This document shows, one piece after another, positions 1-64,000 of a stretch of 64,000 nucleotides of DNA. Each line of letters opens with the position of its first letter. Positions within the stretch are counted from its first letter, which is position 1. Under the pieces are notes generated by a model. The model was not told the DNA's origin. It saw only the letters and a list, made by a program, of their open reading frames with translations, and searched no databases. This stretch comes from a virus. Made by a program: the position numbers and the translations under genes. The stretch spans positions 96,001 to 160,000 of the IMG/VR virus record IMGVR_UViG_3300025132_007963; one strand, given 5' to 3'.

Positions 1-176
1 TTTAAAAATGTGAGAAATTTTTTAAGAAACACGTGCTTGCTAGCGCTAGAAAGATCTTTGAATTCCTTGATTATGTTTTCCGCCATTTCAGATCCAGGGG
101 TCTCATCCTGCGTTTCTACCATTCTGCTTAATTCTTCTTGAATTATCTTTTTTAATTTGCCTCTAGTAATCTGCAT
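1..176 (-). CDS. small hypothetical protein, 3'-truncated by the window edge (MQITRGKLKKIIQEELSRMVETQDETPGSEMAENIIKEFKDLSS...); not in the ORF track
   Basis: ATG at 176 with AGGAG Shine-Dalgarno at 185-189 overlapping the primase stop; frame open to the window end. Confidence 0.75.
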   Translation of the reverse strand, partial: MQITRGKLKKIIQEELSRMVETQDETPGSEMAENIIKEFKDLSSASKHVFLKKFLTFL

Positions 177-188
177 AAACAGGTCTCC

Positions 189-1124
189 TTAAAACTTTAA
201 GTATTGATATAAATAGGTTGCTCTATTGACAATGGCAGCATCTTTCTTAAGAATCTTGAACTGCTCTTTGGTCATTGAGCCAACGTCTTCATGCTTAGAT
301 GTGTCAATTTTGTAAACTTTAATATCGTATTCTAATAAATTTTGTATTAGTTTATTTTGTTTTTTTACGGCATCTCTATCTAAAGCTACATAGATTATAG
401 CATTCTTTTTAATAATTTTTTGAAATAATTTTGATTTTTCACTTAATATAGATCCCAATATAGGTATTGAATTATCTGCCACAATTGCATCAAATACACC
501 CTCGACTAAAGTTATTGGCTCATCCCAATCAACATAAAGGTCATTAAAGACAACATCTCTGCTGACTGGAGGGTTCTTGTATTTTGGAAACTGGCCTGTG
601 TATGTTCTAGCTATAAAATAACTAAGATCGCCATCCATGTTAAATGATGGAATACAAACTCTATTTGAGAATTCTCCTTCTGTGCAATATCCTATTTTCC
701 ATTTTAAAATATCACTCTTGTGAATTCCTCTAGATTTCAAATAAGACAGAGCATGACGGCTTGATGAATCTAAAAAAGATGAGCCAGTTAAAGTTTTAAA
801 GCTATCTGGCAACTCAACAACTTGTGGTTTTTGTTCTTCTGGTTTTGTAAATAAAACTATATCTTCGAATTTATCTAAATCGACAGATCCATTTAATTGT
901 TTCCATTCTTCTTGGTGCCCAAACTGACCATATCTTTTGATTAATCTGAAAATATCTTGGCCAGAATAATCACATATCCAGCATTTAAAAACATTCTTTT
1001 CTACGTTAACAGATAGTTTCTTTTTGTCATGCCTACACTTAGGGCAGTTAAAAAGATGTTCGTCGTTTGATTTATAACATGATCCTAGAACGCTGGTTAA
1101 GATGTCGAGTTTTTCTGTTTCCAA
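189..1124 (-). CDS. DnaG-like DNA primase (Zn finger + TOPRIM)
   Basis: N-terminal CPKC..H...CWIC zinc finger; TOPRIM motifs LVEGVFDA and LDRDA; RVCIP/YFIAR catalytic core; PKYKNP. Confidence 0.9.
   Translation of the reverse strand: METEKLDILTSVLGSCYKSNDEHLFNCPKCRHDKKKLSVNVEKNVFKCWICDYSGQDIFRLIKRYGQFGHQEEWKQLNGSVDLDKFEDIVLFTKPEEQKPQVVELPDSFKTLTGSSFLDSSSRHALSYLKSRGIHKSDILKWKIGYCTEGEFSNRVCIPSFNMDGDLSYFIARTYTGQFPKYKNPPVSRDVVFNDLYVDWDEPITLVEGVFDAIVADNSIPILGSILSEKSKLFQKIIKKNAIIYVALDRDAVKKQNKLIQNLLEYDIKVYKIDTSKHEDVGSMTKEQFKILKKDAAIVNRATYLYQYLKF
208..216 (-). promoter_or_regulatory. candidate late-promoter motif CTATTTATA
   Basis: Identical 9-mer also at 45661-45669; ~30 nt upstream of the ATG at 176; AT-rich background weakens significance. 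Confidence 0.3.
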
Positions 1125-1636
1125 GTTTCTAATCCTGCCTTAGCTATAATCCAACTGTCAGCCCTGTCATAACTTCCGGGTTTTGGATTTCCAGCTTTTG
1201 TATATTCTACTTCAAAGGCAGGGATATTGTCAAGAACATATTGCAAAACTTTTTCTTTCGCTTTCTCGCCGCGCTGTACTTTTATACCACAAATTTTTCT
1301 TGCGGAAGAGGCTGCAATCATTTCTGGCTTTCTATTAAACATCTGAAAGCTTAAGAGTGATATCATACCATTAAACCTAGATAAAGTCGAAAGGGTTTTT
1401 GCTGAAGAAAATCCACTCTTAAAAGATTGAAGGGACTGTTCGATGAAAATGGAATCAACTCTGTGCTTTTCTTCCAAATAAATAAACTGCCTCCTTATGA
1501 AATCAGCTTTTTCATATAAGGTAGGAAATTTATTTTTATTTCTTGTATCCCACATATCACAAAATAAAGTATTCCCACCTTCATCTAAAATGGTTACTCC
1601 TGTAATTGATGTTGAAACGTCTAATCCTAATATCAT
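1097..1636 (-). CDS. ruvC: RuvC-like Holliday junction resolvase
   Basis: ILGLDVS (catalytic D), FIEQ (catalytic E), DRADS (C-terminal D-x-x-D), RNase H-fold length, next to primase. Confidence 0.8.
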   Translation of the reverse strand: MILGLDVSTSITGVTILDEGGNTLFCDMWDTRNKNKFPTLYEKADFIRRQFIYLEEKHRVDSIFIEQSLQSFKSGFSSAKTLSTLSRFNGMISLLSFQMFNRKPEMIAASSARKICGIKVQRGEKAKEKVLQYVLDNIPAFEVEYTKAGNPKPGSYDRADSWIIAKAGLETWKQKNSTS

Positions 1637-2286
1637 TTTTTAAGTAGCACGAAATTTTCAGCTATGTACTGTACATAGTGTATCATAATTTTGTTTTTAT
1701 CGAAACCCTCTGTATGATACCACGTCCAAGCCACTGTTTTTTGTAAATCATTAATCTTTTTATTAATATCGTCATTTGCATTTTTTAATGCTTTTATTTC
1801 TTTGGCAGATAAATTTGCAACTTCAACATTAAGCTCATCTGCTATTTCTATTAATTCAGATATATCTTCCTTGTTCATTGCTGCTTGAGTTCTTTCTAAT
1901 AGCTTGGTTTTTTCTTCTTTTTCTTTTCCTTCTAGATTCAACAGTTTATCTGGATGTATTACTTTTGCTATATTTTTATATGTTTCTTTGAAAAAATTAT
2001 CTTTCTTTTTTGCTTCTATTGTTTTTTGTTCTGTGTTGATGTTCTGTTGCGATTGCTGTTCTGGCTTATTTTGCTTTTTGGGTGTTTTACCCATCATATT
2101 ATCATCCCAAGTTTTTTGTATTTTTAACACCAATTCTTTTTCTTCTTTTGGGAGAGTATCTGCAAATTTTTTAAAAGCTTTATGAAATTCAATAGAGCAC
2201 TGTACGTGCTGTTCTTCTAGCATATTGAGTTTTTCTTTTAAAAAACTGTTCTCTAATGCCAATACTTTAAATTTACGACTACTCAT
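1633..2286 (-). CDS. J-domain (DnaJ-like) co-chaperone with coiled-coil flanks
   Basis: KETYKNIAKVIHPDKL: helix II followed by the HPD tripeptide, then helix III. Confidence 0.7.
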   Translation of the reverse strand: MSSRKFKVLALENSFLKEKLNMLEEQHVQCSIEFHKAFKKFADTLPKEEKELVLKIQKTWDDNMMGKTPKKQNKPEQQSQQNINTEQKTIEAKKKDNFFKETYKNIAKVIHPDKLLNLEGKEKEEKTKLLERTQAAMNKEDISELIEIADELNVEVANLSAKEIKALKNANDDINKKINDLQKTVAWTWYHTEGFDKNKIMIHYVQYIAENFVLLKK

Positions 2287-2288
2287 GA

Positions 2289-3572
2289 TTAAAAATCCAT
2301 CTTTAATTTAAAGGTATATTCTCTTTCCTCTGTTTTTCTAATTGGTTTTGCCAAACTCGCAATGCCAATTAAATTTTTATTTTCATCGTATATACCAATT
2401 TTAGATATGTAAGTTTGTTTTACAAATGAGCTTGTTCCGTATTGACTGTAACTTTGGTGTTCTAAGTTTGCAATTTGTGCTCCAACATTTTCTCTAAAAT
2501 GATAGCTTGAAGTTTGAAGTGTCCCTCTGTTGTCTTTCGAAACATAGGTTGGATTAGATGAATGGTTTAATGCTGATTTTGGTGCGTGAGCTAACATTGT
2601 AACAGTTGGAACATAATTAACACCTTCGAACTCTATGGAAAAAAGTGATCCTGTTATGGCACCTGATGCCGAGCCATCATTAGCGCCCTTTCCAAAATGA
2701 AACCATCTGGGATTATCTGCAGTGCCGTTATAACTTTCTTTGTGGCCTTTGTTTAGTGCCCATGCGCCGGTCATCGCTAAGAAGCCCTCATTATACAAAA
2801 CAACACCAGCGACTTGATTATTAAATTGATCGCTACCATTTGATCCAGATACTTGAATTAATTCGCCATTTTTATGGGTGTCTCTAGCTTCAGCAGCCAA
2901 CGTGCCACTAATATAGAGACGCAGAATAACTGAGCCTTTTCTAATTGAAGATCCATAAAATATCGATGGTATTTCAACAAGCCTCATTTCTTGCTGTCCC
3001 TTGTTCCACGATATACTCTTATTAGAATATTGCTCACTAGTTGATCCACTATCATACGCATAGTGGTGACTAATATTTACGTATTTGTTAAATGTGTTTT
3101 TAAGTGACAATATGAATTTTTTATTACTTACATATTTTTTATATTGTCCATTATCCTCATCTATGGTGGTTATATCGCTTGTGCTTGCAGCAAGCCTTGT
3201 TGTTTTAATTGAGGAGCTTAATGGATACCCACCCACTATGATATCACCAAAAGAGTTTTTTCCTGAATTGTTAAAGTCAGCAACACTACCAGTTTTAAAA
3301 GAAATACGCGAGCCTTGTTTTGTAACAAAAGGATATATTGATTTTGCAGTTGAAGGATCGCCTGGCGTTCCAATATCTATGGTCCGGTCGACATTTAATT
3401 CATAAAGACTTATAAAACCTTGCTTGGTAGATAGCTCGTTGTTAAATGTGGCTTTAGAGTTTTTAGAGTTGTCTATATAGATTTTGGAATCATAAACAAC
3501 AAATGTTTTATGAGGAAATGTCTTTAGTCTATTGTAGTAAAGATCTTCTTTTTTAAATTCATAAAATGGCAT
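2289..3572 (-). CDS. virion/baseplate structural protein, paralog of 3579-4874
   Basis: C-terminal YISKIGIYDENKNLIGIASLAKPIRK, SNPTY and IRKGSV..L motifs shared with the neighbour. Confidence 0.6.
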   Translation of the reverse strand: MPFYEFKKEDLYYNRLKTFPHKTFVVYDSKIYIDNSKNSKATFNNELSTKQGFISLYELNVDRTIDIGTPGDPSTAKSIYPFVTKQGSRISFKTGSVADFNNSGKNSFGDIIVGGYPLSSSIKTTRLAASTSDITTIDEDNGQYKKYVSNKKFILSLKNTFNKYVNISHHYAYDSGSTSEQYSNKSISWNKGQQEMRLVEIPSIFYGSSIRKGSVILRLYISGTLAAEARDTHKNGELIQVSGSNGSDQFNNQVAGVVLYNEGFLAMTGAWALNKGHKESYNGTADNPRWFHFGKGANDGSASGAITGSLFSIEFEGVNYVPTVTMLAHAPKSALNHSSNPTYVSKDNRGTLQTSSYHFRENVGAQIANLEHQSYSQYGTSSFVKQTYISKIGIYDENKNLIGIASLAKPIRKTEEREYTFKLKMDF

Positions 3573-3578
3573 GGCATT

Positions 3579-4874
3579 TTAGTAATCCAGTCTAACCCGT
3601 AACGTAAGCTCGTTAGTCGGATCTTTTCTGAGGGGCTCAGAAAGCTTAGCGACTGCCATGAGTTCGTTATCAGGAGAATATAACCCCACAGACGTCACGT
3701 AACTAATTGGCATGTCAGTTGGGCTATTCTTTACTCTTATTTGACTTTCGGTTGTATAAGTTGGGTTTGCACTATAGTTAAATTCATTATTGTGCGCCCT
3801 ACAAAAGTAAACCGTAGAATTTAATTCAGTTGTATTATTAAATGATACATTCAATATTCTATGCCTTAAAGCATCGCATGCTGTTTGGATGGTCGAGCCC
3901 GTAAACATAGAATAAACATCTGAATGTGCCAGAGCCGTTATGTCTTGAGTTGCAGAATCTGCCACTTGAAAGTGCATCATGCAACTTGAAGAGTTTAACA
4001 TGCCTCCAGTTAAATGATGTACAACTGCAGGTGTCGTAGAAGCAGTAACCTGACGGACGCCGGCACCGCCTCCGCCATCATGAGTTGCCTTCGCAAATAA
4101 TCTAGCATCCAAAACAACAACGCCTGCTTGATAAAATATTAAACCAATTTGTCCCGGCTTAGTTGGATGAGACGATCCAGTAGTCAAACCATGGGCGATG
4201 GGTGCAGTAATGGCATTAGTTGTGTTCCCGCTAGAGGCTGATAAAATACCGTACTCGCCAGCCGGCGAATTAACTCTATAATCTGATGCACCGTTTGTAT
4301 CTTTGATTTGTATGGTTCGCCCAGTGTATTTTCTTAAATCTCCGCTAGTCTCATCTGGTGACTGAGAAGATCCATAATGAGGTGAAACCCCCAAAGTCAT
4401 TGCAAAAGAGCCCTTTTTAATTTCGTCTTTTGATAAAAGTCTAGCAAAGTTTATAAAAAACGCTTCTGTAATTTTATCATTACCTGTCGATAAATCACCG
4501 TCTCGATCAAAAGACCTTATGTCTCCTTGTTCATCGTGCCCCATTAGAACCTGTGCCATTTGATTGTAAATGGCCAACTTCTTTTCTTGTTGTGTTCTAG
4601 CAACTTGTTTAACATTGCCTGACAGTGCAGAGCCAGTAGAATATCCGGCTGTTATATCGAAAATGTGATTAGCTGAAGAACTTAGAAATGGATAATCATA
4701 AACACTTTGAAACATTCCATGAGCATAGTTTTTTATGTTTAACTCTGTGGCTCTAGAACCATCATTATTATAAGTACCTGAAACTAACGCACCAGTAATT
4801 GGTATTGCTTCGTGCAACAGTGTTTTAGTGGTGGTTATATCGTTGTTGAGAAAAGTTTTAAAGACGCTTGCCAT
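3579..4874 (-). CDS. virion/baseplate structural protein, paralog of 2289-3572
   Basis: C-terminal YVTSVGLYSPDNELMAVAKLSEPLRK, ANPTY and IKKGSF..L motifs; AAGGA SD. Confidence 0.6.
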   Translation of the reverse strand: MASVFKTFLNNDITTTKTLLHEAIPITGALVSGTYNNDGSRATELNIKNYAHGMFQSVYDYPFLSSSANHIFDITAGYSTGSALSGNVKQVARTQQEKKLAIYNQMAQVLMGHDEQGDIRSFDRDGDLSTGNDKITEAFFINFARLLSKDEIKKGSFAMTLGVSPHYGSSQSPDETSGDLRKYTGRTIQIKDTNGASDYRVNSPAGEYGILSASSGNTTNAITAPIAHGLTTGSSHPTKPGQIGLIFYQAGVVVLDARLFAKATHDGGGGAGVRQVTASTTPAVVHHLTGGMLNSSSCMMHFQVADSATQDITALAHSDVYSMFTGSTIQTACDALRHRILNVSFNNTTELNSTVYFCRAHNNEFNYSANPTYTTESQIRVKNSPTDMPISYVTSVGLYSPDNELMAVAKLSEPLRKDPTNELTLRVRLDY

Positions 4875-4895
4875 TTTTTATTCCTTGCTATTTAA

Positions 4896-5900
4896 TTATC
4901 CTGATTTTTTCACAAATCGAATAGGCACATCAATTGAGTACCCTGTAGTCGCTGCTGTCACTCTGACATGAGTATCAATATGTAAAAGTGTTACACTAGA
5001 TCTAAAGCCATCCATATTAGTAGATGTGGTTGTTAAAGTAGATCCCAATTTTTCAAATAGAAAAGTTGATGTTGCTAATGTTGCACTGGGTACAATTGTA
5101 AACTGTACGATATTACCACGTGGACCTCGGATCCTATGTTGTGTTTTTACATTTGACCCGTCTTGGGTTCCATCACCTCTTCTGTTATCCAAGGGGCCAG
5201 TTACAATATCTCCGCCGGCGCCAGCGTTATTATTGATATAGTATGATGCAACTTGATCATCATCGATAAAAGAAACTGGCAACACTGTTCCATTAATACT
5301 GGCTATTTGCCCTAGTCTATCATCCATTTCCATAATAAATATATTTTCTGAAAGGTCGGATGGTAAGCCAACGGAAGGTGGTATTCTCAGTGTGTCTAGG
5401 CCAGTTTCCAATACAATTCTAGCTGATTCGTTATTAGTTGGACTAGTGCCCTTAATTATACCCTTGCCTCTTATAGTGGTGGCAATAAGGCTGTCGGTTG
5501 TATCTTCTGTGTTTGTATCACAGGTAATTACATACATTCCTGTATTGGAGTGAATAACTGACCTTTGTGAAACTTCAGCAGTTGATGTTCCTTGGTATCC
5601 ACCGTTGTGCAAACGTGTAACTGGTAAATAGAGGATATTGGTTCTCGTTAAAGTCAATAATTTAGATTTCATCATTGAAGTGTTGTTTGTAAACGCCTCT
5701 AGTAAAGGAGTTTTAAATATTTCTAAATCATAATATGCAGAACCACTTGGATGCGCTCTGTTATAAAGAGAATAATCTATCTCATCATCACCCAAAGCAA
5801 ACTTAGATATTCTAAAGTCTCCTCTAGCCATTCTAAATCTACCCGTGTCGGTTAAAACCGCATCTAAAATAATGTCGCCCGAATTGTCAAGAAATGCCAT
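4896..5900 (-). CDS. virion structural protein with tail-collar-like N-terminus
   Basis: N-terminal LTDTGRFRMARGDFRISKFALGDDEIDY; Ser/Thr/Gly-rich body; position in the structural block. Confidence 0.6.
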   Translation of the reverse strand: MAFLDNSGDIILDAVLTDTGRFRMARGDFRISKFALGDDEIDYSLYNRAHPSGSAYYDLEIFKTPLLEAFTNNTSMMKSKLLTLTRTNILYLPVTRLHNGGYQGTSTAEVSQRSVIHSNTGMYVITCDTNTEDTTDSLIATTIRGKGIIKGTSPTNNESARIVLETGLDTLRIPPSVGLPSDLSENIFIMEMDDRLGQIASINGTVLPVSFIDDDQVASYYINNNAGAGGDIVTGPLDNRRGDGTQDGSNVKTQHRIRGPRGNIVQFTIVPSATLATSTFLFEKLGSTLTTTSTNMDGFRSSVTLLHIDTHVRVTAATTGYSIDVPIRFVKKSG

Positions 5901-5929
5901 AACTAACTATACTCCGCACTTTTTAATAT

Positions 5930-5937
5930 TAATTAGT
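5930..5937 (-). promoter_or_regulatory. candidate late-promoter motif ACTAATTA in the largest intergenic gap
   Basis: 83-nt intergenic region 5901-5983; motif ~30 nt upstream of the ATG at 5900, followed by GGAG SD. Confidence 0.3.
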
Positions 5938-5983
5938 ATTCAAATTCAATAAAATCTCTGATTTATTTATGTAATCTTTTTTA

Positions 5984-8900
5984 TTAATCATACTCTTCTA
6001 TCACACCATCACCATTTATTTTATTATACTTTTTACTAAATGTTAAATTTAAATCTAATTGTTTTCCTGTTGATTTTGATTTAATTCTTATTTTCAATTT
6101 TTTACCCCAGACTTTATTAGTTGCAATACCCGGAGTAAATTCATTTTTGGTCTCCCAATCATCTAAAGTGTTACTCTCATTTAGATCAATTATTTTTTGA
6201 ATAAATGATGGCTTTAATTTTATATATTTTCTTAGTGGTTTTTCTGCTTGTCTAAAATCTTCTTTTGGTTCATACAGTTTAGTATTTAAATATACAGCGC
6301 CATACTCGTTAATAAGTTCTACTTCGTAAATGTGAGATGGATTTGACACATGGCCATGGACATCTTCACATCTAAAAGTGTAATAGTATTTTTTATTTGG
6401 TACAATATCATCTATAAAAGCTGCGGCTGTTGCGTCTTGTTGTTCTATTTTAGCAATTTTTTTACCATAAAAATCACTCCATGATTTAGGAGGTTTCGAA
6501 ACTCTAAAAACTTCAAAAATTTTCGATAAATCATCATTTTTAAATTCTAATAATGTAAAGCCACTATTCGAACTAGTGCCATCTAAATCAAAGTTTATAT
6601 CGTCTGGGTGTATTAATTGATTATATGCTGAAATAGTAAATTGAATTCTATCATCATCTTCCAAAATAATTGGCTTTGCAGTAAACTTACCGGTCATATC
6701 ATTTATATTAAACATGACTTTGTTATCTATCCCTCTGAAAGGAATTACATCTACATCAGGTGGCGTTGGAGGCTTGTCCAGTATTGCAATTGTTCGCACA
6801 GTGGTGGGCACCTCCATTATTTGAACAGATGGCCTAGTCATAACCGCAAAGGGCCAATGGAAGTGTGTATCTTTCTCATCTCCACCAATCTCAGTTGGTT
6901 TAAGTTTTTGAGGTAAAGATTTAAACACTTTCTTTGAAACTTCCACTTCTTGAAGCCCAAGAAAATGATCATAAAATTCTTCCTCTCTAACTTGTACTCT
7001 TTCTTGGCCCAGTAACCCTACTCTACTCGCTTCTTCAACTGTTAAGTTTGGATCTGTAGAGAATGTTCTGGTTTCAAACGTTGTCCTAAAGCCTGCACTT
7101 CTTCTTTCTGTACCTAGATTTTCGAGGGCTGTTTGGGTTTCGGTTGTATAAGTTACCATGTTTATATCATTAAATTGCCTATCTATCTTAGCCCAATCAT
7201 CGAATTGTGCAGCTTCTTCATCCTCCATAAGGTCGATATAAGCGTATTCAGTTCCAATAATTGCACACACTGTTGAGATAACATATTTATAAACTATGCC
7301 GTACTTCACTTGTGAATCGCAATACTTAATTAAATCTATGTTATCATCAAGACTTAGATAGTAAGTTTGTACCGGTTTCGATCTATTTGCTAGATCAAAT
7401 TCTGATAGGCCCGGAATACTTGATGGCGAGTTTTCTAAAGCTTCTCTCTGCTCAGTGCTTAAGTTTGATAGAAACTCAGTATCTACATACTTTTCAATTT
7501 TATATCCAATTGGTTCATTGTGAGCCGTTTTCCCAGCCATGATATCACTATAAGTTCTCTGTGTTGTGTTTATGATCTTTTTGATATTACTAATAAAAGT
7601 TTGTTTAGAAAATATAGAGGTAACTTTTTCAAAGCCATTTTCTGTGATATCACTTTCGGGCATACCAATACCAGAGTCTATATATATAAGCCACTCTTCT
7701 AGAGACATTGTTGGGATCGACGTTTTTATGGCTTCTGTGAATTTCATAAGATCATCGGGTGCACGATACTTTGATTTTGGTTCTCGCTTTTGTGATGTTG
7801 GGGTTTGATCTTTTTTATAAACAGGTAACACAGATTGTTCGCCAAACAAATGTTGGTCAATAACATAAAAATCTTTATCCTCTACAAGACGTCTGGGCAC
7901 TTCTTTGTTTTTTATGGTTTGAAATGCTGTTAAATATTCTGCAGATAATGATTCCAATGGATTTCCGATAATGTTTACTAAATTCTCTAAGTCTTCTAGG
8001 GAATATCCGTTAGGGCCAGGGGGTCCAATATCAGTGCTATTAGATATAGTATTAGAAAAAAACGGCTCATTTGGATTTGATTTCTTAAAGGATATCCCAG
8101 CATAAGCAGCTTCCGCGAGTTTCATATTTCTTTCAAAATATATTTGTGCTTGTTCAGCACTCTCATAACCAATACCAAAATTTTGAACCGCACCTAATCT
8201 ACTAAATTTTCTTGCCATATCCTCTTTTACTGGTCTTGTAAAACTTTCTCTTATAAGAATTCTTCCATTTTTAACACTATCTGGAGAAGTCCTGGTGAAG
8301 GATACTCCATCACTGTATAAATTTTGTTTATAAAAGGGATAAAATATGTTACTTGTATCTATTTTACCAGCAATATTAAACAAACTACCTAGACCGTGAG
8401 TTTGTCTTGAGCCTAATTCAAACTCAACAAACATTGGCAGCAATATTCTTTCTTTATATGCAGATTTAAAATGATCTGAATTTGGATTTGTGAAAAAACA
8501 TACATTGTCAAACGCTTTAAGGCGATCAACAGTTACTACTTTGTTTCCCCGAATTGGGCCTAGGCGGATATGTCTGGGGAATCGCGGCTTGGGCTGTAAA
8601 AAGTCTTCTTGTCTAAACCTACAATTGAAAACATCCATTATTTCGCTATTTATTAATCCATACTCTGTTTTAAATCTCTGCAATTGAAAATCAGAATCGT
8701 AATATTCTTCCATATTTTCGATGTCTTGTTTTGTTATAAGTCGATCAGGTCTAAAAATAAAATGATTAGGTAACTGATGATGTGGATAATTTTGACCCTC
8801 TGTGTTTAATTGAGTTAACGTTTCGTACAATTCATCAAAAAAATTGTAAACGGGCTTGATCACATTATAGTGCATCGGTTTAATATTAAGTGCATCCATT

Positions 8901-10999
8901 TCTTGTTGCGAATATGGTAATTCTATATTTGTAACATGGTCGAAAAAAGTTCTAGCTCCAATGGTTGGTGCACGAAAATTTTTATAGAGCGAATCAGAAT
9001 CTGTACTTCCATTTGAAATATTGCGGTTATAATCAGTGTTAGATGGAAACACTCTCCTACCAGAACTAATAAGCCTTTCTGCCTCATCAGTTCTCAAATT
9101 TGTAAGTAACGCTAATTCAAGTCCTGTATCTAATTCATAAAATGGAAACACAGGTGTCATGTTATAATTGTTAAAACCACCAAAAGATAGGTCTTCCTCA
9201 TCACCGATATCCGTGGGCAAAACAAAAGAAAATCCATATTTTTCACCAGAACTATAACCAGCGTTTGTTCCTCTGTAATATGGCTGACCTCGTTCGGGCT
9301 GAAACCATCGTTTTAAAGGCACTGTAGTCGGACCTAAATTAACTGGAGTTGGGCTTCCGGCTAGATCAGAATCATAATGCTTGCTAATTGGTACTCTTAT
9401 TTCTGAAACGGCCATTTCGTCAATTAGTTGTACAAATTGTTGTAGACCGGATGGTCTAACTACTGGACGTTTACCGGTGGCTAATCGTCCTCGGCTATTT
9501 TCGAATACCTCTGGCTCAGCCAATTCATCATACCTACGAAGAAATTCTTCTGCTTTTGCAACATCTCCGGGTGATATATTTTTAGCAATAACAGCTGTCA
9601 GTAAATCTTTTAATCTTGCTATATTTTTTTGCCAGACATGATCCTTTTCAGATCGTGCGCTGACAAGGTAGCCGTAAAAATAATCAATCCAATTAAATTT
9701 TGATCCCTCCATATCAGCGATTGAGTTCCAGGAAAAAGGTCGATGGATCCTAGGGTGCGGTATTCTTAAGCAGAAAACTTCCTTTCTCCATTCTGTAATT
9801 CCTGGATCTGTATAACTGCTTAGAGCCCTAGGGTTATTTTGTATGTGTGCACGTGCAAATTTTGCCACACTTCCACGCATACGATCTCTCAAGTGGTTAG
9901 TAAATCCCTGTACTTTATTTTTTACAAAATCATCAATTTTAACTTTTGACGCACCGCGAGCAAATGCATTTTGTTCTAAACTTGGATCAATAGTTAATGT
10001 ATCCCCCATGGCAGTTTTAGATATAAATTCTGTCATCTTATCGTGAAGCATTCTATCTAGATTGTTAGACATTTTATCTAATGGTAAAATCATAACATCA
10101 CTCTTTCTATCGCCATCGCCTCTATGTTCACGTGGCCCTGCTATAAAGTTGCTAGGATTGTGAAAACTAAAATATTGTGTTTCTTTTTTATATTGGTCCC
10201 TAGCCCTATATTGACTAGGTAGTTTTGCCTCTGGGTCTAAATAACTCGCATCTGTAAATGAATTGTCATTTGAATTAGGGTTCTTGTTATTGTATATCTT
10301 TGTATTAGTTGTGCCGTTCGGTCCATCGCCGTCTAAAAGCACCCAGTATTTGCCACTAAAATATCGAAACGTATCATGTATTTGTCCATTTTTAGGAATT
10401 GATGTTGGAACTGAAAAATAATTTGGGTGAGGATTAATAAGGTCTGGCGGAACTGGAACCTTATTTATTTGTTGACCAGTTCCGGCTCCTGCAAAAGGCT
10501 CGCCGTCCCATGCACGCGTGCACAACAAAAGGCCATCATCTATAATCCACTTTGACTTATCGGCAGTCTGCGATACAGATGGCCCATATGTGGATGGGCC
10601 TGATAGGTCAAAATCAATATTTCTTTTAAAATCAACGTTTAGTGGCTCTGGCATCGGAGGTATATCTTCATTTACCTGTGATCCGTTGATTATATCTTCT
10701 TCAAAACTTAGCTGTTCATCACTATTGTTAGCATTGGCTGCTGTTTGTGTTTGTCCTATCGGGGACGCGTTAGCCCTTGCTCTTAGAGCAGCTAAGTCGG
10801 CTTGAAAAAGAGCATCTCCAGTATTATTGATCGTGCCGGATTCATTGTTTATAATTTCCAAATCGTTTTGAGTTAGATTAGGAAAATCATTTCTATTTTT
10901 AACACCCGCAATAATCTGAGCTACGGCATCAGGATTGTCCGCGCCTGGATACTGTGAAGCATTCGGACTAAATGGGGTTATATCGCATGGGCCAGCCAT
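5984..10999 (-). CDS. large virion structural protein (1671 aa) with C-terminal fibronectin type III-like module
   Basis: [13 protein letters not shown]...FEVFRV...[28 protein letters not shown] matches the FN3 strand pattern; GAGGAG SD. Confidence 0.5.
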   Translation of the reverse strand: [1671 protein letters not shown]

Positions 11000-11020
11000 A
11001 TTATATATAGACTCCTCTCA

Positions 11021-14000
11021 TTAATTTCCTGCTGGTCCTAGCACAGAAGTTGCTATAGTTTCATTGGTTCGATCAATACCTCCACGTGCGTTGTTGTTGG
11101 GTACCCATGAATTAATAAAAAGCTTAACAACATCTCGATAGCTACTGGTGCTAACGATTTGTCCACTTTCATCTCTTCTATATGATCTATCCTCAATTTG
11201 TGAAGTTGAAGGGATTATTTCATATTGTCGATATTGAAAATTAGGATTCTGATATTGTTGAAAACTATCCATAAGCTTAAGCGAATATGAAGTTAGCGAT
11301 TTCATTTCTTGTTCATAAATTGCTAATTCTGTATTATCTAATTCTCTTATTGATTTACGCCTTGACATGTCTGATGTTTTAAATTTAACTTCTCCTGTGC
11401 TATCTACTGATATACCAAAAGAAGATCCCACTGTTTCCATAATCATGTGAGCTGCCTGGTGGATCCACACATCAAAAACCGCACCGTTTGCAACGTCGTC
11501 AAACCTTCTTTGTAAATTAAGGCTTTGTTCAATACCGGGTAAGGTATCTCGGGATGGATCCCACAATCTCAACCTATACCTATTTACATCCGGACCACGA
11601 AAACCCTCTGCTATTTGTCCAAACCTATCAGCTCTATTGTAATCTCTACCTTCATCAAAACCACCTTCAAAATAACTTATATAAGATTTTACATTTACAA
11701 AACCAAGTTCTGGATGGATAACAAAGGGGCCATAATAAGGTGTTCCGGGTCTTCGAACAGCATCCTCTCTATTGCTAGATGCAGCCGTCGCTCCACCAAA
11801 CAAAGGCCCATCATAAACTAACATTCCTTTACTAACAAGAGGAATAAAATCACGAAATGTTGTATACTGCGATTCATCAAAATTTAAATTACGTGCTGCC
11901 ACGTCAACTGACGTATTTGTTTTTCTTGCTATTTCAAAAATTGTTCTTGATCTGTCGCTTCCCTCAATTATTAAATTTCTCCTTCTAGATAAATCAAGAA
12001 GCGCCTCTAACTGTAAAGGACTTAGTATTCCTTTTCGTGCAGCTTCGATAGAGTATTGCTGAGCCCCCGGTACGTTTGGGAACTGATCAAAGAGATTAAC
12101 TGATGTTCTTGTAGAAAATCGATTTCGAAATCTCAAATATCCCACATCAATCTTGGGGCTGTCTGCAAAATCTGATATATCTGCTTCACCATCAAAGCCT
12201 ACGTCACCCTCATGCAATACTTGCACCCTCACCGGTGTGTCTGCAGACGCGGCCACGCTCATTGCGAGACCTTCGGTTCCAGTGGCTGCTCTAACTACAC
12301 TAAAAGAACGTGCACGATATCTATTCAAATCAGCTACTCTTAGTCTTCTTACTCTTTCTTCAGGTGGTAATGGATTTTCAGTAATTTCAAAAAAATATTC
12401 TCTTGATGGAATGTTGTGATCTGAAACTATACCTATAGTTGGATTTACATATTTTTCTATTTTATAAAGACCTACGCCCAATCCGTCTAATGCTTGCTGC
12501 ATAGTAACTCTTCTGAATATAGGACTAGATGTATGCTTTTTACCTGATGTGCCTGTTTCTTTAAAACCTACAAACTTTTTTATAACTCCTATATTTCCAA
12601 ATATGGCGGGATTTATACATTTGAAATCTAGCCTGTTGCCATGAAATTTTGCTAGAGCATCAATATTTTGCTCAAAATTATTTGTAGTTAAATTGTTTGT
12701 GATATTTCTAGATAAATCGCCTACTTCTAATTGAGAAAAGTCACCATCAGTTTGTTGAATTAATCCCATAAATATTCTTATTTGCATTGGGTAAGCATCA
12801 AGCCTTGTTTTTATAAAACGACGGCCACTAGTATATCGCCCGCCACCAAATGGACCCTTTTCAGCTATACGTTTTTCCATTTGATTTTTTAAATCAGTAG
12901 TTATCGCGCCCAAAAGAGTTAATAAGTCAAAAGTTTTTTCTGTTTTTTCTCGACAAAATATCCTACTGATTGTATCTATGTTGGCCTCTCTTAAGACAAG
13001 TGAAGAATCAGCATCCACAGCTTCTGCTATTTCATCTTGATTTAAAGTAGGTTGATCATAAATTTCTCTAAATGTTGCTTCGCCCTTTTCTTTTCTACTT
13101 TGTATAAATTGCTTAGTGGCATCTTCTACTGATCGTAAAAACTGAGCGGTTGGAGCGGCGCCGACAGCAACTCCCGCATCTAGAGCAACTCTTCTAGAAT
13201 TTTTAATTGATGATGTGTTGACGCCATTGAATTCTAAAAATGCCATAATTTTATCAAAATTTTTACTTCTATCATTTCCAGTAAGCGCGGCTCTAAATAG
13301 CCTTTCTGCGTCAATATTTAGAGTTTGCTCTTCTATGCTTTTTATTTTTCTATTAAACCTATCAGAATCTCTAGAGACACCAGGAAGTGAAATTTTTACT
13401 GTGTCAAAAGTTAATGTGGCTGGAGATTGTTGACTAAGTGGTCCCTCAAATGCATTTGTGTTAGTGACACCAAACTTTTGCAATTCTTCCTGAAGTCTTT
13501 CCGTTAGTTGATCTGAACTGATAGCTGGAAAATTTGTTACCAACCCCCTCCCTTGAGATGAAAAATAACTCCCTATGCTATCTTTTATTTCAGAAGTCGA
13601 TACCTGGTTTTCTTCTGACTTGAACCATTTCTCAACCTCGATTATAGAGTTTCTTTTGCTTTTCATTCCCGCCAGTTCTTGATCTGTTGTTGTTTCGTTT
13701 AAAACTATATTATCGCCAACTATTTCTTCTATACCTCTCTCTAAAGAGAAATATGAATTTAATATTTCACCAATTTGTTCCGGAGTTGTGTTATCTGGAT
13801 TTAACAAGGAAATAAATCTATCAACCGTATTACTAACATGATTTTCTCCTTCAACTCTAAGATTTTGAGCACGCCAATCGTGAGACACAAATTCAGAATT
13901 AAATTCTTGCATTTGTGTTTTGAATTCTTCATTTAAAAAAAGTATGTTTGAAGCAATCGCATAATTTAAAGCTGGAACTATAAAAGAATCGTATTTTCTT

Positions 14001-16189
14001 TTTACATAATTTTTAAAACTATCAGTGAATTTTTCAGTCACGTGATTGTAGCTACCATTTTCTAGCGACGTTACCTTCCTCACTTCAGAATCAATAGCTG
14101 AAGCACGTGGCCCTGCTTCAAAATTTGAACCGCCGCCAGCGGGTATTAACGATTCGTAATAATAGTCCTCTATAACTCTTCGACCAGATTGCACCATGTT
14201 GTATAATACTTGAAAGAACTCTATCATTGGATCTACATACTTTAACTCTATACCATACTGATATACGCCATCTGTTATTCTGCTGATTGTTTCATCTCTA
14301 GCAACCAACACTCTATAGAAAGGAAAGCAAGGAATTCCTAAATTATTTAAAGGTAACGAAGTTTCATCGCCATCTGGTGTAACATACTGTTCACTAGATG
14401 GATCAAGATTACTAACGAAGCTTGTTCCGGAGTATGTCCAAGCTTGAAACATCTGATCTCGCCTTTCTGGGAAGTCTATATCGTTAATTGTGTTTCCTGC
14501 TCTATTTTCTTCAAACTGTTCAACCTGTGGTGGAATAGTCTGAACTAAAGTTCCGTAAACGCCACCGTCACTCATATCTGACCAAGAGGCATCAATTAGG
14601 TTTGATTGCCTAATTTTGCTTTTAAAGTCCATACCTGGAATGGCTTGTTCGCCTCCTTCGCAAACAACTTTAACTTTATCGTCAAAATAAAATCTTGTAG
14701 GCGAACCAAACTCATTTGCTTGGCTTGCCTCATCATAAACGCGACGTCGTAACAATTTAACAGATATAAGCTTTAAATTTCTTTTTGGATACAGTAGGGA
14801 AAAGTGTGCAAAACGAGGTAGTTTATCCCAAAGGTAACCAAGCCTTGAAAAATTTTTTAAAATTTGTTGTTGATCGATTGTAATATGAAGATTTACAACT
14901 CCTGATATTTTATCATGATTTACAATAAGTCCAATATTAGAAGATTTTGATTTTTGTAACTTTTCTCTTTTTAGAACTTCACGGGCAGTATTTATAAAAT
15001 TAGGAAATTTTTTAACAAGACTTTCAAATCTAGGATCAGTAAAGGGCGTTTCATCGCCAAAAGGTTCAGGAGCAGGCACATTGCTGATTTCTCTTTGAGA
15101 AACTGGTACGCCATCAGATAGCTGATCCATTAATACAATAGAACCTGGGTTGTTTACTTTATATTCCGTCCCTATGCCAAAATTCCTTCTGCCTATAAAA
15201 TCTTGTTGCGCTCTGCGATGGAATCTATTGTCTTGTATTTTTGTATTCATTACGGGCTTTACATATAGAGTATCATCTTGTGTATAGTTTTCTTTGCCTT
15301 CGTCATCAAGTGCTCCTAAAAAAGTAGAACCTTTTAAATATTGAGAAGGCAGATATGGAACACTAGCCCTGACAAATGTTCCTAAGTACGGAAGTCCAAG
15401 CCTATCAACAATAATTTCTGAACTTGTATTTAATTTTCCTTCTTTGAATACGGATACATATTCAATTTTACTTTTTATTTGATTTAAAAACTTTAAATCT
15501 TCTGGATCAAAACCTGTAATATCTGCATCACTGTTGAGGCTATAATCTATAAATAAAAACTGATATATTGATAGGTGCTCTTGATTGTTAAGAAATATTT
15601 TTTGTATATCTGATAAAACTGGAAGTCTATAATACTGGCCTTCGCTGTCTCTTTCTATATATTTTGTCCTAAACGTGTTTGCGTAGCGGCTTTGTATTTT
15701 ACCGTAATCAATTTCTATACCAGAATAATTTGTTCTTAGATTGGATAATCCTGTTGATATCGATACATCATCAGAAAAAGAATCGTTGTTTTTAACAAAA
15801 TAGTTCAACACCTGTTCGTCTGCCACGGCGTTTGTACAAATTATCGTCATATAATTTATACTATCCGATACACGCTTAATTACTTCACTATTTGAAGCAA
15901 AAACCCCCATTAGGTTTTCTCTGCTTTCTGCGTTTCCTATCTCTCCCAAGGCTTGCACAGTAGAAAGTTGTGCGTTTTGTCTATCGCCCCTTGTAGTTAA
16001 GCCCTCCTCGTCTACAAAGAAAAAAGAAGCACGATTTCCGGCAGTACTAGTTCTTTCTTTTATAAATGATTTAATTTTAAAAGTAAATCTTTTATCGTCA
16101 ATGCGATCCAATATCACAGAATCAACATAAAGTGGTGGTAATAAATTTTCTACTAACGATGTAGTTGCTTTTTTACCTAGTTTTTTCAT
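11021..16189 (-). CDS. large hypothetical virion protein (1722 aa)
   Basis: Long uninterrupted ORF coupled (TAATG) to the upstream structural gene; no recognisable enzyme motif. Confidence 0.5.
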   Translation of the reverse strand: MKKLGKKATTSLVENLLPPLYVDSVILDRIDDKRFTFKIKSFIKERTSTAGNRASFFFVDEEGLTTRGDRQNAQLSTVQALGEIGNAESRENLMGVFASNSEVIKRVSDSINYMTIICTNAVADEQVLNYFVKNNDSFSDDVSISTGLSNLRTNYSGIEIDYGKIQSRYANTFRTKYIERDSEGQYYRLPVLSDIQKIFLNNQEHLSIYQFLFIDYSLNSDADITGFDPEDLKFLNQIKSKIEYVSVFKEGKLNTSSEIIVDRLGLPYLGTFVRASVPYLPSQYLKGSTFLGALDDEGKENYTQDDTLYVKPVMNTKIQDNRFHRRAQQDFIGRRNFGIGTEYKVNNPGSIVLMDQLSDGVPVSQREISNVPAPEPFGDETPFTDPRFESLVKKFPNFINTAREVLKREKLQKSKSSNIGLIVNHDKISGVVNLHITIDQQQILKNFSRLGYLWDKLPRFAHFSLLYPKRNLKLISVKLLRRRVYDEASQANEFGSPTRFYFDDKVKVVCEGGEQAIPGMDFKSKIRQSNLIDASWSDMSDGGVYGTLVQTIPPQVEQFEENRAGNTINDIDFPERRDQMFQAWTYSGTSFVSNLDPSSEQYVTPDGDETSLPLNNLGIPCFPFYRVLVARDETISRITDGVYQYGIELKYVDPMIEFFQVLYNMVQSGRRVIEDYYYESLIPAGGGSNFEAGPRASAIDSEVRKVTSLENGSYNHVTEKFTDSFKNYVKRKYDSFIVPALNYAIASNILFLNEEFKTQMQEFNSEFVSHDWRAQNLRVEGENHVSNTVDRFISLLNPDNTTPEQIGEILNSYFSLERGIEEIVGDNIVLNETTTDQELAGMKSKRNSIIEVEKWFKSEENQVSTSEIKDSIGSYFSSQGRGLVTNFPAISSDQLTERLQEELQKFGVTNTNAFEGPLSQQSPATLTFDTVKISLPGVSRDSDRFNRKIKSIEEQTLNIDAERLFRAALTGNDRSKNFDKIMAFLEFNGVNTSSIKNSRRVALDAGVAVGAAPTAQFLRSVEDATKQFIQSRKEKGEATFREIYDQPTLNQDEIAEAVDADSSLVLREANIDTISRIFCREKTEKTFDLLTLLGAITTDLKNQMEKRIAEKGPFGGGRYTSGRRFIKTRLDAYPMQIRIFMGLIQQTDGDFSQLEVGDLSRNITNNLTTNNFEQNIDALAKFHGNRLDFKCINPAIFGNIGVIKKFVGFKETGTSGKKHTSSPIFRRVTMQQALDGLGVGLYKIEKYVNPTIGIVSDHNIPSREYFFEITENPLPPEERVRRLRVADLNRYRARSFSVVRAATGTEGLAMSVAASADTPVRVQVLHEGDVGFDGEADISDFADSPKIDVGYLRFRNRFSTRTSVNLFDQFPNVPGAQQYSIEAARKGILSPLQLEALLDLSRRRNLIIEGSDRSRTIFEIARKTNTSVDVAARNLNFDESQYTTFRDFIPLVSKGMLVYDGPLFGGATAASSNREDAVRRPGTPYYGPFVIHPELGFVNVKSYISYFEGGFDEGRDYNRADRFGQIAEGFRGPDVNRYRLRLWDPSRDTLPGIEQSLNLQRRFDDVANGAVFDVWIHQAAHMIMETVGSSFGISVDSTGEVKFKTSDMSRRKSIRELDNTELAIYEQEMKSLTSYSLKLMDSFQQYQNPNFQYRQYEIIPSTSQIEDRSYRRDESGQIVSTSSYRDVVKLFINSWVPNNNARGGIDRTNETIATSVLGPAGN

Positions 16190-17715
16190 TAATCACAAAC
16201 TCCACCATCTCCAGAATCATCATCAAAAGTACCATCATCAGCATCTGCTTCAGCAGCTTCGCCTAAGAGGGTTGTTGTTGAAGTCCCAAAAGGTTTGATA
16301 TTTATATTACCGATATCTCTAGTTTGGCCTGCGGGTGTGCTATTGTCTAATGTAGCATCAGATCTAGGTATACCTGTCCTAGGTAAGTATAGCCCACCTT
16401 GTTTTTCTGCATTTGAACCATTATCTCTTATCAGTTCTCCAGCAGGAATATCATCATCATAACTAATTTCTAAATATGTATCAATTAAATCTTTTTGATC
16501 AACTGTATCTAAATCATTTTCTGAGCAAAAAAGTTTTATCAACGTTTCTTCTTTTCTTTGTTTATTTGGGCCACCACCTGTAAAGTCTGTTACAGTCATT
16601 CCATCTGCTCCGTCATCATTTAAAGTTACAGTTACATTGCCACCTCTTCCACCTTCTGCTTGATCTACAATCACTACATTATCTTTTACTGAGGCTTTGA
16701 AATTGTCTAGGGCATTAATTGCTATAAACATATTATGTGCTGTATCGTTGATCGAACCTTCAGCAACTGCAAACGAAGGAGATGTTGTATTCGTATTCGT
16801 TGTTACTCCAGTAGCTGGTGCTGGATTGCCGGGTATACCAGTGCAAGTTAAAGTGTAAGATTGTCCTTCGGTATCTGTAAACGATACAGTGGCTCCGGTT
16901 GTTAAGTTAGAAAGATTAGTGATTGTAAAAGTTGCCCGGGCGGCTCCAATTTGTACTTCCCGTTCATCTTCAACTAAATAAAATTCAACATCAAAATTTT
17001 CTTTTTCAAATCTAACATTCTCTTCTTCAACCTTAAGCACTATAGATCGATCCTCTATTTCTAGTTCATACCCATCTGTAAAATATATCCTGTCTTCGAT
17101 ACCAGCTTGCATTTTAAAAAATGTATCTGAGACATTTTGTTCTATTTTTCTAGCATAAACATTTACATCTATATTCATTTCTAATTGAGGTATTCTCAAG
17201 CTGCGATTTGGCCCAGAAGAACTTAGCTCAACATTTGAATTAAATATTTCAGTATTTAAACTAACAACCGACCACGCAGGGGGCTTTTGAGACCCTATCT
17301 CTGACGTTCCAATAAAGTTTCTAATTAGATTTCCACCGTCCGGTGCCATGCTTATATCATTGATAAAATCCTTTCCATAAACATCGTCCAAGGGTACTTC
17401 TCCTATTTTAGTTTTTACTAACGCACGTGCAGACTCATAATCATTATTTTCAATGATATGTCCATTTAATCTCATCACTCTTGTTTCTGCGCTGCTGTGA
17501 TCTAAAACTGATCTAAGGTTAGGAGTTAAGTTTTGAATTCTTTCATTTGTTTCTTTTCTTTTTTCTGAAAGATTTAAAAATTCTGGGTCGTAGGTTACGT
17601 TGTCATCAGAAAAAGTATAAAATTTAGGACGCCATCTTCCCTTGGAAAGCAAATATTTTCCATATGCAGTAAGCTCAATTTCTATTACTTCTTCTTTTTT
17701 GTTAAAAAAAGTCAT
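16189..17715 (-). CDS. virion structural protein with tail-collar-like N-terminus and a ~124-aa inserted module
   Basis: N-terminus aligns with that of 4896-5900 (LT..G....G......DD...Y); internal module homologous to one in 29608-31890. Confidence 0.6.
   Translation of the reverse strand: MTFFNKKEEVIEIELTAYGKYLLSKGRWRPKFYTFSDDNVTYDPEFLNLSEKRKETNERIQNLTPNLRSVLDHSSAETRVMRLNGHIIENNDYESARALVKTKIGEVPLDDVYGKDFINDISMAPDGGNLIRNFIGTSEIGSQKPPAWSVVSLNTEIFNSNVELSSSGPNRSLRIPQLEMNIDVNVYARKIEQNVSDTFFKMQAGIEDRIYFTDGYELEIEDRSIVLKVEEENVRFEKENFDVEFYLVEDEREVQIGAARATFTITNLSNLTTGATVSFTDTEGQSYTLTCTGIPGNPAPATGVTTNTNTTSPSFAVAEGSINDTAHNMFIAINALDNFKASVKDNVVIVDQAEGGRGGNVTVTLNDDGADGMTVTDFTGGGPNKQRKEETLIKLFCSENDLDTVDQKDLIDTYLEISYDDDIPAGELIRDNGSNAEKQGGLYLPRTGIPRSDATLDNSTPAGQTRDIGNINIKPFGTSTTTLLGEAAEADADDGTFDDDSGDGGVCD
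16573..16944 (-). repeat. ~124-aa protein module, copy 1 (AARATFTI...TTNTNTTSPSFAV...FTGG)
   Basis: Colinear similarity to 31012-31362 along its whole length. Confidence 0.8.
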
Positions 17716-20700
17716 TCTTCATCGTCCTTATCAACAGCATAAGCAACTTCCGCGTCAATCTTAACTAGTTCAACCAATGAGAAATAATCATACGGCCAGT
17801 TATAGCCATATTCCATAAATTGCTCGATAGTTGGTAATTTATTGGGATGATCAAATGGCAACTTATCCCTATTAATTTTTTCAAAATAGTTTGTTTCAGC
17901 TCTTTGCTTTACTTTAAAGACCATCCACTTTATTTCGTCTGCCTCTTCTGTATCCAACTCTGGCAATAATGATAAGCCGCTAGATAGATCACCTGAATAA
18001 TCATCCGTATCTAGGGGTACGGTAAAACTAGTTTTTTGAGTTATGCTTTCCCCGTCTTTGTTAAAGGAATCCTGTCCAATTTTTGGCATTAAATTTTGCC
18101 AAATTTTTGACAAGTCTTCTTGATCTAGGGTGGTATCAAACTCCATTACAAAGTATAAGAAAGGGGGCACATACGGCTTCCCTGCTGACGTTGCAACACT
18201 ATCTGAATCACCACTATATTTTAGCCAGTTCATGCTGGGTGGAAAAACATAGTCTATCATGGCGCCGGCCATTTTCTTGTATGGGTGGCCAGTACTGATC
18301 GGGGCACCTCTTTCTTGCTCAAGGCTATCTAAATATTCTTTTTTAAATTCTTTCGCATCTTTAAACTTAAAAGTAAAATTATGCACAGCTTTATAAAGTT
18401 TTTCAGGATTTGGTAATGTAAAAAATTCTTTTCCTTGATTTTTGGTCGATAGAAGTTTTCTACCGTGATCTTTGATTTGTCTAGGTTTACCGGCATATCT
18501 AAAAGGCACTGCAATAACAGCTTCCTTTATTCTTCTTTCTGTCGCTATTTGTCCCAATGGTTTTGACTGACCTTCAACAGCGCGACCGTTTTTTCTAAAG
18601 TGCAAACCAAGCAGTTTAGATAAATCACGGAAGCGGCGGCGACGTGTTCTTGGTCCCCTAAAACTAAAATTTGAAGTTTCGGCAGGTAAACCATATTGAT
18701 GCCACAAGCCTTTTGTTGTTGTTAGACCGAGTGGCAATGGAGCTGTACATGATGCATCTTTAAACGATAAACTTGGACCTTCCCATCTTGGGTGAAAAAC
18801 CGTACTAAACCTCAAGGAAGGTTGTGTTGGATCGTTACCTTGAAAGCTTTGTATAAGAGCATTTTCTGCTAGATCTAGTCCCGCTATAGATGAAGATAAC
18901 TGCATCGCGTGTGTTTTGTTTAGAGACGATAGAGCAGTAGCTGCTCTAAATCCAAGACCATGATTAAAAGCATCTGTTGCTAGTTTTTTCTTAGTTAGCT
19001 TTTGATCTCTACCTTCACCAGTAGCACCAGTCATGGCTGTTAATCTGGCGAATTGTATCTTGGGGCCACTTTCTGCAAAGCCATCTAGGGTCTTAATCTG
19101 TTGCAAGACATTTTGTACTAGCAATTCGCCGGATGGAGTGGCATAACTACCAGTTCCTGGTGTGAAAGTGTATGTGACTAAAGACCGCCCTTCGTAGTGA
19201 GGTGGTGTAAACGGTGAAAAGCCATGAGCGCCTCGTCCGCGACCAGCTTCAGAAAACATCTCGTTGTAAGGAACGTGACCAGCATCAACTGGTGGGCCAA
19301 AAGCAGACGCTCGATTATACATTGGAAAATCTCCATCAAGCGGCCTGTTCAGTTCTAATGTCATAATATATGTATTGCGCTCTCCAGTCGGATCATGATC
19401 TAGCGTGTCTGCAGTTGCTAACATGACAGGTGCGCGGTTTTCTAAAAAGAAATTCATACTTTCTGCATAAAAATTATTTGCTGCTAGTCTATATTGTGTG
19501 CCGATACCAGCACCTTCTCTTCTTCTAAGTTCTGTTAAGTTTATACTAGAAGTAAGCGCAGAAGAAGTCATAGCGTTATCAAATATAGCCAAGTTTGCAG
19601 GAGTTGAAAGCGGACCTCCTGCATAATTACCATAAATTAAATCATATGAGCGCGCTTCAGTTGCTCTCATAGCAGTGGTTGGTTGCAAAGAAGCACTTGG
19701 ATGTGGTTCGTTATCCCATATTGTCAGATAATCAGCAATGACACCATCAACTTCTTTTTCTTCACTAGATGGCAATAGCCTAGGATCTATCACTGCTTCA
19801 AAGGGTATTCTTTCCACTCTTTGTATTCCAGCATCTTGATTAACCCAGAAAGTTCTATTTAAACTATTTGCGTCACCAGTTCCAATTCTGCCACCCAAAG
19901 CACCCCAACTAGCAGAACCAATTCTTGGTATGCCATGGTCAGCCGTTTCATTAAAACTAGAACCAGTTATATAAGATGGATATTTTAATGCACCAGTTAA
20001 GTGAGCTAAGCTACCATTAGCATGTTTCAAATCAATAAATTGTGCATCGCTTAGCGTGCCGTCGAAGGTTCGATATCTTTGTTTTATTGTAGTAACATCA
20101 ACAATACCAAAACCTTTCTGGATTAATGAAGCTGTGTTTGCAGCTGTATGTGCATCATTTCCTTCACCGTGTATGTCATCTTTAAATCCCTCAAACTTTG
20201 GTTTTGTTATACTGAGATTAGCAGCACTTACACTGCCAGATAAAGTGTCACCGCTTCTAATATGATTTTGATTACGAGGGTGTCCCAATTGAGGATTGTG
20301 AAAAACCGCATGATTTAACATCGGAGATGCATCTGTCATGTTAGATTGACTAACCTCAATCCTATTGTATCCAGTATCATCGCCCATTCTATACCAGCCA
20401 ATCAAATGATTGTGAAGGCTACTACTTACAGCTGATATTGGCTGCACTGGGCCTGCACCCTTGGGACCGCCGCCGCCAAGAGCGCTGACTTGCCAGAAGT
20501 CTAAATTAGTGTTCCAAATTGTAACTTCATCTATAATAACATTCGCTGAGGTAAACAACCTACCATTAAGCCCTGTAGCAGAGCCGCTACTGCCGCTGTG
20601 AACTACTTTAGTCGATGAGAAATAGTGATTGCCTATTCTACAATCACCAGGCTTAGAACCTGCAAATATGTTGTTTTCATTAACAGTGCCACCATTATAT

Positions 20701-23700
20701 GAATAATAGCCAACTCCAGTGCCACTATAATAATTTACACTACTTCCATATCCATCTGCAGGCCATTTTGCGTAAAATGCTGGCTTCTTGCTTGATGCAT
20801 CTGTGTTTCCTAGTTTTTTAGTAAAAGCCACAAAATACCAAGTGTTAGTTTGCCAAAATGCGCCGGCATCACCACTGGTGAACTGCACATACTGACTAGC
20901 ATCACTAAGTCCCATATGTAATTCAAACCTACCTCCTCTATACGCAAACTTTAAACCATCATAATGACCATTCTTATCACAAAGTGATAAAATAGAAAAA
21001 TTATCTTCAGTAATATTATCGACAGCTCTATCTTGTGCATCTGGAAAGTATATCCAGGCTCCAACCGTTATACCGGGGTCATGAGGTGTTGGAGACAATG
21101 AGCCTGTTAGCAAGTCACCAAAGTCTGCAGAATCGCCAATTTGCACCCAATTGTTATCATTTGCTGCAAAAAGAGTACCAAATCGGTTAAAAGTTCTATC
21201 CTTTTTTGGAACAAAAATAGGATAATCAACTGATATGCCTGATTTTATGGAATTATAAGTTATACCAGGTGCAAAAAATGGTGCAATATAATTTCTAAAA
21301 CTTCCCAAGTAATTTTGTCTATTACTGGTAATTCTTTTATCAGCTGCATATGAAGAGCTAAAATATTCTGCTAATTGTAAAGTTCTTTGTACTGGATAAA
21401 AGCCCCTGTAAGGTAGTAGTTTTTTAATGGCTTTCGCTGTCAAAGTAATAGATCTTTTACTATAACCATTTTCTTTCATGGCATTATCAACAACATTAAA
21501 ATTTCTTATAAAATCCGAATTACTATACACTTTATAAAAATTTTCTTGATTCGATCTTTGATACGAGTAGTTTGCACCAGATAATTGTAGTTTTTCAGGA
21601 CAACCCTGCCAAGCCATATCACCATACCAAAACGCATCTCCGGTATACAAAGCATCAGAGCCATCACCAGTATAAGTTGTACCTGTTGCGCCGTTTGCTA
21701 ATCTATTTGAATAAGTACCAATAAACTCACTTATTCTAAATTCAGGAACCTGGGAATAGTCGCGACCCATGTGTTTAATTTGCTCGAACCAATCATCATA
21801 ATCCTTATATGGAAAAGGACTGCACCCAGATTGACTTCCAGCTTCCCATTTTGCGGCGCCGCCAAGTCTGGTGCTGCCTGCAGGACCCTGAATAATAAAT
21901 GGATTTATATCATGCTTTGAGCCTGTTGATGAATGATAAGAAATATAATTGTTATTAACAGGATCTCCAACAAAGTATAAGTTTGGCCTATCTGAATTTT
22001 CAGCAACAGGAGCGTTCCTGAACGTGATTGACGCAGTTGCTGTTAAGTTACCAGCATTGTCTTTTAGTTGCTCAACATTTATCACTGTTCTGTTAATCTG
22101 ACGAAGCAAAGCCAGCGAAGAAAAGTCCGAAGCTGAAGTTGATGGATCTTCAACTGGTGTAAAGTGCTGTACAAATTCTTTACAAATATCAGTTGGAGTG
22201 CTTACTGACGACGTTAAATTAATGAAAAACAAACTTCCAGTGTGAGGGCGCCTAACATCGGGTCCTTCTGCTGTTCTTGCAGAGCTTGATTGAAATATTA
22301 ACGTTATAAAACCATCACCGTTGTTAGTTGGGCCGGAAAAATTTGAGCCGCCTGTGCTAGTTTCATTATGCAATGCCTGAGTTGCGGGATCTGGAAAACT
22401 TGCAGATACAGAAAACGGAAACAATACAATTCCCTGTTCATCATAATCTGTTTTATCATTACTGGCAAAAGCTATTCGATAAATTACGGGAGTTTCTGGG
22501 AACTTTCTAGCATAAACTGGTGACGGCTTTGGGTCATATTTGTGCATGCCTTGCGAGGTATATCGATACGAACCCGGGTTTGAGCCAGATCTAAAGAAAT
22601 TTGAATTGTGTACCAATACCCCTTCTGGTCCAAAGTTACCTGGTGTATCTGTACCTAAATTCAATTCACCAGAAAGTCCAAAGCCAGGTTGAGCATCTAG
22701 AGGCCAAGCTGAGTTTTTATATCTGGCTCCGTGATGTTCTGGATGAAAAGGAAACAAAACTCTATGTGATCCAGAATCACGATAATGTTCGCTTGCGCCG
22801 GCTTGCGTTGGGCCAAACCTGTTAGCAACAAGATATAAGTTTCCTGCACGTGCTCCACGTTCCAAAGGCTGATTACTACTGTCCAAAAGATAAAATAATC
22901 CAGAAAAATAATCAGAAGTATTTCGAGACGGTAATCTACCGATAAAGTGTGGATGACCCAAAGTCTTACCAAAAGGCAACGTATTTACATATCCAATACC
23001 TCTAGCCGGATGTTGTGGTGTACCCATAGTATCAAACCATGCATGACTGGAGGTTGGCTCAGGCGCAAGACCATTGTTAAAATATAGATCTCCAATATCT
23101 GCAAAATATGTCTCTCCGTATTTCAATTTTTTTTCAAGAGCTTTTTGCGGATAAGCATTTGGATTACTCGACAAATATATACGGCTGAGCAACGGTAATT
23201 GGGTGGTGCTCTTTGCACCAGCCCTATCGTGTATTACCCAATCGTCAAAACGATGATCTTTTCGTGCATTTGGACTATGCGCTCTATATCTTGAATCTGC
23301 ATCCTCAAACCACCAGTCTATCTTGAACCTTTCTCTTTTTATAGTTCTAGTTTTTAGAGAGTTTTCAAAGGTTGGATAAATTGTTTGTTTTAGCATAACA
23401 AATGCTTGATCTTGAAATTCAGGCACTAGTCGACTAAGTGCTGGACTTACTCTAACCCCCTTAGCTTGAAGATCATTTATTACTGAATCTGCAAATCTAA
23501 AATTGTTTTGTTCAAGGAGGTTTTCAGATAAATTTTTAATTTGTTTTTTTGTTTCGCTTGCTATTGTTTCCTCATTCAATTCAAGCGACATAATTCGATT
23601 AAAGCCTGGGTTTGAAAACATACGATATTTGTTTTCAGGAAAATAGGGAGCTTTTTCTCTTATTACTCTATGATTGCCAATACCTCTAATATTTCTAAAA

Positions 23701-26700
23701 TCATCAACATCATCAAATGTAGTAATTCTGAAAGTCATGCCTTGAAGACGGTTAGTATTTGTTATAGCTGCAGATTCTGTAAACCTATAGTGTTGAACGT
23801 CGACGCGGGTGTCAAACCGCATCTTTCTTGCCTTACGAAGACGTTCAGACCCCTCTTCTAGAGTATGAAGCGGTATTCTTGGTCGCTGGCGCTTAAAACT
23901 ATGAAGTGTATTATTAGGCCAAGAGTACCCTCTGGTATAATTATAAAGCATGCTGTTAAGATCTTCTGGTGACCGAGTACGATCCATTATCTTATTCATT
24001 GCGCTACCAACTGGGAACATAAGCTTATCGTGCCCTAAAGTGCTAACCACTGCTGGAGCATAAATATTATTTTTTCTTAAAAATCTTGCTACCTTATTAT
24101 CTTGGCCAACTCTGATCTGCTTCCAGGATGGCCATCCATAGGGGCCTTGTCTATTTAATATTAGACCGTTTAGCAGTATAACATCTCCTTGATCACCGTA
24201 TCCTGCCCTGGTTGTGACAGCTCTAACTTTTCTAGTAAGGTTCAGGCCTGCAAAGTTTGTATCGTTTAAATAACCAAGAGTAGGGTAAGAGCCGCCTGAT
24301 TTAATATTAGTTATAAAGGCTGAGCCCGACATGTCATTTGCAAAATCACGTCCAGTGCCTTCAGTAATTTCTGACCCTACTCTGAGAGGTCCAATATCCG
24401 GATCGAAGCCCAAAGTATTATTATCGGATCCACTGATTGGATCAACAATAATTGCATTAGATCCCCAAAATCCAACGGGGATAAAATTACCGAAAGAAGC
24501 GTTGCCCACGCTATCTGCATATTTTTCAAAATAAGGTCTACTATTAAAATCAAAAGACTGTTGACCGAAACCGGAGAATTTACCACCACCAACATCGCTA
24601 GCGCTGACAAAAGTAAGTTCAGTCTGTTCTTGGCTTTTTACATGTGAAGATGTTTGATAACCAGAGTTTGCTCCGATTGGAATTGTAAAATCATGAGAGT
24701 ATCCAATAAACGAACTTGTTGTTTCAAGAGCAGACGAAGTTATCCAAAGATAGTTCAAATCAGATTGTGGTATCTGCCTTTGGATAAATGCATTATTGTT
24801 CTGATCTCTTACTCCAGTTTCAAGAAATGTATCTTTGTCTGTGGGTAAATAAGTTGTGTTTCTATAAGTTTTGTGAAAAGATGCAGTGTTAGCGTTTGTT
24901 GTTACATAATTTTTCCTAGCTGCAATCGTTAAAAATGAATCTAAAGGATACCTTACAGAAAGATTTCTATAATTCATAGTATTGAAGACAGAATATTGAG
25001 TTGTTTGAAAATCTAATTCTGGACCACCTTGAGAATCGCCCATTGTTTTAGGATCACCGGGTGCTGAAAATCTAGATATGATTACATTTTTTCTTATAGG
25101 TCTAGATAATTTTGTTCTATCTCTCAATCCTAACACAAGATCAGAAGAACCAGAAACTGATAGGTCGACCACAGATCCAGTTCTTATTAGAAACACCGGA
25201 CTAACATCTACGCTAGTCCCTTGTACTATTTCGTAATCATGTGTGTAGTTGCCAAGGTTTAAACTACTTGTTGTTGTTTTGATGTTTCTTATATTGACAG
25301 GTCGTTTTGCCAAAGGGTCTCTCAGTACATGAGTTCTACCAGCTATAGAGCCTGTTAACGATGGATTATCTTTTTCTTGTTGATCCGGACCCAATACAAA
25401 AAGTTGACTATTTGAAGCAGAAATATAAAAAGCTTCTACTCTGTCTATGTGTGTATCCAAGCCCTTAATGCCTGCTTTCGGCTTTTTAAGAGAAGGACCC
25501 AGACTTTCACTATGATTGATCTCCACGTGCCTATGGAAATGTCCACCGACATGAAACTCAGTAAATGGAGATTGCATTGGTATTTCTCTATCTTCACCAT
25601 AAGCGTCAGAGTGCAAGTTTGTTATATCAACACCTTGCTTAAACCGATCAAACAATTCTGCCTTATAATCTGTTGGTGCATCAACAGAGCTACTGTATAT
25701 ACTAAATGGCGCTATAGTATTAATATCATGATCTTTGTTTGTATTACTTATATCAGCTGGGCCACGTGCTTTCTTCTTTTCAAAAATATTATTATTAACA
25801 ATTAATTTTGGTCTGAGAACATCATCTCGATCAGGCCCAAAGTCTAAATCAGCTGCATTTATTTTTATAAAATCTTTATTATTAGGGTTAGTTGTGCTTA
25901 AATAAAAATCTTTCTTTTTATTTAAATGAAAATTATCACCAGAGTGAATAACTGGATCAAGCTGCACTACAAGTCGATAGGGCTTGCTGAGCGCCCGGGC
26001 AGCAAAAGTGTTGCCTGAAACTTGCGTGTTTATAGCTTTTCTTAATTTTTCCCTATCTGCATCTACGGCTTCATCGCCTGTACTCACTGATACATCTGTA
26101 CGCTCTACTCTGTTTTTCCACCAAAAAGTATTTTTGCTTTGATCTAAGCCTGCACTACCAGTCGGTGCATATATTCCTGTGTGAGTTTCTAATGGAGCAT
26201 GACCAAATTTCCAATTATATAAAAGCTCATTAATACCGGCAGCACCGGGATGGTTTTCTGGATCTTCTTGTTTCTTCTCTAGAAATGGAAGTTTTGACCA
26301 ATACTTATTTCTTTCTAGTGCATGACTTTCTATTACGTTTCTAATATCATCTGACATATTTGCAGTTGCAGGACGTAATTGATCTACTACGTCAGATATT
26401 GATTGATCAACCCATTTATAAAATTCTATATATCTTTCTACATCTGGTGTATTTTCAATATTATTGAAAAACAATTGCCTTAGATGTTCCATGGATTTAT
26501 ATTGTTGACGATATCTGTGAATTGGATCACCGATTAAATTATTAAATTCTCTTACAGTTGCAAACATATCTATCATTTCATCGGAGATGCCTTGATACAT
26601 GCTCTTCTCTAAAGAAAAGTGATGATTTACCGGTCTTGTTTCCCTTGTAAACGTAACATCATCTCTGCTTGGAACTCTTATCATGTCAGAGCTATGTACA

Positions 26701-29600
26701 TTTTCAAAATTTTGCATTTTTGAAGAAAATAAATATTCCACATCAATGCTAGATGTTGAGCTAGGAGCAAAGTCGAAGCCTCTACCAGGATGCTTAACCC
26801 CCGCTATCTCTCCAATTATTCCATAGTTTTGCTTTTCCACCATAGAGCCAGAAGAAAAATCGTTTACTATTAAGTTTCCTCCAGCTGTAGAGCCGGTAAC
26901 ATCTCCAAAATCCCAAGCTAAAGCAAGCGTTTTTATTTTTGGTATACTGTTATTGCCTACAATATTAAAAGCATAAGTATTCTGTTGAGGGTGCAACACA
27001 CCATAGGATGCTGGATCTATAGCGTGTGCTTTAATTTCTTCGTTATCAAGGTGCGTTGCCCAGTGCCTTACTGAACTTATCTTAACGTCACTTAATGCTA
27101 ATACTGATCCAGTGTAGTTTTCTCTGTGTGCACCAATATAAATCTTTTTTGAATATTGTTGAAACCTTTCTCCAACCGCATTTGTTAATGTTCTGCTTAT
27201 AGAAAATTCATTTTGTATTGTACCCGCGTCTGCTTGAACACCATATAGTTCTGCGGTATATACGGATGCTGCTCCTGAAATAGCTGATCCAAAATCCGGA
27301 TTTTTTGGACTAACTCGAACTGCTAAATTCCATTTTTTATTATCATAGACATCTTTTATAATTGCAGTTTCAACAGCATCGATAAGACCTGATGTAGACT
27401 TTAAAACAAACTTTGCGTGTTTAGAATCTTTTGTTTCTTTTACTGCGTATACTTCATAGTTTGCAAAGTCTTTATTAGCTGGCCTAAATTCATCAGTGTC
27501 TCCGCTTCCTAGTGCAGTATGTGCACCGAACAAGGAACTTGATTGTGGGGTAGAAACATAATTTGTTGAAGATTTGTTAAACTTCTTTGGAAATATTATT
27601 TCTGCTTGAGTTGTAAAGGCAAGACCTACGGTTCCCTCTGCATGCGAACCACTTATAAAACCATCTTTTGGGCTAGCGTCTGATGCATAGCTTGAACTAT
27701 ACTGATATATTGTTGCTTTGTAGTGTGATGGAGTAGAAAAATTAGCGTATCTTTTTTTAACTGATGTTTGTCTGTATTTAGTCTCTAGAGGGTATGTGAT
27801 ACGATCAGCATACATATTTATTCTTATAAGATTTTCATCTAGCCCAAAACAGCGGAACATGTTTCGAAAAGACTTTTCTGTGCCTTTTGATTTGTAAATA
27901 TAAACAAGATTATTGTATATGTTTTGATATATAAAGTTCTTAATATCATGAAGGCTTTGCTCATAAACCTTTTTGTCATCTCTCTTTGCAAGAGAGTTAA
28001 TTACATCTGCGTCAATAAACAACTCAGGAACATCTAAACCTCTTGCTCTAAGCATGGCATCCACAAATGGATATGGCTTTTTATTAAAATCCTCGTACCT
28101 TTCGTGCTTTAGGCTCGACAAAGATTGAATTTGTAACCACAAATTATCACAATACGATGCAATTATTTGTGATAATTTTTTTAAATTACCATCAATACCA
28201 TCTTCATCCACCATAAATTCTGGAAAACTGAAAAATAAATTTGACGTATTTGAATAATCGTAAGCTCTACCTAGTTCTTTTTTGTCTTGAATGTAGGCCG
28301 CAACTTTTGGATTTTCAACATGTATAATTGGATCTTTAAATTCTGTTGCGGAAGCCGAAGATTCCACAATCGCAGATTTAACTGATCTGGCCACTGAACT
28401 ATAGCCAACCCAAGCACCATTCGTTGCCCGACCGGCGTAATCTAGAACAACTTGGTCTATACTAGATGACGTTGATATACCTTCATTAAATTTATAATAA
28501 ACACCTAACTTTGTGTTTGAATCATCTGTATTTGTGCCGCCATGTACTTGAGTAAACCAATTAAGAGATATTTCTTTTTCTGTTCTTCTTGTTTTCCAGT
28601 ATCTAAATTCATCAATTGATCCGGATAGTTTACCAAAACCTAAACCTGGGTTTATATTGACAGGTATGGAGAAATCTGTGTTGTCTGACTTTCCGGCTGC
28701 TAGGGCACCTATTGTTCCAATAAGTGGCCTATTGATAGCTCCAATGGTTGAACCAGTTTCAAAATAATGATTAAACTGACCGTCGACATAACAAGTTACT
28801 CCAACTGCGCTACCAGTGTTCCTGAGAGCAAAAGCATAATGATGCCATTCACCATCAGAAGCACTATTGTATAATCCTGCAGCTCCGGAAACATAAGAGT
28901 TTATAAAACCAGAAGAGCCAGATCGATAGGTTATAACCCACGGAGAATCTTCTTGTGGTCGAGTTCTATCTAGCTCAATAGTAAAGCGACCATACTTATG
29001 GTCGCCTGGCTGTGAACCAGATGGCCAAACATCTAAAATAACCTCTTTTTTTGTTAGGCTTTGATATCCAGATTTTTTTAACCAAAACTCTACAGTGTTA
29101 CCCTTAGCACCATTTATCTCTAAGTTTGATGTTCTATTACTAGCAGTTGACCAAACATTATTAATGTTTGGCCCGCCTTTAATTAATATATATTCTTTTG
29201 TAGCTGGGTTGGCGTAATTGCCAGATAAAGATACTCTGGATCCCCAACCTGATGGGGAAAACTTTGCATACCCGGTTGATCTAGGGTAGCCATCTTTGAA
29301 AACGTGTAAGTCTAAACCGTTTGATTCATTAATCCATTTTTGTTTTTCGTGAGCTGAACCGTCGTAAGGATACAGTTCGTAAATTCTTTTTGTTGCTACA
29401 TTATAATATTCTTCAGCAGATCCAAATTTTGCAAAATTAGAAGCTGTGGCATAATCTACATGTGGCTCAAATCTAAACTTATCTTCAATATATGAATCTA
29501 CAAAAAACTCAGATTCTATATCTTGTTTAAGATCTTCAACAGACTTATTAGCTAAGACGTGTTTAGACGCCTTTTTATCAAACAGATCTTTTAAGCTCAT
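17712..29600 (-). CDS. giant (3962 aa) baseplate/tail protein with multiple LamG (concanavalin A-like) domains; gp7-like by position
   Basis: LamG signatures: TVEFWLK...WHHYAF...CYVDG...GSIDEFRYWK; WNLAVRV...ISSVRHW; TVGAWIYF...WYFVAF...IDEVTIWN...LIGWYRMGD; lies downstream of the gp25 and gp6 homologues. Confidence 0.7.
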   Translation of the reverse strand: MSLKDLFDKKASKHVLANKSVEDLKQDIESEFFVDSYIEDKFRFEPHVDYATASNFAKFGSAEEYYNVATKRIYELYPYDGSAHEKQKWINESNGLDLHVFKDGYPRSTGYAKFSPSGWGSRVSLSGNYANPATKEYILIKGGPNINNVWSTASNRTSNLEINGAKGNTVEFWLKKSGYQSLTKKEVILDVWPSGSQPGDHKYGRFTIELDRTRPQEDSPWVITYRSGSSGFINSYVSGAAGLYNSASDGEWHHYAFALRNTGSAVGVTCYVDGQFNHYFETGSTIGAINRPLIGTIGALAAGKSDNTDFSIPVNINPGLGFGKLSGSIDEFRYWKTRRTEKEISLNWFTQVHGGTNTDDSNTKLGVYYKFNEGISTSSSIDQVVLDYAGRATNGAWVGYSSVARSVKSAIVESSASATEFKDPIIHVENPKVAAYIQDKKELGRAYDYSNTSNLFFSFPEFMVDEDGIDGNLKKLSQIIASYCDNLWLQIQSLSSLKHERYEDFNKKPYPFVDAMLRARGLDVPELFIDADVINSLAKRDDKKVYEQSLHDIKNFIYQNIYNNLVYIYKSKGTEKSFRNMFRCFGLDENLIRINMYADRITYPLETKYRQTSVKKRYANFSTPSHYKATIYQYSSSYASDASPKDGFISGSHAEGTVGLAFTTQAEIIFPKKFNKSSTNYVSTPQSSSLFGAHTALGSGDTDEFRPANKDFANYEVYAVKETKDSKHAKFVLKSTSGLIDAVETAIIKDVYDNKKWNLAVRVSPKNPDFGSAISGAASVYTAELYGVQADAGTIQNEFSISRTLTNAVGERFQQYSKKIYIGAHRENYTGSVLALSDVKISSVRHWATHLDNEEIKAHAIDPASYGVLHPQQNTYAFNIVGNNSIPKIKTLALAWDFGDVTGSTAGGNLIVNDFSSGSMVEKQNYGIIGEIAGVKHPGRGFDFAPSSTSSIDVEYLFSSKMQNFENVHSSDMIRVPSRDDVTFTRETRPVNHHFSLEKSMYQGISDEMIDMFATVREFNNLIGDPIHRYRQQYKSMEHLRQLFFNNIENTPDVERYIEFYKWVDQSISDVVDQLRPATANMSDDIRNVIESHALERNKYWSKLPFLEKKQEDPENHPGAAGINELLYNWKFGHAPLETHTGIYAPTGSAGLDQSKNTFWWKNRVERTDVSVSTGDEAVDADREKLRKAINTQVSGNTFAARALSKPYRLVVQLDPVIHSGDNFHLNKKKDFYLSTTNPNNKDFIKINAADLDFGPDRDDVLRPKLIVNNNIFEKKKARGPADISNTNKDHDINTIAPFSIYSSSVDAPTDYKAELFDRFKQGVDITNLHSDAYGEDREIPMQSPFTEFHVGGHFHRHVEINHSESLGPSLKKPKAGIKGLDTHIDRVEAFYISASNSQLFVLGPDQQEKDNPSLTGSIAGRTHVLRDPLAKRPVNIRNIKTTTSSLNLGNYTHDYEIVQGTSVDVSPVFLIRTGSVVDLSVSGSSDLVLGLRDRTKLSRPIRKNVIISRFSAPGDPKTMGDSQGGPELDFQTTQYSVFNTMNYRNLSVRYPLDSFLTIAARKNYVTTNANTASFHKTYRNTTYLPTDKDTFLETGVRDQNNNAFIQRQIPQSDLNYLWITSSALETTSSFIGYSHDFTIPIGANSGYQTSSHVKSQEQTELTFVSASDVGGGKFSGFGQQSFDFNSRPYFEKYADSVGNASFGNFIPVGFWGSNAIIVDPISGSDNNTLGFDPDIGPLRVGSEITEGTGRDFANDMSGSAFITNIKSGGSYPTLGYLNDTNFAGLNLTRKVRAVTTRAGYGDQGDVILLNGLILNRQGPYGWPSWKQIRVGQDNKVARFLRKNNIYAPAVVSTLGHDKLMFPVGSAMNKIMDRTRSPEDLNSMLYNYTRGYSWPNNTLHSFKRQRPRIPLHTLEEGSERLRKARKMRFDTRVDVQHYRFTESAAITNTNRLQGMTFRITTFDDVDDFRNIRGIGNHRVIREKAPYFPENKYRMFSNPGFNRIMSLELNEETIASETKKQIKNLSENLLEQNNFRFADSVINDLQAKGVRVSPALSRLVPEFQDQAFVMLKQTIYPTFENSLKTRTIKRERFKIDWWFEDADSRYRAHSPNARKDHRFDDWVIHDRAGAKSTTQLPLLSRIYLSSNPNAYPQKALEKKLKYGETYFADIGDLYFNNGLAPEPTSSHAWFDTMGTPQHPARGIGYVNTLPFGKTLGHPHFIGRLPSRNTSDYFSGLFYLLDSSNQPLERGARAGNLYLVANRFGPTQAGASEHYRDSGSHRVLFPFHPEHHGARYKNSAWPLDAQPGFGLSGELNLGTDTPGNFGPEGVLVHNSNFFRSGSNPGSYRYTSQGMHKYDPKPSPVYARKFPETPVIYRIAFASNDKTDYDEQGIVLFPFSVSASFPDPATQALHNETSTGGSNFSGPTNNGDGFITLIFQSSSARTAEGPDVRRPHTGSLFFINLTSSVSTPTDICKEFVQHFTPVEDPSTSASDFSSLALLRQINRTVINVEQLKDNAGNLTATASITFRNAPVAENSDRPNLYFVGDPVNNNYISYHSSTGSKHDINPFIIQGPAGSTRLGGAAKWEAGSQSGCSPFPYKDYDDWFEQIKHMGRDYSQVPEFRISEFIGTYSNRLANGATGTTYTGDGSDALYTGDAFWYGDMAWQGCPEKLQLSGANYSYQRSNQENFYKVYSNSDFIRNFNVVDNAMKENGYSKRSITLTAKAIKKLLPYRGFYPVQRTLQLAEYFSSSYAADKRITSNRQNYLGSFRNYIAPFFAPGITYNSIKSGISVDYPIFVPKKDRTFNRFGTLFAANDNNWVQIGDSADFGDLLTGSLSPTPHDPGITVGAWIYFPDAQDRAVDNITEDNFSILSLCDKNGHYDGLKFAYRGGRFELHMGLSDASQYVQFTSGDAGAFWQTNTWYFVAFTKKLGNTDASSKKPAFYAKWPADGYGSSVNYYSGTGVGYYSYNGGTVNENNIFAGSKPGDCRIGNHYFSSTKVVHSGSSGSATGLNGRLFTSANVIIDEVTIWNTNLDFWQVSALGGGGPKGAGPVQPISAVSSSLHNHLIGWYRMGDDTGYNRIEVSQSNMTDASPMLNHAVFHNPQLGHPRNQNHIRSGDTLSGSVSAANLSITKPKFEGFKDDIHGEGNDAHTAANTASLIQKGFGIVDVTTIKQRYRTFDGTLSDAQFIDLKHANGSLAHLTGALKYPSYITGSSFNETADHGIPRIGSASWGALGGRIGTGDANSLNRTFWVNQDAGIQRVERIPFEAVIDPRLLPSSEEKEVDGVIADYLTIWDNEPHPSASLQPTTAMRATEARSYDLIYGNYAGGPLSTPANLAIFDNAMTSSALTSSINLTELRRREGAGIGTQYRLAANNFYAESMNFFLENRAPVMLATADTLDHDPTGERNTYIMTLELNRPLDGDFPMYNRASAFGPPVDAGHVPYNEMFSEAGRGRGAHGFSPFTPPHYEGRSLVTYTFTPGTGSYATPSGELLVQNVLQQIKTLDGFAESGPKIQFARLTAMTGATGEGRDQKLTKKKLATDAFNHGLGFRAATALSSLNKTHAMQLSSSIAGLDLAENALIQSFQGNDPTQPSLRFSTVFHPRWEGPSLSFKDASCTAPLPLGLTTTKGLWHQYGLPAETSNFSFRGPRTRRRRFRDLSKLLGLHFRKNGRAVEGQSKPLGQIATERRIKEAVIAVPFRYAGKPRQIKDHGRKLLSTKNQGKEFFTLPNPEKLYKAVHNFTFKFKDAKEFKKEYLDSLEQERGAPISTGHPYKKMAGAMIDYVFPPSMNWLKYSGDSDSVATSAGKPYVPPFLYFVMEFDTTLDQEDLSKIWQNLMPKIGQDSFNKDGESITQKTSFTVPLDTDDYSGDLSSGLSLLPELDTEEADEIKWMVFKVKQRAETNYFEKINRDKLPFDHPNKLPTIEQFMEYGYNWPYDYFSLVELVKIDAEVAYAVDKDDEE

Positions 29601-29607
29601 TAACTAA

Positions 29608-31890
29608 TCACTCAACTCTAAATTTAAATATCTCTTCTTGCTCTACGTTTCTCCCATCAACTTCGAGAGAAAGCTTAAGGCCGTATGCATAGTTTTCTTC
29701 AAGTAAAGACATATCTAAGTCAAAATAATTACCGTTTATATCATATGAAAGTTTTGTATATGGGTTTCCACTACCTGATCCATATGTTATAACATCAAAA
29801 TCGTCTTTAATTCTAAAAATCCTATAATACGCTTTTTCAACAATGTACGGCTCAATTGTTTGAGTTGCCTTAGTATAAATATTTGGGCTCCAATCTTTTT
29901 CTCTAATAAAAACTCTAAATCTAACCTTGTCTGATTGTGAGTAGGAAGGTTTTAAGTTTTTAATTGAAGTTGCATACCTTGTATTTGGCATATAATTTAA
30001 AGATTCTATCTTCTTTACAGTGAAAACAGAACCAGTTACCAGTTGTATACCTTGAAGAACGCCTGTTGGTTTACTCCAAACCTCAAATATTTCTTTACTA
30101 GATCCGGTGAATGCAAAAGATGCAGAATAAATTCCAGTTGACACCCAACCACCTGAAACAACTGTTGAATTATTAGTTGTCACTCCGCCACCAATGGGTA
30201 AGCTTATTGGCTTTATTACATTATTCTTTATATTTCCTGATGGGAAAACTTGTAGATGTATGCTAGTGTGAGCATCATTGCTACCCGAAGCACCACCAAG
30301 AACTGGTATATTTCTGAGTTGGCCACGCACAAAATTGTATAAATATAGAGTGTTTAAGTTATCTTCACCAGAAGCTAAGGAACTACTTCTAAAAAAGTTA
30401 GCTCGATCATCCAAGATTGAATCGTCCCATCGAGCCTCAATTGCTGGTCTCTTATAGAAAAATTCAGATGTTCTAGAAAAGAATTTTTTAGTGTAATAAG
30501 ATCTTCCTCTAGTGCCGTCCTCAAAAGACCCTGACATTTTTAGCATGACGCCATAATTTTCTCTATCTGTATCAACAGTATCTTCAGCTGCTAACCACTC
30601 TTCGACAAGTGCAGTTATGTTAACATCTAAATTTTCTGTACCGATTGAAAAATTCTTAACATAGTGCGGTAAATTTTTACCAGGAGTGTATCCAACCTCA
30701 TGAAAGTCTCCTCCAGCATTTACCCAGCGAGATTGACCACCTGATTGAACTGTTGCAACAGTTAAATAATCATTAGTTATACTACCTGTAAAAGAACCCG
30801 AAACACCCGCAGTGCTGTTATTCACAGATCTAACTGTTGCCCCCGTTGAATCTTCAGTGTCTTCAACTGATATAGAGGCTGATATTTTTATGTCTGCATT
30901 GTGTATTGACCTTTTAATTTGTCTTGCAATATGGTTAACTGTTGTGATGGCAGAAGAGGTTAAAGGCACAGCAACCTCAGTTCCTTGGGGGTTTGGGCCA
31001 CCCTGTGAAGTTCCACCGGTGAAGTTTGTTACAGATATACCATCAGGACCTGCGTCTGTCAGTGCCGTTGAAACATTCCCTTGAGTTCCACCTACAGATT
31101 GAGTTACGGTTACAACCCCAGCCACCCGGGTTGCTTCAAACTCTGTTAAACCATTTAAAGCCGTAGTTAAGTTTGCCGCTGTGTTTGCGGCAGAGCCGTT
31201 AACAATTGCAAAAGTGGGGCTAGTTGTGTTTGAGTTTGTTGTTGCTCCACCATGAGCTGTTACAGTCATTGTGTAAGTTGTACCAGCAGTAGAATCAAAT
31301 ACTATGGTGTCAGCAGCACCCATGTTTCCAACATTTGCAATGGTAAAAGAAGCTGTTGCTTTTGAAGAGTTATCAAACCAAAAGTTATATTTTACATTAT
31401 CGCCATTATGTAAAACAAAATATTTTCCCTCTAGATTTGTCTTTATTGCAGTTCGAACTTTTATATCCGTTGTGTGTGCTAGTTTTGTTGTTGACGCCTT
31501 TACCCAGTTAGAAACACCTTCGTCTGAATATTCTTCCATATCCAAACCTTGGCCCTCTGACCAGGATTTCGAAATAGGTAGAACTTGCATATCGAAATTT
31601 TTTGGTAGTGTTTGACCATGAGGTGTATTAAACATTCTCAAAAAAAACTTTACACTACCAGATTCTGGTATGGTGCCGGCAGATCTGTCTGTTTTCACTG
31701 TACTAATTGGAAAGTTAACTAAAGCTCTTGCTTTCTCAACAGATGCCGATGTGGCATGACCATAAATTGAAAAAACCTCTAATACGTCTGAAGCTCCCAT
31801 GTTAGATCCTGTTCCGCGAGTTTGGAGATCTTGCTTGAAAGCGTTTGTTATTGTATTATCAGCTGTTGCAACATATCTTTTTATAGCCAT
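29608..31890 (-). CDS. virion/baseplate structural protein (760 aa) with nested inserted modules
   Basis: Follows the gp6-like gene; contains a ~250-aa Ser/Thr/Gly/Ala-rich block between SNWVKAS and WVNAGGDF. Confidence 0.6.
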   Translation of the reverse strand: MAIKRYVATADNTITNAFKQDLQTRGTGSNMGASDVLEVFSIYGHATSASVEKARALVNFPISTVKTDRSAGTIPESGSVKFFLRMFNTPHGQTLPKNFDMQVLPISKSWSEGQGLDMEEYSDEGVSNWVKASTTKLAHTTDIKVRTAIKTNLEGKYFVLHNGDNVKYNFWFDNSSKATASFTIANVGNMGAADTIVFDSTAGTTYTMTVTAHGGATTNSNTTSPTFAIVNGSAANTAANLTTALNGLTEFEATRVAGVVTVTQSVGGTQGNVSTALTDAGPDGISVTNFTGGTSQGGPNPQGTEVAVPLTSSAITTVNHIARQIKRSIHNADIKISASISVEDTEDSTGATVRSVNNSTAGVSGSFTGSITNDYLTVATVQSGGQSRWVNAGGDFHEVGYTPGKNLPHYVKNFSIGTENLDVNITALVEEWLAAEDTVDTDRENYGVMLKMSGSFEDGTRGRSYYTKKFFSRTSEFFYKRPAIEARWDDSILDDRANFFRSSSLASGEDNLNTLYLYNFVRGQLRNIPVLGGASGSNDAHTSIHLQVFPSGNIKNNVIKPISLPIGGGVTTNNSTVVSGGWVSTGIYSASFAFTGSSKEIFEVWSKPTGVLQGIQLVTGSVFTVKKIESLNYMPNTRYATSIKNLKPSYSQSDKVRFRVFIREKDWSPNIYTKATQTIEPYIVEKAYYRIFRIKDDFDVITYGSGSGNPYTKLSYDINGNYFDLDMSLLEENYAYGLKLSLEVDGRNVEQEEIFKFRVE
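31012..31362 (-). repeat. ~117-aa protein module, copy 2 (KATASFTI...TTNSNTTSPTFAI...FTGG)
   Basis: Colinear similarity to 16573-16944. Confidence 0.8.
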
Positions 31891-31891
31891 C

Positions 31892-33688
31892 TTACAATAT
31901 ATTCCCCTTGATATCCACGTTAGGGTATTTTAATTCAAAAATATAAGTTCTTGGTGGGATTATAGATCTCCCGTCTGTGGATGTCTTTTCTTTAATATCA
32001 CAAATAGTTTCCGAATATGGCGCGCCAACTTTATTTATAATGCGGACATCCTTTACATCTAAAATGCCCTCAACGCCTTTTAAGGCAGACCAAAAATCAG
32101 ATATATACAAAGGTTCGCCTAGCTCTTTCTGTACTTTAAATTCATCTTCAATAGCTTTCGAGGCCAACCTCAATGTTGCAAACTTATTGCTTTTTGGATT
32201 AACCACCACATCATATTCTATGCCAATATTTACAATATAGCCATCTAAAATATCTATCGTATCATTAATCATCCTAACCCCATCCAGCCAAGTTTTTAAG
32301 TTATTTTTGATTGTTGGATTAGTTTTTGTCAAATGACCTTCTCTGTTTTCTGATAGTACATAAATATTTAAATTTCTTTTGAAGGAATCCGGATCTTTTT
32401 CAACGCAACAACGCTTTACTGCTCCAAATTTAGCTGGCATTGAATAAATTAAACTTTCGTAGTCTTCTCTTGTAACCGCTCTATTTTGAGTTGCAAAAGT
32501 ATTTAAAGCTCTAATCTTTATTTCTTCTGTGCTGGGTAAAGATACATCGCCTAATATTGGTTTTTCATTTGTCACTTCCAAAGATGAAACAACAAAATCT
32601 CTAGTGTCCTCTGACAATAGTGTAATATTTTTGAATTCTATAATTGGCTCCACAACTTTTGTTACGGAATTAGAAGAAGCATTAACATTGTCTTCTGTAT
32701 TAGATCTATAAACTATTCTAAGTGTTGTGCTTGATGGGGCTACGCCAAACTTATCTGTTGAACCTAGACTGGTTGGGTCTAAACTTGCATCAGAAACAAA
32801 ACTTCTGCCATGTCTCTTGAGCACAACATCGCTTGTATCTGCCAGTGATCCACTTAACAATTCTGAGTCTGACCCGTATCCAAACTGTATGAACGTTGTA
32901 TCATCATCGTGTTCAACAACAAACCTTCTTGGCACAGCGACCTTTTTCATTAAATTTGGCACGCCGTCATTTGTGCTATTTGTGTTTGGGATTGGCTTAA
33001 ACACAACATCTTGGGATAAGTGATCCACTTGTACAAATTCATGACCCTCTGAATCAAAAACAGAAACGACGTCTGCAATATTTTCACCAGGAAGCTCCAC
33101 TCTTAAAAATCTTTTAAATGCTCCAACTGTCTCAAACTCTTCCAAAAGTTCTCCAGAAACAACCTGGCCTTCGGACTTAATTGCATAATAAGTTGGTGCA
33201 CCGTTAGTTTCATCAACTCTAGCTACAATTATTTTATTTTCTGTATTAGAAAAATCAACATCTTCTAAAAGTGTAAACACGCCACCTTGATCTGAGGAGA
33301 ACCTAGTTCCTTCTTTTAGTGTAGCCGCAAATCTCATATCAGGTTCACCAGTGCTTGTAGAAGCAGGTATAAGGAGAAACAATTGTACAACGCCATAAGA
33401 GGACGGAGATTTGTTAAACTTATACCCTAATGTACGAGAGAGTTTTAGAATATTTTTATATTCAGCAGCAGTGTCTAGAAAAGATTCATTTGCTTGATAA
33501 TCCAAATAAAACGATAGCATATCTCCAATATACGCTACAGAATCTACTACAAATGAACCAAAAGATGCTTCGTTGAAGTCCTTATACGTATTTGGGTAGT
33601 ACCTTCTTGCATGCTCCAAGAGATCTCTTCTTATTGAAGTAAAGTCTCTGCTAGTATATTTTATTGGAATTATTTTATCGTCTGGCAT
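31892..33688 (-). CDS. baseplate wedge protein (T4 gp6 / baseplate J-like)
   Basis: YTSRDFTSIR..L...Y..DFNEAS...D..AY..D.LSFY.D..ANESFLDTA N-terminus; NRAVTREDY; adjacent to gp25 homologue. Confidence 0.85.
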   Translation of the reverse strand: MPDDKIIPIKYTSRDFTSIRRDLLEHARRYYPNTYKDFNEASFGSFVVDSVAYIGDMLSFYLDYQANESFLDTAAEYKNILKLSRTLGYKFNKSPSSYGVVQLFLLIPASTSTGEPDMRFAATLKEGTRFSSDQGGVFTLLEDVDFSNTENKIIVARVDETNGAPTYYAIKSEGQVVSGELLEEFETVGAFKRFLRVELPGENIADVVSVFDSEGHEFVQVDHLSQDVVFKPIPNTNSTNDGVPNLMKKVAVPRRFVVEHDDDTTFIQFGYGSDSELLSGSLADTSDVVLKRHGRSFVSDASLDPTSLGSTDKFGVAPSSTTLRIVYRSNTEDNVNASSNSVTKVVEPIIEFKNITLLSEDTRDFVVSSLEVTNEKPILGDVSLPSTEEIKIRALNTFATQNRAVTREDYESLIYSMPAKFGAVKRCCVEKDPDSFKRNLNIYVLSENREGHLTKTNPTIKNNLKTWLDGVRMINDTIDILDGYIVNIGIEYDVVVNPKSNKFATLRLASKAIEDEFKVQKELGEPLYISDFWSALKGVEGILDVKDVRIINKVGAPYSETICDIKEKTSTDGRSIIPPRTYIFELKYPNVDIKGNIL

Positions 33689-33710
33689 ATGCTTTGTGTC
33701 CCTTTTAAGA

Positions 33711-34109
33711 TTAAATAGCTCCCGGGATTGTTATTTCAAGATTATCCACAGTATCCAGGGGCAATATTTTATAATTTATTATGATTGTCAAAAGATTACT
33801 ATCGCTTTCAAATGATGCGTTTGGGCCTCCAAAATCAACATCCTCTAGCTCCACGAAGGGTAAATATATTTTAAACTGATCATAAATTCTAGATTTTATT
33901 CTTCCGAAACTTCTTTCATGATTTTGTTCAAACAATAAACTCCTAACACCACAGCCAAATTCAGGATCCATAACTTTTTCGCCTGGCGATGTTAAGACAA
34001 GCGTTCGAACGTTTTGCTTTATTGAATCAATAATAGATCTATTTAGTGCATAGCCAGCACCCTCTCTTTCATTTGCTACCAAGGGTAACTTTGGTGAAAT
34101 TCCAGACAT
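33711..34109 (-). CDS. baseplate wedge subunit, gp25/GPW family
   Basis: SIKQNVRTLVLTSPGEKVMDPEFGCGVRSLLFE motif; 132 aa; AGGAG SD. Confidence 0.9.
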   Translation of the reverse strand: MSGISPKLPLVANEREGAGYALNRSIIDSIKQNVRTLVLTSPGEKVMDPEFGCGVRSLLFEQNHERSFGRIKSRIYDQFKIYLPFVELEDVDFGGPNASFESDSNLLTIIINYKILPLDTVDNLEITIPGAI

Positions 34110-34123
34110 TTTAAAACTCCTAT

Positions 34124-37100
34124 TTAATCATCACAAACTTTAGAATTAACATTACCATCTTCATCAAACTCTTCTGTCGTTCTTTCTTGGTTTTCATTAC
34201 AGTTGGCTTCTTTAAGTTTCTTACTTGCCTCTTCTCCCGGTAGTTCAGGCATTGCCAAGGCTAAAAGCCCAGGAGGTAACAGTGGCCCACCATAACCCTC
34301 TGGTCCAAGAGCGCTGTTAAATGTACCAACTACATGCTTTATACTATTAAGTAGTGGTTTAAAATCTCCCTTAGTGAAAAAAGTGGGAAACGCAGTTATT
34401 AAATACCAACCAATACCTTTTGTAATGTCCATTGGAGCGCCAAGTGTTATAGGCATAAATTTATCTCTACTTTCGTTTTGACCACCTAGTAGGTTTGGTT
34501 GTTTTCCTCTTCCCATCTTAGCTGCAGCGCCGCCCAGAGAACCCATTGTTAGTCCCTTTGGAAGTTCACATGGATTTTCCATAAATATTTGAGCCATCTG
34601 TTTGTAGCCTGGATCTAGAAATTGAGCTTGGCCTCTTATCATAGTTGGAACAGCCATCAAAATCATTTTACCGATCATGGCTGCAATATCACCCAACGAA
34701 ACATCAGCTTCTGGGGCGAGCCCATCCCCCATTTGTGATGATAAGATATTATTGTAAAGCGAATTATTCTCAGATAGTAAGTCGCCTTGATTTCCTATGT
34801 CTAAAGAATTTGAAGAAACATTACTAATTGTGTTAAAGATCCTCAATATAGTACCTCTTGTTGGTACAAACATGTTATCTAATCTTCTATTGTCTTTAAA
34901 TATTTTTAACGATTGATGAAAATATAAACTGGTATATCTGTCTAATGGAAATACAAAATCAAACAAATAAGACATATCTTCATTTTCAGGTGATATTTTT
35001 GTTCTTCTATTGTTTTCATCTTTGTTACCATATCCAAACATTTTAGTTACTAAAATATCAAAATATTTATCATGAAGTTCAATTTTATTTCTTGCTTGTA
35101 TGTTTTGATAAGCATTATTGGCACCGGCAGATCGAAAATCACTGTCACTTTCATTCCTTCGATTTATAAAATTTTTGATGTAAGAAGCTTCTTGATCGCT
35201 GACAAGACAACTTGGCCTATTAAAAGCTGAATAACCGTGTTGATCTTCTGAAGCTCCATCATTGTTACCTCGGACCATAGTGTAATTAACATATTGCCCC
35301 AAGCAATCCATGGGAACTTCTACTTCAACTATCGGAGTTGGATATATAAAATTTGTAGAATCTTTAAAAAGCATGCCCGTCTGGCGTTGATCATCTGTTT
35401 CCCTTATACTTAGACGAAGCTTGTTTGTACCAAAAAGTATGGCTGCTTTTTCTGAATTTGTATTAACAAAAGCTTCGCCTTCACCGTAATTGTCTGATCG
35501 TAAATCTGCATGGACCACCCTATTTAGAGAATCTGTGTCAAGAAAAGCTTTGACGTTATTTGCGGATAATGAAGCCAAGTATGATTTGTTTACTATAGAC
35601 AATAATGAATGTGGGCCGAAGAGAGCATCATTAAAATTTTTATCAAAAGAAACCGGGATATATCTTCCAGTTTCAACTTGAGAACTATCGAGAGCACCCA
35701 AATCTCTTACAGCAGTTGACAAAAGCTCTTTCTGATCCTGCCTCATTGTATCGGCAGTGCTGGGGCCTGTGTTGGCGCCAAAGTCGAACCCTTGACCAAT
35801 AGTGATATTTTGTAATTCTGTATTGAAATCGTGACCATCAATACGATTGCTAGATACAGCAAAAGGTGGAGCAACATACCCAAACTCTGTTGTCGAAATA
35901 ACTCTTGTATCTGTAAAGGCACGTGCAAATGGTGCGCCTTGTCTTAACGTGCGCTGAATAGGGTCTGAGATTGTTTTTGCTTCAGAATAATTATCAAGCG
36001 GCCTGAGAGTGTTGATGAGTGAGGGCATAAGATCCGAGGTCATTAGCGCGGGACCACCACGGGCGCCCTGCTCAAGGCTTGGAATTCCCTTTCTTTGTCC
36101 ACTATGTATTTCTTTGGGGTCAATTGAATCAACTTCTTTTCCGGATCCGACACGGCGAACAGATTTTTGCTGAGCGTCTGCTGTAGAGATTCTTACTTGA
36201 ACCCGGCCAGCAGGGGCCACGGCTAATGCTGCAGCGGTTTCCTCACTCCTACTAGGCCTAGGGTCTGTCGAAGATTGAATTGTTCCAAAGTCTACTCCTG
36301 GGTTATATTCTTTTCTTTCTTCACTTGGAATATTGGCATACATCATATCTCCAACACCTGGTTGAAAAACCAATCTTAAGCCAACTGTGACGCCTCCATT
36401 TAAAACTCTATTTTTTAACGCTATTATATCTTCATCAATGTCATTGTTCTGCAAAACCATTTTCGTTAACTTTTGACCAATTTGAGTTTCTGTAATCCGT
36501 TGTGAAGCTCCGGCGAGGCCAAACATTCTTTTAAGAGTTTGAAATTCTGCATTCTTTAATTTAAACTTTTGCAATTCTTGAAGGCCCACATTATATTGGG
36601 CATGTGAATTTTGTATATCTGCAGAAAGGCCAGCAATAGTAGTCGGTGCTGCTCCTTTAACATGATAAAGAGATTCTCGCTCATTAGACCCAAACGGTGC
36701 AAACAATAACAAGAGATCTTCTAGATCTCTCAAGGAAAATGCGCCAGTATATTTGGCTGGGTGAAAAACTGCCATTGCATAACTCATTGGTAATCCGACA
36801 AGATGTAAATGATTTTTTTCTCCAGTTCGATTATTGTAAATTATATCAGTCAGTTGCCTTAATATATCTTCATCTAGTTTGTAATAAGTTTCTAAATAAA
36901 ATTTACCTTGATTTAAATCTTTGCCAGCCTCTTGCGATATGTATGTCGAATCCTTATTTTGTTCAATGTATTCAGAAATGTTTGTAGTTATTTTATCGGA
37001 TAATTTACCTCTCTGGGTAGGTTGCATTAAACTTTCAAAACTTTCAACAGTTACTCTTTCTGGTATTTTAAAAGGCTCGTCGCGGCGCAGCAGATCTTCA

Positions 37101-40100
37101 TTAACAATTGTTGGGTCAAATTTAAAATCATTTTCTGATATCGGCGCAGTTAATCTTCTTTCATAATCATCTAAAATTTCATGATAATATTCATCCTTAA
37201 AAGAACTCCACTCAGGCTTAAAGCCATTTTCACTTATTTTTTTGGTTAAAGATCCTATTTTTGAAATAACAAATTTTTCAAAAAATATGTCTATTGCTGT
37301 GCTTATAGAACTTTCATTTGTCATTTCTAGTATTTTGCTTCTAATATTTATAGCTGCAGTTTTGCCTAGCTCACTTTCAAGTGACTTCTTTACTAAACTT
37401 ATAACGTGTTTTTCTTCCATGACCCGGGTGAGGTCAAACCTGCCTGCTAAATATAATTGTTTAAAAATATACTCAATGACAAATGTCAGCACATATAAAA
37501 CTGCTAATGTTTTTAAATTAGCCTCTTCTAGCGGACCAGGTTTTGAGAAGTCTCTATTTTGCGGTGCATTCTTTGGCTCGCACAAAGAATTTTGCATATC
37601 TTTTAATGTTTCATCTATTAACTCTTGAAAGTCAATTAGCGGCGGTATCTTTTCTAAACAAAAACTGCCATCATCTTGTGGAACTTTTTTAAATTCTTGT
37701 GTCAATCTTGTATTAAGTGTGTTCATTTCAGCCAAGTCAAAAAACTTAGACTTCGATATACTATTTGATATTTTGTCTAAAAATCTATCAACCATAAGTG
37801 AATAAGGTCCATTTTTAAGTTCTCTCCACCATTGATCTCCAACATAATTCTTTTTTCCAAAAGACTCAACAAGCCCCGGGGGAGCTGCAACTAAATTCGA
37901 TCTACCAGACCCTAATCTCTTTGCACCAAATGCAATTTTATTAAATAATTTCTTCTTATCTATTAGCTTTAAGTAATATGATGGGTTATTGCCTTCAGAT
38001 GTCTTTATAGCTGTTTGTATACCGCTCTCCCACGATTTAATAAACATATCTGCAAACGCTCCGCCTCTAAGTGAAATCTCAGGAATACCTTCATCACTGA
38101 ACATATCTAATGCTCGTTTACGACGAGTTGCAAATCTTTCTGGTAGTTTTTTGACATAATTTTCTAACACATTTGTTCTGACGGAGCCTATAGAATAACA
38201 ATCTTTTAACGATGAACCTACGGTAGCAGTTCTTCTATCAATAAAATTATCTCTGTAGACCACTGCAGTTTCATCACTGACTTGTACTAAATTAAAAGCA
38301 TTATTTTCTACCGGGGCCACTGTTTGAAAACTGGGTATATTAATTTGTAGAAAATGATCTACTCTATACGCGCTTGTTGATTGCTCTCCATGCACGCCTA
38401 CGGAATTTAATATATCAATTTCATAAAAAGAAGAGTAATCCTCTGTTCCAATCCTATAGTCAGTTTTATATAGTTGATTTTGCCCGTCTAATAAAAGTTT
38501 TTTCAGTTCATTTGCTTCAGACTGCATTGTACTAAAATATTTTTGAGCCTGTTGCTCTGTGGTATCGCCGTTGTATTTAATATCTATGCCGCCATCTTTA
38601 ATCTCCAGGCCAGATATGGCGTCACTAAGGATATATGGTGCACCATCTTCGATAGAAACAGGTCTTTTACCTAGAACTTCTCTTACTACTTCGTTATTTT
38701 CGTCGTAAACAAGCTCTCCGTTACTATCTCTTAATGGCTGACCCAGGATATCTTCAACAATTAATTTTCCTGGCTTATATAACGCGGGAGGTGGCTCAGG
38801 TGGATCACCTGCCGCGCTTTGAGCCAATATTTGATTTATTAAATGTTTGTATTGTAAGTCTAAGATTACATCAAATTCGGGATCGTCTGGACCCATAAGC
38901 CTAGTATAGGATGAATAAAAAGATGGAACATATCCTTTCAAATCAAATTTAAACATATGTTCTACAGATGACAACACTGTGCCTGTTGTTATTTTTGATA
39001 ATTTACTAAAATTAGGATTATCATAAGGGCCGGCGCCGGCGCCTAAGTTGCTTGAATCCGGACACCCTGAGCCAGCTGGAGAGACCCCCGGTTTACTATA
39101 GCCCAATCCAGCATCTGCTAGTAAATCTTTGAGCGGGTCTTTCTCAAGCAATCGATTAATTCCTTCTCTTTTGCTTGCTGCATCTTCTAAAGCTCTGTTG
39201 ATTTCATCTGGTGTTGCGCCCTCTTCTAGCAATTGTTGACGGAGAGGTTTTCTGTCTTTTTCAAAACAAAGATCATCTCCAACAACAATGTTTGACAATC
39301 TAGACATTTTTTCACACATAGCAGGATCAATAAAAGATCCTAAAATTTCAAAAAAGTCAGCTATCTCATCATCACTATCCATAAATTCACTGAATTGAGA
39401 TTCAGAGTTAATTATGATTTGTTTTACTATCGCCATTGTTTGTGCGGTTGCAGTTCCATCAAATAGAGAACATATTTCACTTGGAGTTAAAGCTAATGAT
39501 ATCTTGTCAAAAATATCTGCAGCTCCAGACAATGCCTCCGGAGGGATATCCATTTCTTCTAAAGCTTGTTGTGACTTCTTGAAAGTTTCAGCTTTATCTG
39601 CGATTGTAGGGTCGTTTAGGCCATCGCCATTATCTTTTCCATCTCCCATCAACTCTGACATAGCTAAAGCACCGAAATCTATTAAATCCTGACAATCTGG
39701 TGCTTGCAAGAGATCTAATATCGCCCTGACCAGTCCGCACAGAAAAGCAATTATTAGATCGATAATTGCAGCTTCTATTATTGGAATTATAAAGGCTATT
39801 GGATCAAAAGTTGGTAAGTCTGGAATGTCTGGTATGGTAAAATCAAAGTCCCATTGAAACTCTGGTGGCCATGGAAAATCAGGTAAACATTCCGCATATT
39901 TACAAAACAGCGCTGGAAAGTCGAACTTATTTAAAAATTCATCAAATAATTCTTCTAGAGTGCACAAATCCCCCAATGGCAGCATGTCATTTATGTTATA
40001 AGTTTTTCCGCGCTCCACTGTAAATACATCATCTCTCCACTCGATAGCATCTATTTGATCGCCTAAAGATTTTAATTCTTCTTCAATCTTACTTACGTTA

Positions 40101-42091
40101 GATTTGATCGATGGCATCATTTTAACAGATATTAAAGATTTAGGCCTCGAAGGAATAACTACGGGAGTTGGATATGTGTACTTTAAAAAGAAACCTATGG
40201 CTCCAGATGATGCTGCATCATTACAACCAAATAGTCCACCGTTACCATCACGGTACATTTGATCTAGGTGAAAAAAGTAGGCCATAGTTTTTGGGTTGTT
40301 CCATGGTGGTCCCGCAGGAGAAATGGCAGTTCCTGTGACAATCTCCATTCCAGCTGTCAGGACAAGAGGATCCTCTCCCTTTGGCAGATATGTTATCGAG
40401 GTGATAGAAGCACCGACAACTTTTAGTATAGATTGAGAACTACTTATTGATCTTTGTTTTTTTACCTCACTAAACGTAATCTGTAATTTACCGCCATTTA
40501 AGCCTGCTTCTAGTATATTAATACCATTTACTGCAAGTATTGCCGTTAAGCCCGTGAACGTCGATCCTAGGCGGTCTGCTTCCTTTTGAGGGTTAACAGG
40601 GGGCTTGAGTGCTCCCCCGTCTGCTTTAAACTTATCTAAGTCCTTTTGAAATCCAATCATTTTAGTTTGCACAGATGCCAAATACGTATTTAAAAACATT
40701 AAATCATAAATTTGGGTGCCTGGGAAACTTTCAGACGCAACGTTCTTTGCAGCATTATCAGCAGAAAATAAATTTCGAAACCTAGCTTTTGCTGCGCTAT
40801 GAATTCTATTTTTTACTGATTCTGCACTAAGTTTATTCAAAAGGCGTCTTGGGTCAGGGTTTTGTAATACTCCAGTGCCTGGCTGAAGTAATCTTTCTGC
40901 ATCTCTTGCAAACTTTTTAGAGTATTTTCTAGCCGCTTGAGTTGCCTTTCTTCTAACTTGTCGCGTAGTTTTAGAAAAGTTTTTAACACCTGAAGTGACT
41001 TGTTCGGCTACTTCGTATACCTCTCTTCCGGTTTCATAAATCTGTTCTGCTGTTTCAACTACATCTTGCACAGTGGTGGCATTACTGATTGGTACTTTTT
41101 CAAACATCTCTGCTCTTACCATAACCGTAAATTTAAATTTGGAGCCAGGACGTCGGGTTGGGCTATGTATTTTCTTTATAGATGCAAAAATTGGAGGAGC
41201 GCCCGGTTCTAAAGATTGGCCAAAAAAAACACTAACTGTATTATTTCTTTCGGCGTTCATGCTTTGTAGCAAGTTTTGAGATTCAACAGTCATTCTAAAT
41301 TCTTGTTGTTTCCTTAGACCACTAGCATCTATTCTATTTTGACTTCTTAACACTGGTTCGAACACAGTTGAATTTGGCTGATCGCCTTCTACAAGCCATG
41401 TTTTTCTACGCTTATAGAAATCAAATATTTTTCTAGTGCCCTCTTGTAGAGCCCTTTCTGCAGCTCTGTATATGGTTCTTCTATTAGTTTCTTCACCAAC
41501 CCTGTTATTAACATCACTTCTACTAAGATTAGATATGTGAGTGTAATAGTAAAATTTACCATCTGTAGTGGGATTAGTTGGCGTTTCCAGTGGATCTCTT
41601 TCTGCCAAAGCCTGAAGGGGATCTATATTTGTACCCTTTAGTTGAGTTCTTATAGCAGCTAACTCGTCAAGTGTTTGCTTAACAGCTACTGCGATACTTA
41701 TGCCTGAATGATTAACTGAGCGACCTAAAGGAGACCTCTGACCCGTTTTGGTCATGACCATAGCTTTAAGTGTTGCATCACCAATCTGACCTTTCTCGGC
41801 GCGCCAGAGAGGATGATCTGTATCAACAAACTCTATTTCAATGCCAGCAATTTCTGTTTGTGAAGATCCAAGATTTCCGATTTCTATTATTAAGTCTCGA
41901 TTTCTGTTTTGAAATTTTATTAATTCTTTTTTTGTTCTTTCATCAAAAAAATCGCCAGCGCCAAAATCTATGCCTAAAAATCTTTTAATTGCAAGTATCT
42001 GCAAACCTTTGTCACCCTTCTTATAAGGGGTGTCAAAAACCATTGTTTTAGCATTTCTACTTTCACTAGTTGCAATTAAAAATGACGCCAT
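34124..42091 (-). CDS. giant (2655 aa) virion-associated protein with N-terminal peptidoglycan-binding-like domain
   Basis: YKKGDKGLQILAIKRFLG...DFFDERTKKELIKFQ...GQIGDATLKAM resembles PG_binding_1; largely helical, Cys-containing body. Confidence 0.5.
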   Translation of the reverse strand: MASFLIATSESRNAKTMVFDTPYKKGDKGLQILAIKRFLGIDFGAGDFFDERTKKELIKFQNRNRDLIIEIGNLGSSQTEIAGIEIEFVDTDHPLWRAEKGQIGDATLKAMVMTKTGQRSPLGRSVNHSGISIAVAVKQTLDELAAIRTQLKGTNIDPLQALAERDPLETPTNPTTDGKFYYYTHISNLSRSDVNNRVGEETNRRTIYRAAERALQEGTRKIFDFYKRRKTWLVEGDQPNSTVFEPVLRSQNRIDASGLRKQQEFRMTVESQNLLQSMNAERNNTVSVFFGQSLEPGAPPIFASIKKIHSPTRRPGSKFKFTVMVRAEMFEKVPISNATTVQDVVETAEQIYETGREVYEVAEQVTSGVKNFSKTTRQVRRKATQAARKYSKKFARDAERLLQPGTGVLQNPDPRRLLNKLSAESVKNRIHSAAKARFRNLFSADNAAKNVASESFPGTQIYDLMFLNTYLASVQTKMIGFQKDLDKFKADGGALKPPVNPQKEADRLGSTFTGLTAILAVNGINILEAGLNGGKLQITFSEVKKQRSISSSQSILKVVGASITSITYLPKGEDPLVLTAGMEIVTGTAISPAGPPWNNPKTMAYFFHLDQMYRDGNGGLFGCNDAASSGAIGFFLKYTYPTPVVIPSRPKSLISVKMMPSIKSNVSKIEEELKSLGDQIDAIEWRDDVFTVERGKTYNINDMLPLGDLCTLEELFDEFLNKFDFPALFCKYAECLPDFPWPPEFQWDFDFTIPDIPDLPTFDPIAFIIPIIEAAIIDLIIAFLCGLVRAILDLLQAPDCQDLIDFGALAMSELMGDGKDNGDGLNDPTIADKAETFKKSQQALEEMDIPPEALSGAADIFDKISLALTPSEICSLFDGTATAQTMAIVKQIIINSESQFSEFMDSDDEIADFFEILGSFIDPAMCEKMSRLSNIVVGDDLCFEKDRKPLRQQLLEEGATPDEINRALEDAASKREGINRLLEKDPLKDLLADAGLGYSKPGVSPAGSGCPDSSNLGAGAGPYDNPNFSKLSKITTGTVLSSVEHMFKFDLKGYVPSFYSSYTRLMGPDDPEFDVILDLQYKHLINQILAQSAAGDPPEPPPALYKPGKLIVEDILGQPLRDSNGELVYDENNEVVREVLGKRPVSIEDGAPYILSDAISGLEIKDGGIDIKYNGDTTEQQAQKYFSTMQSEANELKKLLLDGQNQLYKTDYRIGTEDYSSFYEIDILNSVGVHGEQSTSAYRVDHFLQINIPSFQTVAPVENNAFNLVQVSDETAVVYRDNFIDRRTATVGSSLKDCYSIGSVRTNVLENYVKKLPERFATRRKRALDMFSDEGIPEISLRGGAFADMFIKSWESGIQTAIKTSEGNNPSYYLKLIDKKKLFNKIAFGAKRLGSGRSNLVAAPPGLVESFGKKNYVGDQWWRELKNGPYSLMVDRFLDKISNSISKSKFFDLAEMNTLNTRLTQEFKKVPQDDGSFCLEKIPPLIDFQELIDETLKDMQNSLCEPKNAPQNRDFSKPGPLEEANLKTLAVLYVLTFVIEYIFKQLYLAGRFDLTRVMEEKHVISLVKKSLESELGKTAAINIRSKILEMTNESSISTAIDIFFEKFVISKIGSLTKKISENGFKPEWSSFKDEYYHEILDDYERRLTAPISENDFKFDPTIVNEDLLRRDEPFKIPERVTVESFESLMQPTQRGKLSDKITTNISEYIEQNKDSTYISQEAGKDLNQGKFYLETYYKLDEDILRQLTDIIYNNRTGEKNHLHLVGLPMSYAMAVFHPAKYTGAFSLRDLEDLLLLFAPFGSNERESLYHVKGAAPTTIAGLSADIQNSHAQYNVGLQELQKFKLKNAEFQTLKRMFGLAGASQRITETQIGQKLTKMVLQNNDIDEDIIALKNRVLNGGVTVGLRLVFQPGVGDMMYANIPSEERKEYNPGVDFGTIQSSTDPRPSRSEETAAALAVAPAGRVQVRISTADAQQKSVRRVGSGKEVDSIDPKEIHSGQRKGIPSLEQGARGGPALMTSDLMPSLINTLRPLDNYSEAKTISDPIQRTLRQGAPFARAFTDTRVISTTEFGYVAPPFAVSSNRIDGHDFNTELQNITIGQGFDFGANTGPSTADTMRQDQKELLSTAVRDLGALDSSQVETGRYIPVSFDKNFNDALFGPHSLLSIVNKSYLASLSANNVKAFLDTDSLNRVVHADLRSDNYGEGEAFVNTNSEKAAILFGTNKLRLSIRETDDQRQTGMLFKDSTNFIYPTPIVEVEVPMDCLGQYVNYTMVRGNNDGASEDQHGYSAFNRPSCLVSDQEASYIKNFINRRNESDSDFRSAGANNAYQNIQARNKIELHDKYFDILVTKMFGYGNKDENNRRTKISPENEDMSYLFDFVFPLDRYTSLYFHQSLKIFKDNRRLDNMFVPTRGTILRIFNTISNVSSNSLDIGNQGDLLSENNSLYNNILSSQMGDGLAPEADVSLGDIAAMIGKMILMAVPTMIRGQAQFLDPGYKQMAQIFMENPCELPKGLTMGSLGGAAAKMGRGKQPNLLGGQNESRDKFMPITLGAPMDITKGIGWYLITAFPTFFTKGDFKPLLNSIKHVVGTFNSALGPEGYGGPLLPPGLLALAMPELPGEEASKKLKEANCNENQERTTEEFDEDGNVNSKVCDD

Positions 42092-42105
42092 AACTTAAAC
42101 TTTAC

Positions 42106-43956
42106 CTAATTGTTATTATTGTATCTACTTCTAATACATCGCGGAGCACCTGACTTTAAATATCTTAGTCTAAAACTATTCATATTCCATTTTTCCGCAA
42201 CAATGGAAAATGATTCAACAGAAACCAACTCAATCAAAGATCCAATGCACGCTGGTAGTGCGACTGGAGATGGCAAAGTTGGTGCGCCAAAAAATGGTGA
42301 TATGTGAAAATGTGCTGCTAGCGCTGCATCAAGTTGTGCAATATTATTTACACACCCTTGTACAGTTCCTGTTATTTGTTCTATTATTTTACACAAATCA
42401 CTAAATGCAGAAGTTACATTATTACCTAGTAGCATTGGCTGTAATCTTTTATCATCGTTACCAGCAATAATATCGATACCTGCTGTCTTGGTTATTCTAC
42501 CACCTTGAGAATTTTTAGCATCCCCACGTGTAATTAACTTTATGCCTTCTCTACCTATAACTCTTATACCATCTGCTTTGAGCGCTATAGCAGATCTAGC
42601 TACTTTGTTGCCTATTCTGCCCTTTGCTAATTGAAAATTATCATCGACATCTGTTTTTTGACTAATGTATATTCTAGCTGCGTCCATAACTGAGCCGTAT
42701 TCGCTCTCAATTTGCACAGGCATTGGATCTACATATATTGGCTTACCTTTAAAATCAACAGACCTCGGCACAGGGCTCATTCTTCCTGCAACTAGATCTA
42801 TTGCGGCGCATTGAGTGTGGCCGCTTCCACCATACCCAGATGCTCTAGAATCTATTCTGTCCCTACCCAAAACTATCCATGCATTATTTTTATTGTTTAT
42901 TACTTTTTCAGTATTAAGTTCTACAAAGCCAGGTACTGCTTCAATCATGATGTCACCAGCAATACCCCTATTTCTACTTAACGCAACTGTATCCATGTTA
43001 GAGAGAATCTCTTGTTCTTGTTTAGATAGGCCAATTAACTGCACAGACCCTTTTACATTAGGTTGGCGCAAATTTAAACTAGCCTCTTTATCATCATCCT
43101 TTAAAGGATTGAGGCCTCTTTTAGCTATATCTAGGGCGGCGCCGATGCCGGCTTGGGCGGTAGCCGCAGCATCTTCAGCATCTCCACGCAATCCAATTGG
43201 TGTATCTGGATTTAGGTTGGATGCAATTTTATTTATTTTTGTTTGTATTTTATTGGAGGATACATCTTTTTCTATTTTCGCTTCAAATCTTTCTTCTTCT
43301 ATATCCTCTTCAAGCTCTCCGAGAGGATCTTCTGGTCCCAAAAATTCTGGATTAGCATCAAAAGAATTAACGGTTGGGCCTGAGCCGATAAGACCAGCTG
43401 ACTGTGATGAACCCAAAGGTGCTCCAGTAGCTAAATTAGCTGCTTCGAAATCTCTAGTTTTATTATCTAAAAAGGCTCCGTCTTGACCAGCCTGGGCTCT
43501 TTGAATGTCATCTTGAAAGGGTGGTGGTGGTGAAACAACAGAGGGACCTGCCACAATAGTGTTTTGGTCATCAGGAGCTATTTCGTCACTATTTATGTTT
43601 ATAGACCGTTCAGGTACAGAATCTTCCGTTGTTGGACTTGAGACAACTGATTGCTCTGCATTAATAATTGCTCCTGCTTCGTCGCGGAAGAGAGCAACAT
43701 TAGCGCCATCGGCTGCATTGATAGATGCTTCATCAAAATTTTCAAATGTAATATCATAATTGCCTTGATACTCGGCATTAGCCCATTGTTCTGCCTCTTC
43801 TTTCATCAAAGAAATCGAGGAAAGAGATATGCTTCCTGGGTTTGTTGCCGAGAATTTTTGAGTTCTTTCAATTACACCTGTCTCGATATCAACCACTCGA
43901 AGCACAGCTGTTTTGTTCATATCATTGCTTACGTATATTTTAACTCTTCGTGCCAT
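42106..43956 (-). CDS. putative baseplate central spike protein (gp5 C-terminal beta-helix-like) with acidic low-complexity N-half
   Basis: C-half has repetitive short beta-strand motifs (NNAWIVLGRDR, AIDLVAG, ARIYISQKT, IALKADGIRVIGREGIKLIT); synteny upstream of gp25/gp6. Confidence 0.45.
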   Translation of the reverse strand: MARRVKIYVSNDMNKTAVLRVVDIETGVIERTQKFSATNPGSISLSSISLMKEEAEQWANAEYQGNYDITFENFDEASINAADGANVALFRDEAGAIINAEQSVVSSPTTEDSVPERSININSDEIAPDDQNTIVAGPSVVSPPPPFQDDIQRAQAGQDGAFLDNKTRDFEAANLATGAPLGSSQSAGLIGSGPTVNSFDANPEFLGPEDPLGELEEDIEEERFEAKIEKDVSSNKIQTKINKIASNLNPDTPIGLRGDAEDAAATAQAGIGAALDIAKRGLNPLKDDDKEASLNLRQPNVKGSVQLIGLSKQEQEILSNMDTVALSRNRGIAGDIMIEAVPGFVELNTEKVINNKNNAWIVLGRDRIDSRASGYGGSGHTQCAAIDLVAGRMSPVPRSVDFKGKPIYVDPMPVQIESEYGSVMDAARIYISQKTDVDDNFQLAKGRIGNKVARSAIALKADGIRVIGREGIKLITRGDAKNSQGGRITKTAGIDIIAGNDDKRLQPMLLGNNVTSAFSDLCKIIEQITGTVQGCVNNIAQLDAALAAHFHISPFFGAPTLPSPVALPACIGSLIELVSVESFSIVAEKWNMNSFRLRYLKSGAPRCIRSRYNNNN

Positions 43957-43980
43957 TAACTATCTCTTTTTTAATTAAAC

Positions 43981-45363
43981 CTAAGCCCAATCATTACCAT
44001 ATTTTTTATTTGCAGCTTGATTCCAATAAGTGAATTCTCTTTGTACTTTTTCTAAACTATATAAAGATAACAACTCTTCCCCAAAAGTAGTTTGCCCAAG
44101 CCTTAGACCATCTGTGTTTTGGAAATGCCACCACTCAGCTCCAGTATATTTGCCGCCTCTAAAAAAAGATTTTCTACCTCTAATTCCTTTAAAGCCAAAT
44201 TGTGATGCTAATTGTGTAAAGTTAAAAAACCTTCCCTCTACCGTTTGTTTTGATATAGAGGTTTGGCCGCGTTTAGATGTAACCTTTTCTGCTTCCAGCC
44301 GAACAACAGGAACAGATGAATTTTGAGTTCTGCACCAAACTATAAATCTTCTGGGGTCGTTAGAATCTCTAACGCAAACGTATGGGTCTCTCTCAGGATT
44401 ATTCATTCCAGTAGGCAATGCGAGATCAAAAGCTCTACCAAGATAATGTAAAGATAGTGCTGATCTTGAACTGTTTGTTTTTGATTGTAGTGGTCGGATA
44501 CCACCAGCAGATGTCATAACTCCACCTCTACCTAAAACTGCTTGTCTTAATTGATTATATTTTTCTGCTATGTTCGCTGCTAGTCTAAAACTAGCATATC
44601 CATCATAACCAGGCACCTTATCTGCATCAACTCTGACTAATTTTGTCTTTTCTCCAGAGGCACGTGCTTTCATGGCGGCTGACATATCCGATAGCGACAA
44701 GTTAGAGTTCGAGGATTTATTTCCAACTCTTCCAGTGCCACCCTTTCCAAAAAGGCCTGCGATGCTGCCCCTGGTTTTATTTCCAGCGTTAAAATCACTA
44801 GCACCACCTAGATCATAAGCGGGTGTATTAACTCCATCGTCAACCATACCATGAAATATTCCATAATGCGCATCTGGACCAGCATATTCAACAATACAGT
44901 CTTGGCCCAAAACTGCTTGTTCACGCTGAATGGAATAAAATTTAGGAAATCTATAAATTCTTTTTAAATCTACAGAAGGCCCCATTGTTTCTTCTGGTGT
45001 AGGTAACATCGCAGTTGAGCCCCCCGCAGGTGCAGCGTATACAACTAACACTTCATCAGTTAAATCTCCGGTGGTGCTATTCTTAATCATCGTTGATACA
45101 ATTGGATTTAACACAGTCTCAACCTGAACGTATTCGTAATATACAACTTTTGCAACTCTAGTGCCTGATTTTCCGTCATCTTCTCTGATCGGTTGATTTT
45201 TGTCTATGTGATCTCCAAAAGAGTTTGCTAGAAAATCAATTTGAGCGGCTTGACCTGGGGTTGTATTTAGTTGCGAAAAGCTCCGAAACTCGTTTATTGG
45301 ATTTCCTTTTATCCCATAATCAGGGGACTGAAATGTTGATAAATTTTTTAAAGTATCTACCAT
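43981..45363 (-). CDS. virion-associated protein with C-terminal M15-family zinc peptidase (peptidoglycan hydrolase); possible OB-fold N-terminus
   Basis: SLHYLGRAFD (S-x-H-x4-A-x-D) and AEWWHFQ (E-x-x-H) Zn/catalytic motifs of VanX/VanY-like peptidases. Confidence 0.75.
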   Translation of the reverse strand: MVDTLKNLSTFQSPDYGIKGNPINEFRSFSQLNTTPGQAAQIDFLANSFGDHIDKNQPIREDDGKSGTRVAKVVYYEYVQVETVLNPIVSTMIKNSTTGDLTDEVLVVYAAPAGGSTAMLPTPEETMGPSVDLKRIYRFPKFYSIQREQAVLGQDCIVEYAGPDAHYGIFHGMVDDGVNTPAYDLGGASDFNAGNKTRGSIAGLFGKGGTGRVGNKSSNSNLSLSDMSAAMKARASGEKTKLVRVDADKVPGYDGYASFRLAANIAEKYNQLRQAVLGRGGVMTSAGGIRPLQSKTNSSRSALSLHYLGRAFDLALPTGMNNPERDPYVCVRDSNDPRRFIVWCRTQNSSVPVVRLEAEKVTSKRGQTSISKQTVEGRFFNFTQLASQFGFKGIRGRKSFFRGGKYTGAEWWHFQNTDGLRLGQTTFGEELLSLYSLEKVQREFTYWNQAANKKYGNDWA

Positions 45364-45656
45364 TATTCTTCCTCAGAGTTTTTTTGTATCATATCAAATA
45401 AGTCATTGATTTCTTTTTCGCTTATGTTTTCTGATTTTATTGTGTCCTTTTGCAACAATGCAGACAGTTTTACCAACTGCTCATTTGACCTTTGAAGTGT
45501 TTCTAGATATTTTGCTGCTATCAGGCCGACTTCTTTGTGTCGATCTTCAGATACAGTCATGTACCTCATTAAGCTCATTAGTAGTGTTGAGGCTGCAGCT
45601 CTGTCCTCTTTTATGTTTTTTGTTGCGCGAGATATGTATTGGTCTAAGTCTTTCAT
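45363..45656 (-). CDS. small helical hypothetical protein, first gene of the structural block
   Basis: 97-aa ORF coupled (TAATG) to the downstream gene. Confidence 0.6.
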   Translation of the reverse strand: MKDLDQYISRATKNIKEDRAAASTLLMSLMRYMTVSEDRHKEVGLIAAKYLETLQRSNEQLVKLSALLQKDTIKSENISEKEINDLFDMIQKNSEEE

Positions 45657-45660
45657 TACT

Positions 45661-45669
45661 TATAAATAG
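45661..45669 (-). promoter_or_regulatory. candidate late-promoter motif CTATTTATA at the head of the structural block
   Basis: In the 26-nt gap between the sigma-like gene and the first structural gene; identical to 208-216. Confidence 0.35.
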
Positions 45670-45682
45670 ATTTAAAATTAAT

Positions 45683-46378
45683 TTAGTAATCACCCCTGTC
45701 CCATTTTATTTTAAAAATTCTATATTTTTCACGAAGTTTATTTAAGTTATTAACTATCTGTTTTGTGTTTAGGCCTGTTATTTCTCTTAAATATAGATAA
45801 ATTGCTTTCTTATTAAAGATCTCTATCTCTTGTGCGTTTTCAAGCAGAATTTTAACTGCACTAATAACTTTTTTCTCATTAGGCTTTAAGTTAGCATTAT
45901 CCCATCTATTCATCTCACTCATTAAGAACATCCAAAATTCTTTTTCTTCTCTAGCTGTTAAGTATGCTTCGTCATTGTTTATTAAATCTTCATGTTCTGA
46001 TTCTTTGATAAGCTCTTCGTAGCTTACCTCTTTCTTTGTTTTGTTAGAATTTTTTTTAAGTTTGTGTATAAACCAATGCTTAGTTATAACACTGAAATAA
46101 GAAAAAGCTTTAGAGCCCTTATTGGGATCGTATTTATCAAGTATCGTTGTTAACCAAACCTTACACTCTTCTTTTAAACAATCTATATTTGGAATATTAG
46201 TAAATTTGTAAGTGTAAGTTATTTTTTCTACCATCTCGTTAAAGGCGGGTTGTATATAATCAATATATAATTGTGTCCTGATAGTATTGTTATTTGTTTG
46301 AGTGTAATCAATAATTGCTTGTTCATGAACTTTGGTAAAATAGTGATTTTTTGTTCTTGGCCTTCTTTTCTTTGTCAA
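45683..46378 (-). CDS. RNA polymerase sigma-like factor (candidate late sigma, functionally gp55-like)
   Basis: Region-2-like ILDKYDPNKGSKAFSYFSVITKHWF; C-terminal HTH-like LYLREITGLNTKQIVNNLNKLR; TTG start with AGGAG SD. Confidence 0.65.
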   Translation of the reverse strand: MTKKRRPRTKNHYFTKVHEQAIIDYTQTNNNTIRTQLYIDYIQPAFNEMVEKITYTYKFTNIPNIDCLKEECKVWLTTILDKYDPNKGSKAFSYFSVITKHWFIHKLKKNSNKTKKEVSYEELIKESEHEDLINNDEAYLTAREEKEFWMFLMSEMNRWDNANLKPNEKKVISAVKILLENAQEIEIFNKKAIYLYLREITGLNTKQIVNNLNKLREKYRIFKIKWDRGDY

Positions 46379-46686
46379 GGTGCGTCTCCTGCATCATCCT
46401 CTACGTCTTCTTCCACGATAAGGGTATATATGTCTTCGCATTTATCAATTTCTATCAAAACCTCTCTGGAGTGATCCATTAAGTTCTGTAGAGATTCATC
46501 ACCGTAATACATCTCAAGCTCATTTAAGGCCTGGACATGGTCTTTAAAAGACGTGAAAGATTCTTGCATACCCTCTAGATTAGAGGAGACAACAGACAGC
46601 CTTCTAGCTGCTTGAACTGCATAATAAATCAACGTCACATTTATTATTATCGAGACAGACAATAAAGCTGATAGTGTGTAAACCAT
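46375..46686 (-). CDS. small membrane-anchored coiled-coil protein
   Basis: Hydrophobic N-terminal helix TLSALLSVSIIINVTLIYYAV followed by heptads. Confidence 0.55.
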   Translation of the reverse strand: MVYTLSALLSVSIIINVTLIYYAVQAARRLSVVSSNLEGMQESFTSFKDHVQALNELEMYYGDESLQNLMDHSREVLIEIDKCEDIYTLIVEEDVEDDAGDAP

Positions 46687-46937
46687 TATAATTGCTTATT
46701 TTTTAATTCCTTCTTTTCATTTTTGAGTTCAAGTTTGGCCTCTTCTATATGTTTCTTAACAACATCACCTGTTTTTTCTTTTGTATGATCAAACTTAAAA
46801 CTAAAGGTAGAACTTGGAATTTTAGTAATACAATCCTTAGAGCCGCAAAGATCACAAACGTTATATTCTTCGCTCATTAGGTGATATACTTCAAAAGTAT
46901 CCTCGCAGAATGAGCATTTGTAAGAATACTTGGGCAC
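46686..46937 (-). CDS. FmdB-family zinc-ribbon protein
   Basis: MPKYSYKCSFC...CDLCGS; GTG start overlapping the upstream TAG. Confidence 0.75.
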   Translation of the reverse strand: MPKYSYKCSFCEDTFEVYHLMSEEYNVCDLCGSKDCITKIPSSTFSFKFDHTKEKTGDVVKKHIEEAKLELKNEKKELKNKQL

Positions 46938-47158
46938 TAATCGCTTCCAATGGTTTCAAAATTATCTATATTTGAATCTTCATTGATTTCCTGGTTTTGG
47001 TCAATCTTAAAATTTGGAGGATTTAGAACCATTAATTTCTCATTTTCATCAACCTGAAAATTCATATCTCTTAAAACAGGAACTATATCACTTTGCTCAA
47101 GCAAAGACTTTTGCAAAGCCATCATTAATGCACCTAGTGCTTGGTCAGATAATTTCAT
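46937..47158 (-). CDS. hypothetical protein (73 aa, MKLSDQALGALMMALQKSL...)
   Basis: Start revised from 47188 to the ATG at 47158, which has an AGGAG SD. Confidence 0.6.
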   Translation of the reverse strand: MKLSDQALGALMMALQKSLLEQSDIVPVLRDMNFQVDENEKLMVLNPPNFKIDQNQEINEDSNIDNFETIGSD

Positions 47159-47162
47159 AATT

Positions 47163-47699
47163 TTACTCCTTTGTGTTCCTAAGAACAAAATCTATTAAAG
47201 TTTGCACAGATGTATCTAAATCTTGTGCATCTGTATTTATAACTAAATCAGCATCTTCTGGTGCCTCGAATGGATCAGATATACCAGTAAAGTTATTAAT
47301 TCTATCTGAGTGACCTTCTGGTAGGAGAGCCCTCTTATATAAACCCTTTGGGTCTCTTTGGATTAGTGTATCTAAATTGCATTCAACGTACACAGTTTTT
47401 GCCAAAGCATTGTTTGCTTTCACTTCTTTTCGTATATCGTCGTATGGATTAATTGCAGACATTATACATATTACATTATTTCTAGACAAAACCTTACCTA
47501 CAAAAGAAAGTCTCCTAATGTTTGTATTTCTATCTTCTTTAGAAAAACCTAAGTCTCTACAAAGGCCCTCCCTATACTCGTCGCCATCTATAACCTCGAC
47601 ATTATAGCCCATTTCCCGAAGCACGTTAGCTGCAGCAAAAGTCATTGTTGATTTGCCGGCGCCACTCATACCTGTCATTTGTACAAATATACCTTTCAT
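47163..47699 (-). CDS. cysC: adenylylsulfate (APS) kinase
   Basis: P-loop GMSGAGKST; DGDEYR; LGFSKEDRNTNIRR; RDPKGLY; NFTGISDPFEAP; start likely 47699 (TAATG overlap, GGGAG spacing). Confidence 0.92.
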   Translation of the reverse strand: MKGIFVQMTGMSGAGKSTMTFAAANVLREMGYNVEVIDGDEYREGLCRDLGFSKEDRNTNIRRLSFVGKVLSRNNVICIMSAINPYDDIRKEVKANNALAKTVYVECNLDTLIQRDPKGLYKRALLPEGHSDRINNFTGISDPFEAPEDADLVINTDAQDLDTSVQTLIDFVLRNTKE

Positions 47700-48103
47700 T
47701 ACCATTCTCCCATTAAATATTGAACTACCAAATTGTGGATTGACGGATCAACATTGCCCTTCCAATCCACACTACCATCTTCTATATGTTTTCGAATACT
47801 TGTTGCCGAAATAAAACCTATGTCTTTTGGTGGCACATGTTCGTTTATCTCATAACCGACACCACGTCCATAATTCACACTTTCGACGTCTGGAATTGAT
47901 ATAGCCACAACATCATTTTCTTTATACACTTCATTGATCATGTTCAAAGTTTGTTGTGTGGTGAACGGGTTTTTATCATCTGGTGGAATATCCCTAACTG
48001 CAATCAAAATTGGTATACCCTTGGAAAGCTTTTGATCAATTAACCATTTGTGGCCATTGTGAAATGGTTGCCACCTACCTATAAACATTGCTCTTTTACT
48101 CAT
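47699..48103 (-). CDS. small HxGH nucleotidyltransferase (cytidyltransferase-like); candidate minimal ATP sulfurylase
   Basis: FIGRWQPFHNGH and ISATSIR motifs; coupled to cysC. Confidence 0.7.
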   Translation of the reverse strand: MSKRAMFIGRWQPFHNGHKWLIDQKLSKGIPILIAVRDIPPDDKNPFTTQQTLNMINEVYKENDVVAISIPDVESVNYGRGVGYEINEHVPPKDIGFISATSIRKHIEDGSVDWKGNVDPSIHNLVVQYLMGEW

Positions 48104-48941
48104 CTGTTATTGCTCTTCCTTTCAAATTTTCCCAGTCTTTCTCTGGGCGAACTTCTAGATTAGTTTTCCACGCACCATTTATAACGTTTGTGTTGATACC
48201 AACGCTTTCTGCAAATGTCATAAACGCGTTAATATCTTTTGGAAAACAACTACCTCCAAAGCCCCAGCGACCGTCCGGACCTGGTACGCTAAGGTGGGAA
48301 TCTCCAACTCTTCCATCTGCTACAAAACCCGCTAGAGCTTTATCCCAATCAACACCAATCTTGTCTGATACAAGACGCATCTCGTTTGCAAATGCGACTT
48401 TAACAGAAAAGAAAACATTATTAAAGTATTTAATAAACTCGGCGGTATCATAGTCCATTTGCATAATGTTGGAATGATTAAATCTCATCTTGTATAGACT
48501 AGCCACTTTATTTGTAAATATGTCTGGCCCTCCCAATACAATTCTAGCTTGATTTAAAAAATCATACCTAGCGTGTCTTTCTGTTAAAAACTCTGGATTA
48601 AAAACAAAATTTAAATTTGGAAATTTTTCTTTAAAAGACCGTGTTGTACCGGGGACAATTGTAGATTTTATAACCACAACATTGTCTTGTCGATCACTGT
48701 TATTTTCAATGTCTGCGAGAACCGATTCTACTATACCCAAATTTATTGAGCCATTTTTATTCATAGGAGTTGGGACGCAAACAAAAACAATGTCTGAATT
48801 AACTGTTTCTTTTAATGAGTTAGAGCTTTTATTTTTATCTTTGTCGTACACTCTAACCGGTAAGACTGGCACAAAACCAAATCCTATTGCTTGACCAACA
48901 AATCCATTGCCTATTATTCCAATGTTTTGAATATTACTCAT
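48096..48941 (-). CDS. ugd: UDP-glucose/GDP-mannose dehydrogenase family, lacking the C-terminal domain
   Basis: GNGFVG Rossmann motif; FVCVPTP; IKSTI; NPEFL; KYFNN; FGGSCFPKD (catalytic Cys); start revised to the ATG at 48941. Confidence 0.85.
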   Translation of the reverse strand: MSNIQNIGIIGNGFVGQAIGFGFVPVLPVRVYDKDKNKSSNSLKETVNSDIVFVCVPTPMNKNGSINLGIVESVLADIENNSDRQDNVVVIKSTIVPGTTRSFKEKFPNLNFVFNPEFLTERHARYDFLNQARIVLGGPDIFTNKVASLYKMRFNHSNIMQMDYDTAEFIKYFNNVFFSVKVAFANEMRLVSDKIGVDWDKALAGFVADGRVGDSHLSVPGPDGRWGFGGSCFPKDINAFMTFAESVGINTNVINGAWKTNLEVRPEKDWENLKGRAITDE

Positions 48942-49782
48942 CTTTAAACTCCATAAAACAGTCTGTAATGCCCTCAACTATATTAACTTCGGGTTTCCAA
49001 CCCAGGCTTAAAAACTCGCTGATATCTGCTTTTGTCAATCTAACATCGCCCGGGCGTTCAGCAACATATTCAAATTCTACACGGGGGAGCAAATTACTAA
49101 CAATATTTTTCATCTCGTTCAAAGAAATATTGTCTCCAGTTCCAACGTTAAAATATTTACCAATTAATTTATTGTTATTCATGTTATTCATACAAAAAAT
49201 GTTAGCGGATACAACGTCGCTCACATGAGCCATATCTCTTCGTTGTTCTCCGTCTCCTGTAATATAAGGAACTTTACCTTCTTTAATGTATCTTCTCCAG
49301 TTTGCAACACATGTTGCATATGGCCCCTCTGCTTTTTGATCTTCTGAGTATACGTTAAAGTATCTCAGCGCTACAGTCTTGAGGCCATACAGTTCATTAT
49401 ACAACAAAGTTTCTTGTTCTGTAACTAATTTAGATAAAGCATACGGACTAGCTGGGCCGGAACCGTTTCCAACAACAGAGGATGAACTAGAATATACGAC
49501 AAACGCGTTTACTTGTTTCGCAAACTCTAAAGTTATAGAGCCTGCCATAATGTTATTTTGCATAACGTGCACAGGGTTTTCTACACTATACTGTACTCTG
49601 GGAATCGCTGCCAGATGAAAGATAACATCTGGTTTAAAATTATGATGCTTTTCTTGATATCCTTCTAAAATATCCTCATTATCTTTAAGATCAATTCCCA
49701 TTACTTCGTGACCTGAAGCTGTCAATTCTCGGCACAGATGAGTGCCTATATATCCTTTGTGTCCTGTAACTAAAGCTTTCAT
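48934..49782 (-). CDS. NAD-dependent epimerase/dehydratase (extended SDR)
   Basis: GHKGYIG; SSSSV; YALSK (YxxxK); LRYFNVY; GDGEQRRD. Confidence 0.9.
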   Translation of the reverse strand: MKALVTGHKGYIGTHLCRELTASGHEVMGIDLKDNEDILEGYQEKHHNFKPDVIFHLAAIPRVQYSVENPVHVMQNNIMAGSITLEFAKQVNAFVVYSSSSSVVGNGSGPASPYALSKLVTEQETLLYNELYGLKTVALRYFNVYSEDQKAEGPYATCVANWRRYIKEGKVPYITGDGEQRRDMAHVSDVVSANIFCMNNMNNNKLIGKYFNVGTGDNISLNEMKNIVSNLLPRVEFEYVAERPGDVRLTKADISEFLSLGWKPEVNIVEGITDCFMEFKDE

Positions 49783-49790
49783 TTTATTGT

Positions 49791-50492
49791 TTAAATAATA
49801 TTCCCATAATTAAAGTCTGATAGTTGCTTGTTGAATTCTGCTAGTTGTTCACGACTGGTGCATTTGTTAACATAAGCAGTTGGGTTTCTTCCAATGTGTG
49901 CGCCATTTAAAGCTCTTTTGTCATAATTGGTATGTGTGGATTGTTTTTTTCTTTTCAAGATAGATGGGTTCCATTCATACACCCAGTCTTCTACATAATC
50001 CGGGTAGTTTGAAAAATTATGCTCTTTTTCTATCCCAAAGGTATCAACTAGTTGTTGTTGGATATTGTCAGGCTCAGTCAATAAATCCTCATATTTAATT
50101 TCAATATTTACAATATCTTTAAATTCTTTAGACTGCTTCATGCTGTCAATCCACCTCTGTGGAGTTACGTAACCACCATCAGACAATACAACATCTCTAC
50201 CATCTCTGACCACATTGATTATTCCAATCTCATTATCGATGATCTTTTTTTTCTGTTCTTTAAACTTAGTCTTATTTCTATAGTACTCATTACTAAGCAA
50301 ACAAGGAGGAAGTCTCTTTCCTATAATAAAATTATTATCAGATTCGTATTCTAGAAAATCATCTAATGATATCTCATGACCATTGAAGCCCTCTTTGTAT
50401 AGAACATCAGTGCTTTTAAATGCATAAAACATTCTTAAAAGCAAGGTTGTTCCAGTTTTTGCACATCCAGTTATAAATATTTTTTTAGACAT
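49791..50492 (-). CDS. PAPS-dependent sulfotransferase
   Basis: 5'-PSB loop GCAKTGTT; 3'-PB VVRDGRDVVLS; KYEDL; start revised to the ATG at 50492 (GGGAG SD, TAATG overlap). Confidence 0.8.
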   Translation of the reverse strand: MSKKIFITGCAKTGTTLLLRMFYAFKSTDVLYKEGFNGHEISLDDFLEYESDNNFIIGKRLPPCLLSNEYYRNKTKFKEQKKKIIDNEIGIINVVRDGRDVVLSDGGYVTPQRWIDSMKQSKEFKDIVNIEIKYEDLLTEPDNIQQQLVDTFGIEKEHNFSNYPDYVEDWVYEWNPSILKRKKQSTHTNYDKRALNGAHIGRNPTAYVNKCTSREQLAEFNKQLSDFNYGNII

Positions 50493-51109
50493 TATATCTC
50501 CCAAGTCTTATATTCAGGTAGCTTTGTTTTGTTGCTATCATGCATTCTATAGCGATAGAAGGGAATTTTTAAGTGATGTATGCTATATTTATCACCTAAT
50601 CTTTTTCTTAGCTCTTCTTCTTCCTTGTGCCTCATCTTGGGATTATAGGCTCCAAGACTAATAAATAAATCCTTACGATACATTATACCACAAGAAATGT
50701 TATCTTTTTCAGCATATTTTCTCTCAATTGTATTTTCATAATTATCTACTAAAAGATAATCAGACGACACGCAAAATGCATCATGATTTGCTTCAAGATA
50801 TCTTTTCATTATAAATGCCATATCTTTATTAATATAATCATCTGCATCAACTCTAAAAAAGAATTGCCCTTTGGCGTTCTGTATGCCTAGATTAGCAGCT
50901 GATGATACACCTGAATTTTTCTTTGTTTTAAAAAGCCTAATGTCCTCAGAGAACGGCCTTATTCTTTCAATAGAATCGTCAGTGCTACAATCATCAACAA
51001 CAATAACTTCTATGTTTACTCTTTCTTGATTAAGGCAGCTTCTTATACATCTAGTTATATAACTGCCATAATTGTAGTTTGTTATAACAATGGATACTTC
51101 TGGGATCAT
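50492..51109 (-). CDS. glycosyltransferase family 2
   Basis: VSIVITNYNY; VVDDCSTD; KNSGVSSA.N.G; RVDADD (DxD). Confidence 0.9.
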   Translation of the reverse strand: MIPEVSIVITNYNYGSYITRCIRSCLNQERVNIEVIVVDDCSTDDSIERIRPFSEDIRLFKTKKNSGVSSAANLGIQNAKGQFFFRVDADDYINKDMAFIMKRYLEANHDAFCVSSDYLLVDNYENTIERKYAEKDNISCGIMYRKDLFISLGAYNPKMRHKEEEELRKRLGDKYSIHHLKIPFYRYRMHDSNKTKLPEYKTWEI

Positions 51110-51822
51110 GTCAATCTACCATTCAATATATTTAATTCTTTTACTAAATCTTTGTATGTTTTTAAACTCGCTGCGTCAAAAGAGCAGGCATGTGCACCTT
51201 CAAATTGGGACTGAGCATTTATATTATTTGAATAGTGCTTTTCAATAATTGATGCACCTCTGTTATACGCCTCCAAAACAGCGGCTATTCCAATAGTGTG
51301 ATCACTGTATCCCGCGTATTGCTTTTCGTGAAATTGATGTGGCATCATGTTTAAATCCGGATCATATAATTTTGTAGGATATTTTGACACACAGAAGAGA
51401 TACTTTATCCTACCATTATCAAAACCAAATGGAAAGCTCAATCTTTCAATTTTTCCTGTAGAAATTATGGTTGGTTTGTTATCAGCTAATATTTTTTGAC
51501 ACAAGTCGGGACTGTCCACAACTAGCCTGCTAGCTATTTTGTGTCTTTTCATACCCACTTCTTGTGTCCACTCTAACCTCTCTTCATCAAAGATAGAGGC
51601 CATGGCTTCAATTCCTAGTGTACTACAAAAACTATACCATTTAAAAAAATCTTTTTTAGCTATATCTCTATACTTTCTATCTTGTGTACCGAAATATTTT
51701 TCTGAATCCATGAGCTGTACTTTTACAACATCTGCTCCAGCTGAAAACGCATTCAGTGTCATTCTTTTTAATTCAGATAGTGAACCATGATGCTGGTTAC
51801 ACAGATCTACTATAATTTCCAT
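51106..51822 (-). CDS. neuB: NeuB/SpsE-family nonulosonic acid synthase, TIM barrel only
   Basis: AGADVVKVQ; ASIFD; KIASR; ISTG; CVSKYPT; GYSDHT; IEKH; no C-terminal SAF domain. Confidence 0.85.
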   Translation of the reverse strand: MEIIVDLCNQHHGSLSELKRMTLNAFSAGADVVKVQLMDSEKYFGTQDRKYRDIAKKDFFKWYSFCSTLGIEAMASIFDEERLEWTQEVGMKRHKIASRLVVDSPDLCQKILADNKPTIISTGKIERLSFPFGFDNGRIKYLFCVSKYPTKLYDPDLNMMPHQFHEKQYAGYSDHTIGIAAVLEAYNRGASIIEKHYSNNINAQSQFEGAHACSFDAASLKTYKDLVKELNILNGRLT

Positions 51823-52519
51823 TTAAAAAATCTCCAATAACTTTTGGTGTTTTGCTTCTTATTTCATTCATAATTTCAGGCGTCATGTTTTTTACCTGGA
51901 AAAGCTTGCCTTTATTTAACAGCGGAGTACCCTTAGCTAACCCTGTTAATATATTATAACCGTATTCTTCCAATAAGTCAAATCCGGTAATGCAAGTTTT
52001 CATGAAAATATCCTCTGGACTATCATCGATTGTGATACCTTGCGTTTGTCTTTGTGCTATAATATTTCCAGTATCAATATTGTTGTCAACATAGTGAATT
52101 GTTGCGCCGATGCCCTTGGGGTTGTTTTCATAAATCGCCCAATACGGACTATCAACTCCGCGATATTCTTGAACTATACCTGTATGTAAATTAACAAAAC
52201 CTTTTTTTGGTATCGTGATTATTTCTGGTGGGAGTAAAGGACCACCAAAAACAAAGCCTACTTCTGGATCTAGAGATCTTAATAGTTCTTTAGTCCTACT
52301 AGAAAAAGCACTATTACCTCTGGTCGAAACAACTTGACACCATTTTGGAAAATTAATTTCTTTAAAGTATTTTGCCTCCGATCTTACAAAATCCTCATTG
52401 TCGTTTTTTTTATCAATAACTAAAACCATAGATATTTTAAGTCTTGCTTTTGATATAAGCCTGTCGATAAATGCGACATGCCTAGGGCTGTTTGATGTTA
52501 TAGCTACTATGTTTTTCAT
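51797..52519 (-). CDS. N10-formyl-THF-dependent sugar formyltransferase (N-terminal domain only)
   Basis: FVNLHTG (N-x-H), YRG, TIHYVD..IDTG (catalytic D). Confidence 0.85.
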   Translation of the reverse strand: MKNIVAITSNSPRHVAFIDRLISKARLKISMVLVIDKKNDNEDFVRSEAKYFKEINFPKWCQVVSTRGNSAFSSRTKELLRSLDPEVGFVFGGPLLPPEIITIPKKGFVNLHTGIVQEYRGVDSPYWAIYENNPKGIGATIHYVDNNIDTGNIIAQRQTQGITIDDSPEDIFMKTCITGFDLLEEYGYNILTGLAKGTPLLNKGKLFQVKNMTPEIMNEIRSKTPKVIGDFLNGNYSRSV

Positions 52520-53217
52520 AATTTTATCGGCAATCTTCCCATTCTACTAAACGCTTCACCACGATAAGAATCTATAGAGTATCCTCTAACTCTTGAAATA
52601 CCATCAATATAGGACATAATTTTATTTAAAAGGCCGTGTTGTGAAAAATACTCTTCCATTGCCTCTACTTTAAAGTTGTATGTTTCTGATATATCGACAA
52701 CAACGTCAGGGTTAGGGTGAGGATCTAGTATTTCATATGACCAGAGATCTTTAACTAAATGAGTTTGCCCTAAGTCTTCTAGTATGTTTTCTGCTGCCTT
52801 CCAGCATGCCTCTTCCACTAATGTTGAAGTTCTCTTGTGATCACGATGCTTGCATACAGAATTGTGAGTAATCACCAAATCAGGCTTAACACTTCGTATT
52901 ACTTTTATAACTTTGTGAAAAGTACTTTTTTTATTTGATACTTTCTGGCATTCTAAACCTAAAGAGTGTATCTGTGATATGCCTAATATTTTTGCTGCAG
53001 CGTTTGCTTCTTTCATCCTTGTGTCGATTATATTTTCTGGGTTTGTATTTTGTTCTATGCCTGTTGAACCATCTGTCATAAAACAAACATGTACTTCTGA
53101 TCCCTCAAGAGACCACTTCTTTATTGTCCCACCAGCACCAATTGTTTCATCATCTTGGTGAGCAGCAAATATTAAAACTTTATCTGGAGATGAAATCACG
53201 TGTTGTTCTCTTTTCAA
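52516..53217 (-). CDS. PIG-L/LmbE-family N-deacetylase
   Basis: AAHQDDETIG; MTDGS; HRDH (HxDH). Confidence 0.88.
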   Translation of the reverse strand: MKREQHVISSPDKVLIFAAHQDDETIGAGGTIKKWSLEGSEVHVCFMTDGSTGIEQNTNPENIIDTRMKEANAAAKILGISQIHSLGLECQKVSNKKSTFHKVIKVIRSVKPDLVITHNSVCKHRDHKRTSTLVEEACWKAAENILEDLGQTHLVKDLWSYEILDPHPNPDVVVDISETYNFKVEAMEEYFSQHGLLNKIMSYIDGISRVRGYSIDSYRGEAFSRMGRLPIKL

Positions 53218-53755
53218 TAAATTTTATATCTTCAACAGTGTGAACATCATGTACATCGCAAACAAACACGCCCGATTTTGTACTTAGATCTTTTTGAAAA
53301 ACATACCAATTTTTCATTATTCGAAACGCTGCATTTTGCATTAAGTTCGGACCCACGCTCATAAGCTCATTTCTATCATTTTCAATAAATGTTTTAAGTG
53401 CAGCATCAAGTGTCTCAGCTGTTATCTCTGGTGAATTCGCCTGAAGCGAAACTACAATCTCTGGAGGCCTATAAGTATTATCGATAAAGGTGACTGCAGA
53501 TCTTATTGCTTCCATCTTGTACACATGATCTCGGGCCAAGCGCGGGTCTCTATTGTGTACTCTTGCTCCGTACTCTAAAGCAACATCTTTTATCTCTGTA
53601 TCTTCTGTAGATACCCACACCGAAGTTATTAGTTTGCTTTCCTTGCAGGCTTTGATAGACCATGCTAGAAGAGGATGACCCCAAATTTTGTGTATGTTCT
53701 TGCGAGAAAGTCTTTTAGACCCACCTCGCGCAGGGATAATTGCAACGATATTCAC
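53180..53755 (-). CDS. neuA: CMP-nonulosonate synthetase (acylneuraminate cytidylyltransferase)
   Basis: AIIPARGGSKRLSRKN; VSTED; LQANSP; DVHTVED; GTG start. Confidence 0.88.
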   Translation of the reverse strand: MNIVAIIPARGGSKRLSRKNIHKIWGHPLLAWSIKACKESKLITSVWVSTEDTEIKDVALEYGARVHNRDPRLARDHVYKMEAIRSAVTFIDNTYRPPEIVVSLQANSPEITAETLDAALKTFIENDRNELMSVGPNLMQNAAFRIMKNWYVFQKDLSTKSGVFVCDVHDVHTVEDIKFIEKRTTRDFISR

Positions 53756-53759
53756 AAAC

Positions 53760-54797
53760 TCATAATATCACATCAAATATTTTTTTGCAACAATTTTTAT
53801 GATCAAATAAGTGTTCTTTTCTAGCTTTTTTAAATTCTTTTTTTAAATCAGTTTTAGTGAGATATTCTATAGCTGCTGTAAAGTTACCCAAACTACAGTC
53901 AGTTTTAAGCTGCACACAGTAATCATAATTGTACAAGTACTCATGTGTTACTCTGTATGGTCTCTTAGAACCATTTCTAATCGCTGGCTTTATATCAAAA
54001 TTAATAACTGGTGTGTCATGCATGACGCATTCCTCAATCGTTGTAGATCCAAAATTAATTACAACGTCCGAAACTTCTAAAAGCTCTTGGGTAGTGTGTG
54101 GGAACCAAGAGGGGTCTTCAAAACAGACATCACCTTTTTGAGCTGCTAATTTAGGAAAATCATTCTTTGTATTAATATAAAAATTAACTATTGGATCTTT
54201 GCCTCTTGTTTTAAACAGTGTTGTGTACCCTAAGCTATTTAGATAATCTGATATGTCCCACCAGTTCGAAGCTGCCTCATCCCTACCTTTCGGCATCATC
54301 AATAAAGCTCTTTTTCCTTTTTTGAGTTTGTATTTTTTTAGTATATCTCTACTTTGCAATTTTATATCATATTTTGGTATACCCAAATATAAATTTTTTT
54401 TATTTGTAAGATTGTAATATTCCGCACAGAATTTACTTGGCATTAAGACATGATCAACTTTATCGATATACGCTTTAAAAGATTCTATAAAATCTGTTTG
54501 ATATGTCGTTGCTATTATTTTGACGCTTGGATTAATTCTATCTAAAAACTCTACACCTGTTTTTTCATTAATAAATAAAATACCTTCAGCTTTTTGTACT
54601 TCGCTAATTGGTCTAATATATACAAAGTTTTCTTGTGCATATTTTTTTAGCTCATCTAGATGTAAAAGTGGGCAGTTGTACTTGTTAGACGCACCAGTAT
54701 AAAATATGCACTTTAAGCCTCTTTTTCTAGCTTCCGTAACCAATGGCGCATAGTATCTTAAATGCGTCATTTCTAAAAAAATAAAATTAATATTCAT
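53760..54797 (-). CDS. GT-B-fold-like protein, candidate CMP-sugar (nonulosonate) transferase
   Basis: C-terminal SDVVINFGSTTIEECVMHDTPVINF resembles the GT-B/TagF-type nucleotide-binding motif; directly upstream of neuA. Confidence 0.4.
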   Translation of the reverse strand: MNINFIFLEMTHLRYYAPLVTEARKRGLKCIFYTGASNKYNCPLLHLDELKKYAQENFVYIRPISEVQKAEGILFINEKTGVEFLDRINPSVKIIATTYQTDFIESFKAYIDKVDHVLMPSKFCAEYYNLTNKKNLYLGIPKYDIKLQSRDILKKYKLKKGKRALLMMPKGRDEAASNWWDISDYLNSLGYTTLFKTRGKDPIVNFYINTKNDFPKLAAQKGDVCFEDPSWFPHTTQELLEVSDVVINFGSTTIEECVMHDTPVINFDIKPAIRNGSKRPYRVTHEYLYNYDYCVQLKTDCSLGNFTAAIEYLTKTDLKKEFKKARKEHLFDHKNCCKKIFDVIL

Positions 54798-55372
54798 TGC
54801 TCATTCACCTTTGAAATAATATAATAGCGGCCTTTTGGATCTTTAAACGAAACATAATCTGTTATTTTGATTTTATGGTCGTCAAACATTTGCTTGGTTA
54901 ATAAATGGTCTGGGTCAGTAACAGAATATTTTAATCCAACTTGGTTGTAAAAACTTGGCAAATAACAAACCAGATTGTTAGTTTTCCAACTCATCGTGTT
55001 ATCTTTTATGTTGCCTGATACAAAATCAGAAACAAACACTTTGTTAGATTGCACTGTTTTTCGTATCTGCTTTATAAGATGACTGGAGGATTGTACAAGG
55101 TAGGTTAACCTCAAGCACAAAACTAAGTCATAATTTTTTATACCCCAGTCATTATGGACATCCCACTTATTTTGGTTTTCTATATCAAAGAAATGGTGTT
55201 CACAATTTAAAAACAAACTCTTTAAACTTTTAAACATTTCAATATTCGTCATGCTTGGATCTTTTGGGTCCTGTTGACCTAGCCAAGCTATCTTTAAATT
55301 ATTAAATGATTTTAAGTTATTCCTCAAATACATTCTGTATCTAGGTTTTAAAAAATCATCAGATACCCCCAT
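54794..55372 (-). CDS. divergent class I SAM methyltransferase-like protein
   Basis: KIAWLG (motif I-like), FFDI, YDLVLCLR, VFVSDF strand pattern. Confidence 0.35.
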   Translation of the reverse strand: MGVSDDFLKPRYRMYLRNNLKSFNNLKIAWLGQQDPKDPSMTNIEMFKSLKSLFLNCEHHFFDIENQNKWDVHNDWGIKNYDLVLCLRLTYLVQSSSHLIKQIRKTVQSNKVFVSDFVSGNIKDNTMSWKTNNLVCYLPSFYNQVGLKYSVTDPDHLLTKQMFDDHKIKITDYVSFKDPKGRYYIISKVNEQ

Positions 55373-56079
55373 TACAGATTATCCATAAAAACAAACTCAA
55401 TGTCATCTTGATGTTCTTTAATAAAATCAACTAGATCTTTTGTATACTTTCGGTCTAAGTAATTTCTGTCCCATTCGCAAGCATGATATACAATTCCACA
55501 ACTTTCTTTTATTTCTAGGGGCCTAAAAGGAGGAAAAATTGTTGAGTAGTTTGATTTATATTCTTTGTCTTTTTCCTGATAGGATTTTAGTGCATAATCT
55601 ATGTCGGTTACTGCAAATAACTCAAACCCCTCTTCATTTAGCGCGTCCCATGCATCAGGACCCATTCTCCAGGCAGGTGGCCTAAAAATTGGCTTAAATA
55701 CGTCTGCCAGGCCTGCTTTGGCAACTCTACTCTTCATTGACTTAGCTCTACTAATGGCATCGTCATATGTTATATCTAAAAATTCATTATTATCATTTTC
55801 CCAAGGTATGCCATGATAATAACCGTGATAACAAATCTCATAATTTTTTTGTGGTAGATCTTTCAATGCTTTACAAAAATCAGGATATTTCCATATAACC
55901 AAGGGGTCTCTTGTGACGACCCCATGACGTTGAGTTCTCCAATATGCTATTGGCACAAATAGACTAAACTTGATATTTGGGAATATTTCTATTAACTCTT
56001 TACACCTATCCAATACTTTTAGAGATGCTTTCGGATGAGGTGAAACATCATCAATACTTATATTAACTCTATATTTCAA
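55372..56079 (-). CDS. polysaccharide deacetylase (CE4/NodB-like, DUF2334-type)
   Basis: ISIDD; HGYYH; FRPPAW; YHA. Confidence 0.75.
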   Translation of the reverse strand: MKYRVNISIDDVSPHPKASLKVLDRCKELIEIFPNIKFSLFVPIAYWRTQRHGVVTRDPLVIWKYPDFCKALKDLPQKNYEICYHGYYHGIPWENDNNEFLDITYDDAISRAKSMKSRVAKAGLADVFKPIFRPPAWRMGPDAWDALNEEGFELFAVTDIDYALKSYQEKDKEYKSNYSTIFPPFRPLEIKESCGIVYHACEWDRNYLDRKYTKDLVDFIKEHQDDIEFVFMDNL

Positions 56080-56990
56080 ATTTTAAGACCATCTAAAAAT
56101 TTCTTAATCAAGCTATCGAAACGATTTCTATCTAAGTCTTGTAAGTACTCTTCTTCCGAGTAATATCTTATGAATTCTTCACCAAAAAGTTTTGAAAATT
56201 CCGTCGACATAACTTTTGAATCTGCTTTTTTCTTCCATTTATTTAAAAATGATGGATTTTCTTTTCTTATGTAATTGTATTCACCAGGACCTAGTATTTT
56301 GCCGTGATTTGGGCAGAAAAGCACATCTTCAACTCTACCAGACCTAATTGATAGTTCTTTTATACCTAGAGTAGTAGAACAATGTGGACATTTCTTTAAA
56401 GTTTCTAAATCTTCATTAGACTTTTCTGTAACTCCTAAAGTTTGAAAACATCTACTTAGCTCATCATCAATGTTAAACATAAAGTGCTCAAAACTAATAA
56501 TGCAATCTCTATCTGGATTATAGACTTGTGATAATTCAAACAAAGAAGTCAAAAAGGTAGTCTTAAACCAATTAAAAACAGTGCTGTCTTCCACTCTTCT
56601 ATTATATCTTTTATCTCCATACTCACCCCATTTCTTTATCCATGTGTAATAAAACGAAACTGGGTTACGAAAAATATACAATAAAGGAGTTTCAGGATGA
56701 AAATTTTGATGATATACCACTCTCTTTAAGGGTGGTTTATTAAGAATAAGCCATTCAGTATTGGTAACATTTTTTTTAGGTAATAACTGTTCGTTATTTA
56801 CTTGAGATGACAAGAAAACTCCCTGAGACAGGTGCCTCTTAAGATCTCCTTTTGTGGTACCGCCTTGTGATGCAAAAGCTGATTCTTTTAATGCGACTAA
56901 TTTTTCATGACCATGTAACTTATGTAAAATAAGGTGAGAGCCTATGCCACCGCTGGCAGTTATTAATGCTGCTATTTTAGGAGCTGACAT
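56076..56990 (-). CDS. divergent sulfotransferase-like protein with an inserted zinc finger
   Basis: ASGGIGS at the P-loop position; YIFRNPVSFYYTW (3'-PB-like); ISFEHF; CPHC...CPNH insert. Confidence 0.5.
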   Translation of the reverse strand: MSAPKIAALITASGGIGSHLILHKLHGHEKLVALKESAFASQGGTTKGDLKRHLSQGVFLSSQVNNEQLLPKKNVTNTEWLILNKPPLKRVVYHQNFHPETPLLYIFRNPVSFYYTWIKKWGEYGDKRYNRRVEDSTVFNWFKTTFLTSLFELSQVYNPDRDCIISFEHFMFNIDDELSRCFQTLGVTEKSNEDLETLKKCPHCSTTLGIKELSIRSGRVEDVLFCPNHGKILGPGEYNYIRKENPSFLNKWKKKADSKVMSTEFSKLFGEEFIRYYSEEEYLQDLDRNRFDSLIKKFLDGLKI

Positions 56991-57885
56991 TTTTTATCCC
57001 TTTTATTATTTTTATATACTCTTCGACTACATCATCATTTGTTTTTTCGTAAGTTAAAACTTTCTGTTTATATTTTTTATATTGCGAGACTATCTTTTTT
57101 ATCGCACTAATCATTTCTGGAAATGAATAATAACTAAGACCGTAGTTTTTACAGTAATCATTTATACTTCCACCCTCTTCATGATACACAACCGGGAGGC
57201 CGCAGGCTAGTCCCTCTAGCACATGGTTTGCGCCAGCCTCTTCTATCGATGCTGTTATATAGATATCATGCTTTGGTAACTCTATGGCTAACTCACTTGC
57301 ACTAATCGGCTCTATATGATTTTTAAAATTTATATTATCTGGTTTTCTTCCAACATATGTAAATTCAAAGTCATCTTGTTCATCTAACATTTCATAAAGA
57401 TGAAATCCTTTTTTTGGATTCATAGACCAGTGATGTGTTACCAGTTTAGGTTTATCTGAGACTGTTAAATCTTCAATTTTTGCATCGTGAAAAACACTCA
57501 TTGGACAATTATATATTACTTTGCAATTTTTACCCTCAAATCCAATATATTCTTTCGCCCAATCGCTTGGAAATATAAAAAAATTAGAATAATTTAAGGT
57601 TTGCTTAACAAGACTGGTTAATTCTGGTTTGCTGTGCGTGCCCAAATCTCCAACTCTTTGAATTATTTTGGTACTATTTTTTTGTTTATAGTTGATAAAG
57701 TGCTGATACCACTCTCCATGAGCATTTGGCCTAGGGTCGATGCAAAATATAACGTCTATGTTATCCTCTAGCCTAAAAACAACATCATAGCCTCTTTTTT
57801 TCAATGCATCAACCAGCTTATTAACGGTCTTTATACCACCGCCCCATGGGCCAATCTTAGGTTCTCTGTTAATGTAAATCTTCAT
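56977..57885 (-). CDS. glycosyltransferase family 4 (GT-B)
   Basis: PWGGG; KKGF; DIYITASIEEAGANHVLEGLACGLPV (E-x7-E). Confidence 0.85.
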   Translation of the reverse strand: MKIYINREPKIGPWGGGIKTVNKLVDALKKRGYDVVFRLEDNIDVIFCIDPRPNAHGEWYQHFINYKQKNSTKIIQRVGDLGTHSKPELTSLVKQTLNYSNFFIFPSDWAKEYIGFEGKNCKVIYNCPMSVFHDAKIEDLTVSDKPKLVTHHWSMNPKKGFHLYEMLDEQDDFEFTYVGRKPDNINFKNHIEPISASELAIELPKHDIYITASIEEAGANHVLEGLACGLPVVYHEEGGSINDYCKNYGLSYYSFPEMISAIKKIVSQYKKYKQKVLTYEKTNDDVVEEYIKIIKGIKNVSS

Positions 57886-58795
57886 ATATCTCTGATTCTT
57901 TGGCCTTTATCCAATTACCAGACATATCAATCGGTAATCTCCAATCAATGCTCTTGGCAATTTCTTCTATGTGTATTGGGCTTTCTCTATCAAACCACTC
58001 TTCTGGTAGATTTTCATAATCGATAATTTCATAGTACTTAACGCCATCACTAGGTGGCTTATACGTGCCAAAACGACGTGATTTTCTAACACGTGCATTC
58101 GAACCATCTTCATGAAATATCCCTATTGAAACGGGTATTGTTGGTGCAGAATAAAATATTCTCTTATTTTTAGTTAAGATTATATTTGCAACTTTTTCTA
58201 GCATCTTTGTTTCAGAATCTTTGCCACCTTCATGTGCATAATTGTCAACATCCCATGGGTAAATCATATCCATAGTTTTTTTAGACACCATACAATTCAT
58301 TGCACCCATTATTGGGTTTCTTTGGTAATGATACAAAAACTTAAAATTGTTCTCACCTAGAGTATTAGAATAATTTCCTTGATTGTTTCTAACTCTTCTT
58401 TGTGCATCAAATGAAATACAGCCGGTTGTGTCTTCATAAAACTGTAAAAAATTTACGTATTCCTGAAGCCATTTTCCCCTGACAACAAACTGTACATCAG
58501 CTGGTATTGATGCTATAAACTCACCAGTTGCATTTTCAGATATGATATTTAGAGCCTTAGCATATTCGTTGGGTGGGTCTCTCTCTATTTGACGAAATAC
58601 AGTGTGTCCTCTGCTCTCTAAGTTTTCTAAATACTCGGTTGTACCATCTTCAACAGAAGCGTTATCAACAACGATTATTTCCTTATTATTATAATCTTCT
58701 GTACACAAAAGAAATGATTCTACACAACTCTTTAGATAAAAAAGCCTATTACAATTTACAAAACCAAATGTAACTTTTGGCAGCTCGTCCGACAT
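57869..58795 (-). CDS. glycosyltransferase family 2-like
   Basis: VTFGFVNCNR; IIVVDNASVEDGT; IPADVQF; AGGAG SD. Confidence 0.75.
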   Translation of the reverse strand: MSDELPKVTFGFVNCNRLFYLKSCVESFLLCTEDYNNKEIIVVDNASVEDGTTEYLENLESRGHTVFRQIERDPPNEYAKALNIISENATGEFIASIPADVQFVVRGKWLQEYVNFLQFYEDTTGCISFDAQRRVRNNQGNYSNTLGENNFKFLYHYQRNPIMGAMNCMVSKKTMDMIYPWDVDNYAHEGGKDSETKMLEKVANIILTKNKRIFYSAPTIPVSIGIFHEDGSNARVRKSRRFGTYKPPSDGVKYYEIIDYENLPEEWFDRESPIHIEEIAKSIDWRLPIDMSGNWIKAKESEIYEDLH

Positions 58796-58841
58796 TATTG
58801 TTCTCCTAATATATTAATTTAATGGATTATTGAAGCGTGTG

Positions 58842-59918
58842 CTAGATAATCCCTTTTATTATCCTTGCAATTCTTTCACCTGATTTGCCATCCCACAATT
58901 TTGGTTTTGCAAAAGGTATGTCTCTATTAGCATTTAAGGATGTGATACTTCTCTTTATATCTGCATACGTGTCAACCAACCTGTTTGATCCCTCCGAGAT
59001 CGTAGAAGGCCTTTCTGTATTTTTACGAAGCGTTAAGCATGGAACGCCCAAAGCAGTAGTCTCTTCTTGTACACCGCCCGAATCTGTTACAACAACATAG
59101 CTATTTTTCATCAATGACACAAACTCAAAATAACCAACTGGCTCTAGAATGTTTATGTTGTCTAAGTTCTCCAATTTTTCTAGTAGTTTAAATTTACCAA
59201 AATTGTTTTTTGTTCTTGGGTGCATGGGAAAATAGACTTTTTTATCGATGCCTTCACATATCCGTACAATTTTATTTAGACCTTCCAGATTATCAACGTT
59301 AGAAGGTCTATGAAGAGTTAATAGCACATACTCTTCATCTAAAGCCTTGTTTGGTATTTTTTTAGAAATCGTATAGAGAGAATCGATCATTGTATTTCCA
59401 ACAAAGAAAATACTAGATTTTTCTTGCCCTTCATTAAGAAGGTTTTTAACAGCTGAACCTTCAGTTACAAAGTGATAATCACTAATTGTGTCAACAATTG
59501 TTCTATTTATCTCTTCTGGCATTGTTCTATCAAAACTTCTCAGACCAGCTTCAACATGAGCAACTTTTATCCCCAGCTTAACTGCTGCTAGTGCAGCTCC
59601 TAAAGTTGAATTAACGTCACCGTAAACTAAAAGCAAATCAACATTTTTATTCATTAGGTATTTTTCAATACCAGTTATAACTTCTGCGACCTGGGCACCT
59701 TGAAATTTAGAGGACTTAATCTTAAGATTGATGTCTGGCCTAGGCATATCCAATGCTTCAAAAAATATACTTGATAGATTTTTATCGTAGTGTTGACCAG
59801 TGTGAATTAAAATTTGCTTAACATCGTCACCCATTAAGCTTTCTACTCCTTTTAGAACAGGAGCACATTTAACAAAATTTGGCCTGGCACCAACAACGTG
59901 AACTATGTTTTTAGTCAT
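58842..59918 (-). CDS. wecB: UDP-N-acetylglucosamine 2-epimerase (non-hydrolysing type)
   Basis: VVGARPNFVK; HTGQHYD; GDVNST; HVEAGLRS; PEEINR; TLHRPSN; TDSGGVQEE. Confidence 0.92.
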   Translation of the reverse strand: MTKNIVHVVGARPNFVKCAPVLKGVESLMGDDVKQILIHTGQHYDKNLSSIFFEALDMPRPDINLKIKSSKFQGAQVAEVITGIEKYLMNKNVDLLLVYGDVNSTLGAALAAVKLGIKVAHVEAGLRSFDRTMPEEINRTIVDTISDYHFVTEGSAVKNLLNEGQEKSSIFFVGNTMIDSLYTISKKIPNKALDEEYVLLTLHRPSNVDNLEGLNKIVRICEGIDKKVYFPMHPRTKNNFGKFKLLEKLENLDNINILEPVGYFEFVSLMKNSYVVVTDSGGVQEETTALGVPCLTLRKNTERPSTISEGSNRLVDTYADIKRSITSLNANRDIPFAKPKLWDGKSGERIARIIKGII

Positions 59919-60882
59919 GTAGTATATTATCTCCCGGCTGTAGTCCTATAGTTTGCGCCCAATCATCAGCCCACACTTCAGGAGAATTACCAAAAGACAC
60001 CCTCCTAATCCACAGTGAGCTTCGGCCTGATTGTACTAACAAACCTTTGCCGTTTACAGACCATATCTTACCATCGTCTGCAATTGAATTAAAGACCGGA
60101 CTGGCATCAAAACTTAGAGATGTTTCCCATATATGAAGTTTGCCAAATTTTGTATTCAAAAAAGCACCAGGATATGGATGAGTTAATGCCCTAACGTAGT
60201 CATTAACTTTGGTTGAGCCCCAGTTTAAAAAAACTTCTCCGTCTTCTGGTTTCCTTTTGTGATATCTTGTAGCGTACTCGCTGTTTTGTTCTTTGGGTGT
60301 AATGTGATTTAGTGCAATTTTTGGAATTGTTCTTTTTAACATTTCAACAGAAGTTTGATTTACTTTTAAATATGCAGTTCTAATATCATCTCTAGGTTCT
60401 ATATCAAATGGTTCAAAATCTAAGATAGCGCCCGTATCGGTTTTTGCCTCCATCACAAAAAGACTATTTCCCCAGGGTACAGTTTTTCCTTCGCTTTCAA
60501 TTATTTTCCAATTAATAATTGCGGCTCCTCTGCCAACTGGAAGGGGAGATGGATGAATGCCAATGCAATATTTTTTTGGTATTTCTAAAATACGAGGTTT
60601 GAAAATTTGAGACCAACCACACTGTAAAATGATATCTGGATCTTTATCTTTTATCCAGTTCATTTCAAAATTGATATCATCGGTGTTAGCAACAATAAAC
60701 TCGCCGTTCAGATCTTTTAGACTATCATAGTTTGATTTTGTTGCTCCCTTTTTAGGACAAAGGGACATTATTCCTGTGATTTCGCATACATCTTTGATTG
60801 CATGAATAGCATGCCTAGCTAAAGGCGTACACCCTATCACAACAACTTTTAAGTTTGGGAGGTCATAATTTTGTTTGCCCAT
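59911..60882 (-). CDS. Fmt/ArnA-like two-domain sugar formyltransferase
   Basis: GIHPSPLP.GRG; DTG; C-terminal VRALTHPYPGAF; AAGGAG SD. Confidence 0.85.
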   Translation of the reverse strand: MGKQNYDLPNLKVVVIGCTPLARHAIHAIKDVCEITGIMSLCPKKGATKSNYDSLKDLNGEFIVANTDDINFEMNWIKDKDPDIILQCGWSQIFKPRILEIPKKYCIGIHPSPLPVGRGAAIINWKIIESEGKTVPWGNSLFVMEAKTDTGAILDFEPFDIEPRDDIRTAYLKVNQTSVEMLKRTIPKIALNHITPKEQNSEYATRYHKRKPEDGEVFLNWGSTKVNDYVRALTHPYPGAFLNTKFGKLHIWETSLSFDASPVFNSIADDGKIWSVNGKGLLVQSGRSSLWIRRVSFGNSPEVWADDWAQTIGLQPGDNILHD

Positions 60883-61406
60883 CGATTTGCTATCTCCTTG
60901 TGGCCAGCGTTTGTAAAATGCACTCCGTCAACATAATGTTCTTCGACGCCAGACATATCACAAATATCTAAATTTAGTTCTACAGATAGCTTCATAATAA
61001 CATCATTATAAACTTTTATCAAGTTAGAATTTTTAAAATAAAGTGGTGTTAAGCCTAATTTTGGCAAAGTTGAAATAATGATATGCAACCCATGTATCCT
61101 GCAGATATCTATAATTTGCCTTAAGTTATCTTCATAGATTTCTGGTGGAGTTGCTTTTTGCGTGTCGTTTGTTCCAATCATCAAGAATGCTATTTTTGCT
61201 GCCTTGTGAGCAGAGCACGCACCCCAGGTTCTTTTTAACAAGTGCACACTAGTTTCACCACTAATTCCATAATTGTGACAAATATAAATCTCTCCAGTTT
61301 TCTCTTTCATTATCTTAGATAATTCAATAGTAGGAGATCGATCGTATTCATCTCTAGCTCCATAAGTAATTGAGTCGCCCAAGCAAACTATCTCATTCCA
61401 AATCAA
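60849..61406 (-). CDS. SGNH/GDSL hydrolase (O-acetyl esterase or O-acyltransferase)
   Basis: GDSIT; GISGET; GTND; DGVH (complete blocks I, II, III, V); TTG start overlapping TGA. Confidence 0.88.
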   Translation of the reverse strand: MIWNEIVCLGDSITYGARDEYDRSPTIELSKIMKEKTGEIYICHNYGISGETSVHLLKRTWGACSAHKAAKIAFLMIGTNDTQKATPPEIYEDNLRQIIDICRIHGLHIIISTLPKLGLTPLYFKNSNLIKVYNDVIMKLSVELNLDICDMSGVEEHYVDGVHFTNAGHKEIANRWANKIMTSQT

Positions 61407-62437
61407 TTTTCTGTCTCACTTTCATTTAGTGTTTCATTTACCAGATCCAATATAACATCATTCATGTCTTTAATGCACATGATGTCTTTATATCTTGTAA
61501 CCAGATTACCATCAACTATTCTGTATTTTGCTACATCATGATAACTATAGTTTATCATCACTGGATATAGACGGCCTTGCACAGGAGTTGGTATACTTCT
61601 ATAGTCTTCCTTGCTAAAATTTCTTTCATATGACGCGTTTATTTTTTCTAGTGTCATATAATAATTGGCCGGCCTACTCTTGGTCAAGTACACAACATCT
61701 TGTTCTTGGGTGCTTACAACACACGTTAGATTATCGTAATCAAAAAGATCTCTTACTCTAGTTGTAATGTTGCCTAGTTTCTCTACGTAATCATTTCTGA
61801 CAAAGATTAAGTTTGAACCAGTACAAGCTACAATTTGATACCCCTTGTTATTTCCCAACTCAACCATTGGCTTAATACCAGCACCACCAGATAGATAAGG
61901 TTTTATTTCATCAATGTAATCTATGTTTGGTGGCACAGTTTGATTGTATTCAATGCAAACACATTTTGGTTTAAATTCTTTAATTGTATCCCATACGTAA
62001 TAATCATTACCATCTACGTCAATAGACAAAAAATCAAAATCTTTACTAACGGTAAATCTATAAGCTTGTTCGGCTTTTTCACTTGTCATGAGTAGAAGCT
62101 CATCAAAAGAAACACCTCCTTCCTCATCCCCTGAGCGTTCGGGGTACGGACTAACAAATGCATTAATACAAATAATTTTATTTTGTTTGTTGTCAGTAAA
62201 AGAGTTTGCCAGCTCACTTAGTTTTGCAAACTGTTCTTGATTATTTTCAATTAATATTGCGTTCCAGTTGTTCTCTGCCCACAAAAAATAAGTGTTAGAA
62301 TTCCAAACTCCATCAGCGGCGCCGAATTCTACACACGTACCATGTTCTATTTCTAGTCTTCGAAATATCTCAGATAGTATTCCATTCTCTCCATCTGCAG
62401 ATGTTTTATTATGTTTATAATCATTTAAATTGTCCAT
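61403..62437 (-). CDS. FkbM-like SAM methyltransferase
   Basis: GENGI; VEFGAADG.WNSNT; ILIE; DFLSIDVDGNDY; CIEYN. Confidence 0.65.
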   Translation of the reverse strand: MDNLNDYKHNKTSADGENGILSEIFRRLEIEHGTCVEFGAADGVWNSNTYFLWAENNWNAILIENNQEQFAKLSELANSFTDNKQNKIICINAFVSPYPERSGDEEGGVSFDELLLMTSEKAEQAYRFTVSKDFDFLSIDVDGNDYYVWDTIKEFKPKCVCIEYNQTVPPNIDYIDEIKPYLSGGAGIKPMVELGNNKGYQIVACTGSNLIFVRNDYVEKLGNITTRVRDLFDYDNLTCVVSTQEQDVVYLTKSRPANYYMTLEKINASYERNFSKEDYRSIPTPVQGRLYPVMINYSYHDVAKYRIVDGNLVTRYKDIMCIKDMNDVILDLVNETLNESETEN

Positions 62438-63385
62438 CTAGATCTTGTAATACTCCTTCATCCATTGTACGGTTTCCCAGACACCCTCTTCCAGGGTTAC
62501 TGTATCTTTGTGATCTAGATCTTTAACAGATTTTGAATTATCAACTAGTTTGTGTTTTGTTGTTAATATTTCACTATGCTTCTTATATGTAACAAGGCTT
62601 GGATCTGCTTTAGTATACTTCACAAGCAGCTCTGCTAAATGCTCAATAGTATGTTCTGACTTAGAAGCAATATTGTATATTTCACCATCAATAAAGTTAT
62701 CTGCTATATTTGCAAGAGTTCTCACGCTATCATATATATACGTGCTTGTTCTAGAGTGGCCTTTATAGACAGTTATTGGCTTGCCGTTTAGCAAATTATA
62801 AGTGAACAAACAATTAACACTTCTAAAAGGGTGATACCACTCTCCAGGACCGTAAGTATTAAAGAATCTAACCAGCACTGTTTCTGTATTAAATTGTTCT
62901 CTGGAGTTATATACCTGCATTTCGTTAACTCTTTTGCTCATAGCATAATCATTCATTTGCGGAATTGGAGTTTTATCTAGTACATCCTCATACATAACAC
63001 CCTCGTAGTCTCCATACACCTCAGAGGAGGAGCAATGCACTAGTTTAAATCCATGCTTCTCTTGTAGCTTGATAATGTTTTTCATTCCAATCGCATTAGA
63101 CTTCCAGACTTTTTCGTAAAAGTGTTCACCATTCCATCTACCAAATTCAGCAGCGCAATTATAAACTAAGTCTGGCTTAACGTATTCAACAACTTGTTGT
63201 ATTTGTCTAAATTCGCCTATGTCACATCTAAAGTAATCATCATCTTTGATTTTACCCATGCCGTGGCCGTAATTTCTACTTGTATGGAATAAATCTACGC
63301 CAAACACTTTATGGCCTCTAATCTGGAGTATCTCTTCTAATTTACTGCCAATAACACCTTGAACGCCTGTTACTAAAATTTTCAT
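62438..63385 (-). CDS. NAD-dependent epimerase/dehydratase (extended SDR)
   Basis: GVQGVIG; SSSEVYG; YAMSK; RFFNTYGPGE. Confidence 0.9.
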   Translation of the reverse strand: MKILVTGVQGVIGSKLEEILQIRGHKVFGVDLFHTSRNYGHGMGKIKDDDYFRCDIGEFRQIQQVVEYVKPDLVYNCAAEFGRWNGEHFYEKVWKSNAIGMKNIIKLQEKHGFKLVHCSSSEVYGDYEGVMYEDVLDKTPIPQMNDYAMSKRVNEMQVYNSREQFNTETVLVRFFNTYGPGEWYHPFRSVNCLFTYNLLNGKPITVYKGHSRTSTYIYDSVRTLANIADNFIDGEIYNIASKSEHTIEHLAELLVKYTKADPSLVTYKKHSEILTTKHKLVDNSKSVKDLDHKDTVTLEEGVWETVQWMKEYYKI

Positions 63386-64000
63386 TTGCTTTTCCTCTCA
63401 ACTAGTATGCCATGCTCATAAAAATAAAGAAAGTCAATTTCAGTGCCCAGATAACAGTTTATGGCATGTTCTGGTGTTTCACAAATTGGCTCTCTATCAT
63501 TAAAGCTGGTATTAAGTAGTATTGGCACTCCGCTCTTTTGTTGCCATAATTTAATAAAATTGTAGTACCAATTATTGTCGTTTTCCGTAACCGTTTGTAG
63601 TCTAGCAGTTCCATCAAAATGTACAACTGCAGGCACTTCTTTCTTTTTGTCCTCTTTAAAATGCAAAACAAAACTCATGTAAGGACTATCTTGATCAACA
63701 ACAAACCACTTACTAGCTTCATCTCTCAAAATTGAAGGAGCAAAAGGCCGGAACCATTGCCTGTGCTTTACCTTTTCATTAATCAAGTCTTTCATATTAG
63801 CATTTCTAGGATCTGCCAGAATGCTTCTATTGCCTAACGCCCGTCTTCCGCTTTCTGAACCACCGCCAAAAACTGCCACTATTTTTTGATCCGCCAGCAA
63901 ATCAACAACTTCTTCATTGGTAGAGGCGGTTGCAACAATCTTATCATCATATTGTTCTATTGTACTTTGAATAACTTTTTTTGTGGTCCTTGTTTTGCTT
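63382..64000 (-). CDS. carbamoyltransferase (NodU/CmcH/TobZ family), C-terminal domain; 5' end outside the window
   Basis: GRRALGNRSILAD; KHRQWFRPFAP; VHFDGTARLQTV; LLNTSFN; frame stays open from the track start (63900) to the window edge. Confidence 0.9.
   Translation of the reverse strand, partial: SKTRTTKKVIQSTIEQYDDKIVATASTNEEVVDLLADQKIVAVFGGGSESGRRALGNRSILADPRNANMKDLINEKVKHRQWFRPFAPSILRDEASKWFVVDQDSPYMSFVLHFKEDKKKEVPAVVHFDGTARLQTVTENDNNWYYNFIKLWQQKSGVPILLNTSFNDREPICETPEHAINCYLGTEIDFLYFYEHGILVERKSK

Follow-up and report, generated by a model that had tools for sequence, protein, structure and literature searches.

A small NadM-like nucleotidyltransferase coupled to APS kinase as a candidate third class of ATP sulfurylase in phages, bacteria and archaea

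The 134-aa nucleotidyltransferase (NT) encoded next to cysC in the marine phage DNA analyzed here (a 64,000-nucleotide stretch, "the window", of a longer IMG/VR record) is probably a member of an unrecognised class of sulfate adenylyltransferase (ATP sulfurylase), a reading for which the support is genomic only and no activity data exist. The reading rests on the linkage of the NT family to APS kinase, by fusion or adjacency, in viruses, bacteria and archaea, and on its occurrence in genomes without either of the known ATP sulfurylases. The enzyme is the entry to all sulfate assimilation, sulfation and dissimilatory sulfate reduction, and, to our knowledge, only two types of it, Sat and CysDN, are recognised. 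On the wider reading, which we hold likely, if with slightly less assurance, there would be a third class, in which a NadM-derived NT of ~130 residues and an APS kinase (sometimes a short-lid one of ~150 aa) make up a PAPS synthase of ~300 residues; the pair occurs in hundreds of phage contigs, marine and freshwater, and is apparently the sole APS route in Dadabacteria, many Marinimicrobia, Omnitrophota, CPR bacteria and archaea now scored as being without sulfate activation. No annotation or publication naming the NT family was found, and literature searches likewise gave nothing about a NadM-like sulfurylase linked to CysC, a PAPS/sulfotransferase module in phages or the function of DUF2061.

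The gene anatomy observed in the window (Table 1) agrees with a previous sequence-only reading, which had described an HxGH nucleotidyltransferase whose stop codon overlaps the start of cysC, a sulfotransferase three genes upstream and no Sat or CysDN within the window. The NT and cysC are translationally coupled via a TAATG junction, where the last A of the NT stop codon TAA is the A of the cysC start codon ATG (MKGIF...); the open frame of cysC reaches an upstream ATG at 47705, but its homologues begin with MSGIF or MKGIF. Residues 7-18 of the NT read FIGRWQPFHNGH and its ISATSIR motif spans residues 98-104, the complete set of motifs being G9-R10-W-Q12-P-F-H15-N-G17-H18, V-R37-D, N45-P46 and D72 in the N-terminal part, and N77-Y-G79-R80-G-V-G83-Y84 and I-S99-A-T101-S-I-R104 in the C-terminal part. 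In an alignment, the CysC of the window was found to have the P-loop, DGD, the R/N APS-binding motifs, S-x-x-N-P-Y and the lid.

Table 1. Genes of the NT-cysC locus and the adjoining part of the glycan cassette (positions are those of the window)
Feature	Position	Strand	Evidence or content
APS kinase CysC	47163-47699	minus	PF01583 157.9 bits; TIGR00455 equivalog 180.9 bits vs cut-off 138.7
Candidate sulfate adenylyltransferase: 134-aa HxGH nucleotidyltransferase (NT)	47699-48103	minus	PF01467 25.5 bits
UDP-sugar dehydrogenase-like protein	48096-48977	minus	PF03721 + PF00984; N-terminal and central domains only
SDR-type NDP-sugar epimerase/dehydratase	48934-49782	minus	PF01370 143.7 bits
PAPS-dependent sulfotransferase	49791-50504, likely ATG 50492	minus	PF13469 + PF00685; GCAKTGTT, RDGRD
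Upstream glycan genes, same orientation	50492-53755	minus	GT2 glycosyltransferase, NeuB-like, formyltransferase, PIG-L deacetylase, CMP-sugar synthetase (CTP_transf_3)

The sulfotransferase, which is separated from the NT by the epimerase and the UDP-sugar dehydrogenase-like gene, scores above both gathering thresholds (33.3 vs 27 bits for PF13469 and 28.4 vs 22 bits for PF00685), its two motifs being 5'-PSB-like and 3'-PB-like, and is the presumed consumer of PAPS. Neither Sat (PF01747) nor a CysD/CysH-type protein (PF01507) was found in the whole 192,821-bp record, itself estimated to be only 71% complete, which extends the absence beyond the window and leaves the sulfotransferase as the only visible use for PAPS in this record. 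The UDP-sugar dehydrogenase-like protein likely starts at MSNIQ near 48941, scores 180.8 bits with TIGR03026 (slightly below the cut-off) and is kept as a 289-aa form in related contigs. The cassette extends to ~63.4 kb with WecB-like, glycosyltransferase, formyltransferase, FkbM and SDR genes and occupies ~17 kb, all co-oriented, of this 193-kb myovirus-like record; an identical gene order is seen in several further marine contigs at ~70% protein identity, whereas GenBank phages gave no match when searched with the nucleotide sequence of the cassette. The record also encodes its own split RfaE I and II pair (a kinase and an HxGH-NT, at L001).

Fusion with APS kinase recurs in the NT family: among the 150 best representatives of clusters at 50% identity, 50 include an APS-kinase domain within the one protein chain, in the order kinase-NT in 39 cases and NT-kinase in 11, with all six of the fused proteins scanned scoring 160-257 bits with TIGR00455 (cut-off 138.7). 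The fused form is also present in cultured phages (Xylella phages Sano, Salvo and Bacata, and Stenotrophomonas phage DLP_6). A profile search of genome contigs, built on an alignment of eight NT sequences, gave 80 cellular loci, and among the 53 lying outside Dadabacteria/Thermodesulfobacteriota CysC was seen to be fused or directly adjacent, in either order, in about 50. The lineages concerned are Acidobacteriota, Bacteroidota, Marinimicrobia, Planctomycetota, Omnitrophota and CPR bacteria among the bacteria, and Methanosarcinales, MGIII and Woesearchaeota among the archaea. Of the viral loci, 71/80 have the kinase no more than 700 nt from the NT, in several arrangements; the converse does not always apply, since 33 out of 80 viral cysC loci lack an NT within 6 kb, and phage cysC can therefore stand alone, relying on host APS, a point that was counted against the sulfurylase reading.

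The commonest families observed beside the NT-CysC pair include Sulfotransfer_3, Sulfotransfer_1, CysQ-type Inositol_P and sulfatase in cells, and Sulfotransfer_1/2/3, sugar epimerases and glycosyltransferases in viruses. Co-occurrence or fusion of the NT domain with cysC and sulfotransferases, proposed in the sequence-only reading as a check on its claim, is borne out by the fusions with the kinase, by these neighbours and by the presence of CysC in every one of the 48 NT-carrying genomes tested. Judged from these neighbours, the association of the family is with APS kinase, sulfotransferases and CysQ-type genes, not with NAD salvage genes (Nudix, NadV). A NADAR gene adjoins the fused gene in cultured Salvovirus phages (e.g., Xylella phage Bacata); as a hint at NAD/ADP-ribose metabolism, it was counted against the sulfurylase reading.

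The distribution observed is complementary to that of the known sulfurylases: Sat or a CysD-like gene occurs in only 8 of the 48 NT-carrying genomes (Sat in 3, CysD-like in ~6), and in 51 of 52 NT-free, CysC-positive Bacteroidota controls (Fisher's exact test, p = 1e-18), the difference also being seen when only Bacteroidota are considered (1/10 NT-carrying vs 51/52 NT-free genomes, p = 5e-9). The controls come from a random sample of 150 Bacteroidota genomes, which had no NT carrier except the seed and was thus used only as an NT-free control; they represent a single phylum, and many of the NT-carrying genomes are incomplete MAGs/SAGs and phylogenetically clustered. The eight genomes with a Sat/CysD-like gene were themselves counted against the sulfurylase reading. 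Five closed Dadabacteria chromosomes were tested; all have the NT, a single canonical CysC, a sulfite reductase and a PAPS reductase of the CysH type (three of the five also have a sulfotransferase), and in none was Sat or CysD found, so that the sulfurylase step is the only one missing from their sulfate-assimilation pathway. The earlier proposal that the NT supplies APS to CysC is accordingly supported by fusion, adjacency, neighbours, complementary distribution and this pathway hole, all of them genomic, with catalysis itself remaining inferred.

Of the other explanations, the one that survives best, unlikely as it seems, is that the NT transfers an adenylyl or cytidylyl group to a different phosphorylated compound linked to this pathway (e.g., a sugar phosphate for the glycan, or a kinase product) as part of an HldE-like kinase-then-NT pair, with APS coming from the host. 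Kinase and HxGH-NT pairs of such logic do exist, the split RfaE I and II of this very phage among them, the NT does sit in a sugar-nucleotide cassette, and the specificity of some partner kinases, variants with a short lid, is uncertain. The partner kinases, however, score as APS-kinase equivalogs, the APS-binding motifs are retained even in the short-lid ones, and the link to the kinase holds outside any glycan cluster, including the housekeeping contexts in which the NT is found in Dadabacteria; furthermore, it would be left unexplained why genomes with both the NT and CysC so rarely have Sat or CysDN. As for the NT being the sugar-phosphate nucleotidyltransferase of the phage, this was rejected, since an RfaE-II-type enzyme and a CMP-sugar synthetase are encoded separately in this phage.

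A second explanation, which we find very doubtful, is that the NT merely assists or regulates APS kinase, through nucleotide binding, stabilisation of the kinase or APS/PAPS sensing, instead of forming APS. In fungal Sat it is the APS-kinase-like domain that is regulatory, and the tightness of the NT-kinase fusions, the presence of Sat or CysD in some NT-carrying genomes and a much reduced fold would all be compatible with such a role: the AF2 model of the NT (pLDDT 90.9) is a single domain whose core has just three strands, an exceptionally small size for a self-standing enzyme, which was likewise counted against the sulfurylase reading. Against a mere accessory stand the closed genomes, which would be left without an APS source, and the conservation pattern, which is that of an active enzyme, as no member of the family departs from the catalytic histidines of HxGH, from R10 or from the ISxTxxR motif. 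Invariant, too, are R37, N77, G79, R80, G83 and Y84, and with every partner class the NSIW segment of NadM, presumably the nicotinamide pocket where NMN is bound, is replaced by an invariant N-x-G-R-x-x-G-Y, and the GSAQ of NadM by V-R-D.

By both sequence and fold comparison, the NT falls among the NadM/PPAT adenylyltransferases, as a derived branch, and is not a cut-down Sat. The closest relative in a PDB sequence-profile search with the NT family was NadM (61.7 bits), with no Sat among the best 60 matches; the window NT had no match to PF01747 at E <= 0.01, and the best PF01747 score of any family member (P0194) was 23.8 bits against a cut-off of 24.3. An exhaustive VIA-align search of the predicted fold put NadM 1f9a first (Z 14.4, rmsd 2.6 over 128 residues) and PPAT second (Z 13.5), with the catalytic domain of Sat, at Z 10.2 for 1v47 and Z 7-8.4 for other Sat structures, superposing over nearly the whole model; no Sat was among the matches listed by Foldseek against the PDB. 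The sequence-only reading had proposed that the NT may be a minimal ATP sulfurylase, of the HxGH superfamily to which Sat belongs, and had suggested a structural comparison with Sat and NadM: membership of the same superfamily stands and Sat 1v47 is matched, whereas NadM is the closer of the two, and descent by trimming of Sat was rejected because the nearest relatives are NMNAT and PPAT. If the NT is a sulfurylase, it therefore had an origin separate from that of Sat within the same superfamily. Its greater closeness to NMNAT/PPAT than to Sat was also entered among the points against the sulfurylase reading.

With NadM (archaeal NMNAT, M. jannaschii MJ0541, 1f9a; TIGR01527/NF002243) the NT shares the ATP-binding motifs on an HxGH Rossmann-like fold, namely G-R-x-Q-P-x-H-x-G-H, N-P-F-T and the S-x-T-x-x-R helix, but its genomic partner is APS kinase, not Nudix/NAD genes, and it is ~35 residues shorter than the NMNAT core (being without the strand-helix-strand segment before the SxT motif) and scores only 38.0 bits with TIGR01527 (cut-off 181.2) and 47.9 with NF002243 (cut-off 127), cut-offs that the fused and Dadabacteria members do not reach either. 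That the NT is an ordinary NMN/NaMN adenylyltransferase of NAD salvage, beside cysC by chance, is the least probable explanation, for although NadM NMNATs match it best in both sequence and fold, NadM-Nudix enzymes are frequent in phages and NADAR adjoins the fused homologue in Xylella phage Bacata, the scores lie far under the NMNAT cut-offs, core residues are missing and NSIW is replaced, phage NadM-Nudix proteins align only with the first ~60 NT residues, and recurrent APS-kinase fusion with sulfotransferase neighbours has no NAD rationale.

The sulfurylase reading makes Sat (PF01747; T. thermophilus 1v47, yeast MET3, human PAPSS) the counterpart of the NT in the reaction proposed; both belong to the HUP nucleotidyltransferase superfamily and both fuse with APS kinase in either order. 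An hhalign comparison of the NT family with seven Sat sequences spanned the whole domain at a low probability (16.6%), with the same order of motifs, R-x-[NQ]-P-x-H-x-x-H, N-Y-G...G-R and [IL]-S-[AG]-T-x-x-R, and paired R10/Q12/P13/H15/H18 with R-N-P-x-H-x-x-H, N77-Y-G...R80 with NYG....GRDHAG, and ISAT with LSGT. The first of these motifs (R10-x-Q12-P13-x-H15-x-x-H18) is, however, equally NadM-like, and the D-H-A of GRDHAG is missing, the Sat loop being reduced to GR-x-x-G in the NT, which also lacks the PUA-like N-terminal domain and has a catalytic unit of ~130 residues against ~210 in Sat (350-400 for the whole protein). The heterodimeric CysDN occupies the same pathway position, with CysN often fused to CysC, but CysD has an unrelated PAPS-reductase-like fold, works with a GTPase subunit and is missing from most NT-carrying genomes. 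CoaD/CoaE (PPAT and dephospho-CoA kinase, fused in COASY) likewise pair a small HxGH adenylyltransferase with a P-loop kinase acting on the 3'-OH of its product; NT-CysC differs in its kinase, an APS-kinase equivalog, and in its context, sulfation instead of CoA synthesis. Phage-encoded, transcribed cysC is known, preferentially from large phages, and has been read as part of assimilatory sulfate reduction, with no mention of a partner nucleotidyltransferase or of sulfotransferases (0 occurrences; Chen and Banfield 2024, PMC10914622).

In the mechanism we propose, the NMN/phosphopantetheine pocket of the relatives would be replaced in the NT by a short loop with the invariant R37 and R80, whose roles, like sulfate as the substrate, are inferred. 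Sulfate would attack the alpha-phosphate of ATP on the NT, giving APS and PPi, and the coupled APS kinase would phosphorylate APS to PAPS, pulling the unfavourable first step forward, as is the case where a known sulfurylase and kinase are fused (Sat-CysC, CysN-CysC, PAPSS). Physical coupling of the NT and CysC is an inference, on which co-folding of the phage NT with its CysC (score 0.00, without controls) bears neither way. The sulfotransferase of the cassette may then use PAPS to sulfate a nonulosonate-containing glycan built by the neighbouring genes, a target that is, again, inferred.

Should the sulfurylase reading prove true, metabolic reconstructions of lineages called unable to activate sulfate would need revising, and phage cysC would be part of a self-contained PAPS supply feeding sulfotransferases, not of cysteine synthesis. 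NT-CysC would then be the smallest known catalyst for the enzymatic making of PAPS, and would show how the NMNAT/PPAT scaffold has been reshaped to accept a small inorganic anion.

The nucleotidyltransferase (NT) gene lies in a locus whose genes are all encoded on the minus strand, and its stop codon TAA has one base in common with the ATG of cysC (TAATG). The sequence-only reading, which had described a small NT overlapping cysC in this manner, a sulfotransferase nearby and no Sat or CysDN, proved right in every detail, and no Sat, CysD or CysH was found in the whole 192,821-bp IMG/VR virus record either (estimated completeness of 71%), of which the window covers bases 96,001-160,000. The UDP-sugar dehydrogenase-like protein (293 aa) comprises only the N-terminal and central domains, without the C-terminal UDP-binding one; as a 289-aa form of it is kept in related phage contigs, this two-domain architecture cannot be put down to an artefactual truncation. 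Downstream of the cassette, giant structural genes and a gene for a T4-type baseplate wedge protein indicate a large tailed phage, with most of the large neighbours of the wedge gene having no PHROG match. Elsewhere, the phage encodes the two halves of a split HldE, a kinase resembling RfaE domain I and a heptose-1-phosphate adenylyltransferase resembling RfaE domain II (158 bits), which suggests that it also makes ADP-heptose.

Features of the phage locus and of the fused homologues in cultured phages (window positions unless another record or locus is named; L, locus; G000, the phage record)
Feature	Position	Strand	Remarks
NT	47699-48103	-	134-aa open frame; FIGRWQPFHNGH near the N-terminus, ISATSIR near residue 100
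CysC	47163-47699	-	TIGR00455 equivalog model, 180.9 bits (cut-off 138.7)
UDP-sugar dehydrogenase-like gene	48096-48977	-	upstream of NT, same orientation
SDR epimerase		-	upstream of NT, same orientation
Sulfotransferase		-	upstream of NT, same orientation; above Pfam gathering scores
GT2 transferase, NeuB-like, formyltransferase, PIG-L deacetylase, CMP-sugar synthetase		-	upstream, same orientation
WecB-like, glycosyltransferase, formyltransferase, FkbM, SDR genes		-	still further upstream
Giant open frames in a row	5984-42091	-	1671, 1722, 3962 and 2655 aa, around the baseplate wedge gene
T4-type baseplate wedge gene	31892-33688
Split HldE pair	L001:735-1881 (G000:C1, about 161.7-162.8 kb)		outside the window
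Fused short-kinase-NT, Xylella phage Bacata (L003)	LR743524.1 29138-29878		overlaps the end of a NADAR-domain gene
Fused short-kinase-NT, Stenotrophomonas phage DLP_6 (L004)	AAY80_227

Because the equilibrium of the sulfurylase reaction lies far towards ATP, APS kinase and pyrophosphatase are normally coupled to the enzyme, which is why fusions of the Sat-CysC and CysN-CysC kinds are seen repeatedly, and exactly the same pattern of recurrent fusion to CysC is shown by the NT family. Co-occurrence or fusion of the domain with cysC and with sulfotransferases, put forward earlier as a check of the idea that the NT supplies APS to CysC, was found for both partners. Scanned in full with HMMER, a set of 1.84 billion representatives yielded 1,219 relatives, and an APS-kinase domain is fused in 50 of the best 150 (39 kinase-NT and 11 NT-kinase); the six fusions run against NCBIfam each exceeded the APS-kinase equivalog cut-off. 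At least 553 loci on one-genome-per-species cellular contigs encode a relative; among the best 80, 27 come from Dadabacteria or Thermodesulfobacteriota, where the NT gene stands alone, while about 50 of the other 53 (Acidobacteriota, Bacteroidota, Marinimicrobia, Planctomycetota, Omnitrophota, CPR bacteria, Methanosarcinales, MGIII and Woesearchaeota) have CysC in the same polypeptide or as the next gene, in one order or the other. At least 573 IMG/VR viral stretches likewise encode a relative, and a kinase lies no more than 700 nt from the NT, in several arrangements, in 71 of the best 80. Starting from viral CysC instead, an NT was present within 6 kb at 47/80 loci and Sat at none; the remaining 33 (e.g., L187, L191, L194, L195 and L198-L202; the rest of these genomes was not covered) include cysC genes 55-67% identical to that of the window.

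Many phages, as well as Marinimicrobia, MGIII and Flavobacteriales, have short partner kinases (~150 aa) that keep the P-loop, DGD motif, R/N motifs and S-x-x-x-P-Y and are without the lid segment (DPKGLYKKA...FTG); such a kinase is the sole PF01583 match in its genomes (e.g., loci L042, L050, L054, L057, L061, L067, L003:3599-4339 and L004:3590-4321). Other fusion partners are seen too: family member P0129 carries a C-terminal DUF6717, and P0140, P0165, P0177 and P0210 (321-378 aa) have N-terminal regions of 185-245 residues without assignment.

The flanking genes (132 proteins from 33 cellular loci and 150 proteins from 38 viral ones) point to PAPS use. In cells, Sulfotransfer_3 (6) and methyltransferase models (5-6) are the commonest, ahead of Sulfotransfer_1, CysQ-type Inositol_P, UDP-sugar dehydrogenase and epimerases, each found four times, and of additional APS kinases and sulfatases, each found three times; in viruses, DUF2061 (8), Sulfotransfer_1, _2 and _3 (4, 3 and 4), epimerases and glycosyltransferases prevail. 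DUF2061 (PF09834), predicted to be a small membrane protein and seen beside the viral NT-CysC pair more often than any other family, appears fused to the CysC N-terminus at some loci (judging by the CysC-frame N-termini at L116, L118, L124 and L048) or lies between cysC and NT (spacing of 370-460 nt), and could belong to this module as well, e.g., in sulfate handling.

The distribution of the NT is complementary to that of the known sulfurylases. CysC was present in all 48 NT-carrying genomes tested, Sat in 3 and CysD or a CysD-like gene in about 6 (8 genomes with either), whereas among 150 Bacteroidota genomes drawn as a control, none with an NT and 52 with CysC, CysD was found in 40 and Sat in 12 of the CysC-positive ones, and one or the other in 51/52 (Fisher's exact p = 1e-18, the counts not being phylogenetically independent; 1/10 vs 51/52, p = 5e-9, within Bacteroidota alone). 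The lone exception, G062, lacking Sat, CysD and NT, may be an incomplete assembly or have yet another APS source. Many of the NT-carrying genomes are incomplete, but ten are records deposited as whole chromosomes; five of these ten, closed Dadabacteria genomes, each encode one canonical CysC, a CysH-type PAPS reductase (~240 aa), a sulfite reductase and an NT (and a sulfotransferase in three), with neither Sat nor CysD in any of the five, so that their sulfate assimilation is complete but for its first enzyme. It remains possible, albeit unlikely, that the pair is a kinase and a nucleotidyltransferase acting consecutively on another substrate, a reading at odds with both the equivalog-level scores of the APS kinases and the lack of Sat and CysDN.

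As to its ancestry, the NT is assigned by Pfam only to the generic CTP_transf_like family (25.5 bits), and the domain is not covered by any NCBIfam model, the NadM-type NMN adenylyltransferase models of that collection ranking first at scores far under their cut-offs (47.9 vs 127; 38 vs 181). The family profile matched the M. jannaschii NMNAT structure best in the PDB (61.7 bits), PPATs next, and Sat was not among the best 60 matches. The AlphaFold model (pLDDT 90.9), with only three core strands and a 20-residue loop (72-92) before the ISATSIR helix, retrieved NadM (Z 14.4), PPAT (13.5) and NaMNATs (10-11) ahead of T. thermophilus ATP sulfurylase (10.2) and other Sat/PAPSS domains (7-8.8). 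Comparison with Sat and NadM thus upheld the fold shared with the former but placed the latter closer, both rankings indicating a shortened offshoot of the NMNAT/PPAT branch; a trimmed Sat was rejected, even though one superfamily fold is common to all. A whole-domain profile alignment does put the NT motifs on the R-N-P-x-H-x-x-H, NYG....GRDHAG and LSGT of Sat, but at a probability of only 16.6%, and may be taken as a hint, not proof. Relative to NadM, the NT is ~35 residues shorter, with the gap before the SxT motif, and has V-R37-D and N77-x-G79-R80-x-x-G83-Y84 in place of G-S-A-Q and N-S-I-W. These residues (R37, N77, G79, R80, G83, Y84), together with R10, Q12, H15, H18, N45, P46, D72, S99, T101 and R104, are essentially invariant in 83 members from all contexts. 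A regulatory, non-catalytic partner, which we regard as improbable, fits such invariant catalytic residues poorly and would leave the origin of APS in the closed genomes unaccounted for. A plain NMNAT is scarcely credible, for despite the NADAR gene that cultured Salvovirus phages have beside their fused homologue, the scores are sub-threshold, a core segment is deleted, the pocket is replaced and the genomic context contradicts it.

No description of the family as a sulfurylase was found in the literature. Public names are "cytidyltransferase-like protein" for stand-alone members and just "adenylyl-sulfate kinase" for fusions, the fused phage form being "kinase" in PHROGs. Cultured phages carrying the fused short-kinase-NT protein (~245 aa; annotated as kinase, adenylylsulfate kinase or hypothetical protein) are Xylella phages Sano, Salvo and Bacata, Stenotrophomonas phages DLP_6, Bhz60 and Suzuki, Xanthomonas phages and Clavibacter phage 33. 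Phage cysC per se is a published auxiliary metabolic gene, read as assimilatory sulfate reduction in a study that mentions neither a neighbouring NT nor sulfotransferases (PMC10914622).

The proposal that the NT supplies APS to CysC is thus supported, if indirectly, by fusion and adjacency, genomic context and complementary distribution. Its main weaknesses are the lack of an assay, the closer kinship with NMNAT/PPAT, the eight genomes with both systems, the many viral cysC loci without a nearby NT and the Salvovirus NADAR neighbour. On this strong but indirect evidence, the NT probably represents an ATP sulfurylase class that is new, minimal and derived from NadM, forming a two-gene PAPS synthase with CysC. 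In HxGH nucleotidyltransferases, the substrate phosphate, or sulfate in Sat, attacks the NTP alpha-phosphate; by inference, ATP would be bound via R10, H15, H18, S99, T101 and R104, as in NMNAT, and sulfate would sit in a small cationic pocket formed by the family-specific R37 and the N77-G79-R80-G83 loop. The coupled CysC of the phage would receive the APS, a physical NT-CysC complex being inferred, and the resulting PAPS would be used by the cassette sulfotransferase to decorate what is presumed to be a nonulosonate-containing glycan.
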